64,000 nt of DNA. Origin: a virus. The notes under the pieces are model-generated. The model was not told where the DNA came from. It saw only the letters and a list, made by a program, of their open reading frames with translations, and searched no databases. Of the stretch, positions 1-64,000 are shown piece after piece. The position numbers and the translations under genes were made by a program. The stretch lies in IMG/VR virus record IMGVR_UViG_3300021437_000010, positions 13,358 to 77,357 of that record. The stretch is one strand, 5' to 3'. How positions within the stretch are numbered: position 1 is the first letter of the stretch; each line of letters begins with the position of its first letter.

Positions 1-208
1 CTGAGAAAGATACACGCGCTTGCCTTGCGCCGCTAGTTGGCAAGCGTAGTACACGAGGTCGGGCCACTCCTCCTCGTGCTCATATTTTTGAATGAGCACT
101 CCCACATTTTGCAATTTATTCTCTCCACGAACGCAAAACGCAACCTGCAATGCGAGATCCACGACCTCGCTTATGAACTGCTCTGAAAACTGATATTGCA
201 TGTTACCT

Positions 209-433
209 CTATTCCAAGATATCAAACATGAACTCTTGAATCACTTGAGGATCGAGATCAATTTCTTTGATGAGAAAATGCTCCTTCCCTGATACATACA
301 CTAAATCGCGGATTTCTTCTAAAGAATTTCCTCCGAAAACTTTAACGGGAATTTTCATAAGATTATCACTTTCTCCATCAGTGATTACCTGACAAACAAG
401 AAATTTCTTCATCTCGCCTCCTGAAAGGGACAT
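209..433 (-). CDS. hypothetical protein
   Basis: 74-aa ORF in a co-oriented minus-strand string with an AGGAG-like site near the start; no recognisable motif. Confidence 0.45.
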   Translation of the reverse strand: MSLSGGEMKKFLVCQVITDGESDNLMKIPVKVFGGNSLEEIRDLVYVSGKEHFLIKEIDLDPQVIQEFMFDILE

Positions 434-451
434 TGCCGCCCCACTGCACTA

Positions 452-667
452 CTAATATGGCTCAAATCCCTGAGCCTCCAAATGCATCTTTACCTTCTGC
501 ATTGTCTCAATTGAGACGCCATCGGGGAAATTAACACATGGATACCTAAGAGCATCATCTACAGTCAGCCCTTCCACATCGGAAGGAAGGGCTGTTTGCA
601 CCTCTTCTACTGTCGTATCGTGGTATTTGCCGTCAACGCGACGCTCATTAACCTTGTAATATGCCAT
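452..667 (-). CDS. hypothetical protein (start trimmed to MAYYKV)
   Basis: 3' half of ORF 452..844; the ATG at 667 follows the stop of ORF 675..881. Confidence 0.45.
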   Translation of the reverse strand: MAYYKVNERRVDGKYHDTTVEEVQTALPSDVEGLTVDDALRYPCVNFPDGVSIETMQKVKMHLEAQGFEPY

Positions 668-674
668 GAAAAAC

Positions 675-881
675 CTACATATCCCACTTTGGAGATATTT
701 GCTTGATATCTCCATTCTTAACCACAAGACGAAACGCGTCACCATCATCATCGCGAAGCTGGACATATGAACCATCTGCAAGCTTTGCGTCAAGCATAAT
801 TTGCTTGATATCATCAGTCCAGACCTTGCGATCTGTATCGACAAGACCTCCGATATTGGGACTATAATTCATGATATACAT
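675..881 (-). CDS. hypothetical protein
   Basis: 68-aa ORF with AGAGGT upstream, packed in the operon. Confidence 0.45.
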   Translation of the reverse strand: MYIMNYSPNIGGLVDTDRKVWTDDIKQIMLDAKLADGSYVQLRDDDGDAFRLVVKNGDIKQISPKWDM

Positions 882-962
882 TTTGTACCTCTTTCTTCTG
901 TTACTACTCGAGCCACTTGACTCGTTCCTGTCATTCGCACTTGACAGGGACCAAACGAGAGA

Positions 963-1577
963 CTAAAAAGAATACAACTCATCTAGGGATACTGCAATCC
1001 TAGATGAGTCTAGGATATATCCATTTTCGACATAGCTTAGGGGATAGCACATATCCCCTAGAAGTGCCCAATCACGACCAGGGTGATTGGGGTGGTGCGT
1101 CGAAGCAAATTTTGGGGCTTCTATTTCCTCATTCCCTATATTCACTTTCCTCATCTCACATCTTGCGCGTATCAGCTCCCTTTCTTTTTCGCAAAGCTTG
1201 TGACGGAGAAGACTCTCCATTTCGCGCCGACTAACGAAAGGGGCATTATCCCCATTTTTGCGATATAGAGAGCCATACTCTACCGACTTAACATACTCTA
1301 CTTGCACTTTTTGCGAGAATATATAGAATGTCGTCTCAAACATCGTCAGATTAGTATACTGATAATTATTTGAGATTTTTGGCTTTTTGATAGAGAAATA
1401 CCGAATTTCTCCATCAATCTTACAAATACACTGATTTCTATCAAACTTCCTAATGTCTTCCAGGCACGCATCATACATACCCTTTTGTGAGTATTCTCCC
1501 ATCACCCCGAACGATTCCGCTCTCCCATCACCCAACACATCTCTTGCAATCCCTGATAGATGATCGTTGTATCCCAT
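963..1577 (-). CDS. hypothetical protein
   Basis: 204-aa ORF with AGGAGAG RBS upstream. Confidence 0.6.
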   Translation of the reverse strand: MGYNDHLSGIARDVLGDGRAESFGVMGEYSQKGMYDACLEDIRKFDRNQCICKIDGEIRYFSIKKPKISNNYQYTNLTMFETTFYIFSQKVQVEYVKSVEYGSLYRKNGDNAPFVSRREMESLLRHKLCEKERELIRARCEMRKVNIGNEEIEAPKFASTHHPNHPGRDWALLGDMCYPLSYVENGYILDSSRIAVSLDELYSF

Positions 1578-1852
1578 TGTTCTCTCCTTTCTATCAAGTC
1601 ACAATTGACTTGCGCCTGCCGACTACTCGCGCAATCGGCAGAGACTAATCAACTCTATTGCATATTCTCTCGCTTGAAGAACTTCAACTTACTTGCTCCC
1701 CTCGTATCAGGAATGACACACATGATCGGAACCAAAGATGGATCTCCCAATCTCCTTTTGAGATCTTCGTCCTTTTCTTTGCATCCATCGCATTCATACT
1801 CAGGATGAAAGACTTGTCTGCCGCAGTGTATACAATAATCCATGATATTCTC

Positions 1853-2197
1853 CTATTGCACTTTCCACAAACTAAACTTAATTGCTGCATTCTCGACCGT
1901 CTCCTGAGAATGCACTTCTCCCTCCGCAAGACGCGGCAATTGTGCTTGCAGAACGATCAACTGATCACCGCTCTGGAGAGAGACTTTCGGTGCTTTCTCT
2001 GGAATTGGGAGATCAATATCAAACTTTCGTTTGATTACACCGATCGTACTGGTATGAGAGGGATTGAGGATGCTTACGATATCCTCCGATGCGCGTACAA
2101 ACCCTCTGACAAAGCCCGCACTGACTGACTTTTTTGTCAGAGAGCAATCATCAGGGAACATCATGTCTGATATGGCCAAAGTAATGTATGTTATCAT
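1853..2197 (-). CDS. AcrIII-1 / DUF1874 (STIV B116-like) ring nuclease homolog
   Basis: 114 aa from MITYITLAISDMMF; N-terminal Y..AxS..M, SHTST (cf. GHDST), V.L..GD.L.V.Q and RLAEG (cf. RLEEG) align with the recalled SIRV1 gp29 sequence; GAAAGG RBS. Confidence 0.7.
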   Translation of the reverse strand: MITYITLAISDMMFPDDCSLTKKSVSAGFVRGFVRASEDIVSILNPSHTSTIGVIKRKFDIDLPIPEKAPKVSLQSGDQLIVLQAQLPRLAEGEVHSQETVENAAIKFSLWKVQ

Positions 2198-2226
2198 ATT
2201 AACTGCCTTTCTGCCTCTAGGAGGCA

Positions 2227-2763
2227 CTAAATGTGACACTCACAATCGCATCTGCCGCCCGTATTGGGCATGTCTTGTAAACAGTGCCCACACCCTGTCC
2301 ACAACTTCACGTCGTATCCCTTATCTCTAAGGAGATCTGCTGTCAGATCTCCCGCGACGCCAGACACCAAACCTATCTGACGATTCCCGATCTGCTTTAT
2401 CCCTCCTAAGTCTCCGCGAATTGGATCATCCATCAGCTCGTGGATACGTTGAGACAAATCTCCCCTTTTGTCTTCAGAGACGTTCGTGATATCTAGCGCA
2501 TATACGCTGCTCATTTTTGTTGCCTTTCTCTTTTGCCTGTTTTGCTGGTACCGTGCGTACCAAGCATCGAAATCTTCTTGCTCTACAATGTACACGGGCG
2601 TCATGGGAACCTTTTGAGCTTTAAGCCCCCATGGTTTGCCCTTCAAATAGTCTCGTATGGCGTTGTTGAGCACTGTGTGTTTTATCTTGTGCTCAACTGC
2701 GTAATACGAGACTGGGTGCTCGTTCAATTTTCGTCTCGCCACCATGGGCGAGACACCAACCAA
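2227..2763 (-). CDS. hypothetical protein, possible N-terminal DNA-binding domain
   Basis: 178-aa ORF directly upstream of the AcrIII-1-like gene. Confidence 0.5.
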   Translation of the reverse strand: MVGVSPMVARRKLNEHPVSYYAVEHKIKHTVLNNAIRDYLKGKPWGLKAQKVPMTPVYIVEQEDFDAWYARYQQNRQKRKATKMSSVYALDITNVSEDKRGDLSQRIHELMDDPIRGDLGGIKQIGNRQIGLVSGVAGDLTADLLRDKGYDVKLWTGCGHCLQDMPNTGGRCDCECHI

Positions 2764-2920
2764 TTGACCGCTTGTCGCTCCGAGAAGGGAAGTTCATATT
2801 CCCTTTCGAAATATGCACTGAGATTCCTTGGCGTGATGAAAATGTCCAATTCAGACATCTCATCCGTGGCACACTCTAATTGAGCATCAATCCAATTTCT
2901 GCGCTTTTGCTCTTCCGTAA

Positions 2921-3310
2921 TCACATCATCACCTCCTGAAATGATTTCCCCCGCAGAAAACGCTCTTTCAATTCTACGGCAACGCGTTCCAAGACTTCTG
3001 CATCCGTCAGATGTCTGCGGATGCGTTCCTTCGCACGTGCATCCTGACGGATTTGCAATCCAAGTTTCGCCGCCCACTCAAACTCACGCTTTTTCTCTTC
3101 AACGGACATTTCTTGATTGGACATCTGATTACCTTTCTTTTCATCAACAATTTTTAGTGCGCCACGCACCAGCTTGACTTTCTTGCCTTCCGGCAATTGA
3201 AGAGCTGCCAACTCAGGAGACAGCTCTTTCTTGGCACGGTGCCTTCTATTACGAGAAGAAGGATAGGTGCTCACTTCCTCAGTAACTCTCCGTTGGAATG
3301 TTGCGTTCAT
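2921..3310 (-). CDS. hypothetical basic protein
   Basis: 129-aa ORF with GGAGGAG RBS upstream. Confidence 0.45.
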   Translation of the reverse strand: MNATFQRRVTEEVSTYPSSRNRRHRAKKELSPELAALQLPEGKKVKLVRGALKIVDEKKGNQMSNQEMSVEEKKREFEWAAKLGLQIRQDARAKERIRRHLTDAEVLERVAVELKERFLRGKSFQEVMM

Positions 3311-3507
3311 CTTTCTCCTCCTCCAGTTTCTCGTAAGTCGAACTTCAACTTACACTCATAGTATAGCTCCAACGGTTGGAGTTAGTCAATAGACAAAAGG
3401 AGTATTTGAGGCGATTTTTCGAAGCTTGTAAAACCTGTGCTGTACGTAATGCCGCCAAGCATGCACTCGACGGCAGGTTGCAGGTATATGCATGTATGCG
3501 TACGTCG

Positions 3508-4008
3508 CTACATACGTTTAAACACCTGGGCCAGTATGCTCTCGTCTCCATTTTTCTCGTAGTCCTCGTAAAAGGCAATAAGGGCCATACGAGCGATGTC
3601 ATTCTTGCTTATCCGCCCCGGCTTTCTGGCTTCAAGATCTTTGAAAATAGCATCTAGCTTTTCCAGTTCATTCGCCTTATAGCGAAACGAGCCGTTAGAT
3701 AGATGCTTCTTCTGCTGAATTTGATCGTATAACACTTCGATAATAACTCCTTTCCCTATGTACGCTTCCTCAAAAGCTTCCTGACGTGTTTGTTTACGTT
3801 CTAGCTGGCCTGTAGACACGCCTTCGAGTTTGCTTTCCTGCTCACTCCCATTCATGCGTGCATGCATGCGTGCATCCTTGCTCTCTTGCACACTTTCTTG
3901 CTCAGATGGATGGCTCAGGACAACCTCGAAAGGGTTCTGGACTTCCACTTTCTGCCCAGTTTTGAACCTCTCACCAAATGCTTTGCTCAGATCAGGTTTC
4001 TTGGACAT
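3508..4008 (-). CDS. ParA partner protein (putative centromere-binding, ParG/ParB-like role)
   Basis: Overlaps the parA stop; N-terminal KKPDLSKAF, disordered middle and C-terminal RHH-like segment (ISKNDIARMALIAFYED). Confidence 0.6.
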   Translation of the reverse strand: MSKKPDLSKAFGERFKTGQKVEVQNPFEVVLSHPSEQESVQESKDARMHARMNGSEQESKLEGVSTGQLERKQTRQEAFEEAYIGKGVIIEVLYDQIQQKKHLSNGSFRYKANELEKLDAIFKDLEARKPGRISKNDIARMALIAFYEDYEKNGDESILAQVFKRM

Positions 4009-4828
4009 GAAGTACCTCCGCCATTTTCAGATAATCGAGTACTGCTGCATTCTTCGGATCATAAGCAATGCCAGGAACGCCATAAGCAGGAGCCTCTCCT
4101 ATTCGCACGCTGTCATGAATAAAGAGCAGACGAGACTCTCCATTTTGCTGATAGCGAATAAACAAGCGGTCATACTCTTTTACAGCTTCTCCCAGGATTA
4201 CTTTGGAGAGGTTGGTATTCTCGCGCACCCGCGTTGGCAGAATACCAACTAGCTTCAACCCAGGATTGAGCCCTTTCTTGACGTTGTTAATATCATCCTC
4301 AGTATCCTTGAGAGCGTCCAGAGCAAAGACACCCGCTTCCATCGGTATGATAACGTGAGTAGCCGGAACAAGTGCGCTAATCGTGAGCATGCTTCGAGTG
4401 GGACGCGTGTCGATGATAATATCATCACAATCTTCAGACAAAGCATCGATGATCGGTTTGAAGAGACCCACTTGGGTAGCTTTCATGCTCAGATCGGTAT
4501 CGTCCAAATCTCTCTTTGCTGGTATCACATCAAATTGATACTGCTTGCCATTCACAGTGAACGATACAGGATGAATGACAGCATGAGGATCAATACCAAT
4601 TGTTGTAAATAGAGTGTTGACTGTGGAGGTGAGAGACTGAGGATTAATACCAACATGAGTAGTGGCATTCCCCTGTGGGTCCAGATCAATCAAACGGACT
4701 CTGCGATCAAAGCGATAGGCAAGCGATGCCGCGAAATTTACTGCTGATGTCGTTTTTGCGCTGCCACCTTTCCTTATCGCGAACAGCCATACTCTTGCTC
4801 TTTTTATGTTCTTTCTGCTTCTTGCCAT
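3992..4828 (-). CDS. parA: ParA family partition ATPase
   Basis: Deviant Walker A KGGSAKTT, IDLDPQGNAT and IIIDTRP; start set to the ATG at 4828 after an AAAGGAG RBS. Confidence 0.9.
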   Translation of the reverse strand: MARSRKNIKRARVWLFAIRKGGSAKTTSAVNFAASLAYRFDRRVRLIDLDPQGNATTHVGINPQSLTSTVNTLFTTIGIDPHAVIHPVSFTVNGKQYQFDVIPAKRDLDDTDLSMKATQVGLFKPIIDALSEDCDDIIIDTRPTRSMLTISALVPATHVIIPMEAGVFALDALKDTEDDINNVKKGLNPGLKLVGILPTRVRENTNLSKVILGEAVKEYDRLFIRYQQNGESRLLFIHDSVRIGEAPAYGVPGIAYDPKNAAVLDYLKMAEVLHVQET

Positions 4829-5015
4829 AATAACTCCTTTCAGTGCATGCATGCGTGCATGTACGTACTTAGCAATCATGGCATTACCTTCCTAGTGTGT
4901 CAACGGACAAGAGTTCCAAGCCGCTTAGCTCGCATTTGCTAGACCGAAAAGCCTAGCAAAAACCAACCAGTGACTACTTCCAATCGAGTCTGAATTGCTC
5001 GCTCGTATTCTGTTT

Positions 5016-5309
5016 CTAATCGCCATAAACATCTAAGTCATCTTCTGTAAGATTACTGGTAATGAATGCAGGCTGCTCAGGTACCTTTGCCTCAGGGGTA
5101 GAAACATCAGAGGCATTAACATGAGGAGGTAGTTTATCACCTCTCAATATGAGCCTTACGTAGTCAGCAGCATAGCTCACAATTAAATGGCTTTTAGGCT
5201 GGCTCTTCTCTCTGACATCTGTCTCTAATTGCTTCATCAGGTTGCTATCCTTGCGAATGGCAACCGTGATGTATTCCCTGTCGTTTGTGTTTCTTGGCAT
5301 AATAATCAC
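5016..5309 (-). CDS. ParR-like adaptor (ribbon-helix-helix)
   Basis: Small gene 1 nt downstream of parM; RHH-like YITVAIRKDSNLMKQL and acidic C-terminal tail. Confidence 0.6.
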   Translation of the reverse strand: MIIMPRNTNDREYITVAIRKDSNLMKQLETDVREKSQPKSHLIVSYAADYVRLILRGDKLPPHVNASDVSTPEAKVPEQPAFITSNLTEDDLDVYGD

Positions 5310-5310
5310 C

Positions 5311-6411
5311 TTATGCCGCCGCTAATCGTGTTTCACGGCTCAAAAAGTGTGAGGCCAACTTTGCATATCCCGCCGCATTTGCACATTCCGGTTGCACTGG
5401 AATGCTGAGCAGACGCGGGAACATTGCGCGTATCTCAGGTTCAAAGTAATATGCGCCTCCTCCAATGAGTAGTATCCTATCAACATCACCTGCGATCGTA
5501 TCATTCCCCAGTGACTCACCCCAGTGCTGGTTAATGAAAGACACAATACTTTCCCCAACACTTCGTAATGAACGATCAAACATATCACCAACTTCACGAG
5601 CACTAACACCTTTGTTGCGTACTGCGATGATCTTAGTATAATCCTTCCCACTCGTGTAAAGTGTTTGCAGCTTCTCGATATCACTTGCTTTAAAAGTATA
5701 GCGGTGAAGCGCCTGAAAGGCCTTTGTAAAATCTTCTAGTGCGGAAAGCACTCCTTTATCATGTGATTGGCATAAGCTGGAAATAGGGCGCTGTCCAATC
5801 GTCATATAGATGTCAGTGGTACGTCCCCCAATATCGATAATGCCAATTTTTGTGTTTCCAGAGGCCCCATGCGCAATATTAGCACCAGAGCCTTCCATTA
5901 GAACTTTCTTAACGGTAACATGAGCAGTTCTAAATTCACCATCTAGCTCAAAAGTGTGGGTACCTTCTAGGGTGCTTTTAACGCTAGATATGTTCTGCTC
6001 ATCCTTGTATGTTTCAATTGGCAGTCCTGTTACCACGCACAAGCCATACTCCTTATCCTGTATTAATGTGCCTGATACTGACAAAAGAAATGCAAGATTA
6101 CGATCAGACCAGTAACGCCTGGTGGCACCCTTCTCTGTTAAGTTGCCCATTGACAATCCTTGAGACTGCTCTATAGCTAGATTGCCTATAAAGTACTCCT
6201 TGCCGTTAAGTTTAAGCATGTGGGAATAATCATCAATTGTGCCGCTTTGCCTTAAATCTCCAATAGCAGCATGCGCCAAATCTCTGTGAGATCCTGTAAG
6301 CAGCGCGCTTGTGACCGTTAAGTTGCGAACTATCCCGTTTACATAGGTAATGCCGCAAGTTTTAGCATTCCCAAAGTCATGCCCATAGGCATACGTTGTG
6401 TAATTTGTCAT
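5311..6411 (-). CDS. parM: ParM/StbA family actin-like segregation ATPase
   Basis: Actin-fold motifs GHDFGNAKT, VLMEGSGA, IIDIGGRTTD and LLIGGGA. Confidence 0.9.
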   Translation of the reverse strand: MTNYTTYAYGHDFGNAKTCGITYVNGIVRNLTVTSALLTGSHRDLAHAAIGDLRQSGTIDDYSHMLKLNGKEYFIGNLAIEQSQGLSMGNLTEKGATRRYWSDRNLAFLLSVSGTLIQDKEYGLCVVTGLPIETYKDEQNISSVKSTLEGTHTFELDGEFRTAHVTVKKVLMEGSGANIAHGASGNTKIGIIDIGGRTTDIYMTIGQRPISSLCQSHDKGVLSALEDFTKAFQALHRYTFKASDIEKLQTLYTSGKDYTKIIAVRNKGVSAREVGDMFDRSLRSVGESIVSFINQHWGESLGNDTIAGDVDRILLIGGGAYYFEPEIRAMFPRLLSIPVQPECANAAGYAKLASHFLSRETRLAAA

Positions 6412-6819
6412 TTTGAAATTGTCCTTTCTGTATGGTACAAATATCCTCTGTACCCGTACGTACTATAGCATTGAAGATCCTTGCCTGTCAATGATAAAAC
6501 ATGCAATACAAGCAATCTTATGAAGGCGTGAAGGGATTGGCTAGAAATTTACCGTACTGTACAAATTTCTTCCTCACCTTATTTTCTTCTCCTCTCCTTC
6601 ACTCAGAATGGCCTAGAATGAAGCCTGCAACCATTGCAAAGGGTCTTCATGCCTTGCTTTGGGTGAATTCACTCACCTCATTTTCTCCTCTTGGCTCGTC
6701 GTCTTCGCTTGAATAAGTTCAATCCCGCATACCAGAGGGTGCCTAGTAGCATGAGCAACATTCCTTTCTAATAAGCGACTGAGTGAGAGACTCCGAGAGA
6801 TTCTCCGATGGTTAGTTAG

Positions 6820-8196
6820 TTAGTTGGAGAGAGAGCCTTCCTCAGCTCTTGAGGCTATCTCTCCAACCATCCGACTGACATTCTTGCTAATCGCTTCCGT
6901 ACATCCAAGAGCGGCTTGGATTATTGATTGACTGATGGGTTTACCTGCTCTTGCCGCTGCTACCAGAAAATCTATATTCGCTTTGGTAGTGTAGATTGGA
7001 GTCTTACCAGGACCGTTGTCTTTCCCGATCTCGACCATTTCTTCCTCTGGCAGCCGTCTGGTTTCCTTCGAGTCTGCCCCTGCATATTCCAGATCAGGCA
7101 ACTCGACCTCTGGTAGGACTCGAGTCTCTTTGTTCGACCCGAAAGGAACTATGCCAGATGCTATCCGGCGTTTTTCTTCATTGGAGATTTGCCGTATGCA
7201 GACAACAGCAGGATCTTCCTTGCCTTCCATAACCACCAACGCCTCACCAACATCAAGCTTTGCTATGATTTCTTTCTCCTTTGGAGCGATTATAGAAGCC
7301 TGATATTCTTTCATGCCATGGATGATCTTGGTTGCGAACGTCTCTCTGATGGAGGTTCCACCGGACTTGTCAGCATTAGCTATTTGTCCAACTGCAAAGG
7401 TAAATACATTCAGGGAGCGACCAACAACATTGATACGCTGTACAACCTCAGCTACTTTGCAGGCTGCCTCATTGTACTTACTGCTCTTGCTTCCTGCACT
7501 CATCATCAGGTCTGTGAACTCATCCACCACTAAATAGTAGGGATACAGGTCAGTCTCCTCTTTGTTGATGCGTTTCTCAAGGAGTTCGTCCGCGTATTCG
7601 GCAGCTTCGAGAATACCCTCAGGTTTCCATGCAGGAGCCTGTGTAAATGCGGCTTCGAATGGGCTAAGCAAGCCTGCAAGGCTATCGTCAAGCCTTGCTT
7701 TGATATCAATGATGGTAAGTCGAGCGCCTCTCTCGACTATGAGAGAGGCGATTGTGCTCACTGTGGTAGTCTTTCCCATACCAGGCAACCCAAGTATCAA
7801 GATACCCTTGAACTGGTACATGGTACGTTCAAAGTCCCTACGTCGTTTGTCGATTCCAATGTTGATGGTATTGGTAGGACTGCTTACTTCAGAATTCCCT
7901 CTGACCTCTTCGGTATTTTGTCTTGCCAGTCCCGAAGTTATACCAAATGTCCTCTGAGCAAGAGCCGATGGTGGATTCACTAGCATTTTCTCAGCTACAA
8001 ATTTTCCACCGTCTGCTATTAATTTCCCGTTCAGTCCACCTACCACCGCAATAGCAGCGGCCCACACAAGCCCCGCTGTACCCATGTGGGCTAAACCTTC
8101 AAAGACGGCTAAGCCACCCGCCGCGCCCATGACCCCGCCGTATCCTACCTCATTAAGACCTAAATCAAGCTTCGATTTTAAGCGTTTCCTAGTCAT
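6820..8196 (-). CDS. FtsK/HerA-like P-loop ATPase with N-terminal transmembrane helices
   Basis: Walker A GLPGMGKT, Walker B YLVVDEF, GRSLNV..VGQ; hydrophobic N-terminus. Confidence 0.75.
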   Translation of the reverse strand: MTRKRLKSKLDLGLNEVGYGGVMGAAGGLAVFEGLAHMGTAGLVWAAAIAVVGGLNGKLIADGGKFVAEKMLVNPPSALAQRTFGITSGLARQNTEEVRGNSEVSSPTNTINIGIDKRRRDFERTMYQFKGILILGLPGMGKTTTVSTIASLIVERGARLTIIDIKARLDDSLAGLLSPFEAAFTQAPAWKPEGILEAAEYADELLEKRINKEETDLYPYYLVVDEFTDLMMSAGSKSSKYNEAACKVAEVVQRINVVGRSLNVFTFAVGQIANADKSGGTSIRETFATKIIHGMKEYQASIIAPKEKEIIAKLDVGEALVVMEGKEDPAVVCIRQISNEEKRRIASGIVPFGSNKETRVLPEVELPDLEYAGADSKETRRLPEEEMVEIGKDNGPGKTPIYTTKANIDFLVAAARAGKPISQSIIQAALGCTEAISKNVSRMVGEIASRAEEGSLSN

Positions 8197-8266
8197 GATG
8201 TTTTACTTCTCTCCTTCTAGCCTCTGAAATCTTACGTTTTGTCTCTTCAGAGCGTTTATGCCCTAA

Positions 8267-8788
8267 TCAATCACACTCCTCAAAAAGAGCCCCAACAATA
8301 GTATGGATACTCCAACGTCCGACAAAGAGTATAATGAATGTAATACCCAGTGAAGCCATCCATTGGTACACAGGTTCGAAAGCCTTTAGGTAGAGAAAAT
8401 TGGCGTACCAATCTAAAACTAATAAGATAACCATGCCCGAAACGAACATGCCATTTAACCCTTTACCTTTGGAGTTGAGATGTGCTGAGAAACTTTCATG
8501 ACCTGACGTCGAAATGACGTACAAAAGGAAAATGAAAATTGAGAACGCCGTTGCTATTGACTCTCGAAGATCGTAGCCTCCTTGGATAAGTGTCATGAAT
8601 AGATTGTACGTAGTCGTCCAGGTCACCATAACTCCTGCACCGTCGCCTCTTAGCATCAGTGACTTGGTTGTGACTATGGAGTAGGACGATATCCATAGCC
8701 AGATGAAAAGCCCCAATATACCGAATACAAGGCTCCATAGATCAATGTCGCGTAGTCTTGTGATCACTGTTTGATAGTGATTGCTCAT
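8267..8788 (-). CDS. multi-pass membrane protein
   Basis: About four hydrophobic segments; directly upstream of the ATPase. Confidence 0.65.
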   Translation of the reverse strand: MSNHYQTVITRLRDIDLWSLVFGILGLFIWLWISSYSIVTTKSLMLRGDGAGVMVTWTTTYNLFMTLIQGGYDLRESIATAFSIFIFLLYVISTSGHESFSAHLNSKGKGLNGMFVSGMVILLVLDWYANFLYLKAFEPVYQWMASLGITFIILFVGRWSIHTIVGALFEECD

Positions 8789-8960
8789 GATTAACTCCAG
8801 TACTCTGCTTGAACCGCAATAACTGTTTCGACGGTAATTTTCTCACCATACTGAGTGATGTACAAGGCTATGCCTTCTGGAGTAATACACCACTGGTTTT
8901 TGATGAAGACTTTGATGACTCCAATGATCGGATCTTTCTCTCTCTGTGTTATCATTTTGT

Positions 8961-9164
8961 CTACTTGCTCCTCTTTTTCGAATAATATGTCTCTCTTGCT
9001 TGAGCGACCATATCTAATGCTTCCTGTTTTTCCTCTGGAGATAGTGCGCGTCCGCTACTTTGAATTGCGGTATCTATGGCGTCTTCAGAAGACACGGCAG
9101 AATAAGCGTGATGCTGCTTAATATACTGATAAGCAGCATCAACGATATTATTAAAACTTTTCAT
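8961..9164 (-). CDS. hypothetical protein
   Basis: 67-aa ORF with AAGGAGAG RBS. Confidence 0.5.
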   Translation of the reverse strand: MKSFNNIVDAAYQYIKQHHAYSAVSSEDAIDTAIQSSGRALSPEEKQEALDMVAQARETYYSKKRSK

Positions 9165-9246
9165 CGTCTCTCCTTATTGTCTTTGTCTCTTAAAGACTCT
9201 CTCGTAATAACCGTTTGGTATCTTGTTTGTGACATATGGTACCTCC

Positions 9247-10149
9247 TTATGCACTATGTGCGCTTAAATCACTATCAAAAGACTTGAGATATGCTTCTCT
9301 GGCCTCTTGTTCAGTATCGAAGTAACCTATATTAATTGTTTTTCCGTTTACACTCCTAGTGCTATGCCATTTACGTCTTTGTTTATGAAAATAGCACCCT
9401 TTAGCAGTTGCTTTAGCTTGCTCTTTATGGTATTCTCTAAGTTTTGCACGCGTTTCGTCTGTTGTAACTCGTTTACTGTTAGCCTCTGACATTTTACGCT
9501 TGGTTTCTACTGATTTCTCTCTACCTTTATGTGTTTCTGATATCTTGCGTCGAGTCTCTTCAGAGGGGTGTTTACCTTTATGAGATTCTGATATCTTATG
9601 TATCTCTTCTTCAGATGAAAATCTGGCCTTTTGAGCCTCTGACATCTTGTGTCGAGTTCCTTCTGAATGAGTTCTACCACTAAATGGATTATTAGTCCCC
9701 ATTCTATCTTCTGACATTTTACGCCGTGTTTCCTCAGATCTGTTTCTGTTAGCCTCTAATATCCTGTGGCTTGTTTCCTCAGATCTCTTTTTGTTACTCT
9801 CGATTATTCTGCGCTTTGTTTCTTCGGAATGTTTCCGCCCAGTGCAACCTTCACCGCCATCAGTAATGTTGGTAAGATTTCCATAGGCTCTCATTGCGAA
9901 TATTAGAGCAACCTCATAATCAAGGGCTTCTTTATCGGTATCGAAGTGCGACAAGATAGTTTTTTGCACTTTGCCTCCATTACTCTTAATCTTACGTATA
10001 ACACTATATTTGTGAGGATTGCAAGATTTTTGCCCTTGACACGTGTGGCTATGTATACGGTTATTCCTGCCTTTGCCAACGTAAAACACTATGCCGTCAG
10101 GTCTTGAAAGAGTATAAACATAGGGCTTGTTAGCCTCTATTCCTAGCAT
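9247..10149 (-). CDS. GIY-YIG-like homing endonuclease with NUMOD3 repeats and C-terminal AP2-like domain
   Basis: YVY..FYVGKG..R, E..LI and N.TDGGEG; repeated H/RSEET(R/K)RK(I/M)SE; KGCYFHKQRRKW..IGYFDTEQEAREAY. Confidence 0.8.
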   Translation of the reverse strand: MLGIEANKPYVYTLSRPDGIVFYVGKGRNNRIHSHTCQGQKSCNPHKYSVIRKIKSNGGKVQKTILSHFDTDKEALDYEVALIFAMRAYGNLTNITDGGEGCTGRKHSEETKRRIIESNKKRSEETSHRILEANRNRSEETRRKMSEDRMGTNNPFSGRTHSEGTRHKMSEAQKARFSSEEEIHKISESHKGKHPSEETRRKISETHKGREKSVETKRKMSEANSKRVTTDETRAKLREYHKEQAKATAKGCYFHKQRRKWHSTRSVNGKTINIGYFDTEQEAREAYLKSFDSDLSAHSA

Positions 10150-10343
10150 TTCATTCTTCCCCTTTTATCGCTATTCTCTTGTAGGCTCATGGCAAAAGTT
10201 GTAGGGTGGTCATATTTCAATTGATCGGTCTTCGGGTTGACCTTCTTCTCATTTGGAGGATCACCGACGATGTTGCCAATGACCTCCATGCCTCGCATTA
10301 TTAGCTCAAACGCCTGATCTAGGCGCTCGTCTAGTTTTTTCAT
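10143..10343 (-). CDS. hypothetical protein
   Basis: Start at MKKLDERL after a GAAGG-rich RBS. Confidence 0.4.
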   Translation of the reverse strand: MKKLDERLDQAFELIMRGMEVIGNIVGDPPNEKKVNPKTDQLKYDHPTTFAMSLQENSDKRGRMKC

Positions 10344-10550
10344 TTTTCCTTCTCCTTCTCCATTTTCTGGGCTTGATATATCCAAGTGCAAAAGGCAACA
10401 GGAGAAGCGCGTAGAGCACAAGGCCTAGCTGCTGATGGCTCATAAGCCCCTCCCCCTGATTATGCTACCTGTATATGCGCTCCCAATGCCTGTTGGTTGT
10501 CTCATGAACGTACAGACGGCCTTCATCTGTATAAATGTCGGCCTATCGTT

Positions 10551-10605
10551 CATGCTTGCTCTCCTCTGTAAGGGTGTCCGATTGACGGACACCCTGATGA
10601 TGTAC
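10551..10605 (-). repeat. hairpin+RBS cassette, copy 1 (copy 2 at 11123-11178)
   Basis: Near-identical flanks CATG(C/A)TTGCTCTCCTCTGTA and GATGAT(G/C)TACA around a 10-bp stem AGGGTGTCCG/CGGACACCCT. Confidence 0.8.
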
Positions 10606-10607
10606 AT

Positions 10608-10826
10608 TTACGATTGGATAGTCCAGCTCAGATCGTCCTGAGCCTGGTCGTGGCCTAGAGACGTCCACATGAGCGCAATCTCCTCCAACGCCTCGCAGCT
10701 CTCACAAGTGCCGCGTAGACGGCACTTGTCGCAAACGAGATATCCGCATCCCGTGCAAACTTCAATATCATCAATTGGATATTGGTCTAAACACACGTGG
10801 CATGTTCCTATTGGTATGTGTTGCAT
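10608..10826 (-). CDS. small Cys-rich (Zn-finger-like) protein
   Basis: Four CxxC pairs. Confidence 0.5.
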   Translation of the reverse strand: MQHIPIGTCHVCLDQYPIDDIEVCTGCGYLVCDKCRLRGTCESCEALEEIALMWTSLGHDQAQDDLSWTIQS

Positions 10827-10939
10827 GTTATTGCCTTTCTAATAACTGATCTTCTAACTCACGAGCCAGAGCCAAGTGAGGAAGACTTGGCTCTGGCTCG
10901 GCACCTTCGAGAATGCTTATGAGATAATCTCTAAGCATC

Positions 10940-11125
10940 TCAGACATTTCTTCCATCCTCCCGCCTTTTCAATGTGTCTTTCAGCGTATCAAGGATCTCC
11001 TGGCTACATTCTTTGCCAGATTGAGATACAGACGTATTTACGTTGCTCCCCCACTCTTCTATCTTCTGCTGCAATTCCCAATCAGTCAAACCCTTCAAAT
11101 GACCCTGTAGTTCGTGGTCGATCAT
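10940..11125 (-). CDS. hypothetical protein
   Basis: ATG at 11125 after AGAGGAG. Confidence 0.5.
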   Translation of the reverse strand: MIDHELQGHLKGLTDWELQQKIEEWGSNVNTSVSQSGKECSQEILDTLKDTLKRREDGRNV

Positions 11126-11178
11126 GATTGCTCTCCTCTGTAAGGGCATTCGTCAAACGAATGCCCTGATGATCTACA
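11123..11178 (-). repeat. hairpin+RBS cassette, copy 2
   Basis: 10-bp stem AGGGCATTCG/CGAATGCCCT with the same flanks as 10551-10605. Confidence 0.8.
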
Positions 11179-11186
11179 ACTACGCC

Positions 11187-11390
11187 TTATTTGTCGTAAA
11201 CTGACGTGTCTACACCCCAGATGTCCTGTGGAGTGAGATTAGGGCTGCGATCTCTCCAGTATTGCCTGTCTGGGTTCAGCTCATAGGAGAGCTGGCATTG
11301 CTCCGTGTAGAGCTCGTCATTATACGGGGCATCATCGGGGTCGTTAATAGTTCTCAGGTAGTCGTACCGCTCTTGCTTTAGGCTTGCCAT
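11187..11390 (-). CDS. hypothetical protein
   Basis: 67-aa ORF with AAAGGA RBS. Confidence 0.5.
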   Translation of the reverse strand: MASLKQERYDYLRTINDPDDAPYNDELYTEQCQLSYELNPDRQYWRDRSPNLTPQDIWGVDTSVYDK

Positions 11391-11438
11391 GTTTGTTATC
11401 CTTTCTGAAGTTGGGCAGATAAGGCTCTGCCCGTGCCA

Positions 11439-11831
11439 CTATTCACTGCCATTCTCCTCAGAAGGAGAAGATGTCTCATTGGCCTCTGGCAAGCAATCAT
11501 TACAGCGATAAAGATTCTTATCGCTCCAGTTACTAAACTGGACAAAAACAGCATCTTCAGTGCATTCTTCCAAGCAATACATGCACTGTATCTCTTCATT
11601 CATTGTATTTGCCTTTCTTGCATTGAGTTGGGCTGTAAGGCCGCCCGTGCCACTATGAGGAGTGTCACGAGACTCTAACTCTCGTTTCAATTCGTTGATA
11701 GATTTTGTGCAGTTATCGATCCAGCGATATCTGCTTGAGATACTTGTTTGCGCAACTTTCCGCCTCAAATCCGTCCAGACTGAGATCTTTTCTAAAATCT
11801 CATCATCAGTGAAGCCTTGGTATTTCCGCAT
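11439..11831 (-). CDS. hypothetical protein with C-terminal CxxC pairs
   Basis: 130-aa ORF containing CMYC and CNDC. Confidence 0.45.
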   Translation of the reverse strand: MRKYQGFTDDEILEKISVWTDLRRKVAQTSISSRYRWIDNCTKSINELKRELESRDTPHSGTGGLTAQLNARKANTMNEEIQCMYCLEECTEDAVFVQFSNWSDKNLYRCNDCLPEANETSSPSEENGSE

Positions 11832-11877
11832 CTCACTCTTTTTGGGCGCATAGGCTGCGCTCGTGCCACTAAACGCG

Positions 11878-12177
11878 CTACAACTTAATATTTAGTGATC
11901 TAGCACGCATGGACAACTCAGAGAAACTTCCACGTGTTTTGTAATCATCTATCAGCCGGTCATACTCAGCATTCTCTAACTGATAGATGCAGTCAGCCTC
12001 CGCTCTGTCCCTCTCAAACCGTTCGCGGTTATTGGCAGGAGGCTGTGGGTAACTTTTGCGATCAACATCTTCTAGACCCGCAACAAACTCCTTAGACATT
12101 TGGGTCGCAAGATTATATACTGTTGTAGGTGTTACATCATGTAACATAAAACACCTTCTTTCTGCTCTTTCAAGCAC
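11878..12177 (-). CDS. hypothetical protein
   Basis: Co-oriented ORF; probable start MLHDV at 12147 after GAAAGAAGG. Confidence 0.45.
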   Translation of the reverse strand: MLERAERRCFMLHDVTPTTVYNLATQMSKEFVAGLEDVDRKSYPQPPANNRERFERDRAEADCIYQLENAEYDRLIDDYKTRGSFSELSMRARSLNIKL

Positions 12178-12444
12178 TTGTTCCTCCCAACATGGGAGAT
12201 TGGCGGCTATCTCGCTTGAGAGATGCGCGGGCTATTCGTGAAAGGTACCCGTACCGCCTTTGTCATCTTTAGTTGTATTCAAGAGTTCCTTTTGCCGCCT
12301 CAATCGGAACGTACCCGATTGCCCATTACTGGAGTGTAGCCGTTTAACATCTCTTGACGTTAGAGTTACATTAGTATCAGCAGTCATCTGCTGTACGAGC
12401 GGCTCAGGCCTTGAACCTGGTCTTGCGCCATTCCGCCCTGTGGA

Positions 12445-12645
12445 CTATGCCGTTGCTACCCATCCTCTTGGTGATATTTCGACATCTCCACTCATTTTCA
12501 GACTGCCAAGTGCTATCTCAACTTCATCCTGAGTCAGAACGCATTTGTTTTTGATATCCTCTGAAAACGAAAGCTTTCCTTTTTCTTGGAGATACATGAT
12601 GACCTCCAAGACGGTTGTCTCATCGTCTGTTATTTGCCTTGTCAT
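12445..12645 (-). CDS. small winged-helix-like protein
   Basis: wHTH-like pattern LTQDEVEIALGSLKMSGDVEISPRGW. Confidence 0.5.
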   Translation of the reverse strand: MTRQITDDETTVLEVIMYLQEKGKLSFSEDIKNKCVLTQDEVEIALGSLKMSGDVEISPRGWVATA

Positions 12646-12662
12646 GCTTTAACTCCTGTGTA

Positions 12663-12700
12663 AACAAAAAGAGCCAGAAACCATTTACGGCTCTGGCTCT
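12663..12700 (-). terminator. rho-independent terminator
   Basis: Minus strand GAGCCAGAGCC-GTAAAT-GGTTTCTGGCTC followed by TTTTTGTTT. Confidence 0.65.
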
Positions 12701-12903
12701 TGGCTCTGGCTCTTGGAACTCTTTGTGCTATGCCTTTGCAGGCTTTCTAACAGTTTGCTGGTCTTGCGTCTCATCCATCATACGCAAGACTTCTCGTCTT
12801 GTGAACGCATGCGCTATACAGCAGCGCTTACACCACAGATACAGCTTTCCGTCTTTAACGTGTGCAAGGGGCTTTTGTGAGCTTGCGCACCTAATTTCTT
12901 CAT

Positions 12904-13134
12904 TCATGCTGCGTGACCTGCAATATACGCGGCAATCTCTTCGCCATCATCGTCTTGCAGCACGGTTACTTCGCTGGCCTCGATCCATTGACCATTGCGC
13001 AATTCATACCAGTCATAATACACATTTTGACGGTCGAGTTTCTTGATTAGAGGATAAGCCTCCTCAAAACTTGCAAATTCTTTGTTCTGCATGACACAAT
13101 TGCTGTCACGATACGCTACTGCCTGTCTTGCCAT
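12904..13134 (-). CDS. hypothetical protein
   Basis: Start MARQAV after GAGGAG. Confidence 0.5.
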   Translation of the reverse strand: MARQAVAYRDSNCVMQNKEFASFEEAYPLIKKLDRQNVYYDWYELRNGQWIEASEVTVLQDDDGEEIAAYIAGHAA

Positions 13135-13154
13135 TGTTTTGCTCCTCATGATAA

Positions 13155-13367
13155 CTATGCACAACGGTGTTCATTGTACCCGTAGGCACTAACCATTTCT
13201 CCACACATTGGACACTTTACAGCTACGATACTACGCCTTTCAACTTCAATAGCCTGCGCTAGACTCTCGTAGAGTCTTTTGGCTACGGGACTCACATCAT
13301 CCCACTGTTTCGCGTGGGGATGACTCGTTGCCCACTGCTCATGTACGTTCTGTCCTGTAATCATCAT
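13155..13367 (-). CDS. hypothetical protein with C-terminal Zn-ribbon
   Basis: CPMC...HRC; AGAGGA RBS. Confidence 0.5.
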   Translation of the reverse strand: MMITGQNVHEQWATSHPHAKQWDDVSPVAKRLYESLAQAIEVERRSIVAVKCPMCGEMVSAYGYNEHRCA

Positions 13368-13373
13368 ATCCTC

Positions 13374-13568
13374 CTATTCGTATATGCCAAACACACTACA
13401 ATACTGCTCACGTAGTTCCGCCTCGGTCATCTCAGCTTCGGATGTCAACTCAACCCATTGATGGACACCGTTGAGCTTACGGATCACGCGGATTGGCATT
13501 GGAGCCTGGTCCTGCTCTTCGACGACTTCCAGGGTTGCTGTTTGTGTTAACATAGTAATGTCCTCCAA
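13374..13568 (-). CDS. hypothetical protein
   Basis: 64-aa ORF, first gene of the leftward operon. Confidence 0.45.
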   Translation of the reverse strand: MEDITMLTQTATLEVVEEQDQAPMPIRVIRKLNGVHQWVELTSEAEMTEAELREQYCSVFGIYE

Positions 13569-13663
13569 TGGACTAGGAACCTCTACGGTTCTGAAACTGG
13601 GCCCTGCTTGCTGGTAAGTTTTCCCGACCTGTTCAGCAAACGGGGCTCTTCTTTTTTAACTTG

Positions 13664-13897
13664 CTACGAAATCTTCAGCTCTAGATCGTTCAGTGTCAAC
13701 TCTGGTTTTTGCTTCTCTTGAAGGAAAGAGTTGATGGCACCCAGAATCTGAAGCGCTGATCGCTTTCTGAGTGATTGTCCTCTCTCCGCATTTTTTACGG
13801 TGCCAACCGACACATCACACCTTCTCACGATATCTTCTCTTGTGATATCAAGTGCTTCGCGTAAATTGCAGAGTGCAGACTCTATTCTCTCCTGCAT
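13664..13897 (-). CDS. XRE/Cro-like HTH regulator
   Basis: HTH pattern LREALDITREDIVRRCDVSVGTVKNAERG; AGGAGG RBS. Confidence 0.75.
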   Translation of the reverse strand: MQERIESALCNLREALDITREDIVRRCDVSVGTVKNAERGQSLRKRSALQILGAINSFLQEKQKPELTLNDLELKIS

Positions 13898-14111
13898 AAT
13901 TCCTCCTTTCTTCAAGAGTCTATTTGCTAGTAAATGGCTTCACTTGCTAGCAACTTAACTTCTGAGAGAATTATACCTGACCAGAATTAGCTTGTCAATA
14001 CTTTTTTGAGCCAATTTTGTAATTAGCCAGAAATTGGTGTAAACTAATTTGCAAACCTATAGACATTCATGGTATACTACGAAAAATCCATAGTTACTCA
14101 GGAGGACAAAG

Positions 14112-14945
14112 ATGATACGCCGTAGAGGACCCAAATCAAAGCAGACGCCACCAGGCTATGTACGCTTTGCTGAAGCTGCAAAACTATTCGAGCCGTTCAC
14201 TAAGAACACTTTCAACTATCGTGTAAGGACAGGGGATATCACTGTTTCAGAGGACGAGGGTGGAAAGATGTATGAGATAGCTAGCATTGTTGCAACAAAA
14301 AGAAGCCTTCTACATGAAGAAGCAGAAAAGAAAGCTGCACTATCGAAGCACTATATTAGGTGGACAACCCCAAATGATGTAATTGCTTCCATGATACTAG
14401 ACCGAGAAATTTACCATGAGGAGTACCTAGCCGACACAGAGCACTACAGAGAGCGAAAGTCAAAGAACCCATACACATCAATAGCCGTTTTTGATAGTGA
14501 AAAGGAGGACACAATGTACGCCTACATTAGCCTCCTACCTCTGCCAGAAGCAACCATCATGGATATTCTCCTTGGCAAACGAGATGAGACTGAGATCACA
14601 TCCAAGGATATCCTGACCTACGATGAGCCTGGAGAGTATATGCTACTCGCTAGCAGTGCAGCACAACACCCAAGTTACAAAAATCTGCTCATAGGACTCA
14701 TCCGTGCATATACGGAATTCTGGGTTGGCCTCTATCCTGAAAAACGGATCAAACGCATTTACGCTCAAACGGTCTCTGATGATGGAAGGAGAATGGTCAG
14801 CCAGCTACGTATGTCAGGGATGTACACGGTGTCCAATGGAAGCTTAGAGCGTATCAAGGATGCCTACGTACTGGAAATGGATGAGCCAGCAGTGTCAAGA
14901 GTTATCAAGGACTTTCAAGAGAGATTAAAAGAGCAAAGCGCATAG
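14112..14945 (+). CDS. HTH regulator with C-terminal GNAT-like domain
   Basis: N-terminal YVRFAEAAKLF HTH-like segment; C-terminal YAYISLLP and IKRIYAQTVSDDGRRM resemble an acetyltransferase fold; divergent from the XRE gene. Confidence 0.55.
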   Translation: MIRRRGPKSKQTPPGYVRFAEAAKLFEPFTKNTFNYRVRTGDITVSEDEGGKMYEIASIVATKRSLLHEEAEKKAALSKHYIRWTTPNDVIASMILDREIYHEEYLADTEHYRERKSKNPYTSIAVFDSEKEDTMYAYISLLPLPEATIMDILLGKRDETEITSKDILTYDEPGEYMLLASSAAQHPSYKNLLIGLIRAYTEFWVGLYPEKRIKRIYAQTVSDDGRRMVSQLRMSGMYTVSNGSLERIKDAYVLEMDEPAVSRVIKDFQERLKEQSA

Positions 14946-15172
14946 ACGAAACGCACCAATTTAAACGTTGAAGAGTCTTTTCAGACCGTGATACACGCGG
15001 AAAGGCAAAGCAGTGAGCAAACCAGACACCTGACGGGCCAAGACGTCGAAGGGATTTACGACAAACAAAAAAGCTACTAGCAACTCATTCTTGGCAGGTT
15101 GATTGCTAAATAGCTTTCCAGTTGAAACCTTGGAGGTTTCAAAAATCATCAGATATAAGGATTGTACCACTT

Positions 15173-16501
15173 ATGACAAACATTACGCAAGAAACCACCT
15201 ACAACAATACCATCGAACATGCAATACAGTGGGCACTAGAAGACATCCTTGATCGTAAGCAGCGACCCTCTCAAGAAGATTTAGCTATGCTTGAGCCAGG
15301 AAGTGAGGCAGAGGCAATCATCTCATCACTGATTAGCGTGCTGCGCGACAGTGATGAGAACGGCATCAAACATGCATTTGTGGGACTCAGCAAGAAGCAT
15401 CCATGGCTAGGAGAGCTGAAAAGCAAACCAGTTCCACCACGACCTGGAACTGAGGATGAGCAAAAGACAGAGCGAAAACCACAGAGGCGTATTCGATTTG
15501 TCGATGATGATGCAATCGAGAATATGCCTGCACGCGAATGGCTTGTTTCTGGCATCCTCCCCGAAAAAGGCATAGCGATGCTATACGGTCCGCCAGGAAC
15601 ATATAAATCCTTTCTAGCTATTGATTGGGCATTATGCATAGGCTATGGCTATGGATGGCTAGGAAGAGCGGTAAAGCAGGGAGGCGTTGCCTATATTGCA
15701 GGTGAGGGTTCGTTCGGGCTAGGTCCTCGTGTCAAGGCATGGAAAGGACACCATCACAAGCAAGGCAATAGTGGTGTGAAGTGGTATGGTCAGCCGATAG
15801 CGTTAACCGACCCAGCGAGTGTGCTGGAATTAGTGGCTGCACTAGAAGAAGATTTTGCAGAAAATCTTAAGCTGCTCATTATTGATACACTCAGCAGAAA
15901 TAGTGGAGGAGCAGATGAAAACAGCAATACTGAGATGGCGAAAATCATTGCTGCTGCCGACATGCTACAAGAAAAGTTTGGATGTGCTGTCCTTGTTGTA
16001 CATCATGTGGGCAAAGACAAGCAGAAAGGCCCTAGAGGAGCATCATCCCTTGTAGGCAACATGGAAACCATCATTAGCACCGACCTTTACTCTGATGCTG
16101 TGCAGGGCATCAAGATTGAGTGCTTCAAGCAAAAAGATGCTGAGCAGTTTGACCCCATCCATCTATCCCTCCATAAAGTCGTCTATGGCAAGACTCCAGA
16201 TGAGTCATCAATTGTTCTTGTCCACTCAGAGCCACCACTTGAGGATGAAGAAGACACAATATCCTCAAAGAAGTCGGTACAAGCGATGTACGAAGTATTG
16301 ATAGGTAAAGAGCTAACGATGACTGAGTGGGTGGCATTAGGAGCAACGGTAAATGTTAGTGAGAGATCTGCCAAGAGAGCGCGTAAAGAGTTATACGACT
16401 CAAAAAGAGTTCATTACAAAACAGATAGCAAGCGCTATTATGTTCCAACTAGCAGCAATAGTACAGATAGCACAGCAATAAGGGGTGATGATGATGAATA
16501 A
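15173..16501 (+). CDS. AAA_25 / RSF1010 RepA-like helicase
   Basis: Walker A GPPGTYKS, YIAGEG, LLIIDTLSR, VLVVHHVGK and PRGASSL. Confidence 0.85.
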   Translation: MTNITQETTYNNTIEHAIQWALEDILDRKQRPSQEDLAMLEPGSEAEAIISSLISVLRDSDENGIKHAFVGLSKKHPWLGELKSKPVPPRPGTEDEQKTERKPQRRIRFVDDDAIENMPAREWLVSGILPEKGIAMLYGPPGTYKSFLAIDWALCIGYGYGWLGRAVKQGGVAYIAGEGSFGLGPRVKAWKGHHHKQGNSGVKWYGQPIALTDPASVLELVAALEEDFAENLKLLIIDTLSRNSGGADENSNTEMAKIIAAADMLQEKFGCAVLVVHHVGKDKQKGPRGASSLVGNMETIISTDLYSDAVQGIKIECFKQKDAEQFDPIHLSLHKVVYGKTPDESSIVLVHSEPPLEDEEDTISSKKSVQAMYEVLIGKELTMTEWVALGATVNVSERSAKRARKELYDSKRVHYKTDSKRYYVPTSSNSTDSTAIRGDDDE

Positions 16502-16510
16502 AAGTAATAT

Positions 16511-16636
16511 TTGGTGCCAATCAGTGCCAAATCAGTGCCATGGCACCAGTGGCACTTGCCAAATAAAAGGTGCCAAGGTGCCACCACCCTATAGGGTGGC
16601 ACCAATGGCACCAAATGGCCCGCTTTTAAATGGCAC
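16511..16636. repeat. iteron-like GTGCCA/TGGCAC array with central palindrome (candidate origin 1)
   Basis: About ten GTGCCA/TGGCAC hexamers in both orientations plus the perfect palindrome CCACCCTATAGGGTGG (16584-16599), between helicase and primase. Confidence 0.7.
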
Positions 16637-16668
16637 AAATTTGTCTGATGAGAGAAAGGAAACTAACA

Positions 16669-18021
16669 ATGACCTTTGACCTACTTGCTGAGATGGAACG
16701 TGATGGTTTTAGTTCGTCTCGTAAGTCTACAAGCAGAAGTGGACAGATAAACGGTAACTGCATATTCGGCTGTGGTGGCCTTGGGAACGATAGGTTAAGA
16801 GTACAACCTAACTATGGTGAATATGGATGGTTCATCTGTGAACACTGCAATACAAAAGGGACAAGCATAGACTACCTCATGATAAAGAGAGGCAAGAGCA
16901 AGAATGAAGCACTTGCCGAGGTTGGATGGAAGCCAAGAGATGGGAGCGAGCCCAAATTGCTTGTCCCTAAGAGCATGTTGGAAGTTGTGCCTACGCACAA
17001 TCCACCGTCTGTAGCTTGGCAAGGAAGCGCTAGGGCATTTACTCAGTACTGTGAAGGTGTTCTGTGGGGTGAGCTAGGACAGGCGGCTCTAGCCTATCTA
17101 CGTGGCCGAGGGTTAAAGGATGAGACGATTAAGACAGCACGTCTTGGCTACAATCCTGTTGAGATGAGGCAGACGGATACCAAGTGGAGACGTGAGAAGC
17201 ATGGTAGACTCTGGCAAGGGATCGTCATTCCCTGGCTTATCGGAGAGGACTTGTGGCGTATCACTATTCGCGATGAGAAGGCCGTGAAACCTGATCCTCG
17301 CTATAAACAAGTCGCTGGCGGATCTAATGGATTATATCTAGCTGATTCGCTCACCTATCATCGGCCTGTTATTCTAGTGGAAGGAGAGTTTAGTGCACTA
17401 TCCGTTGCTCAGGAGTGTGGTCAATATGTAGCAGTATGTGCAACAGGCTCAACTGGCGGTGCGCACTCTGATCGGTGGCTAATCAGGCTAGCTGCTCAGG
17501 AATTGGTCCTTGTCGCCTTTGATGCAGAGGAGAGCGGAGACCTGGCCTCCAAGTGGTGGCTAGATCTACAGAATGCACAGCGACTACGCCCATTCTGGGA
17601 AGATCCAAACCAGATGCTTCAAGATGGTGTAGACCTGTGGGCAGATTGGATTAGCCCACGCCTTCAATCTATCCTTGCCGAGAAAGAGAAGATGCTATCA
17701 GAGGTGCTTACTGAGTCATCCGACCAGCTTCCTGAGAGCTGTGAAGACTGTCATACTGCGATGGGGGCCGATGACAGAAGCTTCTTTTACTGGGGACAGG
17801 ACGCAATTCACTGCTACTGCAACATTTGCCGCGACGAGCAAACAGGCCTCCCACTTGAGAAACCGCAAGCCACCTATGAGCCAATTCAAAGTAACATCAT
17901 CCCAGGCTGTACATTTGGCCCGATTGGTACTATCCAAGAACGAGCAGAAGAGCTAAGAGCAGAAGGTAAACAGAAGTGGCTACAAGGCTATGTCAAGCAG
18001 AATAGCGCTACTCAGCACTGA
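16669..18021 (+). CDS. DnaG-like DNA primase (Zn-binding + TOPRIM)
   Basis: N-terminal C..C/CEHC, YLRGRGL, LGYNP, VILVEGEFSAL, LVAFDAEESG; extra C-terminal Cys cluster. Confidence 0.8.
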   Translation: MTFDLLAEMERDGFSSSRKSTSRSGQINGNCIFGCGGLGNDRLRVQPNYGEYGWFICEHCNTKGTSIDYLMIKRGKSKNEALAEVGWKPRDGSEPKLLVPKSMLEVVPTHNPPSVAWQGSARAFTQYCEGVLWGELGQAALAYLRGRGLKDETIKTARLGYNPVEMRQTDTKWRREKHGRLWQGIVIPWLIGEDLWRITIRDEKAVKPDPRYKQVAGGSNGLYLADSLTYHRPVILVEGEFSALSVAQECGQYVAVCATGSTGGAHSDRWLIRLAAQELVLVAFDAEESGDLASKWWLDLQNAQRLRPFWEDPNQMLQDGVDLWADWISPRLQSILAEKEKMLSEVLTESSDQLPESCEDCHTAMGADDRSFFYWGQDAIHCYCNICRDEQTGLPLEKPQATYEPIQSNIIPGCTFGPIGTIQERAEELRAEGKQKWLQGYVKQNSATQH

Positions 18022-18111
18022 GAAGTCTGGTAGTGGCTCTTGATCGATGTTTGGCAGTGTAGTACGGCAGATAGGACAGAGAGCGCCAACCCTCTGTCCA
18101 TCGCTGCATTT

Positions 18112-18513
18112 TTAATCCTTATTGGGAGGAAGTGCTACTACTGGACCGGTGTCGCGTTCATCATCTCCGTTTTTTAATTGCAGAGGTTTCACAGCTTCAA
18201 TACTGTACAATTCTTTGCTGCGCAAAATAATTTCAATTTTTCGCTTACGTTGATCTAATCTTACTTGCTCTTTGTTTATTTCTATGTATTCTTCTACGAT
18301 CAGATTGATAACAGTCTGATCTATGTTACGTTTCTGCTCTATTGCGTCCAACTTGTTTAGAATTGCATCAGTATCCTCTTTCCTGCTCCTTACTACAAGA
18401 TTTGAGACTGAATTTACTATCCTCTCACCTAACCTCTCAAAATAATTTGTACTGGCTGTTGGACGTTTTAAAGGTTGGCCATTGTCTTTCATCGGCTCAG
18501 GGAGAAAATCCAT
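18112..18513 (-). CDS. hypothetical coiled-coil protein
   Basis: 133-aa ORF. Confidence 0.45.
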   Translation of the reverse strand: MDFLPEPMKDNGQPLKRPTASTNYFERLGERIVNSVSNLVVRSRKEDTDAILNKLDAIEQKRNIDQTVINLIVEEYIEINKEQVRLDQRKRKIEIILRSKELYSIEAVKPLQLKNGDDERDTGPVVALPPNKD

Positions 18514-18711
18514 CTGGTGTATGCCTTTCGAGTACTACTGTTTGTTTTGAATTGATGGCACTACAGCGGATCAAATAGATAGAAGTATTGTAGCAAAAAA
18601 AATATAGGCATATCAAGAATCAATTCGCGATGTTTTGACGGGCCACGCTGGACACGATGCTCCCGGTGCAACGCTCTCTTATGCGCAATATCATACGGTT
18701 TTATCTCCTGG

Positions 18712-18750
18712 TGCATCTCAAATCTAAGGATATTTCTCTAAGGAAATTTC
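18712..18750 (+). promoter_or_regulatory. operator-like repeat, copy A
   Basis: 29-mer TGCATCTCAAATCTAAGGATATTTCTCTA is identical to the reverse complement of 29091-29119 and similar to 34590-34625. Confidence 0.75.
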
Positions 18751-18755
18751 ACGTA

Positions 18756-18784
18756 TTGACAGCCACCAAGAGCATTATTATAAT
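18756..18784 (+). promoter_or_regulatory. consensus sigma70-type promoter
   Basis: TTGACA-17 bp-TATAAT, perfect consensus. Confidence 0.85.
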
Positions 18785-18835
18785 ATAGTCAGATATAAGC
18801 ATACATACCCAGTAGACATAACAACCGAACCGGAG

Positions 18836-19048
18836 GTGACAATGAGAACCGACAACCCCGCTGCCAGACAACTCAACCAATCGATCAGCATACCACCAGA
18901 TGTGTACAAAAAGGTGGCTGCAATCGCAAAAGAGCAAGAACGCTCGTTCTCTTTTATTGTAGTCAAAATGGTGAAAGAGGGACTAGAGCGTCGAGAGCAG
19001 GATAGTGCATCCCAGGATGCGAGTAAGCAATTAGGAGGAGAGATATAG
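18836..19048 (+). CDS. ribbon-helix-helix (Arc/CopG-like) regulator
   Basis: QSISIPPDVYKKVAAIAKEQERSFSFIVVKMV; GGAGG RBS. Confidence 0.75.
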   Translation: MTMRTDNPAARQLNQSISIPPDVYKKVAAIAKEQERSFSFIVVKMVKEGLERREQDSASQDASKQLGGEI

Positions 19049-19050
19049 CC

Positions 19051-19722
19051 ATGTTTACAGCACTAGATCAAGATTTGTTAACGAAACATGTAGAGCGTGC
19101 AATATTCGAGGTTTTTTGTCGTGAGAACATTAATCTTGTCCTTCAAGCAATGAACCCGCCCGTATCGACAAAACTAGAAGTCTACAACTCAAAAAAGGAG
19201 AAGATGGAAACAATTCTTGCACAGAGCATAAACAACAATGCCTTGCAGGAGAAATTCTATGCAGAAGATGGTGCTGATCTTGATAGAGGTTCATTGGATA
19301 ATATTGAGGAGAAGGCGCTGAGATATGCGAATTTCCTTATATACAAGCACAAACAGAAATACCAATTTATCAAGTACACCAACGAGATAGAATGGTTTGG
19401 CCTTGTGACAGGTGTTTCACAGTTGATGAAATCTGCTGAGTGGAGACATCAGGAAAATAGATACAAAGACCATGAAGCGTGCTTAAGATTTGAAAGAATA
19501 AGAGTTCGACGTGAGGAGAATGTTGCCTTCGCGAAGGGCTGGGGACACGCTAAAAAGCATCCTGACGAGGACTCCAAAGAGCAGCTCGCTTCAGTTTGGC
19601 AGGAAGGCCACAAACGAGTGAGCGATACCTTCTTTCTTCCGTACGAAAAAGAGCTAGAGCAACTTCCCCCAGGTGTAGTACATCCACTAGCATGGTTAAC
19701 CGCACGTGCAGGAGGGAGATAG
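19051..19722 (+). CDS. hypothetical protein
   Basis: 223-aa ORF in operon with AGGAG RBS. Confidence 0.6.
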   Translation: MFTALDQDLLTKHVERAIFEVFCRENINLVLQAMNPPVSTKLEVYNSKKEKMETILAQSINNNALQEKFYAEDGADLDRGSLDNIEEKALRYANFLIYKHKQKYQFIKYTNEIEWFGLVTGVSQLMKSAEWRHQENRYKDHEACLRFERIRVRREENVAFAKGWGHAKKHPDEDSKEQLASVWQEGHKRVSDTFFLPYEKELEQLPPGVVHPLAWLTARAGGR

Positions 19723-19727
19723 CTGAT

Positions 19728-20849
19728 ATGTCAAACGAATTAGTGCAAACTGGGTTCTTTGATCTTGGGCCAGCTAGTAATGAGTCTGATGAGATCACCA
19801 TTGACGCCACATGGGCAAGCCTTCCCGATGAAGAGTTTGATCAAGCTGCTACAACTTTTCATGAGCAGCTTGATCAGCAAGAGAATGTCCTGAAGATGAT
19901 GACAAGTGAAGTTATACGTAGGAAGGGGGAATTATACATAGCCTACAAGGCAAAACAAGGTCATGGTAATTTTATAAATTGGCTGGGAAGGATTGGAGTT
20001 TCTCAAACTACAGCTAAAGATCATATGCAAATCGTAAGAGAATTAGGAAATACACTCTTAAATCGCCGACGCGTCGGCGATTTGGGTTTTCGGCAGTGGA
20101 TTGGAATAGCCCGATCCCCAGAGCGTGACCAGATTGTCACAAAGATAGAGGCTGGCGTCATTGAACCTACTCCCAAAGCCGTCAATGCTGAAATAGAAGC
20201 AGCTAAGCAGAGAGAAATGGAAGCAAAACGCGCAGCTGTTGATGCAGTCAAGGCAAAGAGAAAGGCAGAAGAAGAAGCAGCAACTGCTCAGCAGCAACTT
20301 GGCATCTTCCAATCTCACTCTCAGTTAGCTCAAAGCAAGATAGATGAGCTAAATAAACAAATTACAGATCTAGTGAAACAAATCAAGACTATTGAGACGC
20401 CTGAAAGGGTAGAAGTTATCCCACAGGAAACCAAAGAGAAAATAGCAAGTTTGGAAGCTCAGGTCAAAACTATTGCTGAGCAGAAAGGGATGCTCTACCA
20501 AGAAACAGAGAAACTGACTGCTGAGTTGAGAAAGCAACGGGACGCAAACGAATCTAGACGCAAGCAAGAGCAATATGAATTTGAGATCAAGAGCGGATGG
20601 AAGAAAGCAACTGAGGCACTCTACAAAGCTCTATCCCAGTTCATTGGTCAGATACCGTCTCCCATCGCTACCCAGGTTTTTGAGGGTGATGAATGGGGAC
20701 GCTATGACCAGATTGAACAGGCACTCAAGCATTTCTATGAGGCTTTTGCTGGCATAAAGACCACAAAGTATAGTAATCAGTTTGTAGAGTCTGCTGTTGT
20801 CGTTTCACCTACAATTGTGGAGGAATACAGTAATGGCACTTCGCGCTAA
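19728..20849 (+). CDS. DUF3102-like domain plus coiled-coil protein
   Basis: KQGHGNFINWL..IGVSQTTAKDHMQ resembles DUF3102; long heptad region; start set to MSNEL. Confidence 0.55.
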   Translation: MSNELVQTGFFDLGPASNESDEITIDATWASLPDEEFDQAATTFHEQLDQQENVLKMMTSEVIRRKGELYIAYKAKQGHGNFINWLGRIGVSQTTAKDHMQIVRELGNTLLNRRRVGDLGFRQWIGIARSPERDQIVTKIEAGVIEPTPKAVNAEIEAAKQREMEAKRAAVDAVKAKRKAEEEAATAQQQLGIFQSHSQLAQSKIDELNKQITDLVKQIKTIETPERVEVIPQETKEKIASLEAQVKTIAEQKGMLYQETEKLTAELRKQRDANESRRKQEQYEFEIKSGWKKATEALYKALSQFIGQIPSPIATQVFEGDEWGRYDQIEQALKHFYEAFAGIKTTKYSNQFVESAVVVSPTIVEEYSNGTSR

Positions 20850-21228
20850 TCTGGTATTCTACAACGGAAACTGGTATCACCCCAGTTTCTTCAAACGAGG
20901 TCCTTACTGCATTAAACGTGCAAAGTACACATGTCAACATTGCGGTAAAAAGCGAGGTGAAGAATACGTAGCGGATACGGGCCGTACCGACAAAGTTGTC
21001 ATCCAAGCAGCTCACTTGGATCATGATCCTGAGAACCCGCGTGCAAGGCTCATGGCTTTATGCAAGCAGTGTCATATGCGCTATGATGGTCCTATGCACA
21101 GTAGAAAGGGACTTCAAACAAAGAGGCGCAAAATACGAGAAGAAGCCATGCAAGCAGGACAGCTAGAGCTGCCACTGAAGTACAAAAAGCCACGAAAGAG
21201 AAAAGTAGATGTACACTCCATGCCTTAG
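20833..21228 (+). CDS. HNH-like endonuclease
   Basis: CQHC, AAHLDHDPEN and LMALCKQCHMRYD. Confidence 0.7.
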   Translation: MALRANLVFYNGNWYHPSFFKRGPYCIKRAKYTCQHCGKKRGEEYVADTGRTDKVVIQAAHLDHDPENPRARLMALCKQCHMRYDGPMHSRKGLQTKRRKIREEAMQAGQLELPLKYKKPRKRKVDVHSMP

Positions 21229-21424
21229 TATTCTCAGTCTCCTCAAGGATTTTGAGGGAAAAGTTTCTCTTGATTTTTTAGTGAGTCGAACGAGTATAAA
21301 GCGTGCTGATCTAGAGAAATCTCTTGAGGACTTGGAGAATGAAGGCGTCATTCTTCGTGAGGATGACGCAATTCAACTTGTGAAGAATACGAAGCAGCAC
21401 GACAATAGCGCTGTTCGGCACTGA
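21209..21424 (+). CDS. small winged-helix protein
   Basis: wHTH-like LVSRTSIKRADLEKSLEDLENEGVI. Confidence 0.5.
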   Translation: MYTPCLSILSLLKDFEGKVSLDFLVSRTSIKRADLEKSLEDLENEGVILREDDAIQLVKNTKQHDNSAVRH

Positions 21425-22009
21425 GAAGACCGCCATATCCAGTACTGCTTGGTGAACTGCTGATTAGCTGTTCAGTCTGTCAAGGGCTCTATGATGGTGC
21501 ACATTGCCGATTGGACAGAATTGGGTTAAGATACGGGGAAAGTAGCAGGAGGAACGAACCATTGAAGATATTTTCAGTTAGCGTAATTATAAGCCATAAC
21601 TGTATGCACTACCCGTTTTCGTTATTTGACCCAAACCTGCACATTGCTTGCAAGATGCCATAGAGGCTAGCAAAAAGCACTTCACGCAATTGAGCGAACG
21701 AAGTGCTTTTAGTGTGGTGTGTGACTCAAGCGAGATACGCCCCATTGCTTAGCAAAAATTATTTCAATCCCAGTCGGGCTTCGGTGGAACCTGGCAATCA
21801 GTGACGAGGCCAGGTCCCGTAAGGATCCAAGATATGCCCATGATATCATCCGGCAAGAATGATTGTCAAGCTCGTCACGTGTACAAAAAGTAACGCCTAA
21901 GAAGTCAAAAAAAGCGAAGAAGAGTAAGTAGCATGTAGTGTAGGAAGGAAGAGTAAAATGGTATCTACTCTCCCTGATTTTGTAGCTCAATTGGTTGGTC
22001 GTAAGGTTG

Positions 22010-22651
22010 CTACCCACAATCAGTATAGCAGAAGTGCTCAATGGCATCAACGCCTTCTCTCGCCTCTGCTAGCAACTTATTGGCGTACTCTTCATCGGAG
22101 AGCACAACCTCATTACGTGGCCTGTCCCATGGCATTCCATGGTCGAGAGGCTCGTCGGGCACATAGCCCAGATCGTCCTTCAACCAATCAGGCAGAGGCC
22201 CTTCTCGATAATATGCGCTCTTCACGCCATGCTTACGGATCAACCAGTCTTTCTTAAAATCTTTATATCCACTTGAGGCATAGTCAGAGATATAATCCTC
22301 TAACCATGCCAAGTAACGCTTCCTCTCCTCTTTCTGTTGCTGTTGATTTGCCTGCTCAGCAGCAAATTTAGCCCTTCTGATCCTCTCCCTCCTCGCATCT
22401 TCCTCCTCCTTTTCTTTATTAACGATGAGAGGAAGAAATGGATCGACGTACTCGTCGTATTCCTCTGTGGAAACGAGGAGAGCATTGTAGTGCTTCATCA
22501 GATGCTCTTCCACCTGAAATGACAAGCAGGATATTGTCGCCCGATTGCAGACAAGCCCTGCCTCGTCGAAGATCTCAATGGCGCAATCGGCCACTGAAAA
22601 TGGCCGATTTTTGCTTTCAATAATCTTTGCAATGATAATTGCATCTGACAT
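22010..22651 (-). CDS. hypothetical protein
   Basis: 213-aa ORF with AGAAAGG RBS. Confidence 0.55.
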   Translation of the reverse strand: MSDAIIIAKIIESKNRPFSVADCAIEIFDEAGLVCNRATISCLSFQVEEHLMKHYNALLVSTEEYDEYVDPFLPLIVNKEKEEEDARRERIRRAKFAAEQANQQQQKEERKRYLAWLEDYISDYASSGYKDFKKDWLIRKHGVKSAYYREGPLPDWLKDDLGYVPDEPLDHGMPWDRPRNEVVLSDEEYANKLLAEAREGVDAIEHFCYTDCG

Positions 22652-23019
22652 CTTGTTTTGCCTTTCTGGGGAGAGTTCAATGCCCTCCCCGTCCTTTCTT
22701 TGACTTACAAAGACTTCAATAAACTCAAAAGCTCACTTTGAGCTTCCCTTATCTTATCAATGACCTCCTGTGTTTTTCTGACATCATCCTGAGTAACGTT
22801 TAAACCTCCATCAAACATATTGGTAAGTAAGCTGCATGTACTGTTTATTTTCTCATTTGCAAACTGAATAAGAGCGAGTTTGTCAACTGTGTGTGCCTTC
22901 TTATTTCTCCTTGGGGAGGCTCCTCCCCATCCTTTCTTTCTGTGCTATGATGACTTTGGATCAACTTCGCTCGCTGCTGCAGTGCTTGGCTGTCAGTAGC
23001 GGGCCTCTTTCGCGATGAA

Positions 23020-23547
23020 CTACCTCAGAATGCTAAACGGCTTGGAGCCGAATGATCCGCGCTGGCCGAGGTCCTCTGTGCGCTTGCGCGACTTGATTTC
23101 ACGACATTCCGCAACCAGATTGCGCTTGCCTTCTGCTTTACGTGAGATATATCCTACAAGGTCAAATCTTTCTTTCCTCTCATTTGAGAGAGATACAACA
23201 TTGTACTTTGGTTTCTCATCATCACGAACAAGTTCTCCCGTGTCAGACCAGACATAACAACAGCGTTCGTGGTTCCAAGTGGGCTTGTGCTCTACAACCA
23301 CTGGTGCAGGCGTTTCTCCTTGCATTGCCTGCTCCCACTCATTCCAGTTGCTGTTGCCTTGCGCTACAGGAGCCGCAACCATCTCACGACGCTCTAGCTC
23401 AAAGCGAGCATCATAGCTGGCCCAGCGGTTTTTGAGTGCTAGGACTCGCTCGTGTGAGATGAGCCACTTAAGGTACTTATCATCACACGAGCTAATCTCT
23501 TTTCCCTTATATTTCTTCCCGAAATTGATGATCATATTGTTCGCCAT
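23020..23547 (-). CDS. protein with N-terminal DUF3820/ExoX-C-like motif
   Basis: NFGKKYKGKEI....KYLKWL pattern. Confidence 0.55.
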   Translation of the reverse strand: MANNMIINFGKKYKGKEISSCDDKYLKWLISHERVLALKNRWASYDARFELERREMVAAPVAQGNSNWNEWEQAMQGETPAPVVVEHKPTWNHERCCYVWSDTGELVRDDEKPKYNVVSLSNERKERFDLVGYISRKAEGKRNLVAECREIKSRKRTEDLGQRGSFGSKPFSILR

Positions 23548-23728
23548 TTCAATGCTCTCTTTCCGCTAGTTGTTCTTCAGCGGGCCGTTGCCTCGCTGCT
23601 TCTATATAGATTATAAACCCTTGTCGGGTTATTGTCAAGGGTTTATCAGAGCGAATTTGACAAATTTCCCGTTTCGGGTTATACTCATAATAACCCGACA
23701 AGGATACATAAAGGAAAGGAGAGAACTT

Positions 23729-23989
23729 GTGGACGAAAACATAAATCTGTCTGAGTGGTACAACCCCACTGAAGCAGCTCTTGTTATTAGTAAAAATAGT
23801 GGCAAAGTGATCAAATCTGAATACGTTAGGAAACTTGCCCAATATGGCAAAATCAGGAAGATAAAGATTAGCAATCGGGCAAGTCTTTATTGGAAATCCG
23901 ACGTTGATCACTACCTTGTGGAGGAACGAGGAGTACGATCTGGTAAAGCTGCAAAGAAGAGAGCTGCGAAACTAAAAGAAGTCGCTTAG
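23729..23989 (+). CDS. HTH (excisionase/MerR-like) DNA-binding protein
   Basis: WYNPTEAALVIS..YVRKLAQYGKI..LYWKSDV; GTG start after AGGAGAG. Confidence 0.6.
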   Translation: MDENINLSEWYNPTEAALVISKNSGKVIKSEYVRKLAQYGKIRKIKISNRASLYWKSDVDHYLVEERGVRSGKAAKKRAAKLKEVA

Positions 23990-24095
23990 CCAGACTTGGC
24001 GGTTCATCGCCGTAGGAAGCATCGCCGCCAAGTCCTAGACCCTGTTTGCACGCCTTTGGAGACGTGCTCAATTTGATAAGGAAAGGAACCCTATC

Positions 24096-24695
24096 ATGTT
24101 TGACAGTGTATCACAATCATTGGTTGCCATTGAAAACAATGTACCACTTGCTGATAGCCGCATCGTGGCTGAGAAACCTGATATTCAGCACGGCCCATTC
24201 ATGACAAACACCGTTCTGAAATATCAGGGACAGGTCGAAGCAAAGTGCGGACTAATCCATTTTGAAAATGGAGCAGTGAAAACTGCAACTAGTCGGAGTA
24301 CGAAATATCAAAGATATGCTCGTCTCACTGAATTGCAGACAAATGCATATCTTGGGCTGGTGAAAAACACACCACAGTCTGTTGAACTCAAAATCGACTT
24401 GGCAGTAGCTTTTGATGAGGCAAAGAGGATTATTGCTAACTTACAAGTAACCGACAATCAGCTCCAAGACGTTTTTGAAACTCTCAGAGACGCAAAACTG
24501 CTTCGAAGCACAATCGAAGACCTGGAAGATAAAGCGCTCAGTCTTCGCAAAACACTACAGTTTCTAAAAATTGGAGAGGAGATGATGTTCCCAGGTCAAT
24601 CTAAGACGCGTGGTAAGCGCACGGCATTCCCTGTAAAACTGATCAAAACAAAATCAGGCAACTTTGTAGCACAGTATCTACTATTGTTTGAATAG
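24096..24695 (+). CDS. Rha family phage regulatory protein
   Basis: PLADSRIVAE, YARLTELQTNAYL and KIDLAVAFDEA. Confidence 0.7.
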   Translation: MFDSVSQSLVAIENNVPLADSRIVAEKPDIQHGPFMTNTVLKYQGQVEAKCGLIHFENGAVKTATSRSTKYQRYARLTELQTNAYLGLVKNTPQSVELKIDLAVAFDEAKRIIANLQVTDNQLQDVFETLRDAKLLRSTIEDLEDKALSLRKTLQFLKIGEEMMFPGQSKTRGKRTAFPVKLIKTKSGNFVAQYLLLFE

Positions 24696-24970
24696 TCTGC
24701 TTGGCTCAAGTTGCACAATCGGACATCCTGTGCAGTAGCATCCTCTATTCTTATTATATCTCCCTCATATATCATTTTGCCATTGCAGTCTTTGAGACCT
24801 ACGTATTGCATGATCTCTACATTGTCAGGATAACCCGTGTAGAAATCATCATGAAAATCATCCCCAAAAATCATCTTTGCTGCTTCAGAAGAATAAACTA
24901 TGCCCTGATAAGGAAGATCTATCATAGCCTTCCTATCTCTATCCCAAACTCGGAAACTTATATCTCTCAT
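24596..24970 (-). CDS. YopX family protein
   Basis: MRDISFRVWD and IMQYVGLKDCNGKMIYEGDII. Confidence 0.8.
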   Translation of the reverse strand: MRDISFRVWDRDRKAMIDLPYQGIVYSSEAAKMIFGDDFHDDFYTGYPDNVEIMQYVGLKDCNGKMIYEGDIIRIEDATAQDVRLCNLSQADYSNNSRYCATKLPDFVLISFTGNAVRLPRVLD

Positions 24971-25194
24971 GGTCGCTCCTCTTCTTCCGGCGTTGTGACT
25001 GCTCTGCCAATAGCGAGAAACTTTCCACCCAGCGTCTCTACCTCCTGTAGTCGTCTGAGCAGCTCCACAGCATCGTGAAACGCTCCCGCTATCGATTGGT
25101 GTCTGTCGTTCGCTACGCTTCTCAGTGCGTCGTAGGTGCTCTGTGCGATGTCAATGCGTGTGCGTTTACGCTTCTCAGCTAGGATCTGTTTCAT
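24967..25194 (-). CDS. ribbon-helix-helix protein
   Basis: RTRIDIAQSTYDALRSVA. Confidence 0.55.
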   Translation of the reverse strand: MKQILAEKRKRTRIDIAQSTYDALRSVANDRHQSIAGAFHDAVELLRRLQEVETLGGKFLAIGRAVTTPEEEERP

Positions 25195-25414
25195 TCTTCT
25201 TCTCCGCTTGTATTGCCATTATGCTAGTTTGCACTGATATCAAATTTAGCGTCTTGTTTAGCTGGTCGAGATTGTCAACTATTTTTAGCAGCAAATAGTT
25301 CTGTGTGACTGCTTGGTACTCCTCCATTGATATACCGTTAATCTCCAGAACTGCTTTCATCTCGTGCTCAATGCCTATTCTGAGATTATCGATTAACTCT
25401 AGTCTTGTGTCCAT
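25175..25414 (-). CDS. hypothetical protein
   Basis: 79-aa ORF with overlapping start/stop coupling. Confidence 0.5.
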   Translation of the reverse strand: MDTRLELIDNLRIGIEHEMKAVLEINGISMEEYQAVTQNYLLLKIVDNLDQLNKTLNLISVQTSIMAIQAEKKNETDPS

Positions 25415-25818
25415 TTTGTTTCCTCCTCGTTTTGCGCTATGTCCTGTGGTGTCCTATACCCTTGCAAGTACACCATAACTCTTTTCTCTGCCAACAAAAA
25501 GCCGTGCTTGCGATGATGGGCACAGGCTCGACAACAAGGTGCCGTATTGTCATATGTAAGACCACGTGCAGGATCTACCATCTCTATCATGCTGTATGTG
25601 TATTCCTGGCACCAAGCGCACAGGCCCTTAAAATCCGATATAACCGATATCCATTCGCGAAGTGTCAATGTGGCTGTCAATCCGCTTTTACGCGCCTTAT
25701 GCAATGCCGTTTCCACACGGTCAAGCTCACGCGCCGAATCACGTGTAAGACAGGTTGGACAGAGCCCGTACGCGTGACGCGCTGAGAAGTCAGTGCCGCA
25801 TATTACACAAGTACTCAT
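25399..25818 (-). CDS. Zn-finger / degenerate HNH-like protein
   Basis: CVIC, CPTC, CAWC and CCRAC; GLTYDNTAPCCRAC resembles an HNH tail. Confidence 0.5.
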   Translation of the reverse strand: MSTCVICGTDFSARHAYGLCPTCLTRDSARELDRVETALHKARKSGLTATLTLREWISVISDFKGLCAWCQEYTYSMIEMVDPARGLTYDNTAPCCRACAHHRKHGFLLAEKRVMVYLQGYRTPQDIAQNEEETKWTQD

Positions 25819-25820
25819 GC

Positions 25821-26261
25821 TTATATGCTCTCTTCCATAGGTAAGATGTTATTCAGTATGCCTATGATGTTTTTAGTTAAAACCATACTTCTAAGGCGGT
25901 ACAAGCGGGAAACGTATTCTTTTTCTGTGAGCATTTCGCCTTCGTAGAAGTGACCACGAGCACAATCATTCACAGGTAAGGCGCGAAAAGCCCATATATC
26001 AGGCCAATAGGATACGATGAGAAATGGAAGTGGTCCCTCATTATATCCATCTGCTAATAAAGCTATTGCTCTGTATGATGGATGCTTTAGATCAGGGTCT
26101 TGAGCAGTAAAACGCTTATAATCTACGATTAATACTGGTTTGCCTATGTTATACTCAACTCCTAAGAAATCAATATCAACACAAGGGCAGTTAAATCCCC
26201 ACTCACGATGTCGGTTGCTCAGCTCCTTATCACGCCAGTTGGTACGCTCGTAACTAGTCAT
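25821..26261 (-). CDS. possible PD-(D/E)XK-fold protein
   Basis: DIDFLGVEY..PVLIVDYK. Confidence 0.45.
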   Translation of the reverse strand: MTSYERTNWRDKELSNRHREWGFNCPCVDIDFLGVEYNIGKPVLIVDYKRFTAQDPDLKHPSYRAIALLADGYNEGPLPFLIVSYWPDIWAFRALPVNDCARGHFYEGEMLTEKEYVSRLYRLRSMVLTKNIIGILNNILPMEESI

Positions 26262-27603
26262 CTATGGATACCCCCAAACTCTGCTTCACTTTTTCCGAAC
26301 TGGCCTTAACACACGTCTCATCAATATCACATCCAACAAATCTACGTTCCATCTCGATGGATACCATACAGGTGGCTCCTCCACCAACGAATGGATCGCA
26401 GATAAGTTGATTCGTCTTGGTAAAGCGCCTAATGATATCTGCCATACCGCTTTCAGACTGTCCCCACTCGTGTTTGCTTTTATCGTTTTGATTGACGTCA
26501 CTCTTGCAAACATCGCCTATCCATTCACCCGTATACTCGCCTTTGACATACCAGAGAAGAGGTTTCCAGAAGGAATTGACGTTCCTTTCCCAAAGCTGAG
26601 GCGATTGACCACCAGGGGTCAAGTATGCACACATCCATTGATACGCTAAACCAGTGGAGGCTAATCTTTCCATGATCTCTTGTATATATGATTGCCCTGT
26701 CATCACTACAAGAGAGCCACCTGGCTTTAATGAATACTGAGCAAACTGTGCCAGATCGCTATAAACAGAGAGGTATTCTCGTGGATAGGGTGGATCACAG
26801 ATAATACAATCGATGCTTTCAGATTTCACATGTTGCGATAGGTCTGCTACTGAACAATGATAGAGGGTGCAATGTTCCGCTTTCTTCATGGCTTCGAGAT
26901 ATCTCTGGCGTGCCTCTTCTTGCTGTCTGAGTTGTTCTTCCTCTTTTCGCTTCTGCTCCTGCTCTGCTTTCTCTTCAGCCTTGACTATTTTATCAAGCGT
27001 ATTCCAGGCTGCTGTAATGCTTTGCTCATTGAGTTGAGTGCGCAAGATATCTCCATAGCGAAATGTATCATCATGTCGTAACTCTCGATCAATCCGTTCA
27101 ACTACTGCCTTACCCTTCTCGTAAGTGACACCAGAGCCAAGACCAACACGACGGGCAATGATATTGCGAACCTCACCACCCTCCGAAAAATTTTTCGGAG
27201 GGTAACTTGTATTTCCCCTTTTTTCTCTTTCTTCTGCTTTTGCCTTCTCTATCGGTTCCCATGTCATTCCCTCCCTTATCTGCTGTTCAGGAGTCTTCCC
27301 CCGATTTTCGTTTTCCCGCAAGAGGCGTTCCATCTCAGATTCTGGCGTAGCGAATGTCTCAACTACAACGGGAATCTCTGTATAACCAAGTGCCTTAGCA
27401 GCATGGTAGCGTCTATGACCACTGATAACCACATGCTCAGGATTTACGGTAAGCGGCTTGATCCACCCAGACTCTGAGATGCTTTGCTGTAGGTCCCTGA
27501 CATCCTCATCGCCGTATATCTCGACATTGCGTGGGTGTGGCTTCAAGAGATTGATATCAATCTGCTCCACGACTACGTTTGATGGTGATATATCTACTGC
27601 CAT
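26254..27603 (-). CDS. ParB-like N-terminal domain fused to adenine/N4-cytosine DNA methyltransferase
   Basis: LKPHPRN and VISGHRRYHA (ParB); ICDPPYP (motif IV) before ICDPFVGGG (motif I), i.e. beta-class order. Confidence 0.85.
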   Translation of the reverse strand: MAVDISPSNVVVEQIDINLLKPHPRNVEIYGDEDVRDLQQSISESGWIKPLTVNPEHVVISGHRRYHAAKALGYTEIPVVVETFATPESEMERLLRENENRGKTPEQQIREGMTWEPIEKAKAEEREKRGNTSYPPKNFSEGGEVRNIIARRVGLGSGVTYEKGKAVVERIDRELRHDDTFRYGDILRTQLNEQSITAAWNTLDKIVKAEEKAEQEQKRKEEEQLRQQEEARQRYLEAMKKAEHCTLYHCSVADLSQHVKSESIDCIICDPPYPREYLSVYSDLAQFAQYSLKPGGSLVVMTGQSYIQEIMERLASTGLAYQWMCAYLTPGGQSPQLWERNVNSFWKPLLWYVKGEYTGEWIGDVCKSDVNQNDKSKHEWGQSESGMADIIRRFTKTNQLICDPFVGGGATCMVSIEMERRFVGCDIDETCVKASSEKVKQSLGVSIDD

Positions 27604-27797
27604 GCACTTATTCTCCTTCGATCTTTGCTTGCTTAAGCAACTCTTGTGCAATCACTGCTGAAAATGCTTTGTATCTGTCATGTGTAAACTCCCATGGTTT
27701 TGACAGTATTCCCCACTCTAGAGGTAAAACACCTTCAATCTGTAATTTCAAACATGTTTCATGATACAATTCAGCTAATTCTAGCGCTGTCATGCTC

Positions 27798-28193
27798 TTA
27801 CTCTCCTATCTTTTCTATTTGTTCTTTATTATCATGTGCCTTCTGACATACAGCGTAGCAATAGCCACAAACATAGAGCCCGTCATCTTGTTTTGTCACC
27901 GCGATAGAATGCTTCTCACATGCTGCATTCGTGCATAAACAGCATAAGCTCCTGATATCCTTATTACAGTTGTATCGGTAACATTTTTCAGGCTCTTGTT
28001 CTTGTGTCTGTTCTATTTGCTTTGCGAGCGTATCAATGATTACTTTTGCCTCATGCTGCATCATATGCGCAACGGCTAACAATCCTTCGTTTGTGTCTGG
28101 GTGCTCTTTCGAGTACGCTGCTAGAGCGCGAAGTATGTTGATGAACTCGTTTATACCATACAAATACTCTTCTTTGGTTGTTATCCGCATCAT
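27798..28193 (-). CDS. hypothetical protein with C-terminal Cys cluster
   Basis: 131-aa ORF. Confidence 0.5.
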   Translation of the reverse strand: MMRITTKEEYLYGINEFINILRALAAYSKEHPDTNEGLLAVAHMMQHEAKVIIDTLAKQIEQTQEQEPEKCYRYNCNKDIRSLCCLCTNAACEKHSIAVTKQDDGLYVCGYCYAVCQKAHDNKEQIEKIGE

Positions 28194-28213
28194 GTCGTTA
28201 TTCCACTAAACTG

Positions 28214-28459
28214 CTACTGAAACTGCTCATCGATCATGATAACTACCTCAAGCTTCACGCTCGGATCTGCCATCACAGCTTCAATGCGCTTTTTGACGTC
28301 TTGCGCAATAAGTTCTGGTGTATACTTCTCATCATCGTTTGCACTGCCAAATCTTGAATATGATGGTTGTCCTTGTGTGAAATACGTTTGTGGCCCGTCT
28401 GGTGATCCTCGATCTACCACTTTCGTATACCGTATGTCTGTTGTTCTAGTAAATGACAT
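28214..28459 (-). CDS. hypothetical protein
   Basis: 81-aa ORF with AAGGAG RBS. Confidence 0.5.
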   Translation of the reverse strand: MSFTRTTDIRYTKVVDRGSPDGPQTYFTQGQPSYSRFGSANDDEKYTPELIAQDVKKRIEAVMADPSVKLEVVIMIDEQFQ

Positions 28460-28471
28460 GTGTTGCTCCTT

Positions 28472-28825
28472 CTAGGGTACTATCGTTTTTTGCCACATTG
28501 AAACTCGAAAGCAGGCACGTATGCACTCAGCAAAGTCAAAATCTTCTTTTGTGCACATGGACATGCCAACAAGCATATCTGCCTTGCAATAGACATAAGA
28601 GGTGAAGTACGGGCTGTGCGGTCTGCTGATTTGTATGATGGTATCGTCAATATCGGCAAACACATAACCATATCGGCTAAGCCGTTCTTTTGCGAGTGAG
28701 TACTGATCAGAGTCTTCATCTCGTGATGCTGGCTTTACTCTATCTAGCATGAACGTTATGACAGGCTCTTGTTGTCCATTAATGATTATGCATTCTTCTT
28801 CTGCTAATGGAGACGGGAAAGACAT
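28472..28825 (-). CDS. hypothetical protein
   Basis: 117-aa ORF with AAAGGA RBS. Confidence 0.5.
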   Translation of the reverse strand: MSFPSPLAEEECIIINGQQEPVITFMLDRVKPASRDEDSDQYSLAKERLSRYGYVFADIDDTIIQISRPHSPYFTSYVYCKADMLVGMSMCTKEDFDFAECIRACFRVSMWQKTIVP

Positions 28826-28829
28826 GACA

Positions 28830-29012
28830 TTATCCTTTCTCCTCTTTTACAGTTTCCTGATTATTTGATGCAGCGTAGCTCTTTTCGACACGCCACATCA
28901 CCTCTTGATTAAACGAGCGTCGGTTAACTTTAGAACTCTCATGAAGTTTGTCAAGCAACACGAGAGGAACGTATATTGTAGCCCGTTTGTATTCCTCATG
29001 TTTACGTCTCAT
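28830..29012 (-). CDS. Arc family DNA-binding protein
   Basis: KRATIYVPLVLLDKLHESSKVNRRSFNQEVMWRV. Confidence 0.75.
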   Translation of the reverse strand: MRRKHEEYKRATIYVPLVLLDKLHESSKVNRRSFNQEVMWRVEKSYAASNNQETVKEEKG

Positions 29013-29060
29013 GGCGTCATGGTAACATGCGGTATTGACTTCGAAAAGAGAGGTAAAGGT

Positions 29061-29119
29061 CCTAGAGATATTTCCTTAACGAAATATCTCTAGAGAAATA
29101 TCCTTAGATTTGAGATGCA
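29061..29119 (-). promoter_or_regulatory. operator-like repeat, copy B
   Basis: Contains the reverse complement of the 29-mer at 18712-18740 plus additional GAAATATC/GATATTTC units. Confidence 0.75.
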
Positions 29120-29177
29120 TAATGTGACTTTACCTTGTTGGGCGCGTGTCCAATCTGTTACACAAGAAAATGGACAT

Positions 29178-29213
29178 AAGAATGCCTCTATCGCTTCTGA
29201 TAGAGGCATTCTT
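29178..29213 (-). terminator. terminator-like hairpin after the 3' fragment of the BRO gene
   Basis: 15-bp perfect stem AAGAATGCCTCTATC/GATAGAGGCATTCTT, 2 nt beyond the TAA at 29216-29218. Confidence 0.7.
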
Positions 29214-29405
29214 TGTTATATGGTGTGATCTGCACCCCAGAACACTCTTTGTATAACTCTCTCTTTTCCAAGAATTGCAATGCCAAACTGCACTTTGTCC
29301 CCAACTTGCTTTTTATCTCTTGGCGGCGTAAAACCCCTTGCTTTAGCTATGGGGATATAAGCCGCTTCCTTGTTTGGGGCTTGGGAATTGGGGTCCCATA
29401 ACCGC

Positions 29406-29434
29406 TTGACGTATGTCCAATTTGATGCTACAAT
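29406..29434 (+). promoter_or_regulatory. sigma70-type promoter inside the IS left part
   Basis: TTGACG-17 bp-TACAAT with extended -10 TG; ATG only 6 nt downstream (leaderless). Confidence 0.7.
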
Positions 29435-29440
29435 AGACAT

Positions 29441-29593
29441 ATGAAAGACACTATGAAGTCGCTTAGCATCCGGCTTCCTGAATACCTGTTGGAACAAATA
29501 AGGGAAGCCGCAAAGCAGAATAACCGCTCTATCAACGGAGAGGTTCTCACCGCATTGGAAGAGCATGTCAAGAAACAAAAGAAAGGCAAATAG
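29441..29593 (+). CDS. Arc family DNA-binding protein (not in ORF track)
   Basis: Translated by hand: MKDTMKSLSIRLPEYLLEQIREAAKQNNRSINGEVLTALEEHVKKQKKGK. Confidence 0.8.
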   Translation: MKDTMKSLSIRLPEYLLEQIREAAKQNNRSINGEVLTALEEHVKKQKKGK

Positions 29594-29596
29594 GCA

Positions 29597-30769
29597 GTGA
29601 GTAAGCAGAAGCGGGCGTACAAGTATCGGTTCTATCCGACCGACGAGCAAAAGCGTATTCTTGCGCAAACGTTCGGATGTGTCCGCTATGTGTACAATTG
29701 GGGACTGCATACCCGCTCTGCTGCCTACAAGCTTGGACAAAGGCTCTACTACAACGATCTTGCTGCCATGTTGCCAGATCTCAAGCGTGAGTATCCTTGG
29801 CTTGGAGATGTCTCCAGTGTGCCTATTCAGCAGTCTCTTCGCCACTTGGATAAAGCCTTCAAGAACTTCTTCGAGGGACGCGCCAAGTACCCACACTTCA
29901 AGAAGAAGCAGAATGCCCAATCGGCTACGTACGCTGCGAATGCATTCAAGTGGGATGGGAAACATCTCACTCTTGCGAAAATGGATGCTCCTCTGGGTAT
30001 CCACTTGCACAGGAAGCTCCCCAAAGATGCAAAACCTAGCTCGGTCACTATCACCAAGGATTGCGCCAACCGCTATTTTGTGTCCATGCTGGTAGAGGAC
30101 AAAATCGAACATCTGCCAGTGGTCAATGCTATGGTTGGTCTGGACCTTGGTCTCAAATCGATGGTCATTCTCTCGACGGGTGAGGCTGTCGGCAATCCCA
30201 AATTCTACGCCCAAGATGAGAAGAGACTGGTAAAAGCTCAGAGACGGCACGCAAAAAAGAAGAAAGGTTCCAAGAACCGGAACAAGGCCCGTCTCAAAGT
30301 GGCCCGTGTTCACGCTCGTATTCAAGACAGAAGACGAGATTACCAGCACAAACTCAGCACACGCATAATTCGCGAAAACCAAGTGATTTGCGTGGAGAGT
30401 CTGGCCGTCAAGAACATGGTCAAGAACCACAAGCTTGCAAAGGCTATCAGCGATGTGGGATGGGGAGAGTTCGTTCGACAACTGGACTATAAATCCAAGT
30501 GGTATGGACGTACCCTGGTCAAGATTGACCGCTTCTTTCCCTCTAGCAAAACCTGCCATGACTGCAAGCATGTTCTCGACTCCTTAACCTTGGACGTGCG
30601 TGAATGGGCATGTCCCCAATGTGGCATTGTTCACGATCGTGACACTAATGCCGCGCTAAACATTCTGGCCGAGGGGCTCTCGGCGTCGGCCTGTGGAGGG
30701 AGTGTCAGACCCGTTCGGGCGAAAGCTCGTCGGGCAACCCCCGTTGAAGCAGGAAACTCTCGTTCGTGA
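29597..30769 (+). CDS. tnpB: TnpB RNA-guided endonuclease
   Basis: AYKYRFYPT HTH; RuvC GLDLGLK, ICVESL and HDRDTNAALNI; Zn finger CHDC/CPQC; all catalytic residues present. Confidence 0.95.
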   Translation: MSKQKRAYKYRFYPTDEQKRILAQTFGCVRYVYNWGLHTRSAAYKLGQRLYYNDLAAMLPDLKREYPWLGDVSSVPIQQSLRHLDKAFKNFFEGRAKYPHFKKKQNAQSATYAANAFKWDGKHLTLAKMDAPLGIHLHRKLPKDAKPSSVTITKDCANRYFVSMLVEDKIEHLPVVNAMVGLDLGLKSMVILSTGEAVGNPKFYAQDEKRLVKAQRRHAKKKKGSKNRNKARLKVARVHARIQDRRRDYQHKLSTRIIRENQVICVESLAVKNMVKNHKLAKAISDVGWGEFVRQLDYKSKWYGRTLVKIDRFFPSSKTCHDCKHVLDSLTLDVREWACPQCGIVHDRDTNAALNILAEGLSASACGGSVRPVRAKARRATPVEAGNSRS

Positions 30770-30830
30770 GAATGAGAAGCCCCTGCCCTTTAGGCATGGG
30801 GAGATGTCACAGAACTTAATATCCATAGGC
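30600..30830 (+). ncRNA. predicted TnpB omega/reRNA (5' boundary approximate) with flank-derived guide AGAACTTAATATCCATAGGC
   Basis: Established biology: reRNA derives from the tnpB 3' end and right end, and the guide is the sequence 3' of the right end (30811 onward). Confidence 0.55.
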
Positions 30831-31497
30831 TTACGCTTGCCCCTGGTGAAAGAGTTCTCAGGATACTTCTCATTTTCCAGTCCCTTAAGCAAAGCTTTCT
30901 TTTGACCGCTAGCATGCATCAGATCTTCGTAGAACTGAATCGCTATCCTCAAAAGCTCGGGGTCGTCAAGTAGGTCGAGATGAGAAATTTCGTTGTAGCC
31001 TGTTAAGCTTAGTTCGCCGTTTATGCTATACGAGCCAGTTTTGAAGATGGCTGGTAGAACTTCCCCGAAAACCCACTCACGAAACGGAATTGCATTTGGC
31101 TTGTCCGATCGTGCAACAAAATCCAGGTAATTTGGGAAGGAAATGCAGGTGCACATTTGCCGACCCCCTTTGGTAAGGACCTCGATTGAATCGACCCCCT
31201 TTGGGAATAGTAATCGTTTTACGACATCACTGGGATTGCCAATTTCCAAGATCTTGCAGGCGTCGGCAAGAATGGGCATTGGCTCGTTGCTAACCCAAAC
31301 GACACGAACGGGTTGACTGTTGAACTCAAAAAGTTGTAATTTATTATCCATGTAAGGTTAACTCCTTCTTGTTGTGTGTCTCCAAAGCAACTAACTTGTA
31401 AGACACATAGCACGTACACCTCTTGCGAAAGAAGTGCGAACGGTGGTTAGGGGTAGTCAGTGTGGGCTTGTCGAGGGCATTGGACTGACTACCCCTG

Positions 31498-31731
31498 CTA
31501 AGCGGCTTCCTTTGTCTCTTCCTTTGCTGGTTTCTTTTCTTCCATAGTCCATGGCTTCTCTTTTGCCTCTTTGATCCTATTGGCATCTACCACAGACATG
31601 TAAGCACGGTTATCAAACCTAAACCTATGTGTCTTTATGCCAAACCCTTTTATGTAGTAGTAGAGCGATGATCGCTTTATTCCTACATACGCAGCTACTT
31701 CTGCCAAGGTCATGTATTCTTTTCCCTCCAT
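31498..31731 (-). CDS. HTH_17/excisionase-like DNA-binding protein
   Basis: YMTLAEVAAYVGIKRSSLYYYI. Confidence 0.75.
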   Translation of the reverse strand: MEGKEYMTLAEVAAYVGIKRSSLYYYIKGFGIKTHRFRFDNRAYMSVVDANRIKEAKEKPWTMEEKKPAKEETKEAA

Positions 31732-31816
31732 AGGTCCTCCTTTCTAGTGAAAGACTACCACAGATGACTGATTTTGTCAACCACTATCAAATACCAGAGA
31801 TTAGCAGCTAAAGGTG

Positions 31817-31845
31817 TTGATTTCTGTTGAAAGGTGTGGTATACT
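31817..31845 (+). promoter_or_regulatory. sigma70-type promoter
   Basis: TTGATT-17 bp-TATACT with TG extension. Confidence 0.65.
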
Positions 31846-32032
31846 TTGAATGTCCCCTCGGAAATATCCAGGGACAATAAAAAGACCGCCTCTGTGTCCG
31901 CAGAGATGGCTTGTCGGAGTGCTCCGACAAAGAGGTACAGGGTTGCAAACAGCCACTTTTGAGTTAGGCCGCAATGGCGGCGTCATGTGTCGATATTAGG
32001 TCTCGTAATAATATCGAAAAATAGGAGGCAAT

Positions 32033-32320
32033 GTGAGTACAAAAATTATCACCGTGTGCGGTTCTATGCGGTTCTTCCGCGAAATGCTTGTATATGCAGG
32101 GACATATACTCTAAACGGGTACATTGTATTAATGCCTTTTGTTACAGGGGCAGGAGGTGACGTGAAGTTTGAATTAGATGAGCTTCATAAACGGAAAATT
32201 GACCTGAGCACATCAGTGCTTGTGGTCAATATCGGCGGATATATCGGAGAGAGTACCCGTAGTGAGATCGCTTACTCCTTGAGCAATGGCAAATCAGTAA
32301 TTTATGTGGAGGAGGCATAA
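32033..32320 (+). CDS. DUF4406 / nucleoside deoxyribosyltransferase-like Rossmann protein
   Basis: IITVCGSMRF, LHKRKIDLS..VLVVN.GGYIGESTRSEI. Confidence 0.6.
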   Translation: MSTKIITVCGSMRFFREMLVYAGTYTLNGYIVLMPFVTGAGGDVKFELDELHKRKIDLSTSVLVVNIGGYIGESTRSEIAYSLSNGKSVIYVEEA

Positions 32321-32661
32321 TGGACATTATTAACTATTCAAGGATGCACGCGTCTTTACGATCGCAGCTTGAAGAGATTATGCTGCTATTGGACGCGCTC
32401 GATTCTACAGATATAGCCATTTTTGATTTCGTGATGGATGCTCTTGAGATTGTCGAGAATCGGTACAACGACTCGACGCTCTCCAGAGTAGCAGATGTTT
32501 TTGAAGATGGAATGTGTATCCTTGACGATCTAGGATTTATCAAGGATGATGCCAGAATTGTAGAGCGGAAGCTTAGAAGTCAAGCTCTTGATGACATTGA
32601 TATCAAGAGCTTGACCCAGATCCTCACATCTTGGGCTGACGCGGAGGTACCCCATGTTTGA
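32320..32661 (+). CDS. hypothetical protein
   Basis: 113-aa acidic ORF, coupled to neighbours. Confidence 0.55.
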   Translation: MDIINYSRMHASLRSQLEEIMLLLDALDSTDIAIFDFVMDALEIVENRYNDSTLSRVADVFEDGMCILDDLGFIKDDARIVERKLRSQALDDIDIKSLTQILTSWADAEVPHV

Positions 32662-33028
32662 GGTTAGCATTACTGGCTGGACATCCGATAATCACGGTGT
32701 CCAGTTGCCAATATGTCAGGTGGCATCATCGGTGCCGATTAAAGTCGCTCGTATAGAGTATGATAGTTATCCCAGCGGCTTGATTGATGTCTTTGTTGTA
32801 AGCAAAGGTCCTTACATGATATCACGCGTTCTCTGGAATGCGTCAAGGATCTACATCTTAATAGACAGTATCAGTGCCATATTAGTAAATGCAGGTAATA
32901 GTGTAGGCGTGTTCTTGTATTCGTTTAGTTCTAGGCTCGTTGTCAACGGTATTCGATCTCAAAATACGCAAGGTATCGAAAATCTCTTCCTACGTCTGGA
33001 CGACGGGGAAGTGTTTCACGTTGTGTAG
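32654..33028 (+). CDS. hypothetical protein
   Basis: 124-aa ORF followed by a terminator-like hairpin at about 33045-33080. Confidence 0.5.
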   Translation: MFEVSITGWTSDNHGVQLPICQVASSVPIKVARIEYDSYPSGLIDVFVVSKGPYMISRVLWNASRIYILIDSISAILVNAGNSVGVFLYSFSSRLVVNGIRSQNTQGIENLFLRLDDGEVFHVV

Positions 33029-33099
33029 TGCAATCAGCGGTTTCAGGAGAGTGCGCTTGGTGGTGCCTCTCCTTTTTTGCTGCAGAATGTAGTTAGATA

Positions 33100-33588
33100 T
33101 CAGTCTGTGCCCAATTCAACCGTTTGTCGCACAGCAGCAAACTTTTCAGTGTCTCGATCTTTCGTTATGAGCATATGCTCATAACTGCGATATGCAGTCA
33201 TGACCTCTTCAGGCGTACCATACAGAGCTAACCTCCACATGTCAGTTTCAAGTTGTTCTGATAAGGAACATTCTTCCTTGAGCAAATGCAACCAAATGAA
33301 CACTTGCGAATATGTCAATGGAAATTCTCCTTTAATAGCACGGCAAATAGCAGAATGTTGTATACCGCCTGTGCTGTACGATTTCTGTATGTGCCCGTTC
33401 CTTATCAAATAATCGCGATATGACACTGACCTTCTTCCTAGCTCACGTTGACTGATACCGGCATGATCGCACAAAAAACTCAGCAATAATCCAAATACTT
33501 TACGTGCATTAGAATGAAATATTGCTGATATCTCGTGTGAACGGTCCTTTTTAGACATTGTATGTTTGAGACCTCCTTCGCTATCCAT
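33100..33588 (-). CDS. XRE-like HTH regulator
   Basis: LCDHAGISQRELGRR; divergent from a second XRE gene. Confidence 0.6.
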   Translation of the reverse strand: MDSEGGLKHTMSKKDRSHEISAIFHSNARKVFGLLLSFLCDHAGISQRELGRRSVSYRDYLIRNGHIQKSYSTGGIQHSAICRAIKGEFPLTYSQVFIWLHLLKEECSLSEQLETDMWRLALYGTPEEVMTAYRSYEHMLITKDRDTEKFAAVRQTVELGTD

Positions 33589-33835
33589 GACTATTGTTCA
33601 ATGGCACGTAGCATAGCATAGACGTGCCGTAATAGCACAAGGTGCCAAAGTGGTACTAGCTAAGAAATACCACTTAAGTGTGATTGTCCTCCTATTGACA
33701 AGTGGTAAATAAAAAACATTTGCGCAAGGTTGTGAAATCTTTACCACTGCATATGAAACACATCGCCCAGGGTTGTGGTGTCATAAATAGTGCTTGTGTA
33801 TCCTAGCTTCAAACGGCTAGAAACTAGGTCTTTAT

Positions 33836-34054
33836 GTGCTCAGGCAATTGTTTAGCACTCGTCTCAAACAAATCAGGAAGCAGCAAAAGATGACTCAAGA
33901 GAAACTTGCTGAGGCCGTAGGGGTGTCAACATCAACCATCCAAAGATGGGAATATGCGGATGATGCTCCATCATTTGACCGGATTGAGGTATTGGCACGA
34001 GCACTAAACGTTAGGGCAAGAGACCTCTTCGATTTCGGGGACACTGAGATTTGA
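33836..34054 (+). CDS. XRE family HTH regulator
   Basis: RLKQIRKQQKMTQEKLAEAVGVSTSTIQRWE. Confidence 0.9.
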   Translation: MLRQLFSTRLKQIRKQQKMTQEKLAEAVGVSTSTIQRWEYADDAPSFDRIEVLARALNVRARDLFDFGDTEI

Positions 34055-34141
34055 TCTGCTGTGTAGCGGAAAACTAAGCCAGCAGATCAGCAAACGCGAT
34101 GCCTCAAGATATGGAGACGCGTCAATAGTCATAAACGCACC

Positions 34142-34175
34142 AGCTACCAAATATTAACATTGGTAGCTTTTTGCC
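34142..34175 (+). terminator. rho-independent terminator
   Basis: AGCTACCA-11 nt-TGGTAGCT followed by TTTT. Confidence 0.55.
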
Positions 34176-34536
34176 ATGGTTTAGGAACCTCAACAAAATA
34201 CCCCTGATGTACACCACATCGTAACCTGCAAAGATAGTTACTTTTGAGTAGAAGAACGTATAGTACTCATACTAAGGTGTTGCTACAACAGCAACGCTCA
34301 GGACAAAGGCCAGTCCTTGACCAAACTTGTTTTCATCGAAGAAAAGAGGTACTACAACTCCCACGATGTCTACTATTTGCGCAATAGTGAACTAGAATAT
34401 TTCAGTTACCCCCGTCGGGATTTTTTGTTCATTTTGCCGCATGTACAAAATGAACATACGCGCATGTAAGTTTCTACGCAAGCACATACGCTTGTATGGC
34501 AATTACGAGTCTAAGCAATCTTCATGCAATCTTTAT

Positions 34537-34550
34537 AGAACAAGTGTTCT
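34537..34550. promoter_or_regulatory. LexA (SOS) box, GAAC-N4-GTTC type
   Basis: AGAAC-AAGT-GTTCT palindrome in the intergenic region upstream of the long rightward operon. Confidence 0.6.
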
Positions 34551-34589
34551 TGAACCTCACAAAATGGCTTCTGCGTACGTCTAAGAACC

Positions 34590-34625
34590 ATCTAAGGATT
34601 TTTCTCTAGAGAAATTTCCTAAGAG
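34590..34625 (+). promoter_or_regulatory. operator-like repeat, copy C
   Basis: ATCTAAGGATTTTTCTCTAGAGAAATTTCC closely matches copies A and B. Confidence 0.7.
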
Positions 34626-34723
34626 ACATAGCCTGATTTATTCGAGAAAATAGAGTTACCGACTCATGCTTCATCTCCCCCAGGTCCCAATTGAGTCGGC
34701 AATATTAGAAGAAGAGGCAGATC

Positions 34724-34963
34724 ATGGAAACGATCCAAGCAAACAAGTTGCCAAACTTCACTCCGCGTGAATTAGATGTGATTCAACTCCTCGCACATTT
34801 CAAGACACGCAAACAAATATCTGCGTGTCTTAGCATAACGTATGATACTGTTGACTCTTATATGCATAGCATATTCAAGAAGGTAGGTTTGCACAAGCAA
34901 GTAGAGCTTATCGCGTTTGCAAATGAAAACGGGTTTGGCAAAGATGAGGTAATCAATGGATAA
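34724..34963 (+). CDS. LuxR-type HTH (solo)
   Basis: FTPRELDVIQLLA..IS..L.I...TVDSYMHSIFKKVG. Confidence 0.85.
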   Translation: METIQANKLPNFTPRELDVIQLLAHFKTRKQISACLSITYDTVDSYMHSIFKKVGLHKQVELIAFANENGFGKDEVING

Positions 34964-35294
34964 AAAGACACTGTATAAATTTTTGCCATACACATCCAAT
35001 CTTGATGCAAGAAGCATTTACAGAGCACTTGAGAGGCATTTCAAGGTTGGCATCAGCTGCCAACGATGTACGTGTTATCACCGATACGGTCTAATGCTAA
35101 TTACAGGCGACTATAGTAGTTTTTACGAGCACATTACAGATGTCGGCAACGAAGGCAGGAAAAACGCCATTGCACATTTTGAGTGGTCATTTGGTCAGGT
35201 TACAGACTCAGGCTTGATTACAATTGAGCAACGTGATGAACGACTCTATGAGGTTGTTTTCACGCAGTTGGCACCAAAGGAGGTCCTAGTATGA
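34956..35294 (+). CDS. hypothetical protein
   Basis: 112-aa ORF, overlapping coupling. Confidence 0.55.
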   Translation: MDKKTLYKFLPYTSNLDARSIYRALERHFKVGISCQRCTCYHRYGLMLITGDYSSFYEHITDVGNEGRKNAIAHFEWSFGQVTDSGLITIEQRDERLYEVVFTQLAPKEVLV

Positions 35295-35746
35295 ATGATT
35301 TGTATTTTGAGCCTGCAATTGCAACATTCGAGCTGCCATTGCCACCTGGAATAAACAGTTCCTATGGTATAGGCAAATCAAGGACAACAGGCAATCCTCG
35401 TATTGTATCTAATGAGCAACACAAGCAATTCAAAAGAGATGCGGCTCTGCTTGCTAATAATCAGCTTCAATTGATGGATAAGCCGAATAGATCTACATAT
35501 GAGCGTGCGATTGAGCAAATCAACAAATACAGATTGTTCATATTCCTTGAAGTTCTGTTCTTCCTTGAAGATATCTTGTCTCGTGATGAGGATGGCGGTC
35601 TTAAAGTGGTGCAGGACGTAGTTTGTCAATGCATAGGTATCAATGATAAATATGTACTAGGTGCGCATTTATGCAAGCGCAAGTCAAATAGCAATTCAAG
35701 ATGCGAGATTGCTGTCTACATAGCAAATCAGGAGAACGCGCTATGA
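35291..35746 (+). CDS. rusA: RusA-like Holliday junction resolvase
   Basis: LPLPPGINSSY, RDEDGGLKVVQD and GINDKYV. Confidence 0.75.
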   Translation: MNDLYFEPAIATFELPLPPGINSSYGIGKSRTTGNPRIVSNEQHKQFKRDAALLANNQLQLMDKPNRSTYERAIEQINKYRLFIFLEVLFFLEDILSRDEDGGLKVVQDVVCQCIGINDKYVLGAHLCKRKSNSNSRCEIAVYIANQENAL

Positions 35747-36141
35747 GACGAATATTTAAGCGAGTGGCTGCCTTTGCCCCTGTAAAGAAGAACAAAGAAT
35801 ACCGACATGCGGTCCCTAGATCATTTAAACAGTTCAAACTCGACAAACGCGTTTTCCAAGAGATTGACACATGTTCGTTTATCAGACCATATGTTATTGG
35901 AGAAACTGATGGATTTGATTTGCCAGAGGGCATTGACCTAAATCAGATTAAATGGACATATGTACTAAGTCCAGGTGATTTAGATCATGTAAATAAACAT
36001 ATGTTGCAATTGCCAACACATCTTGGAGCAGTCGTGTTCGACATGTTGGAAGGCGAAAGAGCACACGCGAGAGTACTTCTCACGCAAGAGCAGATGAAGA
36101 TTATACACGAGTCGGCAAAAAAGCGAGAATATTCCCGATGA
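35743..36141 (+). CDS. hypothetical protein
   Basis: Start MRRIFKR coupled to the rusA stop. Confidence 0.55.
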   Translation: MRRIFKRVAAFAPVKKNKEYRHAVPRSFKQFKLDKRVFQEIDTCSFIRPYVIGETDGFDLPEGIDLNQIKWTYVLSPGDLDHVNKHMLQLPTHLGAVVFDMLEGERAHARVLLTQEQMKIIHESAKKREYSR

Positions 36142-36491
36142 GATTTGCGATTAAGTGTCCCCGCTGCGGCTCTACAATCAGGTTAGAACCGCCGTGGATG
36201 AGACTTATCTATTCATGTCGTTGTAAGCCTGAGAAGGCCATGCTGGCCTTCTCATTGCGATTGGAGGCCACTCAATCGCCAACATCCACACATGACGAGT
36301 TGAATCCAGAAACCATCGCTCGTATGTATTATTATATTCGAGAGTTGCGAGTAAAACATGCAGGCACATGTAATCTATGCAAAGCCGTTGCTGAACAAGG
36401 ATTAGTGTGTCCTGACCTGGAAGAGCTGCGTATAGTGTGCAATAAGTGGTTATCTTTGAAAATAACATGTCCAGAGGAGAAACACATATGA
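36138..36491 (+). CDS. hypothetical Zn-binding protein
   Basis: CPRC, CRC and CNLC. Confidence 0.5.
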   Translation: MRFAIKCPRCGSTIRLEPPWMRLIYSCRCKPEKAMLAFSLRLEATQSPTSTHDELNPETIARMYYYIRELRVKHAGTCNLCKAVAEQGLVCPDLEELRIVCNKWLSLKITCPEEKHI

Positions 36492-36952
36492 GCAGAGCAC
36501 AAGGCACCGAGCTACTCAAACAACGCGTGCGAGTCTCGTTCGATTTTGATGTCATTTGTAATGACGGGCCAGTACATAATTCAGGCAACGATGATGATGA
36601 TGTGAAACAGTACGATCTGGCCCTGCTCAGGAGCTTCCTCAGCGCCGACAAAGAGAAACTCCTCCACATGCTGGTGGACGCTATCGGCGCTGAGATGGGC
36701 CTGAATAGCACTGATAGCTTCATGAGACAGTTCTTACCAGAGATAGATATAAACAGCCACGTCCTGTTCAGCAAGGCCATAGGCGGGCTATGTGGCGATG
36801 TAGGAGATTATTGGAGAGAGACACGAGATGATAGTGATCTCCCATGGGGCGAAGTCCTCACTCTTGCCACTGAAAAGCTTTTCGAATGCTTCAAAGCAGA
36901 GTTCGTGAAAAGTAGTTACACGGTGATAGGAGAAAATAATGTCATATGTTAG
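36488..36952 (+). CDS. hypothetical protein
   Basis: Start MSRAQG after AGGAG. Confidence 0.55.
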   Translation: MSRAQGTELLKQRVRVSFDFDVICNDGPVHNSGNDDDDVKQYDLALLRSFLSADKEKLLHMLVDAIGAEMGLNSTDSFMRQFLPEIDINSHVLFSKAIGGLCGDVGDYWRETRDDSDLPWGEVLTLATEKLFECFKAEFVKSSYTVIGENNVIC

Positions 36953-37137
36953 AGGTAAGTGCGATGAATGCAAGTGTGAGAATGAATGGAAGCATCCATG
37001 TTCTAGATGCGAGAATGTTGTATGTGATCAGCATGCGCATATTGCACGATCATATAAAGATGAAAGTTGTACATATGTATGTAACGGTTGTTATCAGCTA
37101 TGCATGGAAGCATACAGACGGAAACAGCGGCGTGATA

Positions 37138-37395
37138 ATGAATGACAGCAAAAAATCGTTGACAGCACGCGAAACCGAAGCCTTGCATCTACTTGCGCAA
37201 GGCATGTGTAACGCAAAAATAGCTGAAATATTGGTTGTTGGGGAAAGATCAATTCAGGAGTACGTACGTAGAATCATGCGTAGAACGGGTATCCATAATC
37301 GCGTGTTGCTCGCTTTCTACGCATTTCGCGAAGGGTATGTTACGAATGCTGAAATAAAAGATGCTATAGAGCTAGAGAGGCAGAAACAAACATGA
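37138..37395 (+). CDS. LuxR-type HTH (solo)
   Basis: LTARETEALHLLAQGMCNAKIAEIL. Confidence 0.85.
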   Translation: MNDSKKSLTARETEALHLLAQGMCNAKIAEILVVGERSIQEYVRRIMRRTGIHNRVLLAFYAFREGYVTNAEIKDAIELERQKQT

Positions 37396-37604
37396 GCAAA
37401 GATGACATATTTGAGACATATTGGTGTAAAAAGCCAGACGAGGTGGATATACGCATATCGCCCTCATGGACACCTGGATGGAGAGAAGATATAACACAAC
37501 CATGCGCACAAGGCAAAACATATGGAGAAGCTGTTAACACCGCAAAAGAGACGCTAGAGATGCTTGTCAAAGCAACCAATGACGAGGAGGAAAACATAAT
37601 ATGA
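37392..37604 (+). CDS. HicB-like antitoxin domain protein
   Basis: PCAQGKTYGEAVNTAKETLEMLV. Confidence 0.6.
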   Translation: MSKDDIFETYWCKKPDEVDIRISPSWTPGWREDITQPCAQGKTYGEAVNTAKETLEMLVKATNDEEENII

Positions 37605-38206
37605 GCCAATACTGGGTAGATACAGAATTTTTTGATAATGGTTGGACAATAGATTTAATATCTATTGGAATAGTTAGTAGCGACGGAAGAGAGTATTATG
37701 CTCAACATTCTGATTTCAGCTATAATCCATATCTGACTCAATTCATATCTGAAAACACTAAATGGGTAAAAGATAATGTTTTCCCTTATCTTCGTGTGTG
37801 TTCAGGAGATGTGTCTGGATTCATAGAAGAAACTAAAAAAGGATTGCTGAACGCTCCTAACGAAAATCACAGCGGCGTAGGAAGATGCTATAAAAGTGAT
37901 TGTCCTTGGCGTACACACGAAGAACTTAAAAATGAGATAGGTGATTTCATGGATGCTGAGGAGCACGGCAAGCCTGAACTGATAGGTCGGTGCTCTGGAT
38001 ATGACTTTGTAGCACTATGCCAACTATTTGGAACTATGATGGATCTCCCCAGTAAATGGCCTCATTATATCCGTGATCTTCAGTACCTTTTAGACGTGCA
38101 ATATATATCTGATGATGAGTTGCCACAACAAGATGGTAACGCGCATAATGCATTAGATGATGCACATTATATTAAGAAATTATGGGAATACATCGTAGGC
38201 AAATAA
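37601..38206 (+). CDS. DEDDh 3'-5' exoribonuclease (Rv2179c-like)
   Basis: WVDTEF..IDLISIG, YDFVAL and HNALDDA. Confidence 0.85.
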   Translation: MSQYWVDTEFFDNGWTIDLISIGIVSSDGREYYAQHSDFSYNPYLTQFISENTKWVKDNVFPYLRVCSGDVSGFIEETKKGLLNAPNENHSGVGRCYKSDCPWRTHEELKNEIGDFMDAEEHGKPELIGRCSGYDFVALCQLFGTMMDLPSKWPHYIRDLQYLLDVQYISDDELPQQDGNAHNALDDAHYIKKLWEYIVGK

Positions 38207-38396
38207 GGAGAACACAATATGAGCACTACATGCGCACACCCTAACATCACTGAGAATAACGACCTTACGAATTGCAGATGCAGAACGCGAAAAGCTGAGA
38301 AAACCCCATCAAATACGCACGTAGAGGGGTTGACACCTTGCCCAACATATGGCATACTGTCCTTGTTGGGCAAGGCCCGCAAAGAAAAGGAGGAAC

Positions 38397-38600
38397 ATGG
38401 AAATGGACCAGGTCAAGGCGATATTCCGATCTACGGGTTGGACAGTACACATACGCAAACGGTGCAAGGGAACAGAGTACATCTATGCAGCGCGAAGGAT
38501 CGGGAAGGGAGTCAAAGAGGTCTATTTTGCTCCCAAATCGAAAGTAGACCTAATGGACGAAGAGCAGGTACTAGAGAAACTAGCCAACGTCACCAAATAA
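38397..38600 (+). CDS. hypothetical protein
   Basis: Start MEMDQVK after AGGAGG. Confidence 0.55.
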   Translation: MEMDQVKAIFRSTGWTVHIRKRCKGTEYIYAARRIGKGVKEVYFAPKSKVDLMDEEQVLEKLANVTK

Positions 38601-38797
38601 AAAAGGCCTCCGTTTGGAGGCAATGGACAATTGAACTATTAGCAGTATCAAGCTTCTTCTCACGCGTGTGGCAACAAAATGAAAAGAGGCCTAGAGATTC
38701 ACTCGTCTCTGTTACAAGCATACATGATCAAACCAAAATTTGCAATGGTTTTCAGATCGTCTTGTGTAACAGGGTACACAAAGGAAAGAAAGTACCC

Positions 38798-39676
38798 ATG
38801 AAAGAACGATTTAACCCTTTAAACTTCAAAGCCATTGAAACCAAGTATGATGGATACAAATTCCGCTCAAGACTCGAAGCGAGATGGGCGACCTTCTTCA
38901 ATGCCCTTGATATCCCCTATGAGTATGAAAAAGAAGGGTATGACCTAGAGGGGACATGGTATCTCCCTGATTTTTGGTTGCCTAAGCAAGAGTACTTTAT
39001 CGAAATCAAAGGGCAGGAGCCAACAGAGGAAGAGGCAAAAAAAGCAAAAAACCTTGCACTCTACACCAATCAATCCACGCACATCATTTCTGGTAATATT
39101 GCAGTGCCAGGTCATAAGAATGCACATTACATTCATTCTGCACATCCCCCGCTTATTCGTCTTAGCTGGCTAGATGAGTCAGGGCACCAAGAGAAAGATA
39201 TTCCAACATCCTTGGATGCCCGCATAGCCATACAGAGACTTGATGAATTAGGGATGGAATTTGGAGTCGCAATGTTTGCTGGTGGTCTCAAGCGGCTAAC
39301 AATAAAAAGAGCATATAATCAGTCTCTTGCTCTAGACTGGCTAGAGTCGCAAATAGAGTTAGATATACATAACCTTCACAAATTACGTGATCTCATGCCG
39401 TTGCTAAAGAAATGTGAGAATGAACTATTTAGCATATTCTCGCAGACAGACAAAGAGAGCAATGAAAATTATAGGGTCTATGTCATAGGACAGGACGAAG
39501 ATCCTGCTCGACTAGAATGGCAAGCCTGTACTTATTGTAATATGGTTGTTATTGCTAGTGCCTCAATAAAAGGTTCAGACCCTTGGACCTGCCCATGTTG
39601 CAAACGAGGATCTGTCACCAATGATTCCCCTCGCCTACTTGCTGCATACGAAGCAGCTCGTCAGGCCAGATTTTAG
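38798..39676 (+). CDS. PD-(D/E)XK nuclease-like phage protein
   Basis: AIETKYDGYKFRSRLEARWA, YLPDFWLP and FIEIKG; start trimmed from the longer track ORF. Confidence 0.7.
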   Translation: MKERFNPLNFKAIETKYDGYKFRSRLEARWATFFNALDIPYEYEKEGYDLEGTWYLPDFWLPKQEYFIEIKGQEPTEEEAKKAKNLALYTNQSTHIISGNIAVPGHKNAHYIHSAHPPLIRLSWLDESGHQEKDIPTSLDARIAIQRLDELGMEFGVAMFAGGLKRLTIKRAYNQSLALDWLESQIELDIHNLHKLRDLMPLLKKCENELFSIFSQTDKESNENYRVYVIGQDEDPARLEWQACTYCNMVVIASASIKGSDPWTCPCCKRGSVTNDSPRLLAAYEAARQARF

Positions 39677-39696
39677 ATAGGAAGCGAGGTGAAATA

Positions 39697-40887
39697 ATGA
39701 GCAGAAGGCATAGTGTTGTAAGACATCAGGCAAATTACTTCTATGTTCCACTAGAAGATGATTTTCTTGCTATGTATGAAAAAATTGCCAAAGAACTAGA
39801 TCCTGAAAAGATACAGCAAGGTAAGCCAAAAAGCGCATCTAGTGACTGCAAGGCAATGATTGCTGCTATCCTTGAAGGATGGATGAATAGTAAACGGACC
39901 ACGGCCAAAGGCGAAGAGGACCTCTACTCTTACTTCTCTATCGACCAGCTAGTACAACAACTCAGAGGGCGATACAAGCGAAGTGTAATAATCCAGTGCT
40001 TAGGAGAGATGGAAGTAGAAGGAACCTGTACTGATCCCCAGACAGGCGATATACACACGGGAACCATCAAAAAGCGCCCGTATCTTCAAAACATGTACGG
40101 TTACGTTTTAAACCTACCCGTAGTACAAGCACTTATAGATGCTTTACCAGAACAATCACCCTATGACATCAAAGCCAGACCAATACTTGGGCGTCCAAAG
40201 AAAAGCAGTCCAAAAACGGACGGTATTTCTGAAGAATGCAGTCCAAAAAAAGACTGCATTAAAGAAGAGAAAAGCAGTCCAAAAAAAGACGGTATTTCGG
40301 TAAAGCAGTCCAAAAACGGACCGATTAACGCGAAAAGCAGTCCAAAAAAAGACACCCCGTTCTATACACAGAATAGTAATACACAGAATAGTAATAACAC
40401 AGAAGGAAAGAACGTAGGTGGCAAGACCATTCAAGCCACAAAGACCGAACCGGATTCGTCCACTCTTTCGCTCACTTCTTCTTCGTCTTCTCAACTTCTC
40501 CACATTGGGGAGAAGTTATCCACGCAAGAGACCGTGACTCCAAGTCAAATACCAGTACCCTCCGAGTCAAATGAAGTGAAGCGGGTACAGGGATATTGGA
40601 AGAGTCTGGGTCTCATAGTCAAAATCTCCGAGCACTGGGTCATTCTTTCTGAGCATGTCCACAGCTTTGAAGAAATGGACAGCCTCTTTAAGCATACGCA
40701 GTCCTGGGTTAATAACAACCCTCGTGTTACAGACAAAACAGTCCATCCTGGCAATCTTGTGAATTGCCTCAATGGCTGGAAGCAAGCACAAGTGTCACTC
40801 ACTCAAGTCAGTCAGACAAAAGAAAAGGAAGTCGTAACCGTTGGGAATAGGCATCTTGTGAGTTTTAGTTCACGACCACGATTGTAG
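39697..40887 (+). CDS. phage replication initiator (O-like), contains iterons
   Basis: Directly upstream of dnaB; N-terminal wHTH-like region, central low-complexity linker with DNA repeats. Confidence 0.65.
   Translation: MSRRHSVVRHQANYFYVPLEDDFLAMYEKIAKELDPEKIQQGKPKSASSDCKAMIAAILEGWMNSKRTTAKGEEDLYSYFSIDQLVQQLRGRYKRSVIIQCLGEMEVEGTCTDPQTGDIHTGTIKKRPYLQNMYGYVLNLPVVQALIDALPEQSPYDIKARPILGRPKKSSPKTDGISEECSPKKDCIKEEKSSPKKDGISVKQSKNGPINAKSSPKKDTPFYTQNSNTQNSNNTEGKNVGGKTIQATKTEPDSSTLSLTSSSSSQLLHIGEKLSTQETVTPSQIPVPSESNEVKRVQGYWKSLGLIVKISEHWVILSEHVHSFEEMDSLFKHTQSWVNNNPRVTDKTVHPGNLVNCLNGWKQAQVSLTQVSQTKEKEVVTVGNRHLVSFSSRPRL
40205..40402 (+). repeat. iterons and AT-rich repeat (candidate origin 2)
   Basis: Five GCAGTCCAAAAA at 40205, 40238, 40274, 40305 and 40337 (spacing 31-36 bp), then tandem ACACAGAATAGTAAT. 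Confidence 0.8.
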
Positions 40888-40896
40888 GAGAAAACC

Positions 40897-42240
40897 ATGG
40901 AAAAGCAATTACCACAAAATGTTGAAGCTGAGAAGTGCGTTCTGGGTAGCATTCTGATCGACTCTGAGTCTATTACACTGGTAGCTGACTTCCTCAAGTC
41001 GAACGATTTTTACCGCAATGAGCATAGGCAAATCTATAGCGGTATGCTCAGTATTTATGCTCAACATGAGCCAGTAGATTTTCAGATACTTGCTGAGCAG
41101 CTAGAGCGTGATGGCCAACTAGAGGAAATCGGTGGATTTAGCTATCTCATGTCACTCATGAATGAGGTGCCTACCAGTAACAATATAGAGTCTTATGCGC
41201 GTATCGTCAAGAAGAAAGCAGAAAAGCGAGAATTGATTAGAGCAGCTGGGATAATCGCTCAATCTGCTTATAGTGAGGATGAAGACGCTCTTTCGAAAGC
41301 AGAAGAGTTAATTCACTCTGTTAATCAGGGTAAGAGCATCGCTCGTATAACATCTCTTCAAGATGCCGTTTCGCGTTTCATCACCAAGTTAGATAAGTTG
41401 CATGAAAATCGGCTTAAAGGCGTTGTGTCTGGTGTGCCTACTGGGTTTAGAGTGCTCGATCAAATCTTGGGAGGTTTTCAGCCCTCTGATCTTATTGTCC
41501 TTGCAGCCAGACCCGCCGTTGGTAAAACTTCACTTGCTCTAAACGTTGCATTGCGCATTATCAAGGACACAACGCATAAGGGCAACAAAATCATGATGTT
41601 CTCCCTAGAGATGGGAGAGGAACAGTTAGTTCGTAGGCTGATGTCAATGGAAGCAACGGTTGATCAAACGCGGCTGAGGACCGGAGACATTGAGGATGAT
41701 GAGTGGGAACGGATTATGGCCGCCGCTGGTACGCTCTCAACTGATCGGATGTGGATTGATGATACACCTGCCATCTCGCTTACAGAGATGAGAAGCCGTG
41801 CACGCCGTATTCAATCTGAGCATGGGCTAGACTTGATCCTTGTTGACTACATGCAACTCATGAAAGCAATGCAACCCAACGGTAAACACATTGAGAACCG
41901 GACGCAAGAGGTATCTACCATCAGTCGTGGTCTCAAAGAGTTAGCAAGAGAGCTAAATGTCCCCGTAGTAGCGCTAGCACAATTGTCCAGGGCAGTTGAA
42001 AACCGCGCTGACAAGACACCTCAATTGTCTGATTTGCGTGAAAGTGGAACGATTGAGCAAGATAGTGATGTCGTGATGTTCATTCATCAAGATCCTAGCC
42101 AAGAGATGAAAAACAACGGCTATGCACTAAACATCATGGTAGCCAAACATCGTAACGGACCTGTAGGAGTTGAGACGCTGTGGTTTACACCGCATCTTAC
42201 AAGGTTTTCTGACATTGAACAGCAATTTAATGCTGACTAG
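40897..42240 (+). CDS. dnaB: replicative DNA helicase
   Basis: LPQNVEAEKCVLG, LAARPAVGKT, ILVDYMQL, PQLSDLRESGTIEQDSD and KHRNGP. Confidence 0.95.
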   Translation: MEKQLPQNVEAEKCVLGSILIDSESITLVADFLKSNDFYRNEHRQIYSGMLSIYAQHEPVDFQILAEQLERDGQLEEIGGFSYLMSLMNEVPTSNNIESYARIVKKKAEKRELIRAAGIIAQSAYSEDEDALSKAEELIHSVNQGKSIARITSLQDAVSRFITKLDKLHENRLKGVVSGVPTGFRVLDQILGGFQPSDLIVLAARPAVGKTSLALNVALRIIKDTTHKGNKIMMFSLEMGEEQLVRRLMSMEATVDQTRLRTGDIEDDEWERIMAAAGTLSTDRMWIDDTPAISLTEMRSRARRIQSEHGLDLILVDYMQLMKAMQPNGKHIENRTQEVSTISRGLKELARELNVPVVALAQLSRAVENRADKTPQLSDLRESGTIEQDSDVVMFIHQDPSQEMKNNGYALNIMVAKHRNGPVGVETLWFTPHLTRFSDIEQQFNAD

Positions 42241-42261
42241 CAACCAGAAAGGATTTTTATC

Positions 42262-43017
42262 ATGAATACACCAAATCAAGATCGCATCCAAGAGTTACGT
42301 ACAATGCCATACGAGGCATACTTGAAGACGTCAGAGTGGAAAGCAAAGCGAGATCAGTCACTGGAGCGTGATGGTTATCGCTGTCGCGCCTGCAATAGTA
42401 GCGAAAAACTACATGTACACCACCGCACTTATGCACGACGTGGGAACGAAGATATCAATGACCTGACCACTCTTTGCCAGAGTTGCCATGAACACTTCCA
42501 CAAAAAGATAAGCCAGACTGAAATCATGGTACAAACCTATGATGCACCTGTAGTCATTCTTTCTAACGAAGAACAGGCTCTACGTTTGGAAGACCAATTA
42601 ATTGGTCTGATTATGCGGTATCCCGATGTGTGCCCGCATCTTGCAGGAATACTCCAGGAATGTGATTTTATAGATACCAACACACAAGAATTGTTCTGTG
42701 TATTCAGCAATACATATTCTTCTGATGCTTCTTTTACGCTTCAAAATCTTGAACAATTTGTACCATCAGGCCTGATGCCTACTGCACTCAGGGCGATGAA
42801 GTCTATGAAGTTAGAACATCTGATTGATGAGGCAAAACAAGTGAAATACGCTAGAAAGATAGCAATGCGCATGAAACGCTTGATGTTGTCGAGATCAAAC
42901 GAAAAATTGCAGGTGCTTATAGAAGAGGCTGCTATTTCAGGTGATATTGCTGCTGAGGGTCAACTCAGACGAAATATACAAGAAAATCGCAAACTAATGC
43001 TGATACTGCATATGTAG
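42262..43017 (+). CDS. HNH endonuclease with C-terminal helical domain
   Basis: CRAC, LHVHHRTY and LTTLCQSCHEHFH; C-terminal LEDQLIGLIMRYP.. resembles the DnaG C-terminal region. Confidence 0.7.
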   Translation: MNTPNQDRIQELRTMPYEAYLKTSEWKAKRDQSLERDGYRCRACNSSEKLHVHHRTYARRGNEDINDLTTLCQSCHEHFHKKISQTEIMVQTYDAPVVILSNEEQALRLEDQLIGLIMRYPDVCPHLAGILQECDFIDTNTQELFCVFSNTYSSDASFTLQNLEQFVPSGLMPTALRAMKSMKLEHLIDEAKQVKYARKIAMRMKRLMLSRSNEKLQVLIEEAAISGDIAAEGQLRRNIQENRKLMLILHM

Positions 43018-43045
43018 ACGCAGAAAGCGAAGAGGAGAAAGCATC

Positions 43046-43246
43046 GTGATGACGAACGAACAGATCTTGCAGTGGGCAGCTAGTATAAACTTCGCACATA
43101 TCAACATCACGCCGACCTGTCATATTCGCTATGGCAGGCAGCAATGGGAAACGAGACTACCAGAACTCACTGCTAAACAGAGGATGACATTGCAGGGCAA
43201 GATTGAGCGATGTGAAGCAAGGTTATCGAAAGAGAGAGCATCATGA
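43046..43246 (+). CDS. hypothetical protein
   Basis: 66-aa ORF with AGGAG RBS. Confidence 0.45.
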   Translation: MMTNEQILQWAASINFAHINITPTCHIRYGRQQWETRLPELTAKQRMTLQGKIERCEARLSKERAS

Positions 43247-44418
43247 GCACAATGATAGCAACCAGAACTGTGTATCCCATTGGGTACTCGACGCTTGGCT
43301 CTCAAGAGTACATTGACGGGCTGATGAGCAGCCCGCAAACGCTCTTGATCGACACAAGGATCAGCCCTAAATCCTGGAATGCAGAGTGGAGCAAAGATGC
43401 ACTGCAAGAGAAATATGGCGATAGGTACCGTTGGGCAGGACGGTACCTAGGCAATACAGCGTTACGGACTGGTCGTATTGCGATCGCTAATCCAGCGGTA
43501 GGCATCAAAGGACTGATCACGTATCTCAACGAAGGGCATGATCTGGTTCTACTTTGTCAATGCAGGCAATTTTTGAATTGCCATATGAGCGAGATAGTGA
43601 AGCTTTTACATGATAAGATGCCAGAGGTTGAGGTCGTGCAGCAACAGTCCGATACTATCCCATGCTTAAGCATCAGACAGCCTTGGGCTTGGCTCATTGT
43701 CAACGGTTTCAAGAATATTGAAAATCGTGATTGGCCAACAGATTACAGAGGCCCGTTGCTCATCCATGCTGGCAAGGCTTTTGATGAAGACTGCTTCACT
43801 CGCACTACAATTGATCTCGATCTCTTTGATCGTTTCGGGATCGAAGTATTCAATTCGATCCCAAGGTGCACCACAGATTATCGATTAGGCTGCATTATCG
43901 GTCAAGCTGATTTAGTTGATGTGGTCGAGAAGAGCGATAGTCGATGGTTCTGTGGTGACTACGGATTTGTTCTGGAGAATGCAAGGACTATCGACCCTAT
44001 CCCTTATGCTGGCAAACTTAAACTCTTCGATGTGCCTAGAGATGTTGTTCAGGTTGCTCCTGTTTGCTCACCAGAAGGCCAAGAAGAGGCATTGGTAGTT
44101 GAAATTGATGCAGAGGAGGTTGTAGACATAGCGCCTCCAGATTTGGCTCCTGGCAATAATGCTGAGGATAACAAAGAAATCCATAACCATTGTGTTGTCT
44201 GTGGAGAACTAGCAACAGTTGCCAGTCCATCTGGTCGAGAGGACAGCATCTATTGCGAAACTCACGGACATTGTTTAAGATGTGGGTCAAGCGTCGAGCA
44301 TTTCGTAAGGCATCCATACATCACAAATTACGTCTGTAAATGCGTTGTCCAGTTTGAGATGCAAAGGCAACGCGATGAGGATATAAAGCAAGCAAAGCCT
44401 GTAGCATTTAGTTTTTGA
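43243..44418 (+). CDS. DUF488-like plus ASCH domain fusion
   Basis: YPIGYS..LLIDTRISP..RY.LGN..LLCQC (DUF488-like); CLSIRQPWAWLIVNGFKNIENR..YRGPLLIHAG (ASCH). Confidence 0.75.
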   Translation: MSTMIATRTVYPIGYSTLGSQEYIDGLMSSPQTLLIDTRISPKSWNAEWSKDALQEKYGDRYRWAGRYLGNTALRTGRIAIANPAVGIKGLITYLNEGHDLVLLCQCRQFLNCHMSEIVKLLHDKMPEVEVVQQQSDTIPCLSIRQPWAWLIVNGFKNIENRDWPTDYRGPLLIHAGKAFDEDCFTRTTIDLDLFDRFGIEVFNSIPRCTTDYRLGCIIGQADLVDVVEKSDSRWFCGDYGFVLENARTIDPIPYAGKLKLFDVPRDVVQVAPVCSPEGQEEALVVEIDAEEVVDIAPPDLAPGNNAEDNKEIHNHCVVCGELATVASPSGREDSIYCETHGHCLRCGSSVEHFVRHPYITNYVCKCVVQFEMQRQRDEDIKQAKPVAFSF

Positions 44419-44562
44419 GAATTCAGGTAGTTGCTCTGAAATATGGGTAACTACCTTAGAGGTGTGTTATGCATATAACGCTTTGGGAGTGCGTTGTAGG
44501 TGCTCCTGTCATTGTGTTTAGCGTTATGTGCATCATTGAATTATTTAGAAAGGACTAGTATT

Positions 44563-45165
44563 GTGTTGTCAGACAAGCGCATCATTGAAGAGATGCAAAA
44601 TGGCAATATTGTCATTGAGCCATTTGACGAGCGGCAATTAGGCACTAACAGCTATGATTGCCGATTAGGTGAATGGTACTTTGCTCAAGACATCGAAGGC
44701 CAGGAACTGCGTCTCTTCAGCGAGGACATAAGAACATCATGGGGAGGGCCACGCAAAGCGAAAAATGGGGAGATCCCTGTGAGGCCTGGTGAAACTATCT
44801 TAGCGCATACCATGGAGATTGTTGGTGGACAAAACGGATTCCTTGCTAAAATGCATACGCGCTCTACAGTTGCAAGAAGTGGATTAAGTGTATGTAGGTG
44901 TGCAGGTTTAGGAGATGTTTTTTACATCAACATCTGGGTGATGGAGATTTCAAATCATACTCACAATACTATCTGGATACCAGTTGGAGGACGTATTTGT
45001 CAAATGTGCTTTTATGAGACGGGAGAAACGCTAAAGAGTTATTCTGGCAGCTACGGGCAAAAGGAGGCATGGTCACCAAATGATATGTTACCTTCGGCAA
45101 AGTCTGATTGGTCAGTAGCAGAGTATCGAAATAGAGAGGAAAATAATGGAAGTACCGCCAAATAG
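44563..45165 (+). CDS. dcd: dCTP deaminase
   Basis: LSDKRI, NSYDCRLG, RSTVARSG, MEISN and GRICQMCF. Confidence 0.85.
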   Translation: MLSDKRIIEEMQNGNIVIEPFDERQLGTNSYDCRLGEWYFAQDIEGQELRLFSEDIRTSWGGPRKAKNGEIPVRPGETILAHTMEIVGGQNGFLAKMHTRSTVARSGLSVCRCAGLGDVFYINIWVMEISNHTHNTIWIPVGGRICQMCFYETGETLKSYSGSYGQKEAWSPNDMLPSAKSDWSVAEYRNREENNGSTAK

Positions 45166-45370
45166 TGATCACTACAAGAAACTAGCAATCGAGCCGTTGA
45201 CTGTCATTCTCGCAAATAACTATGGTTTCCTCAAAGGCAACGCTATCAAGTATTTAATGCGAGAAGAGTACAAGAATGGCGTGGATGATTTAGAGAAGGC
45301 GATATGGTATATCAAGTTACTCGTCAAAGAGCGAGAGCGTGCAAATGGCGAGATTATTCGAGAAGACTAA
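45146..45370 (+). CDS. DUF3310 family protein
   Basis: HYK..IEP, FLKGNAIKYLMR..KNGVDDLEKAIWYI. Confidence 0.85.
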   Translation: MEVPPNSDHYKKLAIEPLTVILANNYGFLKGNAIKYLMREEYKNGVDDLEKAIWYIKLLVKERERANGEIIRED

Positions 45371-45528
45371 TAAGCCCATCAGCAGATAGCCTACAGACTA
45401 TCCCTGCAAAACAACAGGTGGCTTGCAGTAGTATAAAGCTATATTCTACCGCGAAGCCTGATACTCTCTCAGAAACGCATTGTGACGCGATATGGAGCAT
45501 CCGACAAAATCAGGAGGTGATCAACAAC

Positions 45529-45780
45529 TTGGCAAAGTCAACATGTGTCGCTTGCAGCGAGGTATTCTTCTCAATCTCAGGTTTCAATATGCATCGTGTA
45601 GGTGGATATGGTGATGCCATATATAGTGATAAACAAGTCATAGGATATACAAAACCAGATAGAAGGTGCTTATCACCTCTTGAAATGGCAAGCAAGGGTA
45701 TGGGCAGGAACAAGAGAGGACTATGGTCAACAGGTCTTTTTGATGCTTCTATGTTCGAAAAGAAAGGAAGTGAAGAATGA
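45529..45780 (+). CDS. FDXHR-like phage zinc-binding protein
   Basis: TTG start after AGGAGGT; CVAC..F.S..GFNMHR..C.SP.EM..G..W. Confidence 0.6.
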   Translation: MAKSTCVACSEVFFSISGFNMHRVGGYGDAIYSDKQVIGYTKPDRRCLSPLEMASKGMGRNKRGLWSTGLFDASMFEKKGSEE

Positions 45781-46616
45781 GCAATCCAACAGTTTTCACC
45801 ACATCGCAAGGCACGCGCTACCTCAAAGAGCCGGGCGTTGTTCTTCTCTCCAGGCCGTCTGTAGATCTCTCTGGTATGTCGGCTTTTCTTGATGGTCTGG
45901 GCTGCTCAGAGTATCTCAATGACCCGACCAATTTACCCAGTGGTACGCAACTCTGCAAGACTGCTGGCCAGCTCTGCTACATGTCGTTCGGAGAGAAACG
46001 AACAAAGAATGACAATGCTGAGAAGTATTTTGAACACATTAAAGAGGCGTATCATGGCAGTGTATTAGAACATGCTAACTACAGTGTATTGCTTTATGGC
46101 GTGTCTCGCAGTCAAACACATGAACTAATCACGCATAGGTTTCTTAGCAAGTCTCAAGTGTCACAACGCTATGTATCAGGCAATTTATTGCGTTTTGTTG
46201 AGAGACCAGAATATCAGGATGATGAAGAGTTACATGCGATGTTTGAGGAGCGTATTGATAAAACATTCAAAGAGTATCATATCATTGCAGGTAAATTGCT
46301 AGAAAGGCAAAAGGCAGGAAATAAAATACTGATTGCTGATATTAAGACTGACCTGAGAAAGAAGGTCAATCAGGCGGCTCGTTCAGTTCTTCCAAACGAA
46401 ACAGAAGCTCCATGCATAGTAACGACAAATATACGCGCATGGAGACATATCATAGAATCTCGTGCGCATATAGGAGCGGAGATAGAGATACGCGCATTAG
46501 CCATGAAAGTGTTTCACCTTCTTCAATCTACTGAGCCGATTCTCTTTGCCGACTATACAGTAGAAGGGCTTGCAGACGGCACTGAAGCGGTTAGAACAGA
46601 ATACCGCAAAGTGTGA
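45777..46616 (+). CDS. thyX: FAD-dependent thymidylate synthase
   Basis: HGSVLEHA, THELITHRFLSKSQVSQRY, ARSVLPN, NIRAWRH and EIRALA. Confidence 0.9.
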   Translation: MSNPTVFTTSQGTRYLKEPGVVLLSRPSVDLSGMSAFLDGLGCSEYLNDPTNLPSGTQLCKTAGQLCYMSFGEKRTKNDNAEKYFEHIKEAYHGSVLEHANYSVLLYGVSRSQTHELITHRFLSKSQVSQRYVSGNLLRFVERPEYQDDEELHAMFEERIDKTFKEYHIIAGKLLERQKAGNKILIADIKTDLRKKVNQAARSVLPNETEAPCIVTTNIRAWRHIIESRAHIGAEIEIRALAMKVFHLLQSTEPILFADYTVEGLADGTEAVRTEYRKV

Positions 46617-46745
46617 TTTCACCGTCCGTGCAATGTCTGCACGACCTGTTGACAATCAACATAACTGTATGTTACTCTTTGTGCATGAAGAGGCAATTGT
46701 GCCTCGCTATTATTTCAAAGTCAGTTTTAGAATGAGAGACAAACA

Positions 46746-46949
46746 ATGACACAAACAAACACCGGATTGTTGACCGTTCGTGAAGTAGCACAATCTTTGC
46801 GTGTCGATGATACAACCGTGAGGCGTTGGATTAAAAATGGTGTATTAGCGGCAATTTCGTTACCACATAGAAATACTCGTCAGGCTTATCGAGTAAAAAG
46901 CGATACTCTTAACGAGTTGCTTATGACCACCACAGTAGCCACTGCCTAG
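46746..46949 (+). CDS. HTH_17 excisionase-like protein
   Basis: LLTVREVAQSLRVDDTTVRRWIKNG. Confidence 0.85.
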   Translation: MTQTNTGLLTVREVAQSLRVDDTTVRRWIKNGVLAAISLPHRNTRQAYRVKSDTLNELLMTTTVATA

Positions 46950-47137
46950 CCCTTAGACCAGCTTGCTTCCTTGCAACTGGTCTCTTATTTACACATACAG
47001 TACATGATGACAGGACATACGTTCAACTAGAGAGAATACGTTGATATATGCAAATACATCATTTAGAGAGACAGCCTGGATATAAACCGGGGAGCCTTGT
47101 GAGAGGTTGGCATAGGCAGAATTCAGGAGAATTGAGA

Positions 47138-47563
47138 ATGACAGATGCTATGGATGCAATCAAAATAGAGAGAAATAATACCGACAGATTACCACCAATA
47201 GACGAACAACCAACAATAATAGAAATGACTGCTATTGCTAAATCGCCTCCGATGACTACCGAAAAAATGACTGCGCAGATACTTACACCTCTACCAGAAA
47301 AGCAATCGCATATCAAGACAAGAGAGGTCTTATGCTTTGAAGTGCGCGACGCGCAAGCAAATACACTTGATTTGATAGAAGAAGTTATGGATATTTGTGC
47401 AAGAGAATTACACAAATATCCATTTAAAATAGCATTATCGACATTACGTTATTTGGCAATGTATGGACATATAGAATCAATAAATAAACAATCTAGCATC
47501 AAATTGGTGTGTGCCGATAACACGGCAGATTACGATGTTATGGCAATGTGTGAGGCAGAATGA
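47138..47563 (+). CDS. hypothetical protein
   Basis: Start MTDAM after AGGAG. Confidence 0.45.
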   Translation: MTDAMDAIKIERNNTDRLPPIDEQPTIIEMTAIAKSPPMTTEKMTAQILTPLPEKQSHIKTREVLCFEVRDAQANTLDLIEEVMDICARELHKYPFKIALSTLRYLAMYGHIESINKQSSIKLVCADNTADYDVMAMCEAE

Positions 47564-47996
47564 CAAATATTGTATTTTATCTTGCGCTAATATTAATAGA
47601 TGCATTGGCAATGATAGGCATGGCTCTCACTGCATACGCTGCAATATGGCTTCATTATCATGTCACAAAACAATAACGAGTATACGCGCTGTCTTCACAT
47701 TGGTGTATAATCGTCTTGACAAATCATTTTGAATACGGCATGCTATGAATGTACCACGAATGAGGTGCAAGAAACAGAAGTGAAAATGGAAAAACAATGG
47801 AAATTGCACTAGAAGAGCTAGAAGCAACAACAAAAGAGGTTTTCTTGTCTCATGGTCAGCCTTATGCGTTGAAGTTCCAAGGGCTAGACGGGAAATGTCC
47901 CGTGCTACCTTGTACCGGTATGTCAAAGAGGCTGAGCTGCCCACGTAATTATCAAATTTCTGCTCACAGAGTTCCAAAATTTACAAGGAGGCACCA

Positions 47997-48290
47997 ATGA
48001 GTAGTGAGGTAAAAAAATCTTGGGGAGGTAAACGCCCTGGTGCTGGTAGGGTCCCAGGACTTACAGAAGCAGAAGAACTGCATAGAGCGAAAGTAATTCA
48101 GAAGTTCTCGTATATGTCTGAGCTTTCAGACAAACTCCCAATACAGTTGATGCCTGTAGAAGTCCCTTGCCAATCGTCTGGATGCTTTAATATGACCGAA
48201 AAAGGCATATGGCAACTAGTACGAAAGGCTTGGAGTGTCAGGCCAATTTGCGACAAATGCATCAGAGGTTTGTCAGAAGAAGCAGAATAA
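47997..48290 (+). CDS. hypothetical protein
   Basis: WGGKRPGAGR motif and Cys pairs. Confidence 0.55.
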   Translation: MSSEVKKSWGGKRPGAGRVPGLTEAEELHRAKVIQKFSYMSELSDKLPIQLMPVEVPCQSSGCFNMTEKGIWQLVRKAWSVRPICDKCIRGLSEEAE

Positions 48291-48426
48291 TGTATTCGCT
48301 CCAAGCGTATTGCCTCGAAAACTACGCGCTTGGAGCTAACACAAGACAAACCATTGCTTGCCTAGGCTACCTAGATTTTAACAGTCTGGTCGCCTCTATG
48401 CAAGCTCTCGCAAAAGGAGACCAGAA

Positions 48427-49176
48427 TTGAAAGAGTTACAAATAGTCGAGTACAAAGGTACACGTATCCTGACAACAGCACAATCAGCTGAGTTCCTTGG
48501 GACCGATGTCCAACTTATTGTTAATAACTTTAACCGCAACAAAGGCCACTATACACTAGGAGAAGATTACTTTGCACTAGAGGGAAAAGAGAAAACAGAG
48601 TTCTTAAAGAACCTACCCCAAAATGATTTAGGTTCAAAGCACGCTAAAATTCTTTACCTCTGGACAGAGTTCGGCGTCATGCTGCATGTCAAATCCATAA
48701 ACACTGATGAAGCATGGAGAGCATACAAAATAATGCTGCGTGACTACTTTAGATTGGTGGCAAAGGAAAAGCAGTCTCAGCAAGAGCAGATCTTCACGAA
48801 GGATGTACAGTCACGCTGCATAGCTAATGAGAAACTCTTGAAGGTTGGTTTCTGGTGTGTAGTGACAGAGATGTGGAGAGAGGCTTGGACACTTGAAGCA
48901 TTTCAAAAAGAGCTAAAGCCTAGTAGCTTACCGGACGGATCGTGTGGCACAAAGTGGAGAAACCACCTTAAGGATATTAATCATCCACTCCTATGCAAGA
49001 GCTATCAGGCCTTCTTGCACATTCCAAACAATAAAAACCTGTTTAAGGTGTGGGTATACCCTGATGCCTTACTCTTTGAGTTTCGTAAGTGGTTGCGAGT
49101 TGAGTATGCAGAATACTACAAGAAGGACTACTCACCGTCACGATTGAAAGGCACTGACAACAAACAGATCAGCTAG
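48427..49176 (+). CDS. ORF6N (KilA-N) domain antirepressor-like protein
   Basis: IVEYKGTRILTTAQ..NFNRNK.HY..GEDYFALEG and LYLWTEFG. Confidence 0.85.
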   Translation: MKELQIVEYKGTRILTTAQSAEFLGTDVQLIVNNFNRNKGHYTLGEDYFALEGKEKTEFLKNLPQNDLGSKHAKILYLWTEFGVMLHVKSINTDEAWRAYKIMLRDYFRLVAKEKQSQQEQIFTKDVQSRCIANEKLLKVGFWCVVTEMWREAWTLEAFQKELKPSSLPDGSCGTKWRNHLKDINHPLLCKSYQAFLHIPNNKNLFKVWVYPDALLFEFRKWLRVEYAEYYKKDYSPSRLKGTDNKQIS

Positions 49177-49191
49177 CGGCTAACTCATTCT

Positions 49192-49225
49192 TCCCCTTGC
49201 ACATCTTGCAGGGGGATTTTTATTT
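49192..49225 (+). terminator. rho-independent terminator ending the rightward operon
   Basis: TCCCCTTGCA-CATCT-TGCAGGGGGA-TTTTTATTT. Confidence 0.8.
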
Positions 49226-49684
49226 GACAATTACAGCAAATACTAGCTTTAGCGCATAAATCAAAAATATGGCGGACATGATCACTGTGCATACAATAAC
49301 ATAATTGCGGTTTGATAATATTGTTTCAGATATCTGATGTGGCGAAGGCAGCTTCTTTGCTTTGTCCCACGATTGAGGGTAGTGCGTCACTTTATGAATA
49401 GCAGGAGGCACAGTAGGAAGAGGAGATGTGTTTGACTTGTGAAAGTCTTTATTTATCTGGCGGGAGATAGTCGCAGGATCGTAAAGATCCTCTTGAGGCT
49501 TAAATTGGTTCATGGCTTTTTCTCCATAGAGAGAGATTGACGGTTGATTGATCATAATGCGCACTTTTCTCAGCATTGTTTGGTCGAGTAATTTCTGGTT
49601 GCGTTTTCTTGCACGCATAGTATTTTGCTCAGTCGATATACGCCTCCATTGTAGCATACAAGCCAGTTCAGGACAAGAGAGCAC
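49220..49684 (-). CDS. hypothetical protein with C-terminal transmembrane helix (true start probably downstream)
   Basis: Hydrophobic C-terminus YVIVCTVIMSAIFLIYAL. Confidence 0.4.
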   Translation of the reverse strand: MLSCPELACMLQWRRISTEQNTMRARKRNQKLLDQTMLRKVRIMINQPSISLYGEKAMNQFKPQEDLYDPATISRQINKDFHKSNTSPLPTVPPAIHKVTHYPQSWDKAKKLPSPHQISETILSNRNYVIVCTVIMSAIFLIYALKLVFAVIVK

Positions 49685-49716
49685 GCCACGATAAACGACC
49701 CTCTTGCTTGCTTCTG

Positions 49717-50481
49717 CTAAGCACCAACTGATTTTATTGTCCAGAAGTCTGATGACAATCCCCTGTTAAGGAGATATTGGTAGTCTAGGTAGAAATACCC
49801 TTGATCACCCCAGTTGCCCCAACTATTGCGACATGTAAATCTGCTAGTGCTGTCATCATATCCCACTGCAAGTACCGCATGTCCTCCTAATACACTCTCA
49901 CCTCGTGTTGGCATAGGCACTATTCCCGTGCTTGCCACTTCTGCACTTTCAAAGCTTTGGTAGACAGTGAAGCCCAGGACAAACGGATAACCACTCGCCA
50001 AGCATCCTTTCATCTGGCCAAGATTTTGAGCAATACGCTGGTAGGAGAGTGCTCTATCCCGTAGCGCGTCTTGATAACACTGGGCAGGCGGAGTGACCGT
50101 GAATTGTGAGATATCATATGGCCATTCATTCTCTGGACAAACACCTTGAGAGTTTACGCTTTTTATACCATCACGTATTTGAGCGCCGCTATCACTGTCT
50201 ATTGTTCCTTCCATATCTCTCTCATTGTAGTAAATGTACAGCCTCGATGGCATGAAGCATAGTGTATTCTGCTTCATCTGGTCGAACTCAATAGCCGCCG
50301 CAATGGCATTTGCTGTACAGGAGCCCAACTGTCCTTGATCATAGACGAGCGGACACTGCGGTCTCAAGTCAACGCGGGGCGGCAGCGCTTGTAGATGTTC
50401 GATTGGGGCAGAATAGATATGGTCGCGATGATCGGCAAGGTCCCTGATATATCCGTAGAAGTGTTTGTTCTTGACTTTCAT
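49717..50481 (-). CDS. C1A (papain-like) cysteine peptidase
   Basis: Catalytic motifs DQGQLGSCTANA, GGHAVLAVGY and RNSWG. Confidence 0.9.
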   Translation of the reverse strand: MKVKNKHFYGYIRDLADHRDHIYSAPIEHLQALPPRVDLRPQCPLVYDQGQLGSCTANAIAAAIEFDQMKQNTLCFMPSRLYIYYNERDMEGTIDSDSGAQIRDGIKSVNSQGVCPENEWPYDISQFTVTPPAQCYQDALRDRALSYQRIAQNLGQMKGCLASGYPFVLGFTVYQSFESAEVASTGIVPMPTRGESVLGGHAVLAVGYDDSTSRFTCRNSWGNWGDQGYFYLDYQYLLNRGLSSDFWTIKSVGA

Positions 50482-50490
50482 GCTGCCTCC

Positions 50491-50967
50491 TTAGTGAATG
50501 ACTATAGACTTCCAATTCGTTGCAATCTCAGTTTGTGCTTCTTTTAGTGGCATCTTACCACTGCACACCTGAGCATGCAGAAAATTCTCAATTTGATCTT
50601 TTATATGTGCATTGTATGGTCCCGCGTATAGTTCAGGCCATAGGTTCTTTATATCATTTGATCCTCCAATTTCTAAGCTTATCAGGTGATCAACTTCATA
50701 TTGTCCTGGTGTATGTGTTGTGATATTATACTCCGCATACACCTGATCTTTCTCAGATTGTGGCACATTGCGCACTGACTGGGTATATCCAGGTGTGCAG
50801 ATCTGAGCAGTTGTTACATTCGGGAAGATAGATCCTGGCGTGCACCGAAGGTCTGGTAGCCCGTTTTGAGCCGAGCAATGTGACTGAACCAATTGCACAT
50901 TTTGTTGTTGTTCAACTCCACAGCTAGAGATGATGAGGAAGAGAGCTAACAGAATAAAATACTTCAT
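50491..50967 (-). CDS. lipoprotein with HNH-like domain
   Basis: Signal peptide with lipobox ISSC; YEVDHLISLEIGGSNDIKNLWPE. Confidence 0.75.
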   Translation of the reverse strand: MKYFILLALFLIISSCGVEQQQNVQLVQSHCSAQNGLPDLRCTPGSIFPNVTTAQICTPGYTQSVRNVPQSEKDQVYAEYNITTHTPGQYEVDHLISLEIGGSNDIKNLWPELYAGPYNAHIKDQIENFLHAQVCSGKMPLKEAQTEIATNWKSIVIH

Positions 50968-50984
50968 AATAGGCGTTTCCCCTC

Positions 50985-51251
50985 TCACTTAGGTAGGAAA
51001 TGTAGCACAAGATAACCGATAACAGCCGTTGCTGTAACTGCTAACACCCACTGAACTATATCATTCCTCATTTTTAGACGTTCAAGGATCTTACCAACGA
51101 TGATTTCATTTTTTCGTATATCTCTGATATCATCATCGTGTACTTCAGATCTTTTCATCATTTGTTTGAGCTGCTCGTCTGTTCTGATTTGCAGCTCTAC
51201 TATCTTCTCTAGGAGATGATCGTGTTGGTCAATTCTTGGGTCGGGCATCAC
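50985..51251 (-). CDS. XhlA-like coiled-coil plus TM protein (holin-associated candidate)
   Basis: Coiled coil then one C-terminal TM helix; in the lysis cluster. Confidence 0.5.
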   Translation of the reverse strand: MMPDPRIDQHDHLLEKIVELQIRTDEQLKQMMKRSEVHDDDIRDIRKNEIIVGKILERLKMRNDIVQWVLAVTATAVIGYLVLHFLPK

Positions 51252-51424
51252 TGCACTGCCGACAATTTTACAATCTGCGCTGCAAGCGTGTTGATCTGTA
51301 GTAAGTTTTTTGCTGCGGGCAATTGCTGCAATGTCGTGATCTCGTCCTGTAATGCAATAATTTCTTGTTTTAATTGCTCGTTTTCAGTTTGTAATTGTGT
51401 GATTAGATCTTTGTCAATGTTCAT
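51248..51424 (-). CDS. small coiled-coil protein (not in ORF track)
   Basis: AGGAGG RBS; MNIDKDLITQLQTENEQLKQEII..., 58 aa; stop overlaps the next start. Confidence 0.6.
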   Translation of the reverse strand: MNIDKDLITQLQTENEQLKQEIIALQDEITTLQQLPAAKNLLQINTLAAQIVKLSAVQ

Positions 51425-51442
51425 GTTAAAAACCTCCTAAAC

Positions 51443-51539
51443 TTGCTTGTAGAGCCATTTTGTGGTATACTGATGAGGTCAAATTGACATGGTTTTGCCC
51501 CCGCGTAATTACAATTACCGGAGGCGTGATAACAAGGAG
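51443..51539 (+). promoter_or_regulatory. conserved promoter and structured leader, copy E1
   Basis: TTGCTT-17-TATACT, GAGGTCAAATTGACATG, 29-nt bulged hairpin, GTGATAACA; matches 56198-56294. Confidence 0.85.
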
Positions 51540-51551
51540 TTCACCCAAGTT

Positions 51552-52586
51552 ATGCCTAACAGTATACCAGAAAAGCCTACTCAGTGCGCATTCGATTTTG
51601 AAGCGCTTACCGTTCAATCTTCTGAACAGGAAGTTTATAAATTTACTGAGCTTCATCCTCCCTCTATGAAGCAGTGTACTAGATGTAAGAAGCACAAACC
51701 TGCGACGACTGAGTTTTTTAACCGCAAGAGAAAGACATCCCTTAATTCTTGGTGTAAACAGTGTATGACTGAATACATGAGAGAGAAGCGCGGGACCCCT
51801 GAACCTCCTCCTGATGGATACAAACAGTGCAGTGTGTGCAAGCAAGTTAAACCCGCTACACGTGAGTTCTTTGAACGTAGCAGGACATTTCAACGTCAGA
51901 GAGAGTCGAAATGCCGTCAATGTCAAGAACGAATTGCAATTGACAACCGTGAAGATTCGCAGCAATCTTTGAGACAATGTAGTGCATGTGAAAAGTGGAA
52001 ACCAGCCACCATTGAGTTTTTTCACCAACGCAATGCCAGGAAATCGGGGCTGTCTTCTTGGTGTATAGACTGTCATCTTGGATACAACCAAGCGCATATA
52101 GAGAAACGCACGCAATACAATTTTGATTATCGTCAAACGCACAAAGAAGAGGCGCGTTTGAGCCTTAAGCGATGGAAGGAAAACAACAAGGAATACATCA
52201 GAACACGCAGTAGGAGATATTATATAGAAAACAAGGAACGGATGAATGAACATGGAAAGCAACACTATCGGTCTCATAGAGAACAAAGGAAAGCACTCAA
52301 TCGCAACCGACGCGCTCGCAAGAAAGCAATTCCTGGCACACTGACTGCTTCGCAGGTACAGCATAAGCTGCGATTGCAGCATTTCCGATGTTACTATTGT
52401 TCTGCTAAGTTTGAGAGAAAAAATGGTAAGTACATCTACCATCTTGACCATATTGTTCCTCTTTCCCGCCCAGAAGCAGGGCCACGTCACGATATGTCTT
52501 CTACTGCTATTGCTTGTCCTTGTTGTAACTTGAGTAAAGGGACAAAGCTGCCTCACGAGTGGCCTAATGGAGGTAGGCTTCTTTAA
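51552..52586 (+). CDS. freestanding HNH endonuclease with three N-terminal Zn-ribbon repeats
   Basis: Three QC..C...KPAT.EFF...S.C..C repeats; CYYC, HLDHIVPLS and CPCCNLSKG; antisense to flanking genes. Confidence 0.85.
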   Translation: MPNSIPEKPTQCAFDFEALTVQSSEQEVYKFTELHPPSMKQCTRCKKHKPATTEFFNRKRKTSLNSWCKQCMTEYMREKRGTPEPPPDGYKQCSVCKQVKPATREFFERSRTFQRQRESKCRQCQERIAIDNREDSQQSLRQCSACEKWKPATIEFFHQRNARKSGLSSWCIDCHLGYNQAHIEKRTQYNFDYRQTHKEEARLSLKRWKENNKEYIRTRSRRYYIENKERMNEHGKQHYRSHREQRKALNRNRRARKKAIPGTLTASQVQHKLRLQHFRCYYCSAKFERKNGKYIYHLDHIVPLSRPEAGPRHDMSSTAIACPCCNLSKGTKLPHEWPNGGRLL

Positions 52587-53548
52587 GAGCTAGCGAGTTG
52601 TTTGATCTGCGCTAACTTAGTCTGTTCAGCTTGAAGTTCTTGAGCTAGCGTAGATTGTTGTAAAGACGCAATTTTCCCTTGCAGTATAGTGATCTGGGGG
52701 TCTTGTCCAACTCCTGAATCGATATGTGCCATATATACGGGACCCGTAGATCCAGGTGGGTTATCTATCAATCTGCTTGGATCATAAATAAGTACCCCTC
52801 TTTCAAATCTTTGATATACTGTGCCTATCTTGCCTGCAATACCATTTTCTACCCCTGTAGGAAGACCGAGATGAGTAAGACCACATAAGGCATCTCCACC
52901 AAACTTGCGGTAAAAGTCTAGTATCGCATGCCCAATAACAAAGCCGTTTTTACATGTCCACATTGTATTATCGGTGCCTGAAAAGTGGCTGGCTACTGTT
53001 GGATTAGTTAAATCTATTGTCATAGGTTGGTCTCCTCCATTTAAGTAAGTCCAGAGAGCATTCCAGTCCAGAGCCCCTGGACATCTAGCGCGATTTATTG
53101 GGTCGATGGATGCATGGGGAGCTATACCAGTATTGTTATCAGCTTCATGCATACCTATGCCGTTCCGTTGGCAGATGTCTTTTATGAGTGCAAAACTTGA
53201 TTTTTGCTGTTCTGGAGTAAGAGCATTTGAATTATCGGTTGATAATTTTACGTGCTCTATACTGATAGTATAGTAATTCGGGTTTCCAGTCCAATTAGGA
53301 TTGTTTACGACACCGTTAGCATAGCTTCCATCCTTCTCACTAATGGTTTGTACTACAGTTCCATCTTGACCTACAATGTAATGTGAGCTTACAGGCTCAC
53401 TCCCACCTTCAGTGCTTTTGAAATAATCTGCAATGCCTTGGGCACTAGACCCGCCAGCAGTACCGTGAACTATTATAAAGCTTTTCTTGCCTGTGTCGGG
53501 GAAGAAGTTATTATTAGGGGACCATATGGCACTAGGATAATCAGGCAT
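52583..53548 (-). CDS. N-acetylmuramoyl-L-alanine amidase (Amidase_2) endolysin with LGFP-like repeat
   Basis: IIVHGTAG, SSHYIVG, ISIEH and PHASI..RCPG; LGLPTGVE..VYQRFERG. Confidence 0.9.
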   Translation of the reverse strand: MPDYPSAIWSPNNNFFPDTGKKSFIIVHGTAGGSSAQGIADYFKSTEGGSEPVSSHYIVGQDGTVVQTISEKDGSYANGVVNNPNWTGNPNYYTISIEHVKLSTDNSNALTPEQQKSSFALIKDICQRNGIGMHEADNNTGIAPHASIDPINRARCPGALDWNALWTYLNGGDQPMTIDLTNPTVASHFSGTDNTMWTCKNGFVIGHAILDFYRKFGGDALCGLTHLGLPTGVENGIAGKIGTVYQRFERGVLIYDPSRLIDNPPGSTGPVYMAHIDSGVGQDPQITILQGKIASLQQSTLAQELQAEQTKLAQIKQLASS

Positions 53549-53753
53549 TAGTTTGCTCCTTCTGCACAGTTACGCGCTCAATAGGTGGCATCACTGCATT
53601 TTGCACTATCTCTCCAGGTGATTTGAACCACCATCCTATCACTATTGCCGCTATAGCAATAACTGTCTCTTTTGAGCTTGGAGATATCCAAACAAGAAAG
53701 CTGCAAAAGACAATCACCATCGCGCTTACAGCAGCATACGGCCAAAGGTTCAT
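53541..53753 (-). CDS. putative holin
   Basis: 70 aa, two TM segments, adjacent to the endolysin. Confidence 0.6.
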   Translation of the reverse strand: MNLWPYAAVSAMVIVFCSFLVWISPSSKETVIAIAAIVIGWWFKSPGEIVQNAVMPPIERVTVQKEQTNA

Positions 53754-53764
53754 ATTTCCTCCTT

Positions 53765-54094
53765 TTATGGTATGCATTCCCATATTCCAAATTTCAAAGT
53801 TCGTTGCGATGTTGTGCCTTTCTTGGCAACAACTCTTGTGTCATTCATTCCAGTCAATGCAGCATCAGCAGATGACAACGTGTACGTTATTTGCGCTGGA
53901 TTTCCGCCACTGGCTGCTACTAGATTGCTAAATGTACCTGTGCCGTTTGTTGCTTGTTTATTCGAAATATTGATCATCACAAGTGTAAAGTCAGTTGTTG
54001 CTAGTCCTGTGATGTCAAAATTACCGCTATCAGGCACTAAGCTAAATGTCCATGGTGGCTTGCCATCTCCTTGGTTCCATGGTGAGATGCCCAT
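53765..54094 (-). CDS. putative virion structural protein (BppU/Ig-like)
   Basis: Beta-rich, in the late operon; GD.KPPWTFSL, ITYTLSSAD. Confidence 0.5.
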   Translation of the reverse strand: MGISPWNQGDGKPPWTFSLVPDSGNFDITGLATTDFTLVMINISNKQATNGTGTFSNLVAASGGNPAQITYTLSSADAALTGMNDTRVVAKKGTTSQRTLKFGIWECIP

Positions 54095-54095
54095 A

Positions 54096-55829
54096 TTATG
54101 CTCCTTTCAGTATAGCTATGCCGTCATGTGTATTGCCTGTTAAAATACCGTCGCGCGTATTGCCCAATGCTGATCCATCACGACCATAGCCAACTGCCAA
54201 AATAATTATTGTTGGCAATACCGCCAATTGTGATAGCGATCCACTATCATTGCTGATATTCGACTCAACACCTGAATACGTGTCTAAAAATACTGCGATA
54301 TCTACAGCGTTTAATGCTTCGATTGGAATATATATACTCGATATGATGAGTATGTCTGAGCCTGTGCTGACATCAACTCTCCAACTCTGCATGCCACCAA
54401 AATCAATACCCACCGAGCTGTCCGTGCCGTTCATATTGTTGGTTGTAATCCCTGCCGATTGCTGTGTAAGGCCACCGCTGCTTGCATCATCGATAGTATT
54501 ACTCTCTATGAGGATAGTATTATCGATAGCTAGTAGGCTGTCTGCACCCGACAAAGCCTCTACACCGTTCTGCTGCACGCCATTAATATCAGAGCCCGTA
54601 CTAGCATCAACAGTCCATTGCTGAATACTGCCCAGGTCACTAACAGAATTGTTCTCAATTAGTACGGCCGTATCTATAAATATTGAGTCATCAATGCCAG
54701 TATTGTTTTCTGTGAGTACTGTATTTACAGTATAAAGAGTATTATCTGAAATAGTATTGTTATCAATGAGGATTGTACTGGCCGTGGCTAATAAGTTGTC
54801 TGTTCCTGTAAGCGTATCGATCCCACCTTGCTGCATGCCGCCGACATCATTAGTTGTATTACTCTCTACAAAGACGGTGTTGTTTATAACAAGCAAAATA
54901 TCAGATACGGTGTTATTGTCCGTAAATACGGTATTGTAAATATAGAGTGTAGAGTCGGAAATAGTATTATTTTCAACAAGATTTGTGTTCTCAATTGCCA
55001 AGAGGCTATCAGCTCCAATATTGTTCTCGATCAAGACAGCATTATCAGTAAATAGGAGGCTATCTACTCCTGTAAGTGCCTCTATTCCCCATTGCTGTGT
55101 TCCTGATACATCACTTCCCGTAAGCGCTTCTATCCCTGATTGTTGAATACCGCCCACATCTGACCCAGTAAGTGCATCGACTCCCCAACTCTGCATGCCA
55201 CCAAGATCACTGCCTGTGTTGCTATCCGTGCCTGACATGGTGTTTGTGGTAACACCGCTGCCGTTATCGGTGACAGTCAGATGGTCGTAATATCCTGTTC
55301 CGCCTCCTGGTTGGAAGTATGCTCCATAGCGACCGGCGGCGGAGAAAGTTGAATCAGTCACGCTCAACTGCGGTGTGCCTGGTTCGCTATTTCCATCAAG
55401 CCACACAGTTGCACTAAGTGAGGTATTGGATAACACCATGCGTATCCAACAATATTGGTTTGCGCCGTATGAGAAACTTGTGTTGGCAAGATTTGTGTGC
55501 GCATTTGATACAATCTTATCAAGATTGAACGTCTGACTATGTAAATAGGCCAGATAACCGTTAACTCCAGATGAGTAACGGCCAAACACTCCGATATTTG
55601 TACCATTGGAGTCAGTGGCACAACGTATAAGAATATTGACGGGTGCAGACGTACCGGAGCTTATTTGAGCATAGAGATCATTTCCTACTACAGCGGTTCC
55701 TTCGTTAGAGGCAATATTCGTTGTGCTGACCACGCCAGACGTATCCATGGTATAAGTCGATCCATCACTGGCAGTACCCCAACCGCTTTGGTTTGTACGA
55801 ATAAATGTATCAGTTGCAAGTGTTGTCAT
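54096..55829 (-). CDS. virion/tail protein with N-terminal ConA-like lectin domain and 16/18-aa Asp/Asn repeats
   Basis: Repeats GSD.GG.Q.W..(D/E)ALT and ..D.....N.....(D/E)NN; start set to MTTLATD. Confidence 0.65.
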   Translation of the reverse strand: MTTLATDTFIRTNQSGWGTASDGSTYTMDTSGVVSTTNIASNEGTAVVGNDLYAQISSGTSAPVNILIRCATDSNGTNIGVFGRYSSGVNGYLAYLHSQTFNLDKIVSNAHTNLANTSFSYGANQYCWIRMVLSNTSLSATVWLDGNSEPGTPQLSVTDSTFSAAGRYGAYFQPGGGTGYYDHLTVTDNGSGVTTNTMSGTDSNTGSDLGGMQSWGVDALTGSDVGGIQQSGIEALTGSDVSGTQQWGIEALTGVDSLLFTDNAVLIENNIGADSLLAIENTNLVENNTISDSTLYIYNTVFTDNNTVSDILLVINNTVFVESNTTNDVGGMQQGGIDTLTGTDNLLATASTILIDNNTISDNTLYTVNTVLTENNTGIDDSIFIDTAVLIENNSVSDLGSIQQWTVDASTGSDINGVQQNGVEALSGADSLLAIDNTILIESNTIDDASSGGLTQQSAGITTNNMNGTDSSVGIDFGGMQSWRVDVSTGSDILIISSIYIPIEALNAVDIAVFLDTYSGVESNISNDSGSLSQLAVLPTIIILAVGYGRDGSALGNTRDGILTGNTHDGIAILKGA

Positions 55830-55898
55830 ATTGCCTCCTTTCTTCTCATATTTGCTATAAATGAGTGCACAGGAACGCCATGCACTCATTGCTCTTTT

Positions 55899-56117
55899 CT
55901 AGCTAATCTTTATTGTTACATGATGCCCTACAAGATTTTTAATAGCCGTAAGAGCTTCTACAGGTGCGTTGTACCAACGCCACACAATGGTTGTAGGCGA
56001 GCTATTCACAAGTTCGCATCCTTTGCCATCATGCTCAGCATGGATAGTTGATCGTATCGCATCGGTATTTGCGGTAACGATAATATGTTCTGTCGGTGTT
56101 GGTACGGTTTCTGGCAT
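55899..56117 (-). CDS. hypothetical late protein
   Basis: 72 aa with AAGGAG RBS. Confidence 0.5.
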   Translation of the reverse strand: MPETVPTPTEHIIVTANTDAIRSTIHAEHDGKGCELVNSSPTTIVWRWYNAPVEALTAIKNLVGHHVTIKIS

Positions 56118-56197
56118 TGTAAACTCCTTATGTTCTAATTAATTGGAATGTGTCGAGTGAAAAGCAACGTTGAAAAGGCCGTAAATAGGCGGAGATG

Positions 56198-56294
56198 TTG
56201 CTTTAGTGGCTGACTTGTGGTATACTGAAGAGGTCAAATTGACATGTGTTTGGCCCAGCGATGCTGAAACATCCTGAGCCGTGATAACAGAAAG
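56198..56294 (+). promoter_or_regulatory. conserved promoter and structured leader, copy E2
   Basis: TTGCTT-17-TATACT, GAGGTCAAATTGACATG, 29-nt bulged hairpin with compensatory changes versus E1, GTGATAACA. Confidence 0.85.
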
Positions 56295-56306
56295 TTGGTT
56301 TCTGCT

Positions 56307-57485
56307 ATGGATAGTATTGTACCTCAATCCGACCAAAAACACCAGCTCCGTAGTGACTATTATGTTTACTACCTCAATCGTCCCCCAAAACCTGATACTC
56401 CTAGCCACCTTATTAACCCTGATGGAACTGTCACGTTCTATATAGGGAAAGGCAAAGGGGCTCGTTTTCAGCAACATGAATGGTGTGCTAAGAGAGAGCA
56501 AAAGTGTAGACATCTGACATGTCGTGTTATTCGGAAGGAATGGCGCAATGGCGGACAAATCGCCAAAGAGAAAGCCTACGAAGGCCTGACTGAGTCTGAA
56601 TCTCACGAACTTGAAAAGGCACTTATCGCTTACGGGCGTTCGATCGGATTGCCATTGATCAATCTCACTGATGGGGGAGAGGGCATTTCTGGATACAAAG
56701 GTGATACTCACCCACCCTCGCAAAGAGAAAACCACCGCCAAAGCATGAAACGAAACTATTCTGACCCTGAGAAACTTGAACGCTTTCGGCAAGTTCATAT
56801 TGAGTGGTGGGAGAATAACCACCAGGCACGTGAAGCAGTCAGAAAGAGATTTGAAGATCCTGCTGTACGTGCCAAGGCTGGTGAAGCAAACATCGGTAAT
56901 GCCTACCATGCCAAGACATACGAAGGGTTTCAGAGCCCGATGGGTCAGGTCTATACAAACGTTCACCATCTCAAGAAGTTTTCTGAAGAGCACGGACTCC
57001 TTTCTGCCAAGATGTGTCAAGTAGCCAATGGAGAGAGACTCTCCCATAAAGGTTGGACTAGATATCCCCCGTTGGAGAGAGAGCAAAAACCGACCTATGC
57101 AAAAGCGGGGTTCAAAGATCCGAACGGGGTCATTTATGAAGCTGAGTCCATCCCTAGCCTTACTGATTTTTGTCGTGAGCATGATTTGGCAAGGACATGC
57201 ATGACACAACTTGGAACAGGAACGCTTCATTCGCATAAAGGATGGACACGTTACCCTGAAATCAAGGCGGAACGAGACTATCACGGAACCTATACGGGTC
57301 CGTCTCTTTTGAGCCCAGAGGGTACCGTGTACACCACTGAAGAGATCGATAATCTTACTGCTTTTTGTCATAAACATAACCTGCAAACTAGCAATATGTC
57401 CCTTGTTGCTCAGGGAAAACAACGTGCCCACAAGGGGTGGACAAGATTCCGACCTGAAGACCCTGCCCAATCCACTCTGTTCTAA
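56307..57485 (+). CDS. freestanding GIY-YIG-like endonuclease with three C-terminal repeats
   Basis: YYVYYL..FYIGKG..RF, E..LI and INLTDGGEG; three repeats ending HKGWTR(Y/F); antisense to late genes. Confidence 0.85.
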   Translation: MDSIVPQSDQKHQLRSDYYVYYLNRPPKPDTPSHLINPDGTVTFYIGKGKGARFQQHEWCAKREQKCRHLTCRVIRKEWRNGGQIAKEKAYEGLTESESHELEKALIAYGRSIGLPLINLTDGGEGISGYKGDTHPPSQRENHRQSMKRNYSDPEKLERFRQVHIEWWENNHQAREAVRKRFEDPAVRAKAGEANIGNAYHAKTYEGFQSPMGQVYTNVHHLKKFSEEHGLLSAKMCQVANGERLSHKGWTRYPPLEREQKPTYAKAGFKDPNGVIYEAESIPSLTDFCREHDLARTCMTQLGTGTLHSHKGWTRYPEIKAERDYHGTYTGPSLLSPEGTVYTTEEIDNLTAFCHKHNLQTSNMSLVAQGKQRAHKGWTRFRPEDPAQSTLF

Positions 57486-57495
57486 TCTCCAACTA

Positions 57496-57530
57496 TCTAG
57501 TTATGATGTAATAGCAACATCATAACTAGA
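57496..57530. terminator. long hairpin between convergent genes
   Basis: 14-bp perfect stem TCTAGTTATGATGT/ACATCATAACTAGA. Confidence 0.6.
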
Positions 57531-58656
57531 GCTTCACCTGACATGAGGCTGAAATGTTATTGCTGTTGTCACATCTCATAGGCGTATTTATAAGATGATC
57601 AACATAATTGTTAGCTGCTGCTGCTGAACTGACATTGACAAGCCAGAAAGTTGTATAGTTCAGTTTTGTTACTCATGCACTTTATGCATGGACTATCTCA
57701 TTTCTGGATAGTTCTCTGGTTTCATTCGCTATAGCCAGAGGTCGGATCGTATCTTACCTTTCGGCCCTGCGTGCGATCTCTACGGCGTCCCTTGCGGGTT
57801 CCCTCGGTATTGTCCTTGCGTTAGGAGTTCCACCGATACAGCAGGTTATCGATCAAGCAACCTTTTTGGCTACTTGAAAGCGGCAACTATTTCTTTTACC
57901 GTTTGAAGTAGATCCTCCATTCGTTGAATTCTTGAAGACGAATACAGTTGTCATACTTCTATTACCCGCACCAGTTGTAGCAGATCCAGTAAATGCTCCT
58001 GCTGACAAGTTACCACTGTACTGCTCAAGTACGCTACTTTGGTTTGCTTTCAAGTTAGCGTTTGATGGATTTTCCGCAACGTTAGGAATTGGCACAACAG
58101 CAGTTCCAATGGCATACGCTGCATTCGATGTGTAAGACACTGTTGTCAGGCTGGTAGCATTTTGAGTTGCAGCACCGTTCATTGAAACCGTTTGCGTCTG
58201 TCCAGTCCCGAAACCGACTAAAATCTGTGTTACGGTAGCATTGGCAGGAGATGGGTAGTTTAGCGGTATCGCAGCTGGTATCGCTGCAACTGCTAGGCTT
58301 GTAACGGCAGTCTGACCATTGGTGAGAGCTGTCGTCAAGGTTGTACTGCCATCGTTATTGTTGATATAGATGTTGTTGAAGACAGCAGCAGGAACAGCAT
58401 TGTTAATAGCGCACGTCAGTATATTCAGTGCGCCCTGGTCAGTAAGTGTTTTATTTGACCAAACGCGCTTTTTTGGTTTCCCTGTCTTGGCATCGGTCTG
58501 GACAATCTCCCACAGACCAGTAGGTCCGTTCTCACGAGCGCTGTACATCTTCGAAAAATCTGCGAAGTTGCGAGGCCGTACCGAACTTTTCCAGTACGGA
58601 GCATAATCTACAATCAGCTCTTCGCTGTCGTATGAACGATCTAAAATCGCTTGCAT
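57526..58656 (-). CDS. virion/tail structural protein, spliced (exon 1 58656-57898, exon 2 57660-57526; 297 aa)
   Basis: Joining GGT|AAC gives an open frame ...STSNG-NYTTFWLVNV...SCQVKL*; the track ORF ends prematurely inside the intron. Confidence 0.8.
57661..57897 (-). ncRNA. group I self-splicing intron (237 nt, ORF-less)
   Basis: P1 (exon CGGU / IGS GCCG with U-G pair), P10 (AUAGUU / exon AACUAU), P2, P3, P4, P5, P6, P7 (GAUCG/CGAUC with bulged A), P8 GAAA loop, J8/7 AAGAUA, three P9-region hairpins, terminal omega-G. Confidence 0.9.
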
Positions 58657-58680
58657 TGTTTATCCTTCCTTGCAAAGTGA

Positions 58681-59634
58681 TTAGAATGAGCCACCATTGG
58701 CGTATAAGAGCAATGTTCCTGTTGTTGCTCCTGACGTCCATGCTGTTTGTTGCACTTGCAGATAGCGATATCTGCGGGCACTACCGTATATGCCTGTAGA
58801 AGTGGCCGTTGTTGCTGCACTTCCTGATGTAGCACTTGTGGCAAGTATAGAGACGAAGTTAATACCGTCATTAGAGCCTTGAAAGGTAAGTGTGCCTCCC
58901 GTCGCCACTGCATCAATTTGGAGAGTCCACATTTCGTATGCACTGATATCAACTGAAGGAACTAATAGTGCGTTAGTAGCACCTGCTACGAGACCTGTGA
59001 TATTCGTGCCTACAAGAGTTGTTGGAGGAGGAACATTTGAAACAAGTGATCCATTTGTTGCACTGAAAAGACTAAACTTGACAATGTCCCCACCAACAGG
59101 AGCGCCGTATATGCCGAAAAAGCCAGTAGAAAGCGTATTGTCTGAGGCTAGTACACTCCAAGGCACTGGCTCAGTTGTTAACGCATCCCATACACGTACT
59201 TTCAAAGTTGAACCGATGATCTGAAATCTCATAAGATATTCAGTATCAACTGATGTAGAAAATGCAGCAGATCCGAGAACTGTATCGGTGCCGCTTATGC
59301 TTCTGCCAATTTCCACTGTATTTGAGTGGATATCTGCAAAATAGTAGTGGTTCGTGTCTGCACACCGCAGCACAGCACCAGCAACCGCACTTGTGCTTCC
59401 ACCTTGAACAACAGAAACGAGCACTTCAGTATCAGCTTGCGATGTGCCGTAAACATATGCGAAACGGACACTATTGTTTAGATAGGTCATAATGATGTGG
59501 TTTGAGGCAAAAGACGGTGTTTGGTTTCCCGCTACTTGTACCCAGTTATTGCCGTCAGATCCAGGACTAATAGCGTTTGGGCTACCTCTTCCACTTGTCA
59601 GGCATGTGTCCGCTGCAAAATTGATAAGTGTCAT
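58681..59634 (-). CDS. virion protein with ConA-like lectin domain and C-terminal jelly-roll-like domain
   Basis: N-terminal domain similar to that of 54096..55829; beta-rich. Confidence 0.6.
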   Translation of the reverse strand: MTLINFAADTCLTSGRGSPNAISPGSDGNNWVQVAGNQTPSFASNHIIMTYLNNSVRFAYVYGTSQADTEVLVSVVQGGSTSAVAGAVLRCADTNHYYFADIHSNTVEIGRSISGTDTVLGSAAFSTSVDTEYLMRFQIIGSTLKVRVWDALTTEPVPWSVLASDNTLSTGFFGIYGAPVGGDIVKFSLFSATNGSLVSNVPPPTTLVGTNITGLVAGATNALLVPSVDISAYEMWTLQIDAVATGGTLTFQGSNDGINFVSILATSATSGSAATTATSTGIYGSARRYRYLQVQQTAWTSGATTGTLLLYANGGSF

Positions 59635-59646
59635 AGTTGTGCTCCT

Positions 59647-59994
59647 TTACTTTCCAATGAGAGAGAGACTAAACGTGAAGGACGGTGATGTGCCACCGAT
59701 ATTCCACAGCACTTGAATGGTTCCGGTAAACGACTCAGATTGTGTAAGGCCTGCCCCAATCGATTTAGAGTCTACTCCGGTTGCCGTGCGCGATGTGCTC
59801 GACCAGAATGTATACCATATACCATCAGCACCTAATCTCTGGACAACAAATTGAAGTGTAGGACTTGTACCTGTGACAATTGTTGTGTTTGCATCAAATG
59901 CAAGCTCATTGAAGGCACTAACACTGAGTTGACCACTACTTCCACTGACTGTACGCGCTAATGATGTTAAAGTATAAACTGTCTGTGCGCTCAT
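59647..59994 (-). CDS. small beta-sandwich virion protein
   Basis: Paralogous to an internal segment of the upstream large tail protein. Confidence 0.65.
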   Translation of the reverse strand: MSAQTVYTLTSLARTVSGSSGQLSVSAFNELAFDANTTIVTGTSPTLQFVVQRLGADGIWYTFWSSTSRTATGVDSKSIGAGLTQSESFTGTIQVLWNIGGTSPSFTFSLSLIGK

Positions 59995-60001
59995 GATACT
60001 C

Positions 60002-63000
60002 CTACAATATCTGATTAAGTGCTTTTTCCCAATCCCCTAGCGACGGTCCTTCCGTCGCCGTTATGTTGAAAAAGTATGATTGAGATGGAGATCCTGTGTC
60101 CATCTTAAACCGTTGCGATCTGTCAGCGCTCGTAATAAGCATTTGAGCATCGTTTATTCCTAATGATGGAATAAACACACTTACATATTGCCCACATGCC
60201 AACCCTGTTCTTTTTGTTACAAATGTAACTGTGCGTCCAATTAAACCATATTGCTGTAAACGACTATCTCCTAGATTTTGTGCAGTTGTTACATCAATAT
60301 TCTGAGATGATACATCTTCTACCGCTTCCACAACTCCAATGTTGGCAAGTCCTACATCTACCTTGCCTACGATAGAGGCAGAGAAGGTAAAACTAGGTGT
60401 AGTGCCTGTTATTGTCCATCGCAAGCGAATTGTGGAACCAAGACTCTCTTTTGTTGACCCAAGAGGTCCTATTGTTTGAGGTAACACGGATACGGTATTA
60501 ATAGATGCTGGTTGGTAAATGATGTTATAATTACCGTTTGCGTCTTTTCTCTCTATGAAGAACTGTATAACAGGAGAAGTACCTGACACCGCTGTAATGT
60601 TGATATCCAGGATAATAACGCGACACAGGCTTACGTCAAGATCATTGCTATTTCCATTTACTGTTTGCGCAGCGGAAGCCTGATTAAGGAGAACTTGCAC
60701 AGGAGCGGAGAGACCACATTGATTTCGATATGCCTTTTGAGAAGTTGTAAGAGGGAACTGACCAGTATTATCACGAATGACCGTAGTAGTAGTTTGTCCC
60801 GTATATGTAATAACAAGTTGATCCGTACTTACTAGAATAGTTCCTGATGTGTCTTGCGCTAATGTATTAGATCCAACTTGATAGTAAAAATTCTTGCCTG
60901 TTGTACCTTTAAGGCCGAATGCCTTTGCTTGACCATTTAGTGTTATTGATGACATTGAAACAACATTGTACTTAAGAGCCCATGACGTACTGTTTGCATC
61001 TCCTATGTGCAGTTCATTGGTAAAAATTGTAGACTGCACACCAGTAACAATATGCCTATTCCGATAAAGGTCCGCAAGATACTGAACTTTTGCGCCAATA
61101 GTGTCTTTTGTTGTTACTGGCCATGGTGCTGGTACTGTTTGCCTAGGTATGAATACGAATGAGCCATCGGCCTTTATATTCCAATAGTAGCTGGATTGCG
61201 TTGCAATGCCTTTAATGTTATCTGATCTATATGTATTTACATAGTTTGCAGTCGGTATAAGCGAGCCAACGCCTATATTTGGATTGGTGACTAATGTTGT
61301 TATGTCGGTTACTTGAGGTGTAACGGTAGGATCTGTAGAGGTAAGCGTTACTTTAGTGTAAACATTCTTACCGGTTAGATTATCTCCAAACGGTTGTATC
61401 CTAAGATTATAGAATTGTGACGTACCTGTATCGTGTGCAAGGCCACACTGCCCCCCTGCAAGGGGTGAGCCGTCTGTGTACTGGAATATCTGCACACCAT
61501 CAAAGTAGGCCGTGATAAGTCCTCCAACTATCGTTACACGGATGCGGTGATTATCCCCGCGAATAAATGTGATGTTTCCTTGAGTGGGGAATGTGCGCGT
61601 ACCAGCAGACATACGCTCCAGTACAAGCTTATTAGGAGTATTGGAACTTAATGAGTCATTGGCAACTAGTGCGTAATAATTGTTTGTATTTGAGCATCTG
61701 AAGACAAGGCCGCCAATATCAGCTCTATCCATATCGCAGAGAACATCTACATCAGAAGTGTTAATAGCGCCATACAGGAGAAGCGCAAGAGACCCACCCG
61801 TGATTGTGATACGACTATTCACGGTGTCCCACGTCCAGGATCCGATGCTTCCACCATTGCCAAATGTAGAGGTGTAATTGCCGCTGTTCAGAAGATTGAA
61901 GCTATCAAGTGTGGGCGAGGGCTGTTGATTGATACCAGATATAGCGCCGCCGCTTGCCACATTGGTATAGGTAATACCATCTAGCGATGTAGCAACTACA
62001 ACGCTTGTATTTGTCGGCGTGATGGCATTCCATGATACAAGCGTGCTTCCACACGTGCCGACTCCTGATAGTGAAAGGGCTTTGCTTATACGTGTCCCTG
62101 AGCTGCTAAAGCCTCCCAAAACATAACATTTGAAATACTGAACTTGTGGCATGCTTGCAGCACTAGCGGTGGTCAGTGTGATGCGAAACTGGACTGATAT
62201 ACCACTGAGTGACTGGGCAAGTGTCAGATTTGGAATGGGGCCACCGTTAGTGACCGTCTGAAATGAGGTGCCACCATTAATTGTGCTCTCCACAAGGATC
62301 GTAGTGGACTGATTATTGATAGAGGCATCTTGCCATGTGACAACACTGTTGAGATAGGTAGAAGCCGCTGTGAGCGATGTGGAGGAGGACAGCCACGTGC
62401 CTGTAAGCGTCACAACCGATAGGCCAAAATTATTGAATTGCCCCTGATAACCAACTGTAGCACTAGAATTGGATGCCCTAAGACCAACGTAGCCACTGCC
62501 TGTGTATGTTGAGTCTGTTGCATTTATATATTGTATATCGTCAAGCCATACTTGGTGGTTACTACCATTAAAAATTACTTTTAGCTTATGCCATGAATTA
62601 GCCGTGATTGCAAGAGTAGCTGTTGCCACTTGGGTACGCGTACCTGTTGAAGCTGCTGAACTATTAGATCCTCTTTGGAGAGCTACTGATGTAGGAGTTA
62701 CCTCAACAGCATATGCATAGTTTGCATCATAATTACTCCAACCAGTTGTTCTGTATACAATTCCAGGTTTCCCGTATGTTACATCGGCATATATGTCAGT
62801 CTCAGCGATAGCATTTTGCCATTGTCCAAGCCAGTTAAGCTGGGATCGTCCTTCTAATCCAATTCCGACCTGTATCCAGAGGTTTTTGTAATTGCAGTGC
62901 TGACTGACGGTTGTGTTAGACGGTCCCGATGCACCTCCGCCAAATATCGTCATATTGGTGAGATTAGCTGTACTCCAATCGCGTACGCCTCCAAAGAGAG

Positions 63001-64000
63001 AGAGTATGCCCGCAGGGGCCGTTGTATTGGTAAGTGTTGTACCTGTATTCCATTCCGATGTAGTGGTTGCTGAAACAGTAACATCTGACTTTGATGCAGC
63101 ATAGGATGGATTAAGGGTACATATCATGCTTGCCAGAATTGGCTTAGACTCAGGAGATGTGCCTGCCAACTGCTGAAATGTTTGCCTGAACGTGATTGTT
63201 TTGCCTGCGATAGAGAGACCTGCAAGATAATTGGGCAACACGGCGTTATTCGTGCAGGCAATATATGAATTACCGCCATCAAGGCTGTATTCAATTAAAA
63301 TATTGGTATTTGTTGGAGTTATTGCTTTCCATGAAATGAATCCGCTTTGTGCTATTTTTGTCTGATCGACACTATAAGCAGGGCTCACACGGTTTGCTGT
63401 AGCGCAATCGTATGTATTAACAATAGTACATGAAATGTTAGAATAGCCACTGTTTTGCATCTGCTTGGGAGGATTGACATTAAGTGTCCCACCGAAAAAC
63501 GTATTGACAACCGCATCGTTAACATCTACCTCAAGTATATTTTTAATATACACCGTATACGTGCCGCCATTGTCACCCTCAATTGCTACATCTACATGTG
63601 AAATTGTTTTACCATTGAAATTATCTAAAAGAAATTTACGATGGTACCATCTACCGTCCGCAAAGCCTGCAAGATTATGATTTGGATGTGGAGGTATATT
63701 TTGCGCATCATTATAGGGCCACGTCTGAGTTGCATCTCTTAGAGTTGTGCCATCAGTGAATATAATATCGACTCCTGCTTCCATCTGAGGACATGTAGGA
63801 GCCAACCATATATCATATGCAAGATATCTGCCTGTGATGATGCCAATAGAGCCACCAGCGAATATTTGAATATATGTGTAGGCGTTACCGTCACTTACAA
63901 GCGATTCAGTACCGACAATTTTTAGTGTAGCAGTGGCAGTAGGCGCTAGCGTGTTGGCAGAGGATGCAACACCGTTCAGTGTCCCACTGGAAAAGATAGA
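60002..64000 (-). CDS. large minor tail / host-recognition protein (5' end beyond the window)
   Basis: Frame stays open from 63805 to the window edge; Thr/Ser/Asn-rich beta modules, two ConA-like domains and a C-terminal tail-hub-like region. Confidence 0.75.
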   Translation of the reverse strand, partial: SIFSSGTLNGVASSANTLAPTATATLKIVGTESLVSDGNAYTYIQIFAGGSIGIITGRYLAYDIWLAPTCPQMEAGVDIIFTDGTTLRDATQTWPYNDAQNIPPHPNHNLAGFADGRWYHRKFLLDNFNGKTISHVDVAIEGDNGGTYTVYIKNILEVDVNDAVVNTFFGGTLNVNPPKQMQNSGYSNISCTIVNTYDCATANRVSPAYSVDQTKIAQSGFISWKAITPTNTNILIEYSLDGGNSYIACTNNAVLPNYLAGLSIAGKTITFRQTFQQLAGTSPESKPILASMICTLNPSYAASKSDVTVSATTTSEWNTGTTLTNTTAPAGILSLFGGVRDWSTANLTNMTIFGGGASGPSNTTVSQHCNYKNLWIQVGIGLEGRSQLNWLGQWQNAIAETDIYADVTYGKPGIVYRTTGWSNYDANYAYAVEVTPTSVALQRGSNSSAASTGTRTQVATATLAITANSWHKLKVIFNGSNHQVWLDDIQYINATDSTYTGSGYVGLRASNSSATVGYQGQFNNFGLSVVTLTGTWLSSSTSLTAASTYLNSVVTWQDASINNQSTTILVESTINGGTSFQTVTNGGPIPNLTLAQSLSGISVQFRITLTTASAASMPQVQYFKCYVLGGFSSSGTRISKALSLSGVGTCGSTLVSWNAITPTNTSVVVATSLDGITYTNVASGGAISGINQQPSPTLDSFNLLNSGNYTSTFGNGGSIGSWTWDTVNSRITITGGSLALLLYGAINTSDVDVLCDMDRADIGGLVFRCSNTNNYYALVANDSLSSNTPNKLVLERMSAGTRTFPTQGNITFIRGDNHRIRVTIVGGLITAYFDGVQIFQYTDGSPLAGGQCGLAHDTGTSQFYNLRIQPFGDNLTGKNVYTKVTLTSTDPTVTPQVTDITTLVTNPNIGVGSLIPTANYVNTYRSDNIKGIATQSSYYWNIKADGSFVFIPRQTVPAPWPVTTKDTIGAKVQYLADLYRNRHIVTGVQSTIFTNELHIGDANSTSWALKYNVVSMSSITLNGQAKAFGLKGTTGKNFYYQVGSNTLAQDTSGTILVSTDQLVITYTGQTTTTVIRDNTGQFPLTTSQKAYRNQCGLSAPVQVLLNQASAAQTVNGNSNDLDVSLCRVIILDINITAVSGTSPVIQFFIERKDANGNYNIIYQPASINTVSVLPQTIGPLGSTKESLGSTIRLRWTITGTTPSFTFSASIVGKVDVGLANIGVVEAVEDVSSQNIDVTTAQNLGDSRLQQYGLIGRTVTFVTKRTGLACGQYVSVFIPSLGINDAQMLITSADRSQRFKMDTGSPSQSYFFNITATEGPSLGDWEKALNQIL

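Follow-up and report, generated by a model that had tools for sequence, protein, structure and literature searches.

The described systems closest to the phage-borne tnpB element reported here are ISDra2 of Deinococcus radiodurans, ISGst2 of Geobacillus stearothermophilus and the Arc-containing IS605-family elements. In ISDra2, the guide is the sequence 3' of the right end, and the mechanistic model applied below comes from work on this element (PMC8612924). K76S/A/C variants of the ISDra2 TnpB shift the TAM to TTTAT or enable its use, and the ~12-bp TnpB seed is reported to be sensitive to mismatches (PMC13639567). TTTAT was also measured as the TAM of the ISGst2 TnpB2, and a high TAM sensitivity is reported for TnpB (10.1101/2023.03.14.532601). 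Arc represses IS605 promoters, including those of elements that comprise arc and tnpB only, and some Arc-associated TnpBs were inactive in assays (10.64898/2026.09.24.754181). The literature already covers arc-tnpB elements, TTTAT as a TAM, the presence of TnpB in phages and its homing into phages that co-infect a cell.

This work describes an element in the window, i.e. the whole analysed stretch of 64,000 nt that corresponds to positions 13,358-77,357 of the IMG/VR record IMGVR_UViG_3300021437_000010 (94.5 kb in total). We hold with high confidence that 29317-30810 is a non-autonomous arc-tnpB-type insertion sequence of the IS200/IS605 family, and this confidence refers to the explanation as a whole, comprising family, site, Arc repression, omegaRNA, cleavage and reinstatement. 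The copy in the window (WIN) is composed of a left-end hairpin, a promoter, arc, tnpB, an omegaRNA scaffold and a right-end hairpin ending in GTCAC; its anatomy, boundaries and family membership are shown in this work. The features of the locus are as follows:

29178..29213, strand not assigned: hairpin of 15-16 bp, 2 nt past the BRO stop (DNA fold -15.8 kcal/mol, z -7.4)
29216..29316, minus strand: orphaned 3' part of BRO-N, in which 32 codons and the stop follow the last 2 bases of Tyr181 (in-silico rejoining)
29312..29316, plus strand: TTTAT, abutting the left end of the element and predicted to be both the TAM and the target motif of TnpA; the empty site of L002 keeps it
29317..30810, plus strand: arc-tnpB IS200/IS605-family element, non-autonomous, 1494 bp (excision restores BRO; empty site in L002)
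29323..29365, plus strand: left-end two-tier hairpin with outer stem GCGGC/GCCGC and inner stem CCCC/GGGG (DNA fold)
29406..29434, plus strand: promoter TTGACG-17-TACAAT with TG extension (scan, 10/12 matches), ending 6 nt before the arc ATG
29441..29593, plus strand: arc, gene of a 50-aa ribbon-helix-helix repressor (Pfam Arc 38.8 bits, cut-off 20.4)
29597..30769, plus strand: tnpB, encoding a predicted RNA-guided nuclease of 390 aa, with a GTG start 3 nt past the arc stop
30656..30810, minus strand: BRO read-through tail of 51 codons, on the strand opposite to the 3' end of tnpB and the omegaRNA
30668..30810, plus strand: omegaRNA (reRNA) scaffold of 143 nt, which overlaps with the 3' end of tnpB and with the right end (covariation)
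30780..30801, plus strand: right-end hairpin, the last omegaRNA helix (helix 7; DNA fold)
30807..30810, plus strand: TCAC, predicted right-end cleavage motif (common end of six copies)
30811..30830, plus strand: predicted guide AGAACTTAATATCCATAGGC, directly 3' of the right end, of which the first ~16 nt would be used by analogy with ISDra2
30811..31351, minus strand: 5' part of BRO-N, residues 1-180 and the first base of Tyr181 (Pfam Bro-N, homologues)

In-silico deletion of 29317-30810 restores an uninterrupted BRO-N ORF of 213 aa on the minus strand, running from 31351 to the stop at 29216-29218, in which the T|AT joint forms a Tyr codon, exactly as the first-pass annotation of this DNA had proposed. 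The junction cannot slide and is unambiguous, since the bases at 29316/29317 are T/C and those at 30810/30811 are C/A. The same annotation had predicted the junction that an empty allele in a related phage should display, and the related phage contig L002 (95 kb) carries it naturally as TTTAT|AGAACTTAAT, uninterrupted and without duplication. L002 positions 4832-4927 align with window positions 30906..30811 and L002 positions 4928-5034 contiguously with 29316..29211, with 90.6-90.9% identity and neither gap nor duplication. The homologues P0002, P0003, P0004, P0006, P0007 and P0009 are 212-215 aa long, align without gaps at the DNA level across the junction, and all six read ...KFYKKQVGDKVQFG... 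through it; five empty alleles were aligned gaplessly over the junction. The uninterrupted copy in a related phage proves the ends of the element, far beyond chance, and with it the previously claimed exact boundaries without target duplication.

The record originates from a metagenome assembly and relatives of the insertion sequence (IS) are also present in bacterial MAGs, which could point to a chimera of phage reads joined to a bacterial IS. This explanation is extremely improbable. In L165, a 13.6-kb ENA assembly obtained independently, the site is filled in the same way: both junctions are present and the IS is identical (0 differences over 1494 bp), yet 27 positions outside the IS differ from the window. 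The insertion is therefore no assembly artefact; moreover, the junctions fall at canonical IS605 ends and the reading frame is restored.

The interrupted gene is recognized by the Pfam Bro-N model over residues 15-100 (42.3 bits, cut-off 25.6), and its relatives are labelled prophage antirepressor-like by JGI. The remaining ORF (30656-31351) encodes 231 aa, of which 180 are BRO residues and 51 are derived from the antisense strand of the IS right end, in agreement with the earlier claim that IS read-through replaces the BRO C-terminus. This truncated product (P0001) recurs in the second assembly. The orphaned 3' part shares 88.6-90.9% amino-acid identity with L002 (tblastx) and is conserved in P0002, P0004 and P0007. 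L002 and the window are ~76% identical in the BRO 5' part, and their neighbouring genes share ~50% amino-acid identity. Transcription of BRO converges on the element. A strong terminator hairpin had been reported after the BRO stop; the hairpin is present, but a role as a strong terminator stays putative, as the T-run on the BRO strand begins 8 nt past the stem and the terminator scan flags the plus strand only. In L002, the BRO stop is likewise followed by a hairpin, but by a different one. L002 also carries an insert of 589 bp, which had no match in Rfam, in the phage records, in Pfam (for its ORFs) or to our omegaRNA model R1.

The ends of the element display the hallmarks of the IS200/IS605 family: subterminal hairpins at both ends, neither terminal inverted repeats nor a target-site duplication, and a conserved motif of 4-5 nt next to the left end, 3' of which insertion took place (with L175/L176 and L173 as exceptions). 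The outer stem of the left-end hairpin covaries among copies (GGCGGC/GCCGC, GACCTGT/ACAGGTC, CGCCCC/GGGGCG, GCGCCA/TGGCGC). At the right end, the six copies WIN, L005, L006, L007, L085 and L173 all stop matching immediately after ...ATGTCAC, which bears out TCAC as the right end put forward earlier. More distant copies end in TCAA, and the base 5' of the hairpin foot changes correspondingly from G to T: GAAG occurs with TCAC, and GAAT or GAGT with TCAA. A pairing rule between the cleavage site and a guide tetranucleotide at the left end, based on the IS608 rules, fits WIN (TTAT/AAAA) but fails for L173 and L175, and therefore only the right-end covariation is reported.

No Y1 HUH TnpA is encoded inside the element, where arc occupies the upstream position, and the Y1 transposase model (PF01797) had no match in the 94.5-kb record, whereas controls did match. 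The element is therefore classified as a non-autonomous, IS1341-like tnpB-only derivative. A TnpA may be encoded elsewhere in the phage, as the record is only 66% complete (CheckV). Among the relatives scanned, 16 have a tnpA, and a decayed tnpA lies upstream of the 75%-identical copy L007. The first-pass annotation had placed the boundaries of the element correctly and had missed the absence of TnpA as well as the 50-aa arc and its promoter.

Homologues of arc fall into 33 clusters with 62-97% identity. The gene lies inside the element ends in WIN, L005, L173 and L175, as expected for an Arc/RHH-containing element, and tnpB follows 3-4 nt downstream of it in L005, L085, L173, L175 and L176. 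Across all six arc-bearing copies, the -35 box (TTGAC(A/G) or TCGACA), the spacing and the distance to the ATG are all kept, and the arc-tnpB transcript is probably leaderless. An inverted repeat, TATGTC (29412-29417) and GACATA (29436-29441), flanks the spacer and the -10 box, and its sequence differs between copies; as a guess from its position, it may be the Arc operator. A function of arc as the antitoxin of a toxin-antitoxin pair, suggested by weak FitA/CopG/ParD matches, was rejected in favour of an Arc transposon repressor because arc always accompanies tnpB and because of the published data.

TnpB matches the Pfam families HTH_OrfB_IS605, OrfB_IS605 and Cas12f1-like_TNB (74, 97.2 and 88.4 bits, each above cut-off) and the ISDra2 TnpB (8h1j/8exa) with an E-value of 1.6e-77. 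D183, E267 and D349 align with D191, E278 and D361 of ISDra2, so that the RuvC residues are indeed intact as noted before, and the CxxC..CxxC motif is present. Ser74 is located at the position of ISDra2 K76, where the whole clade has S, A or C.

The omegaRNA consists of 39 base pairs in seven helices, all of which form in the window copy. In the alignment, 96.6% of the cells are paired (40-46% with slid partners) and 20 of the 39 pairs are changed on both sides (2-5 when slid), a number reached by 0 of 500 shuffles. Model R1, built for this RNA, scores 150.6 bits in the window and also matches 14 relatives at the corresponding position, with 50-131 bits. The Rfam match to RAGATH-18 at 30690-30755 is sub-threshold (26.3 versus 44.9 bits) and serves as a pointer, not as evidence. 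The earlier assignment of the 3' flank as guide stands as a prediction by homology to ISDra2 and ISGst2. No other match to the guide was found in the window, and the filled allele has GTCAC instead of TTTAT in front of it.

TTTAT as the predicted TAM, also proposed in the first-pass annotation, is supported by its position at the left end, by the same motif adjoining L005 and L264, by TTAT adjoining L012, L006 and L174, and by Ser74. The consensus is not uniform, as L173 is flanked by ATCAA and L175/L176 by TCTAT.

Based on these data, we propose that the element entered a dispensable BRO-N gene of an uncultivated phage directly 3' of TTTAT and left the target unduplicated, and that the hairpins at its two ends were presumably acted on in trans by a host-encoded Y1 TnpA. 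The strong promoter of the element would drive an arc-tnpB transcript, probably leaderless, and Arc is expected to repress this promoter. Processing of the transcript is expected to turn its 3' part into the omegaRNA, with the phage flank AGAACTTAATATCCAT as the last ~16 nt of this RNA. TnpB-omegaRNA would then cut TTTAT followed by a guide match, either in the donor joint left by precise excision or in an IS-free allele, and recombination with a filled copy would reinstate the element; the filled allele would be safe from cutting, as it has GTCAC in place of the TAM. We infer the activities themselves (transposition, repression by Arc, processing of the RNA and cleavage) from the likeness to characterized elements.

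The natural alleles bear on the cleavage step. L002 keeps TTTAT and a perfect TAM-proximal match of 10 nt to the guide, with mismatches at positions 11, 13 and 17. The four other empty alleles have TTTGT, CTTGT or TTTGA and should escape the predicted cutting. A perfectly matching IS-free allele was found in neither the viral nor the metagenome collections: the exact empty-site 25-mer had no match in viral contigs, nor the 22-mer in metagenome contigs, and of the matches to a degenerate 20-mer (7 viral and 75 metagenome), only the one in the contig of L002 is a true BRO site. The earlier statement that TnpB would cut the IS-free alleles of sibling phages thus has partial support: it stands in full as a prediction for a perfectly matching allele, whereas of those retrieved, L002 is mismatched and four do not have TTTAT.

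Alternatively, the phage could keep the element as an RNA-guided weapon or homing device against IS-free BRO alleles of co-infecting phages, with competitors either destroyed or receiving a copy of the element and its flanking markers. We regard both this use and these outcomes as quite unlikely. The TTTAT and TAM-proximal match of L002 fit such a use, element relatives recur in phage contigs (L085, L173) and in a cultured phage (L264), and homing into co-infecting phages has already been listed as a possibility (PMC13565253). However, the insertion site sets the guide automatically, so that no selection is required for the guide to match the ancestral allele. The L002 mismatches weigh against cutting given the mismatch-sensitive ~12-bp seed (PMC13639567), as does the missing TAM of the four other alleles given the reported TAM sensitivity of TnpB. 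Similarly, the contrast between the junction flanks (90.6-90.9% identity) and the BRO 5' part (~76%) could mark a co-conversion tract, but strong conservation of the BRO C-terminus at the protein level explains it equally well, and the low identity in the neighbouring genes also speaks against this reading. In a broader version, which we consider similarly improbable, the BRO gene would be a battleground of RNA-guided selfish elements, with the TnpB-omegaRNA of the window as a homing or exclusion nuclease against TTTAT-bearing alleles of co-infecting relatives and TTTGT as escape alleles. TTTGT is a synonymous Tyr-codon variant of the BRO allele. In this version, two related phages would each carry a different IS200/IS605-type element in the same orientation, 96 bp apart in BRO.

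The 94.5-kb record contains the element only once, and a search of phage records retrieved no near-identical copy. Of all copies, L173 is the closest in nucleotide identity (81%). L264 is an unannotated copy in Alicyclobacillus phage KKP_3916 (OQ846916). The host lineage is likely Ktedonobacteria/Chloroflexota, as the nearest copies lie there. The single copy and the lack of a TnpA in the record are compatible with an inert passenger, a one-off insertion stranded without transposase whose TnpB and omegaRNA are silent or inactive. The expected repression by Arc, the converging BRO transcription and the inactivity of some Arc-associated TnpBs in preprint assays (10.64898/2026.09.24.754181) point the same way. 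We nevertheless judge this unlikely, because both ORFs, the catalytic triad, the zinc finger, all omegaRNA pairs, the end hairpins and the promoter are intact, which points to recent insertion or maintenance of the element and not to decay.

The element is an ordinary, clean addition to a well-studied transposon family and leaves the existing knowledge of this family unchanged. It offers a textbook-clean natural case, as the sequence alone allows one to read and cross-check the filled and the empty site, the TAM, the guide, the omegaRNA, Arc and the promoter. In addition, catalogues of TnpB diversity and tests of regulation by Arc gain a predicted TnpB/omegaRNA/TAM triple from a lineage that is poorly sampled, probably that of Ktedonobacteria/Chloroflexota phages. 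The natural target variants (TTTAT with three guide mismatches; TTTGT, CTTGT and TTTGA) bear on the question of TnpB homing between phages.

Compared with ISDra2 (8H1J, 8EXA, 8BF8), the TnpB corresponds end to end and shares the D/E/D triad and the zinc finger, the omegaRNA spans the tnpB 3' end and the right end with the 3' flank as guide, and a 5-nt T-rich TAM abuts the left end of an element with hairpins at both ends and no target duplication. ISDra2, however, has a tnpA and no arc, its TAM is TTGAT versus the predicted TTTAT, and it has K76 where the TnpB described here has Ser74. ISGst2 TnpB2 (10.1101/2023.03.14.532601) resembles the window element in its TAM and its donor-joint homing model: TTTAT flanks the native element in both, measured there and predicted here, whereas ISGst2 belongs to a different host phylum, is present as chromosomal copies and has a TnpA in the same genome. 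With the Arc-containing IS605-family elements described by Moon, Zedaveinyte, Wiegand and Sternberg (10.64898/2026.09.24.754181), the element shares an RHH arc inside its ends that adjoins tnpB and a strong native promoter. In many of those systems arc-tnpA is divergent from tnpB with a bidirectional promoter, whereas arc and tnpB are co-directional here, 3 nt apart and served by one promoter. Like the tnpB of cyanophage A-1(L) (10.64898/2026.02.14.705889) and the KKP_3916 copy, it is an IS605-family tnpB in a tailed phage that is absent from close relatives, and the KKP_3916 copy shares ~65% DNA identity, the same left-end hairpin and the TTTAT flank. Neither of these two has an arc. The host of A-1(L) carries copies identical to the phage tnpB, whereas the search for a near-identical donor of the window element found none. 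Finally, like free-standing phage homing endonucleases (T4 Seg/Mob; intronless homing; PMC13565253), the TnpB would cut an allele that lacks the element, with repair copying the nuclease gene in; recognition would rely on an RNA guide and a TAM instead of on the protein, homing is hypothetical here, and most of the natural alleles found have no TAM.

Joining position 29316 to 30811 by script yields a 213-aa minus-strand ORF that runs from 31351 to a stop codon at 29216-29218, with Tyr181 made across the joint from T and AT. In the present state, the product of ORF 30656-31351 has 180 BRO residues and then a tail of 51 residues read from the insert's antisense strand. A 33-codon open continuation is not compelling by itself, whereas the comparative evidence is. 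The related 95-kb phage contig L002 (IMGVR_UViG_3300037424_002120) matches window positions 30906-30811 and then directly 29316-29211, at 90.6-90.9% identity and with no gap or duplicated base. BRO homologues found by protein search measure 212-215 aa, several of them spanning the junction as ...RGKRKPM.IKFYKKQVGDKVQFGIAILGKERVIQ..., and the DNA of homologues L166-L172 aligns across it without gaps. Since the two bases flanking each junction are different, the boundary cannot slide. The exact boundaries that the first-pass annotation had read from in-frame BRO restoration, and the empty allele it expected in related phages, are thus borne out by the restored ORF and by the same uninterrupted junction in L002 and L166-L172; that sequence-only inference was correct in its core, its functional claims being predictions. 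An assembly artefact is ruled out, because an independent ENA assembly of the same phage (L165) shares the filled site and an identical IS, yet differs elsewhere. The two assemblies are identical over 4.6 kb including the IS, and their 27 differences are packed into 290 bp (31229-31516) over the BRO 5' end and upstream region, which looks like a local recombination patch.

The source virus record is a linear IMG/VR sequence of 94.5 kb (the window being its bases 13358-77357) with an estimated completeness of 66%. The genes near the insertion lie on the minus strand; besides the BRO-N gene they include an HTH gene, an Arc-like gene (28830-29012), a ParB/methyltransferase fusion and small unknown ORFs. 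The truncated BRO protein keeps its Bro-N domain (residues 15-100) intact, while its conserved C-terminal 33 residues are replaced. The gene appears dispensable, as it is broken by another element in L002. This different, ORF-less insert of 589 bp (L002 4243-4831, corresponding to window 30907-31112) is oriented like the window's IS. TTGAC (window 30902-30906) adjoins its left end, which lies 96 bp away from where the window's IS inserted. The insert occurs once in the L002 record and takes the place of 206 coding bp. With similar hairpins at its two ends (GCTGCTGGGTTTTAACCCAGGCGG and GCTGCGGGGTTTTAACCCCAGCGG) and ...GGAGTGTCAC at its right end, it resembles a miniature element of the IS200/IS605 type; it gave no match in Rfam, in phage records or to the omegaRNA covariance model R1.

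The insert spans 29317-30810 and is organized as follows (all features on the plus strand).

29323-29365 (+), left-end two-tier hairpin (from folding), the outer stem of which covaries among copies
29406-29434 (+), promoter TTGACG-17-TACAAT with TG extension, ending 6 nt before the next ATG
29441-29593 (+), arc, encoding a 50-aa ribbon-helix-helix protein (Pfam Arc, 38.8 bits)
29597-30769 (+), tnpB, starting 3 nt past the arc stop and containing all three TnpB Pfam domains
30668-30810 (+), omegaRNA scaffold, the last ~143 nt of the insert, with seven helices
30780-30801 (+), right-end hairpin, followed by AGATGTCAC

The first-pass annotation had recognized tnpB but left arc unmentioned. Given the distance between promoter and ATG, the arc-tnpB transcript is probably leaderless. 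All six arc-bearing copies retain a promoter-like site with this spacing; in L174 its -35 has decayed to TCGACA. Arc homologues form 33 clusters (62-97% identity) and, judged only on contigs that are long enough, a 391-aa TnpB follows arc by 3-4 nt in the phage-like contig L173, in L175/L176 (next to a sigma-70 gene) and also in L005 and L085. A preprint already describes both this architecture and the function of Arc, which binds the native promoters of IS605-family elements and represses them, also in elements with arc plus tnpB only (bioRxiv 10.64898/2026.09.24.754181). An inverted repeat at 29410-29443 brackets the promoter spacer and -10; its arm immediately downstream of the -35 is complementary to the arc start-codon region (CATnnnnnn ... 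nnnnnnATG). It recurs at the equivalent place in L005, L085, L173 and L175; from copy to copy the sequence varies and the symmetry is kept (TATGTC/GACATA, TGCAACC/GGTTGCA, TGTAGCT/AGCTACA). The repeat could be a candidate Arc operator co-evolving with the β-strand residues; alternatively, as in IS200, it could fold into a hairpin masking the start codon of transcripts that read through. Just downstream of BRO, the phage has an Arc-like gene of its own (28830-29012, minus strand); its product shares 40% identity over 35 residues with the IS-borne Arc (E 8e-8), which makes cross-talk of the two repressors conceivable. The IS promoter would drive transcription through the 5' part of BRO in antisense, and BRO transcription would likewise enter the omegaRNA in antisense.

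TnpB aligns end to end with ISDra2 TnpB structures (E 1.6e-77); D183, E267 and D349 align with ISDra2 D191, E278 and D361, and the protein has both CxxC pairs. In an omegaRNA alignment of 12 copies (65-83% TnpB identity), 96.6% of cells are paired versus 40-46% with partners slid, and two-sided changes occur in 20 of 39 pairs versus 2-5 when slid, values reached by none of 500 shuffles. The derived covariance model has a single hit in the window (150.6 bits); in 14 further relatives, some of them cyanobacterial or viral, it hits the corresponding place 3' of tnpB. A sub-threshold match at 30690-30755 to Rfam RAGATH-18, now known as a TnpB reRNA (PMC11061315), is consistent with this call. The right end ...ATGTCAC is common to six copies (the window's, L005, L006, L007, L085 and L173), which diverge directly after it. 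More distant copies end in TCAA, with a G to T change just 5' of the hairpin foot (GAAG/TCAC versus GAAT or GAGT/TCAA). The Y1 transposase of IS608 reads its cleavage site via guide bases adjoining the hairpin, and this covariation is the pattern expected if the same applies here. In the Ktedonobacteraceae copies L012 and L017, ~700-900 bp separate the tnpB body from the right-end/omegaRNA 3' segment that follows it (L017 2561 then 3254; L012 2561 then 3447), which suggests an insertion between tnpB and its right end.

The element is non-autonomous, as the 94.5-kb record holds neither a Y1 transposase nor a second TnpB. The nearest TnpBs (83-66% identity) belong to Ktedonobacteraceae and Chloroflexia MAGs and Tengunoibacter, and matches below 58% identity are mostly cyanobacterial. 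L007 (75% identity), which likewise ends in GTCAC, is immediately preceded by a decayed Y1 tnpA, and tnpA occupies the position upstream of tnpB in 16 of the relatives scanned. A host TnpA would likely have inserted the IS while phage DNA replicated in a Ktedonobacteria-like host. Phage L002/G001 has two distant TnpB-like ORFs of its own (L178, G001:C1:20722-21267, and L179, 30437-30931), with 27% identity and open frames 370 and 517 aa long.

In ISDra2, ~16 nt of the 3' flank serve as the reRNA guide, the 5-nt motif adjoining the left end acts as the TAM, and TnpB cuts the TAM-plus-flank donor joint (PMC8612924). Applied here, this rule gives TTTAT (29312-29316) as predicted TAM and AGAACTTAATATCCAT, plus AGGC if 20 nt, as predicted guide from 30811. 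TTTAT as TAM, proposed in the first-pass annotation, remains a prediction but gains support from the same flank at L005 (Ktedonobacteraceae MAG) and at an unannotated copy (65% identity) from the cultured Alicyclobacillus phage KKP_3916, and from TTAT adjoining L012, L006 and L174 (allowing a 1-nt spacing shift); TCTAT at L175/L176 and ATCAA at L173 are exceptions. Moreover, the ISDra2 K76 position is Ser74 in the window TnpB and S, A or C across the whole clade; ISDra2 K76A/C/S variants gain activity on TTTAT (PMC13639567), the TAM measured for ISGst2 TnpB2 (10.1101/2023.03.14.532601). The KKP_3916 copy (OQ846916.1 45758-47070) is intergenic, on the opposite strand and without arc; it shares the left-end hairpin, its right end reads ...GAATGTCAA, and its 395-aa tnpB frame is annotated as a 306-aa hypothetical protein. 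A phage carrying the filled allele would not target itself, since GTCAC precedes the guide match and the window holds no further match.

Cutting of IS-free sibling alleles, as previously anticipated, would be conditional. Of the five distinct uninterrupted alleles, L002 alone retains TTTAT, and its target mismatches the guide at positions 11, 13 and 17; the others have TTTGT, CTTGT or TTTGA, the A to G change being a synonymous TAT to TAC change of Tyr181. Reports describe TnpB as highly sensitive both to changes in the TAM (10.1101/2023.03.14.532601) and to mismatches in a ~12-bp seed (PMC13639567). L002 is not a close sibling (~50% protein identity in neighbouring genes, different genes downstream of BRO), and pattern scans of viral and metagenome contigs found no perfectly matching empty allele.

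An antisense frame whose codons are in register with those of tnpB and arc is kept open: it yields an ORF of 451 aa in the window (29216-30571, minus strand) and of 585 aa in L007, where it also spans tnpA. Among the copies compared (window, L005-L015, L085, L173 and L175), the sense codons that would create antisense stops (TTA, CTA, TCA) number 0-4 per ~390 codons in 12 copies, versus 10-27 per frame in the other two; their usage is 3.0% in flanking host genes and 3.6% in window ORFs. In 10 of 12 copies none of the 23-30 Ser codons is TCA; synonymous sites are otherwise freely divergent. Pfam gave no match for the antisense product. For cyanophage A-1(L)/Anabaena, a peptide-supported 'TnpB_rev' ORF is reported (10.64898/2026.02.14.705889).

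Every component of the element has a published counterpart: ISDra2 for the TnpB/omegaRNA, ISGst2 TnpB2 for the TTTAT TAM, the Arc repressors of IS605 elements for arc, and cyanophage A-1(L) for a tnpB inside a phage (10.64898/2026.02.14.705889). 'Non-restorative homing' into co-infecting phages is likewise already in Table 1 of PMC13565253. The window's IS, with its predicted functions, is a well-documented addition to already described elements.

Follow-up and report, generated by a model that had tools for sequence, protein, structure and literature searches.

A co-varying structure on the strand antisense to phage nuclease genes and a candidate cassette for their control

Two copies of one module before unrelated nuclease genes

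The window analyzed here, which is the whole 64,000-nucleotide stretch of a virus record (IMGVR_UViG_3300021437_000010, positions 13,358 to 77,357), contained two copies of one module, at 51443-51554 (E1) and 56198-56309 (E2), each leading into a nuclease gene on the plus strand. The E1 cargo is an HNH endonuclease of 344 aa with zinc-finger repeats (51552..52586, HNH PF01844) and the E2 cargo a GIY-YIG-like endonuclease of 392 aa with NUMOD-like repeats (56307..57485). An earlier note on this DNA had described a common module in front of two unrelated proteins, and both parts of that description held, the domains of the two proteins being different and every element of the module being found at its position. 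A repeat search of the window returned E1 and E2 as a pair of 82 nt with 77% identity. In the window the 17-mer GAGGTCAAATTGACATG has exactly two occurrences, as has its 15-mer core, GGTCAAATTGACATG, in the whole virus record of 94.5 kb. The cassette common to both nuclease genes spans approximately 130 bp.

On the gene strand each copy begins with a forward promoter, read from the sequence at 51443..51471 in E1 (TTGCTT 51443-51448, a 17-nt spacer and TGgTATACT with the -10 hexamer at 51466-51471) and located at 56198..56226 in E2 (TTGCTT 56198-56203, a 17-nt spacer and TGgTATACT with the -10 hexamer at 56221-56226); the -35/17/-10 arrangement was retained in AT-richer copies. The promoter is followed by a palindrome or optional small hairpin P1 (GTCAAATTGAC in E1, also read from the sequence, 51478..51488; 56233..56243 in E2), to which no strand was assigned. 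P1 was confined to a subset of copies and two others (L083 and L181) carried different stems at that place. The sequence TTGACA within the palindrome was considered as a second forward promoter and rejected because no usable -10 element lies 16-18 nt downstream. A hammerhead formed from CUGAUGAG beside the palindrome was rejected as well, since its CUGA shares bases with the -10 element, stem II is not followed by GAAA and there was no Rfam match.

Between the palindrome and the start codon lie two hairpins, which are named here for the minus strand. P2' occupies 51497..51525 in E1 (29 nt, in which a bulged G separates 7 bp, one of them a G.U, from 5 bp) and 56252..56280 in E2. Directly after the 29-nt hairpin of E1 comes GTGATAACA (51526-51534), which forms one arm of a second co-varying hairpin, pairing there with the start-codon bases A and U; the earlier reading had overlooked this hairpin. 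It is named P3' and lies at 51529..51553 in E1, its first base being complementary to the T of the ATG, and at 56284..56308 in E2, where one of its 10 bp is a G.U whose sense-strand counterpart is an A.C mismatch. The anti-Shine-Dalgarno CUCC of E1 is in the loop and 3' arm of P3'. In the form common to the copies, P2' has 7 bp and, past a bulged G, 4-5 bp more, P3' has 10 bp, and the linker UCAC lies between the two. A putative reverse promoter, P_rev (TGGTATACT, 51561..51569, minus strand), lies inside HNH codons 4-6 of E1 with a predicted start at ~51553, its hexamer ending 7 nt from the first P3' base. The corresponding -10 hexamer of E2 is TACAAT (56316..56321, minus strand), inside GIY-YIG codons 4-5, with a predicted start at ~56308.

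The HNH stop is overlapped by 4 nt by the 3' end of an endolysin gene on the minus strand (52583..53548), while to the left of E1 a 58-aa minus-strand ORF (51248..51424) is homologous to the C-terminal tail of the endolysins of relatives (E = 1e-6 against the endolysin of genome G002). Empty-site alleles, which the earlier note had proposed as a way of mapping the insertion, do exist: in contigs of the source sample the E1 insert is absent, the sequence passing from 51358 to 52884 and from 51233 to 52875, and genome G003 is without a 1.24-kb segment (nuclease gene plus cassette) that is present in G001. The antisense placement in a late operon that the note had described is not a defining trait, as approximately half of the copies point the same way as the genes around them. 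The AGGAGG and ATG of the 58-aa ORF abut the cassette end of E1, and the same arrangement (AGGAGG, 6-8 nt, ATG for the next leftward ORF) was seen in E1 and L003, that is in 2 of 25 copies; a cassette-borne ribosome site for a leftward gene was rejected as a general feature on this count.

Pairing, strand and cargo in 25 copies

The pattern behind fifteen of the 25 copies prescribed parts of P2' and the adjoining sequence; P3' was absent from every search pattern. A loose pattern returned 68 stretches, nearly all of them chance matches. In the alignment of these 25 copies, which come from uncultivated phages and were fitted to the model, 507 of 534 pair cells (94.9%) were standard on the strand antisense to the gene, whereas only 34-46% of cells were paired in slid control alignments. 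Changes on both sides were observed in 20 of 22 pairs, a level attained by none of 500 shuffles. Compensatory changes in the first hairpin, which had been claimed from E1 and E2, were borne out at 5 of 10 pairs in the first four copies and at 10 of 12 pairs in the 25. Among the first 10 copies all P2' cells were paired on the minus strand, and the bulge and loop ends were conserved across widely diverged phages.

Wobble pairs point to the strand that carries the structure. The 25 copies contained 435 Watson-Crick cells, 72 cells that are G.U on the antisense strand only and 7 that are G.U on the sense strand only, and P3' alone gave 39 antisense against 4 sense G.U. A MAFFT alignment of 10 copies gave 173 Watson-Crick cells with 30 antisense-only and 2 sense-only G.U. 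The RNAalifold consensus energy was -32.2 kcal/mol for the antisense and -19.9 kcal/mol for the sense strand, and the minus-strand fold was better by 0.9-10.8 kcal/mol in all of the first 10 copies and in 15 of 16 further copies, or 25 of 26 overall. The G.T asymmetry is also compatible with a single-stranded DNA hairpin.

On the other strand, the conserved C-A mismatch and bulged C of the earlier note are a G.U wobble and a bulged G; the mismatch position is a U-A pair in L101 and the stem is perfect in L085. The reading of the RNA as the 5' leader of the nuclease mRNA was not supported, given the wobble count (72 against 7), the folding of 25 of 26 copies, the two consensus energies and the -10 hexamer on the opposite strand. 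By these alignments the selected structure is on the strand antisense to the nuclease gene, running from the start-codon complement through the leader, and as an RNA gene would it overlaps the ribosome site and start codon of its target.

In 22 of 25 copies a TAnnnT hexamer ended 5-7 nt before the first P3' base, compared with 11% of control windows. It lies within cargo codons 3-6 and is the same nucleotide string across reading frames, being translated as S-I-P, I-V-P or L-Y. The element reads GGTAYAMT, often with a TG extension, and is similar to the forward -10 element and to other promoter-like sites in the genome. No -35 element was recognisable 16-18 nt away from the reverse hexamer, and a simple promoter scanner called neither the forward nor the reverse promoter of the window copies. 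There was no clear intrinsic terminator near either window copy and no U-tract on either strand, and small ORFs sought in either RNA were not conserved. We also asked whether the left and right -10 elements form a matched inverted repeat, as an invertible segment or closing helix, and rejected this because the hexamers of the two sides drift independently (TATACT and TACAAT in E2, TACAAT and TATGCT in L090). What can be taken as established from the aligned copies is the co-varying structure on the antisense strand with a -10 hexamer at a fixed distance.

The cargo of the first 10 copies consisted entirely of nucleases (HNH in four, HNH_3 with AP2 in one, Endonuclease_7 in three, GIY-YIG in two), and further copies added HNH in three, Vsr/DUF559 with NUMOD3 in one and HNH_3 in three. 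Several weaker family members preceded non-nuclease or unclassified genes (Rha, a helicase, a Rep protein and four unknowns), the Rha-type regulatory gene being the cargo of L167. The cargo genes are mostly homing endonucleases of at least five families. Homology among the copies stops ~10 nt past the -35 element.

Searches outside this set were negative within their scope. Rfam release 15 (4227 models), a check that the earlier note had named, gave no gathering-level match in the window and none at E <= 1 at six copy-holding loci. The covariance model found no copy in three host chromosomes of Ktedonobacteria/Chloroflexia, pattern matches in 169 genomes of this class were unlike the module, and eight pattern matches in genome contigs were likewise unlike it and had no covariance-model match. 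Blastn gave no match to the module in cultured phages, a metagenome scan found solely a duplicate of L004, and a protein word search with the shared N-terminus recovered only the query. No RNA-seq run was found to contain the phage. The RNA family of the cassette is most likely one not described before. The nuclease-tied RNA element with exchangeable cargo that the note had proposed is supported by the conserved structure, the lack of an Rfam counterpart and the mostly nuclease cargo, and of its suggestions of a mobile cassette or regulatory switch the evidence agrees with a module that behaves as a portable regulatory cassette.

A candidate two-way control cassette and its alternatives

Homing endonuclease genes are among the commonest selfish elements of phages, and they need expression at a level that allows their spread without harm to the carrier. 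The reading we favour, and consider probable, is that the module is a portable two-way control cassette in which a facing promoter would yield a two-hairpin antisense RNA that restrains the nuclease. Transcription of the nuclease mRNA, with a leader of ~80 nt, would be driven by a host-type promoter (TTGCTT, 17 nt, TGnTATAMT) on the gene strand. From the -10 element within the nuclease ORF, an RNA of the opposite strand would begin at the start-codon complement and carry P3' (10 bp, anti-Shine-Dalgarno) from its first base, then the linker UCAC and P2'. In the nuclease mRNA, such an RNA is expected to pair with the leader, the ribosome site and the AUG, and the facing promoters, with starts ~76-80 bp apart, may interfere with each other. 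RNA pairing and promoter interference would together hold down a nuclease which, judging from the mostly DNA-endonuclease cargo, is potentially toxic to the cell, as is the case for SymR/symE and for sar and ant of phage P22. The sar RNA is transcribed from a promoter facing P_ant. In backwards insertions into a late operon such as those in the window, a possible side effect is that the transcript runs into the interrupted downstream genes.

The sense strand is itself able to form weaker P2 and P3 hairpins, of which P3 pairs the A and U of the AUG, so a sense-strand role is possible. The hairpins could then act in the 5' leader of the nuclease mRNA as a protein-binding site, a start-codon-hiding switch of the T4 I-TevI type or an mRNA stabiliser, and the position of the element between a good promoter and the ATG would suit such a role. 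We regard this as distinctly unlikely: 72 cells turn into A.C mismatches when read on the sense strand and sense-specific wobbles number only 7, the sense fold is the weaker one in 25 of 26 copies, and a leader gives no role to a reverse -10 hexamer conserved across frames. It is also unlikely, if slightly less so, that the minus-strand RNA serves mainly as an outward "restart" leader for genes cut off by backwards insertion, or in a variant as a put-like, termination-resistant leader. The AGGAGG and ATG at the cassette end of E1 and L003, the endolysin tail separated by E1 into the 58-aa ORF and hairpins that no terminator follows would all fit. Against this, the copies co-oriented with their neighbours, roughly half of the total, have no minus-strand gene to serve, AGGAGG is present in 2 of 25 copies only and homology ends ~10 nt past the -35 element, and lysis genes expressed early from a host-type promoter would be harmful.

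Very improbable, in our estimate, is an element acting only as DNA, either as a recombination joint similar to the T4-type PeSL cassettes or as a single-stranded DNA hairpin or protein-binding palindrome in homing or replication, with a functionless RNA. One and the same cassette precedes members of at least five nuclease families and a Rha gene, so that recombination just after the first codons is required; alleles with and without the insert both exist, and G.T pairs are tolerated in DNA hairpins too. A mere patch of homology, however, would not need two helices kept paired through 20 doubly changed positions or a conserved bulge and loop ends; the hairpin start is fixed at 7 nt past the -10 hexamer, and each promoter has the hairpins downstream of it, unlike in PeSLs, where they lie over the promoter (PMC2839356).

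An extended form of the antisense cassette, which we hold tentatively, is a "safety harness" with which selfish nuclease genes of a broad set of uncultivated phages would travel: a two-promoter cassette with a structured, antitoxin-like antisense brake. Recombination may have exchanged it between at least five unrelated nuclease families and now and then passed it to other risky genes; after a backwards landing in a late operon it may also re-launch the interrupted host genes.

Comparison with known systems

The free-standing and intron homing endonuclease genes of phage T4 (seg, mob, I-TevI) have their own promoters and start-site hairpins and are expressed at a low level. Their control combines a sense-strand hairpin over the ribosome site with promoter timing, and their insertion can split host genes. 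The genes studied here are similar as selfish nuclease genes with private expression signals, and P3 on the sense strand pairs the A and U of the AUG as a start-site hairpin would, but with A.C mismatches where the antisense strand has G.U.

The closest likeness in layout is to E. coli, where the symR promoter is embedded in the symE ORF (PMC1891008). SymR is a cis-antisense RNA that controls a nuclease-like toxin, SymE. In both cases an antisense RNA would overlie a potentially toxic gene at its 5' end, including the start of translation (PMC1891008), with the promoter inside the target ORF and transcripts overlapping face to face. There is no sequence or structure similarity between them, and the putative cassette targets are phage homing endonucleases known from sequence alone; moreover the cassette RNA would be a conserved two-hairpin fold with a bulged G, a unit common to unrelated cargo. 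P22 sar against ant and lambda OOP against cII are phage examples of short cis-antisense RNAs by which a harmful or regulatory protein is kept in check (PMC5415839). The proposed RNA would be of the same short cis-antisense kind, and the L167 cassette precedes a Rha-type regulatory gene, but the known RNAs each serve one fixed gene, in contrast to a travelling cassette, and there is no Rfam homology. Rna0 of the EcoRI system, a small antisense RNA made from the intragenic reverse promoter PREV0, lowers endonuclease expression (PMC3141266), and so resembles the proposed RNA in being directed against a DNA endonuclease and in interference with the facing promoter (PMC3141266). EcoRI belongs to a plasmid restriction-modification system, however, and no conserved structured family has been described for Rna0. 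A conserved antisense RNA common to several nuclease families was not reported in the literature searched.

T4-type PeSL (promoter-early stem-loop) cassettes are small repeated units that place a strong host-type promoter and a stem-loop before variable, exchangeable genes and act as joints for modular shuffling (PMC2839356, PMC4122927). The module resembles them in its sigma-70-like promoter (TTGCTT, 17 nt, TGnTATAMT), which is repeated before different cargo. PeSL stem-loops, however, overlap or precede the promoter and terminate upstream transcription (PMC2839356), whereas the hairpins described here lie 25-85 nt downstream of the forward -10 element with no U-tract on either strand, within what would be a doubly transcribed stretch between facing promoters, and their covariation is strand-specific.

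If the antisense reading is correct, a structured antisense RNA from a promoter inside the nuclease ORF would be a third form of control beside promoter timing and sense hairpins, and one cassette would control HNH, HNH_3, Endonuclease VII-like, GIY-YIG and Vsr-like genes. Homing endonucleases would then be tied conceptually to type I toxin-antitoxin systems and to the antisense control of restriction-modification, and the harness reading, if true, would add a new RNA family and a general principle by which homing endonuclease genes limit their own cost. The covariance model (25 members, 20 of 22 pairs co-varying) can be used to annotate such genes in metagenomes. A "conserved mismatch" of the kind met in E1 and E2 may, in motif searches elsewhere, signal an RNA on the opposite strand.

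Module copies and their cargo

The 94.5-kb uncultivated virus record that holds the window carries two copies of the module on the plus strand, E1 at 51443-51554 and E2 at 56198-56309, which are 77% identical over 82 nt. E1 precedes an HNH/zinc-finger gene (51552-52586, plus strand) and E2 a GIY-YIG-like gene that encodes NUMOD-like repeats (56307-57485, plus strand), both opposed in direction to the surrounding minus-strand genes, among them the endolysin gene (52583-53548, minus strand). All of the elements that an earlier note, made without database searches, had described in the two copies were found where it had placed them.

Scanning with exact patterns and with a first covariance model (R1) revealed further copies in the related virus records G001, G002 (three times), G003, G004 and G009, as well as a third, diverged copy in the window's own genome (G000:405-485). 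A TTGCTT-like element, 17 nt and TGnTATAMT were present in all ten of these first copies, and the gene directly downstream (the cargo) was in each case a nuclease gene (HNH, 4; Endonuclease_7, 3; GIY-YIG, 2; HNH_3 with AP2, 1). A last scan, where matches to a degenerate pattern of the main hairpin were then filtered by a second covariance model (R2), added approximately 15 copies from more distant phages of 43-68% G+C. Their cargo included nucleases (HNH, 3; NUMOD4/HNH_3, 3; Vsr/DUF559 with NUMOD3, 1) together with a Rha-type regulator, a helicase, a Rep protein and four unknowns. The link to nuclease genes was near-exclusive among well-scoring members, and some of the weak members may be chance matches. 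On contig L199, from an uncultivated phage, two cassettes lie 1.8 kb apart, each with a different nuclease family (NUMOD4/HNH_3 at L199:5196-5923 and Vsr/DUF559-like at L199:6977-8172), an arrangement which mirrors that of the window.

The window's genome also contains nuclease-domain stretches without a cassette, two HNH above the cut-off, one weaker HNH and two GIY-YIG, including those at G000:C1:9772-10268, G000:C1:23255-23485 (window 9898-10128) and G000:C1:55739-55861 (window 42382-42504), so that the cassette is one of several set-ups for such genes. A scan of the whole window at Rfam gathering level matched no family and hence no group I intron model; the stretch next to the GIY-YIG gene (57661-57897) gave no group I intron match at that level, which a divergent intron could escape.

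Two conserved hairpins on the antisense strand

When each of the first ten copies was folded on both strands, the strand antisense to the gene was the more stable in all ten, by 0.9-10.8 kcal/mol, and the same was observed for 15 of 16 further copies. RNAalifold analysis of a plain MAFFT alignment (n = 10) gave two unbroken helices on the antisense strand. The ten copies contained 173 Watson-Crick cells, 30 cells with a G.U pair on the antisense strand alone, 2 with one on the sense strand alone, and 8 that were unpaired on both. In the 25-copy alignment, which was fitted to the model and which 15 copies entered via a pattern fixing parts of hairpin P2' and permitting U.G on one strand only, 94.9% of 534 cells were paired, both-sided changes occurred at 20 of 22 pairs, wobble pairs divided 72 (antisense) to 7 (sense), and consensus energy was -32.2 kcal/mol on the antisense strand versus -19.9 kcal/mol on the sense strand. 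None of 500 shuffles attained the values observed for this alignment, and slid controls paired at 34-46%. The unbiased checks agreed in direction, these being the first ten copies, alignment-free folding and hairpin P3', which was absent from all search patterns and had a wobble split of 39 antisense to 4 sense. A two-hairpin structure is conserved on the antisense strand.

The predicted antisense RNA begins with A, the complement of the T in ATG. Its first hairpin, P3', has 10 bp, and the anti-Shine-Dalgarno motif CUCC falls within the loop and 3' arm. P3' is joined by the linker UCAC (GTGATAACA comprises the P3' 3' arm and linker CAC) to P2', in which 7 bp and a further 4-5 bp flank a bulged G and the loop is usually of the form UU...AG; AA follows. 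Some copies have a third small hairpin, which is the palindrome previously described; other stems are found at loci L083 and L181. The earlier note had assigned the hairpin RNA to the wrong strand, as folding, wobble asymmetry and consensus energy favour the antisense strand. Its C-A mismatch is therefore a G.U pair (A-U in L101), and its bulged C a bulged G.

Predicted reverse promoter and proposed antisense control

A TAnnnT hexamer (for example TATACT, TACAAT, TATAAT, TATAGT or TATGCT, often preceded by TGG) lies on the minus strand just within the cargo ORF. The distance from its end to the first base of P3' was 5-7 nt, mostly 7, in 22 of 25 copies, while a TAnnnT hexamer was found in 11% of same-width control windows within the same genes. 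A -10 hexamer stands at a fixed distance from the antisense structure. The nucleotide string is kept across differing frames (ATTGTACC encodes I-V-P in L101 and L-Y in L083), and protein constraint is therefore not its cause. It shares its form with the forward -10 element and other promoter-like sites in the genome; no -35 element was evident for the predicted reverse promoter. The predicted forward and reverse starts converge approximately 76-80 bp apart, so that the two RNAs would overlap across the entire nuclease leader.

The antisense RNA would open with a stable 5' hairpin, display the anti-Shine-Dalgarno sequence and pair with the leader and AUG of the nuclease mRNA. Convergent transcription may contribute interference, and both effects together would hold nuclease synthesis low. 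Readings of the hairpins as a sense-strand leader, of the minus-strand RNA as an outward restart leader, or of the module as a DNA-level joint are less well supported. We rate the module as probable cis-antisense control of a potentially harmful gene, a known kind of regulation, with SymR/symE, where the promoter lies within the ORF (PMC1891008), EcoRI Rna0 (PMC3141266), and P22 sar and lambda OOP (PMC5415839) as nearest precedents. Promoter-early stem-loops (PeSL) are likewise promoter and hairpin units before exchangeable genes, but their hairpins overlap the promoter and serve as terminators (PMC2839356). The original proposal that a portable regulatory cassette carries a so far undescribed RNA associated with nucleases was right in spirit, the strand excepted, and the predicted RNA forms a new family of at least 25 members.

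Insertion sites, host group and other repeats

In G003 the endolysin gene is followed directly by the next gene, while at that place G001 has a 1.24-kb insert (L092:6985-8224) containing a small membrane-protein gene remnant, a nuclease gene, the cassette and a complete membrane-protein gene copy. The first 20 or so codons of this holin-like gene are doubled, in the remnant before the nuclease gene (L092:7001-7060) and again in the complete gene that follows the cassette (L092:8019-8195), and are the scar of insertion. Source-sample contigs of a related strain without the E1 insert join 51358 to 52884 and 51233 to 52875. Since such contigs exist and the 58-aa ORF to the left of E1 (51248-51424) shows homology to the C-terminal tail of the endolysin, E1 lies within the endolysin gene, in its 3' part, and the tail persists as a separate ORF beside the HNH cassette. 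The module behaves as a cassette. Antisense insertion into the late operon, as had been proposed, is not a defining feature, because about half of all copies share orientation with neighbouring genes.

The closest cellular relatives of the endolysin (53% identity) occur in Ktedonobacteria bacterium brp13 (L103) and Dictyobacter arantiisoli (L104). Because these relatives occur in Ktedonobacteria genomes, the host of the phage probably belongs to this group; the matches indicate either the likely host taxon or prophages within these genomes.

Two 67-nt copies with 78% identity were found at 10546-10612 and 11118-11184; in each, the central 9-10-bp hairpin pairs perfectly, although paired bases differ between the two. 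At 40199-40361, a 31-33-nt unit containing GCAGTCCAAAAA(C/A)GGAC is repeated five times head to tail, inside a 396-aa ORF (39697-40887) directly upstream of a DnaB-like helicase gene (40897-42240). These repeats look like an iteron-type replication origin within an initiator gene.

What the first reader, a model, noticed from the sequence alone, without database searches (positions are those of the whole stretch)
57661..57897. Unannotated group I intron in a virion structural gene
All core pairings can be read on the minus strand: P1 with the U-G splice-site pair, P10 (AUAGUU with exon AACUAU), a 10-bp P2, P3 CCUGC(U)GU/ACGCAGG, P4 UCGGUG/UACCGA, P5, P6 with a GCAA loop, P7, P8 with a GAAA loop, P9-region hairpins and the terminal G. 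Splicing removes a premature stop and adds 44 codons in frame. Described phage group I introns are mostly in DNA-metabolism, terminase or lysin genes, so a compact intron in a tail-region gene of this kind of phage is notable.
Basis: partly seen in the sequence, partly recalled or inferred. Interest (0 to 1): 0.82.

Follow-up and report, generated by a model that had tools for sequence, protein, structure and literature searches.

The report
Group I intron in phage tail-module gene
A 237-base self-splicing-type (group I) intron really does interrupt a late, probably virion gene of an uncultured freshwater phage; it belongs to a large family that standard RNA databases miss, and it sits beside a free-standing homing endonuclease in what looks like an intron hot spot.

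Summary
On the minus strand, 57897-57661 interrupts a 297-codon gene (exon 1 58656-57898, exon 2 57660-57526). More than 80 uninterrupted homologues read straight across the junction (...STSNG|NYTTFWLVNV...). Exon 2 differs from them at 14-30 synonymous codons but only 3-8 non-synonymous ones, so it is still translated.

The insert has the group I core. A covariance model built from it and three relatives found 70 members, with 96.5% standard pairs and 39 of 45 pairs covarying. The P7 pseudoknot helix was not in the model. It is 100% paired, covaries, and keeps the bulged A and the invariant G-C pair.

Rfam's group I model does not detect this copy. It does detect a family member and a second, unrelated intron 31 codons downstream in relatives.

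Across relatives the last ~45 codons carry introns at four sites. Seven of seven intron-bearing loci have a GIY-YIG-type endonuclease gene, or its remnant, inserted antisense just downstream, against 2 of 10 intron-less loci. Collaborative homing is the likeliest mobility mechanism, but it is inferred.

Splicing itself is untested, because no RNA runs were listed. Introns in phage capsid and tail genes are already published, so this is a new member of a known kind.

The parts
57898..58656 (-). Exon 1 of the host gene (253 codons, ends ...STSNG; last base U).
   Evidence: ORF list. Homologues align to residues 1-253.
57661..57897 (-). ORF-less group I intron, 237 nt.
   Evidence: Absent from more than 80 homologues at exactly this point. 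Scores 264 bits with family model R1. Family covariation.
57526..57660 (-). Exon 2 (44 codons plus stop; NYTTFWLVNV...QVKL*).
   Evidence: Translation. 84-93% amino-acid identity to intron-less homologues despite 20-43% nucleotide difference; 14-30 synonymous against 3-8 non-synonymous codon differences.
57881..57901 (-). P1 hairpin. CGGU|AA (57901-57896) pairs with UUGCCG (57886-57881). The U57898-G57884 wobble marks the 5' splice site. The internal guide AUAGUU (57890-57885) also pairs with exon 2 (57660-57655) as P10.
   Evidence: Sequence. U at -1 in 47 of 61 aligned members. P10 covaries: guide ..GUU with exon AAC in the window and L297, against guide ..GCU with exon AGC in L293 and L299.
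57853..57877 (-). P2, a 10-bp hairpin. It contains the in-frame stop TGA at 57855-57853.
   Evidence: A strain-variant contig in run X2 changes A24-U42 to G-C, changes three pairs on one side compatibly, and breaks one pair. P2 aligns badly across the wider family.
57766..57845 (-). P3 (57845-57838 with 57772-766), which encloses P4 (57836-831 with 57809-804), P5 (57826-823 with 57816-813), P6/P6a (57803-57784, GCAA loop) and the 5' strand of P7.
   Evidence: Share of standard pairs across the family: P3 97%, P4 100%, P5 91%, P6 98-100%. 7 of 8, 5 of 6 and 4 of 4 pairs change on both sides.
57744..57780 (-). P7, the guanosine-binding helix. G118, bulged A119 and GAUCG (57780-57774) pair with CGAUC-C (57749-57744). 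The span also holds P8 (57765-57756, GAAA loop) and J8/7 AAGAUA (57755-57750).
   Evidence: P7 was not in the model, yet it is 100% paired in 305 cells and 3 of 5 pairs covary; slid controls give 3-40%. G120-C153 is invariant. G118-C154 covaries (GC 54, AU 5, UA 1, CG 1). A119 is A in 55 of 61 members. J8/7 is conserved.
57661..57740 (-). The 3' domain: P9 (57740-735 with 57719-714), P9.1 (57712-57692), P9.2 (57690-57674), a tail, and the terminal G at 57661.
   Evidence: 99%, 100% and 85% standard pairs, with many compensatory changes.
56295..57485 (+). Free-standing homing-endonuclease-type gene, antisense to the late operon. It has an N-terminal GIY-YIG-like domain and three C-terminal HKGWTRYP/NUMOD-like DNA-binding repeats. 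The likely ATG is at 56307. It ends 40 nt from the host gene's stop.
   Evidence: Pfam LEM-3_GIY-YIG hits in 5 of 6 family members (best E 1.7e-6) and PDB 9u75 'GIY-YIG domain-containing protein' at E 5.8e-4. PHROG 2081 at E 1e-26. Homologues sit at the same place in L293, L003, L005, L297, L298, L282 and L287.
55899..56117 (-). Conserved 72-aa downstream neighbour gene. It shows that the endonuclease gene is an intergenic insertion.
   Evidence: In endonuclease-less loci its homologue starts 9-36 nt after the host gene's stop. In endonuclease-bearing loci the endonuclease gene lies between the two.

Best explanation

Inferred splicing mechanism. The transcript folds into the canonical core: P1/P10 substrate helices, the P4-P6 domain, and the P3-P7-P8-P9 domain with the P3/P7 pseudoknot. 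An exogenous guanosine bound at the G120-C153 pair of P7 attacks after U57898, which is held in the U-G wobble of P1. The terminal G57661 then takes its place. P10 aligns exon 2, and the exons are ligated to give a 297-residue protein. The in-frame stop 14 codons into the intron would halt ribosomes before they reach the catalytic core.

Inferred mobility mechanism (less certain). The adjacent antisense GIY-YIG-type endonuclease gene cuts alleles of the gene's conserved 3' end that lack an intron. Repair from an intron-bearing genome then co-converts the intron and the endonuclease gene, while the intron protects its own genome by splitting the target. This is collaborative homing.

What is shown and what is inferred. 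Shown: the insertion, its exact boundaries, selection on exon 2, the conserved and covarying structure, and the co-occurrence with the endonuclease gene. Inferred: catalysis, self-sufficiency of splicing, and the endonuclease's target.
For: Insertion and boundaries.
- 80 of 120 homologue clusters carry the canonical uninterrupted C-terminus and read ...NG|(N/S)YT..W... across the site.
- The intron-less allele in L281 is identical to the window over 9 nt upstream and 20 nt downstream of the site.
- Exon 2 is under purifying selection: 29 synonymous against 3 non-synonymous codon differences versus L281.

Structure.
- The fold has z = -3.99.
- Model R1 finds 70 members in 41 loci.
- Those members show 96.5% standard pairs, 39 of 45 pairs with changes on both sides, and 0 of 500 shuffles as good; slid controls give 31-46%.
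- P7 was not modelled, yet it is 100% paired and covaries. The bulged A, the G-C binding pair, J8/7 AAGAUA, J6/7 GUA and the A-rich J4/5 and J5/4 are all conserved.
- P10 covaries with the first exon 2 codon.

Link to recognised group I introns.
- L142:770-1042 scores 95.7 bits with R1 and 56.7 bits with RF00028.
- The P4-P6 motif also lies inside the RF00028 hits in L161 (87 bits), L168 and L230.

Same site in diverged hosts.
- L293, L299, L297 and L002 carry the intron at the same site, with host-protein identity down to about 50%.

Endonuclease link.
- 7 of 7 intron-bearing loci have the endonuclease gene or its remnant, against 2 of 10 intron-less loci (Fisher p = 0.0019).
- The endonuclease gene is an intergenic insertion.
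Against: - There is no RNA evidence. No RNA run holding this DNA was listed.
- Rfam RF00028 does not match this copy, even at E<=10.
- The subgroup is not assigned.
- The GIY-YIG assignment is below Pfam's cut-off (23.5 bits against 27).
- The endonuclease's target is unknown.
- Two intron-less lineages (L282 and L287/L291) carry the endonuclease gene, so introns are not required for living with it.
- The association is not corrected for shared ancestry, and mere linkage to a mobile endonuclease gene would also produce it.
- No intron-less form was seen in the DNA contigs of four runs.
Confidence: 0.9

Rival explanations
1. The intron is real and splices, but its link with the endonuclease is only hitch-hiking. 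On this reading the free-standing endonuclease targets some other nearby sequence, such as the intergenic region or the 72-aa gene. Anything within its co-conversion tract, introns included, is carried along. The introns reach new sites by reverse splicing.
For: - Two intron-less lineages carry the endonuclease gene.
- R1-family introns at different sites and in different genes share the 5' exon ...CGGU and the guide GCCG. A short guide-directed reverse-splicing preference would produce this pattern.
Against: - Four insertion sites from at least two intron lineages are packed into about 45 codons next to the endonuclease gene.
- All assessable intron-bearing loci have the endonuclease gene or its remnant.
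- The sites lie in the most conserved residues of the protein, as homing targets usually do.
Confidence: 0.3
2. The insert is a dead intron remnant or some other insertion that no longer splices. The phage would then make a truncated 267-aa protein.
For: No RNA data exist, and RF00028 is silent on this copy.
Against: - Exon 2 has no start codon of its own and is kept under strong purifying selection.
- Every core pairing and every conserved junction base is intact.
- The same site is occupied in hosts diverged to about 50% protein identity, all with an intact exon 2.
Confidence: 0.04
3. A different kind of intervening element is at work: a group II intron, an intein, or a translational bypass.
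For: None specific. This rival was considered only because Rfam is silent on this copy.
Against: - At 237 nt it is too short for a group II intron, and no group II family matched.
- An in-frame stop 14 codons into the insert rules out an intein.
- The covarying P3/P7 pseudoknot, the U at -1 and the terminal G are group I hallmarks.
Confidence: 0.01

Closest known systems
Cyanophage S-PM2 psbA intron with the free-standing endonuclease F-CphI. The T7-like phage DNA polymerase intron with its neighbouring endonuclease is the second published case (collaborative homing; reviewed in PMC3984707; PMC6083498).
   Same: [quoted passage not shown]
   Different: Here the host is a late tail-module gene, not psbA or a polymerase. 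The endonuclease is GIY-YIG-type with NUMOD-like repeats, and it is antisense. Relatives carry introns at four sites, not one. The endonuclease's target is untested.
Cluster J mycobacteriophage introns: the LittleE capsid gene and the BAKA/Optimus minor tail gene (PMC3706429).
   Same: Introns in virion structural genes with U at -1 and a terminal G. The BAKA intron is small (265 bp) and ORF-less. The genomes are rich in free-standing endonucleases. The introns were recognised by comparison with intron-less relatives.
   Different: Those introns were shown to splice by RT-PCR and N-terminal protein sequencing. The hosts are high-GC actinobacteria. No sequence relationship to this intron was tested here.
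Rfam RF00028 Intron_gpI, including the second intron found in the same gene of relatives (L003:4742-4997, L005:3430-3686, L298).
   Same: The same core topology and junction motifs (AAGAUA-P7', the bulged A in P7). One R1-family member passes the RF00028 threshold.
   Different: The window's copy scores below E = 10 with RF00028. Its P7 is the rare compensated variant GAUCG/CGAUC, shared only with L007, against the family's usual GACUA/UAGUC. P5 and P8 are very short.
Staphylococcus phage Twort orf142, a single gene with three group I introns (recalled from own knowledge: Landthaler and Shub 1999; not read here).
   Same: Several group I introns are packed into one phage gene. L003 and L297 each carry two in this gene.
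   Different: Here the multiplicity is mostly spread across relatives (four sites), and it is tied to a neighbouring free-standing endonuclease gene.

Membership tests
Group I intron | The intervening sequence is absent from homologous genes, and removing it restores the reading frame. | tested here: met
   uninterrupted homologues read NG|NYTTFW, and the 44 codons are restored in frame.
Group I intron | P1 with a U-G wobble at the 5' splice site, an internal guide sequence, P10, and a terminal G. | tested here: met
   Sequence. U at -1 in 47 of 61 members. P10 covaries with the exon codon. The 3'-end alignment across the family is loose: the terminal G is aligned in only 31 of 62.
Group I intron | Conserved core P3-P9, with P3 and P7 forming a pseudoknot. 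| tested here: met
   96.5% standard pairs, and 39 of 45 pairs change on both sides. P7 was outside the model, yet it is 100% paired and 3 of 5 (4 of 6 with G118-C154) pairs covary.
Group I intron | Guanosine-binding site: a G-C pair in P7 next to a bulged nucleotide, plus conserved J8/7, J6/7 and J4/5. | tested here: met
   G120-C153 is invariant, A119 is A in 55 of 61, and AAGAUA, GUA and AA are conserved.
Group I intron | A match to the curated covariance model (Rfam RF00028). | tested here: not met
   No hit at gathering or at E<=10 for this copy. Family member L142:770-1042 and several sharers of the core motif do pass. This is a detection criterion, not a defining property.
Group I intron | Guanosine-dependent self-splicing. 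| not testable with these tools
   No RNA runs were listed. An in vitro assay is needed.
Collaborative homing pair (ORF-less intron plus free-standing endonuclease) | A free-standing homing-endonuclease gene lies adjacent to the intron-bearing gene. | tested here: met
   a GIY-YIG-type gene lies 40 nt from the host gene's stop, and it is an intergenic insertion.
Collaborative homing pair (ORF-less intron plus free-standing endonuclease) | The endonuclease cleaves the intron-less allele at or near the intron insertion site, and the intron confers resistance. | not testable with these tools
   Only co-occurrence is available: 7 of 7 against 2 of 10 loci.
GIY-YIG homing endonuclease | An N-terminal GIY-(10-20)-YIG module with conserved Arg, Glu and Asn, plus C-terminal DNA-binding modules. 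| tested here: inconclusive
   The motifs YxY...FYIGKG...R...H...E...N are invariant in 6 homologues. The Pfam hit is below its cut-off, although 5 of 6 members hit it. The PDB profile hit is at E 5.8e-4.

The most novel reading that the evidence does not exclude
The last ~45 codons of this tail-module gene may be a natural arena of endonuclease-intron conflict. On this reading, a free-standing GIY-YIG endonuclease targets the conserved 3' end of the gene. At least two unrelated lineages of ORF-less group I introns have colonised four different sites there, each as an immunity insert. The R1 lineage would reach new sites, and other structural genes such as HK97-type capsid genes, by reverse splicing into ...CGGU sequences that match its fixed GCCG guide.
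Probability: 0.3. Interest if true: 0.7.

Novelty: new member of a known kind. Interest (0 to 1): 0.55.

Why it matters
**Annotation.** The gene is called 30 residues short, with a false 14-residue tail, in this record. At least 10 other database clusters carry the same kind of error. The standard group I model misses this copy and many of its relatives.

**Biology.** This locus and its relatives give a ready-made comparative series. It includes intron-less alleles without the endonuclease gene, intron-less alleles with it, one-intron and two-intron alleles with it, and an allele with an endonuclease remnant. That series could test whether ORF-less introns spread and persist as protection against a neighbouring free-standing endonuclease.

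**Distribution.** The intron family is widespread in uncultured phage structural genes. Its P4-P6 core is shared with introns in Patescibacteria and Streptomyces genomes.

Tried and rejected
- **Rfam.** Searches at gathering and at E<=10 gave nothing for this copy.
- **GenBank phage records.** The gene region gave no match. The intron alone gave only 30-60 nt core-level hits at E>=0.02. The protein gave no match.
- **RNA evidence.** No run was listed.
- **DNA contigs.** Contigs of four runs laid on the locus showed no intron-less joint, only a variant allele that also carries the intron.
- **Other copies.** No second copy of the intron lies in the window or in the 94.5-kb record.
- **Host protein function.** Pfam and NCBIfam gave nothing. 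The AlphaFold model (pLDDT 73.7) gave only weak matches: Foldseek against PDB had no hit at E<=0.001. Against BFVD the query TM-scores were at most 0.38, to uncharacterised and 'tail fiber' proteins. VIA-align gave Z<=7.2 for a central beta-barrel shared with tail-tube, baseplate and capsid insertion domains and with EF-Tu domain 2. The precise role is therefore left open.
- **Endonuclease.** A single-sequence PDB search gave nothing useful.
- **Subgroup (IA-IE).** Not assigned, because no subgroup models were available.
- **P2.** It could not be evaluated across the family because it aligns poorly.

Full report
**1. What is in the sequence**

On the minus strand an ORF runs from 58656 to a TGA at 57855-57853, giving 267 aa. 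After ...STSNG (GGU ending at 57898) it reads KRNSCRFQVAKKVA*. A second open stretch, 57660-57526, reads NYTTFWLVNV...QVKL*.

The window is part of a 94.5-kb IMG/VR virus record, and runs holding this DNA are labelled freshwater metagenomes. The neighbours are late-module genes. They include a protein of more than 1267 aa with a lectin-like 3-keto-disaccharide-hydrolase domain, an amidase endolysin, and other large repetitive proteins.

**2. The insertion is real and its boundaries are exact**

A search of 5.8 billion proteins returned 157 homologues, of which 120 were listed. Most are 280-305 aa long. 80 of the 120 listed clusters matched my strict pattern for the canonical uninterrupted C-terminus, and the C-termini I read by eye continue ...STSNG|(N/S)YT..WLVNVSS...NSNN....IK(I/L). 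That is exactly exon 1 plus exon 2, so the spliced product is 297 aa.

The intron-less allele in L281 is identical to the window for 9 nt before and 20 nt after the junction.

Exon 2 is still protein-coding. Against L281 it differs at 43 of 135 nt. In codon terms that is 29 synonymous and 3 non-synonymous differences. Against five other close alleles the counts are 14-30 synonymous and 5-8 non-synonymous. Exon 2 has no start of its own, so this selection requires that it be joined to exon 1.

**3. It is a group I intron**

The minimum-free-energy fold reproduces the nested ones, with z = -3.99.

- *Relatives.* Relatives were found with conserved-core patterns. The closest are in L003, L006 and L007.
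- *Family model.* A covariance model (R1) built from these four sequences found 70 matches in 41 loci.
- *Covariation.* On that alignment 96.5% of cells form standard pairs. 39 of 45 pairs show changes on both sides. 0 of 500 shuffles reach any of the five measures. Slid controls give 31-46% paired.
- *P7 pseudoknot.* P7 makes the defining pseudoknot with P3. RNAalifold could not predict it, so it was not in the model. My own count on the same alignment gives 305 of 305 standard pairs, with covariation at three of five positions (CG/AU/UA/GC, UA/CG, AU/GC). Slid controls give 3-40%.
- *Catalytic signatures.* G120-C153 is invariant. The flanking G118-C154 pair covaries across a bulged A119. J8/7 AAGAUA, J6/7 GUA and the adenines of J4/5 and J5/4 are conserved. 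By established knowledge of group I structure, these are the signatures of the guanosine-binding site and the triple-helical scaffold.
- *P10.* The window and L297 have guide ..GUU opposite exon 2 AAC (Asn). L293 and L299 have guide ..GCU opposite AGC (Ser). All four sit at the same insertion site.
- *Strain variant.* A variant contig in run X2 also carries the intron. Its P2 changes are mostly compensated or compatible.

**4. Relation to the curated family**

Rfam RF00028 does not match the window's intron at the gathering score, at E<=10 on a 701-nt slice, or in the whole record. Two lines of evidence still link it to recognised group I introns.

- L142:770-1042 is an R1 member (95.7 bits) and also an RF00028 hit above threshold (56.7 bits).
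- The P4-P6 motif UAUCGGUG...UACCGAGGGAACCC lies inside RF00028 hits in L161, L168 and L230.

That motif occurs in more than 119 metagenome contigs, 35 viral contigs and more than 120 genome contigs. Most of the genomes are Patescibacteria, and some are Streptomyces.

The window's P7 (GAUCG/CGAUC) is a rare, fully compensated variant, shared only with L007. I did not assign a subgroup. The intron has no helices between P3' and P8, so it lacks P7.1/P7.2. It also lacks P5abc, has a 4-bp P5 and a 3-bp P8, and has three hairpins after P7'.

**5. An intron hot spot**

In relatives, the last ~45 codons of the same gene are interrupted at four sites. Every 5' exon ends in U.

| Site | Position | Intron type | Loci |
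|---|---|---|---|
| 1 | NG\| | R1 family | window, L002, L293, L299, L297 |
| 2 | RCD\| | Unrelated intron, recognised by RF00028 at 78-79 bits in L003 and L005; L298 by sequence similarity only | L003, L005, L298 |
| 3 | NNV\| | Distant R1 relative, 57.9 bits | L288/L289 |
| 4 | NNVTV, after GU | R1 family | L003, L297 |

L003 and L297 each carry two introns. Among the 120 homologue clusters, 11 end in the read-through tails diagnostic of these introns: six at site 1, three at site 2 and two at site 3. The sites fall among the invariant residues of the protein (G255, G260, Y262, W266).

**6. The neighbouring endonuclease**

The plus-strand ORF 56295-57485 ends 40 nt from the host gene's stop. 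Its N-terminal domain has the motifs YxY...FYIGKG...R...H...E...N, invariant in six homologues. Its database matches are:

- Pfam LEM-3_GIY-YIG: 5 of 6 members hit it, best E 1.7e-6. The window's copy scores 23.5 bits, below the 27-bit cut-off.
- PDB: a profile of the six homologues hits a 'GIY-YIG domain-containing protein' at E 5.8e-4.
- C-terminal repeats: one to four HKGWTRYP-type repeats per homologue match NUMOD-like and PHROG 2081 profiles.

The gene is inserted between the host gene and a conserved 72-aa gene. In endonuclease-less loci that 72-aa gene follows within 9-36 nt of the host gene's stop.

| Allele type | Endonuclease gene present | Endonuclease gene absent |
|---|---|---|
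| Intron-bearing, downstream region readable | window, L293, L003, L005, L297, L298; L288/L289 keep one repeat | none |
| Intron-less lineages | L282, L287/L291 | L281, L283, L284, L285, L290, L292, L294, L295 |

One-sided Fisher p = 0.0019, uncorrected for shared ancestry.

This matches the published collaborative-homing arrangement (PMC3984707; PMC6083498). Cleavage specificity is untested, and the two intron-less lineages that carry the endonuclease gene keep the hitch-hiking rival alive.

**7. Host gene**

There is no Pfam, NCBIfam or cultured-phage match. In relatives the gene lies near an SU10-type capsid gene (L003), a pectate-lyase-type protein (L282) and an ice-binding-fold protein (L298).

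An AlphaFold model of an intron-less homologue (pLDDT 73.7) gives only weak matches. They are to uncharacterised and tail-fibre-annotated phage proteins, and to a beta-barrel domain common in tail, baseplate and capsid proteins. 'Virion or tail-module protein' is therefore plausible but not shown.

**8. Novelty**

Group I introns in capsid and minor-tail genes have been shown to splice in Cluster J mycobacteriophages. That paper also cites a capsid-gene intron in phage Tuc2009 (PMC3706429). Collaborative homing is established for two phage systems. This finding is therefore a new member of a known kind.

Three things are new here:
- the intron family itself, which is largely invisible to RF00028 and also splits HK97-type capsid genes (L038);
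- the four-site hot spot;
- the graded series of intron and endonuclease states across relatives.

Two other first-stage notes on this window, on collaborative homing and on the compensated P7, agree with what I found.

Noticed in passing
L192:1753-2546; L067:223-731; L146:5656-7853; also L154, L148, L136, L144: R1-family introns occur in dense tandem arrays in other uncultured phage and actinobacterial contigs. L192 has three in a row, separated by micro-exons of roughly 35 and 52 nt. Two introns abut in L067. L146 has five R1 hits plus two RF00028 hits within about 2.2 kb.
   Followed up: no
L038:6362-7786: An R1-family intron (191.7 bits) splits an HK97-type major capsid gene. Pfam Phage_capsid positions 1-98 fall in the upstream exon and 107-217 in the downstream exon. 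L007's intron also sits in an unidentified long ORF.
   Followed up: partly
Alignment A2 (70 introns), P1 columns: Most family members have a 5' exon ending ...CGGU and the guide GCCG, whatever the host gene or insertion site. This fits spread to new sites by guide-directed reverse splicing, but it was not tested.
   Followed up: partly
Genome-contig loci L160-L239: The P4-P6 core motif of this intron family is abundant in Patescibacteria (candidate phyla radiation) genomes and occurs in several Streptomyces genomes. Only some of these sites reach the RF00028 threshold. Their host genes were not examined.
   Followed up: no
window 56139-57470 (-) versus 56295-57485 (+): The endonuclease region is open on both strands: 443 aa on the minus strand and 396 aa on the plus strand. 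Only the plus-strand product has family matches. In L005 the gene caller chose the opposite strand to the endonuclease homologue.
   Followed up: partly
L067:723-1637: An HNH endonuclease ORF with several HTH domains lies directly beside or between R1-family introns. This is a second kind of endonuclease associated with the family.
   Followed up: no
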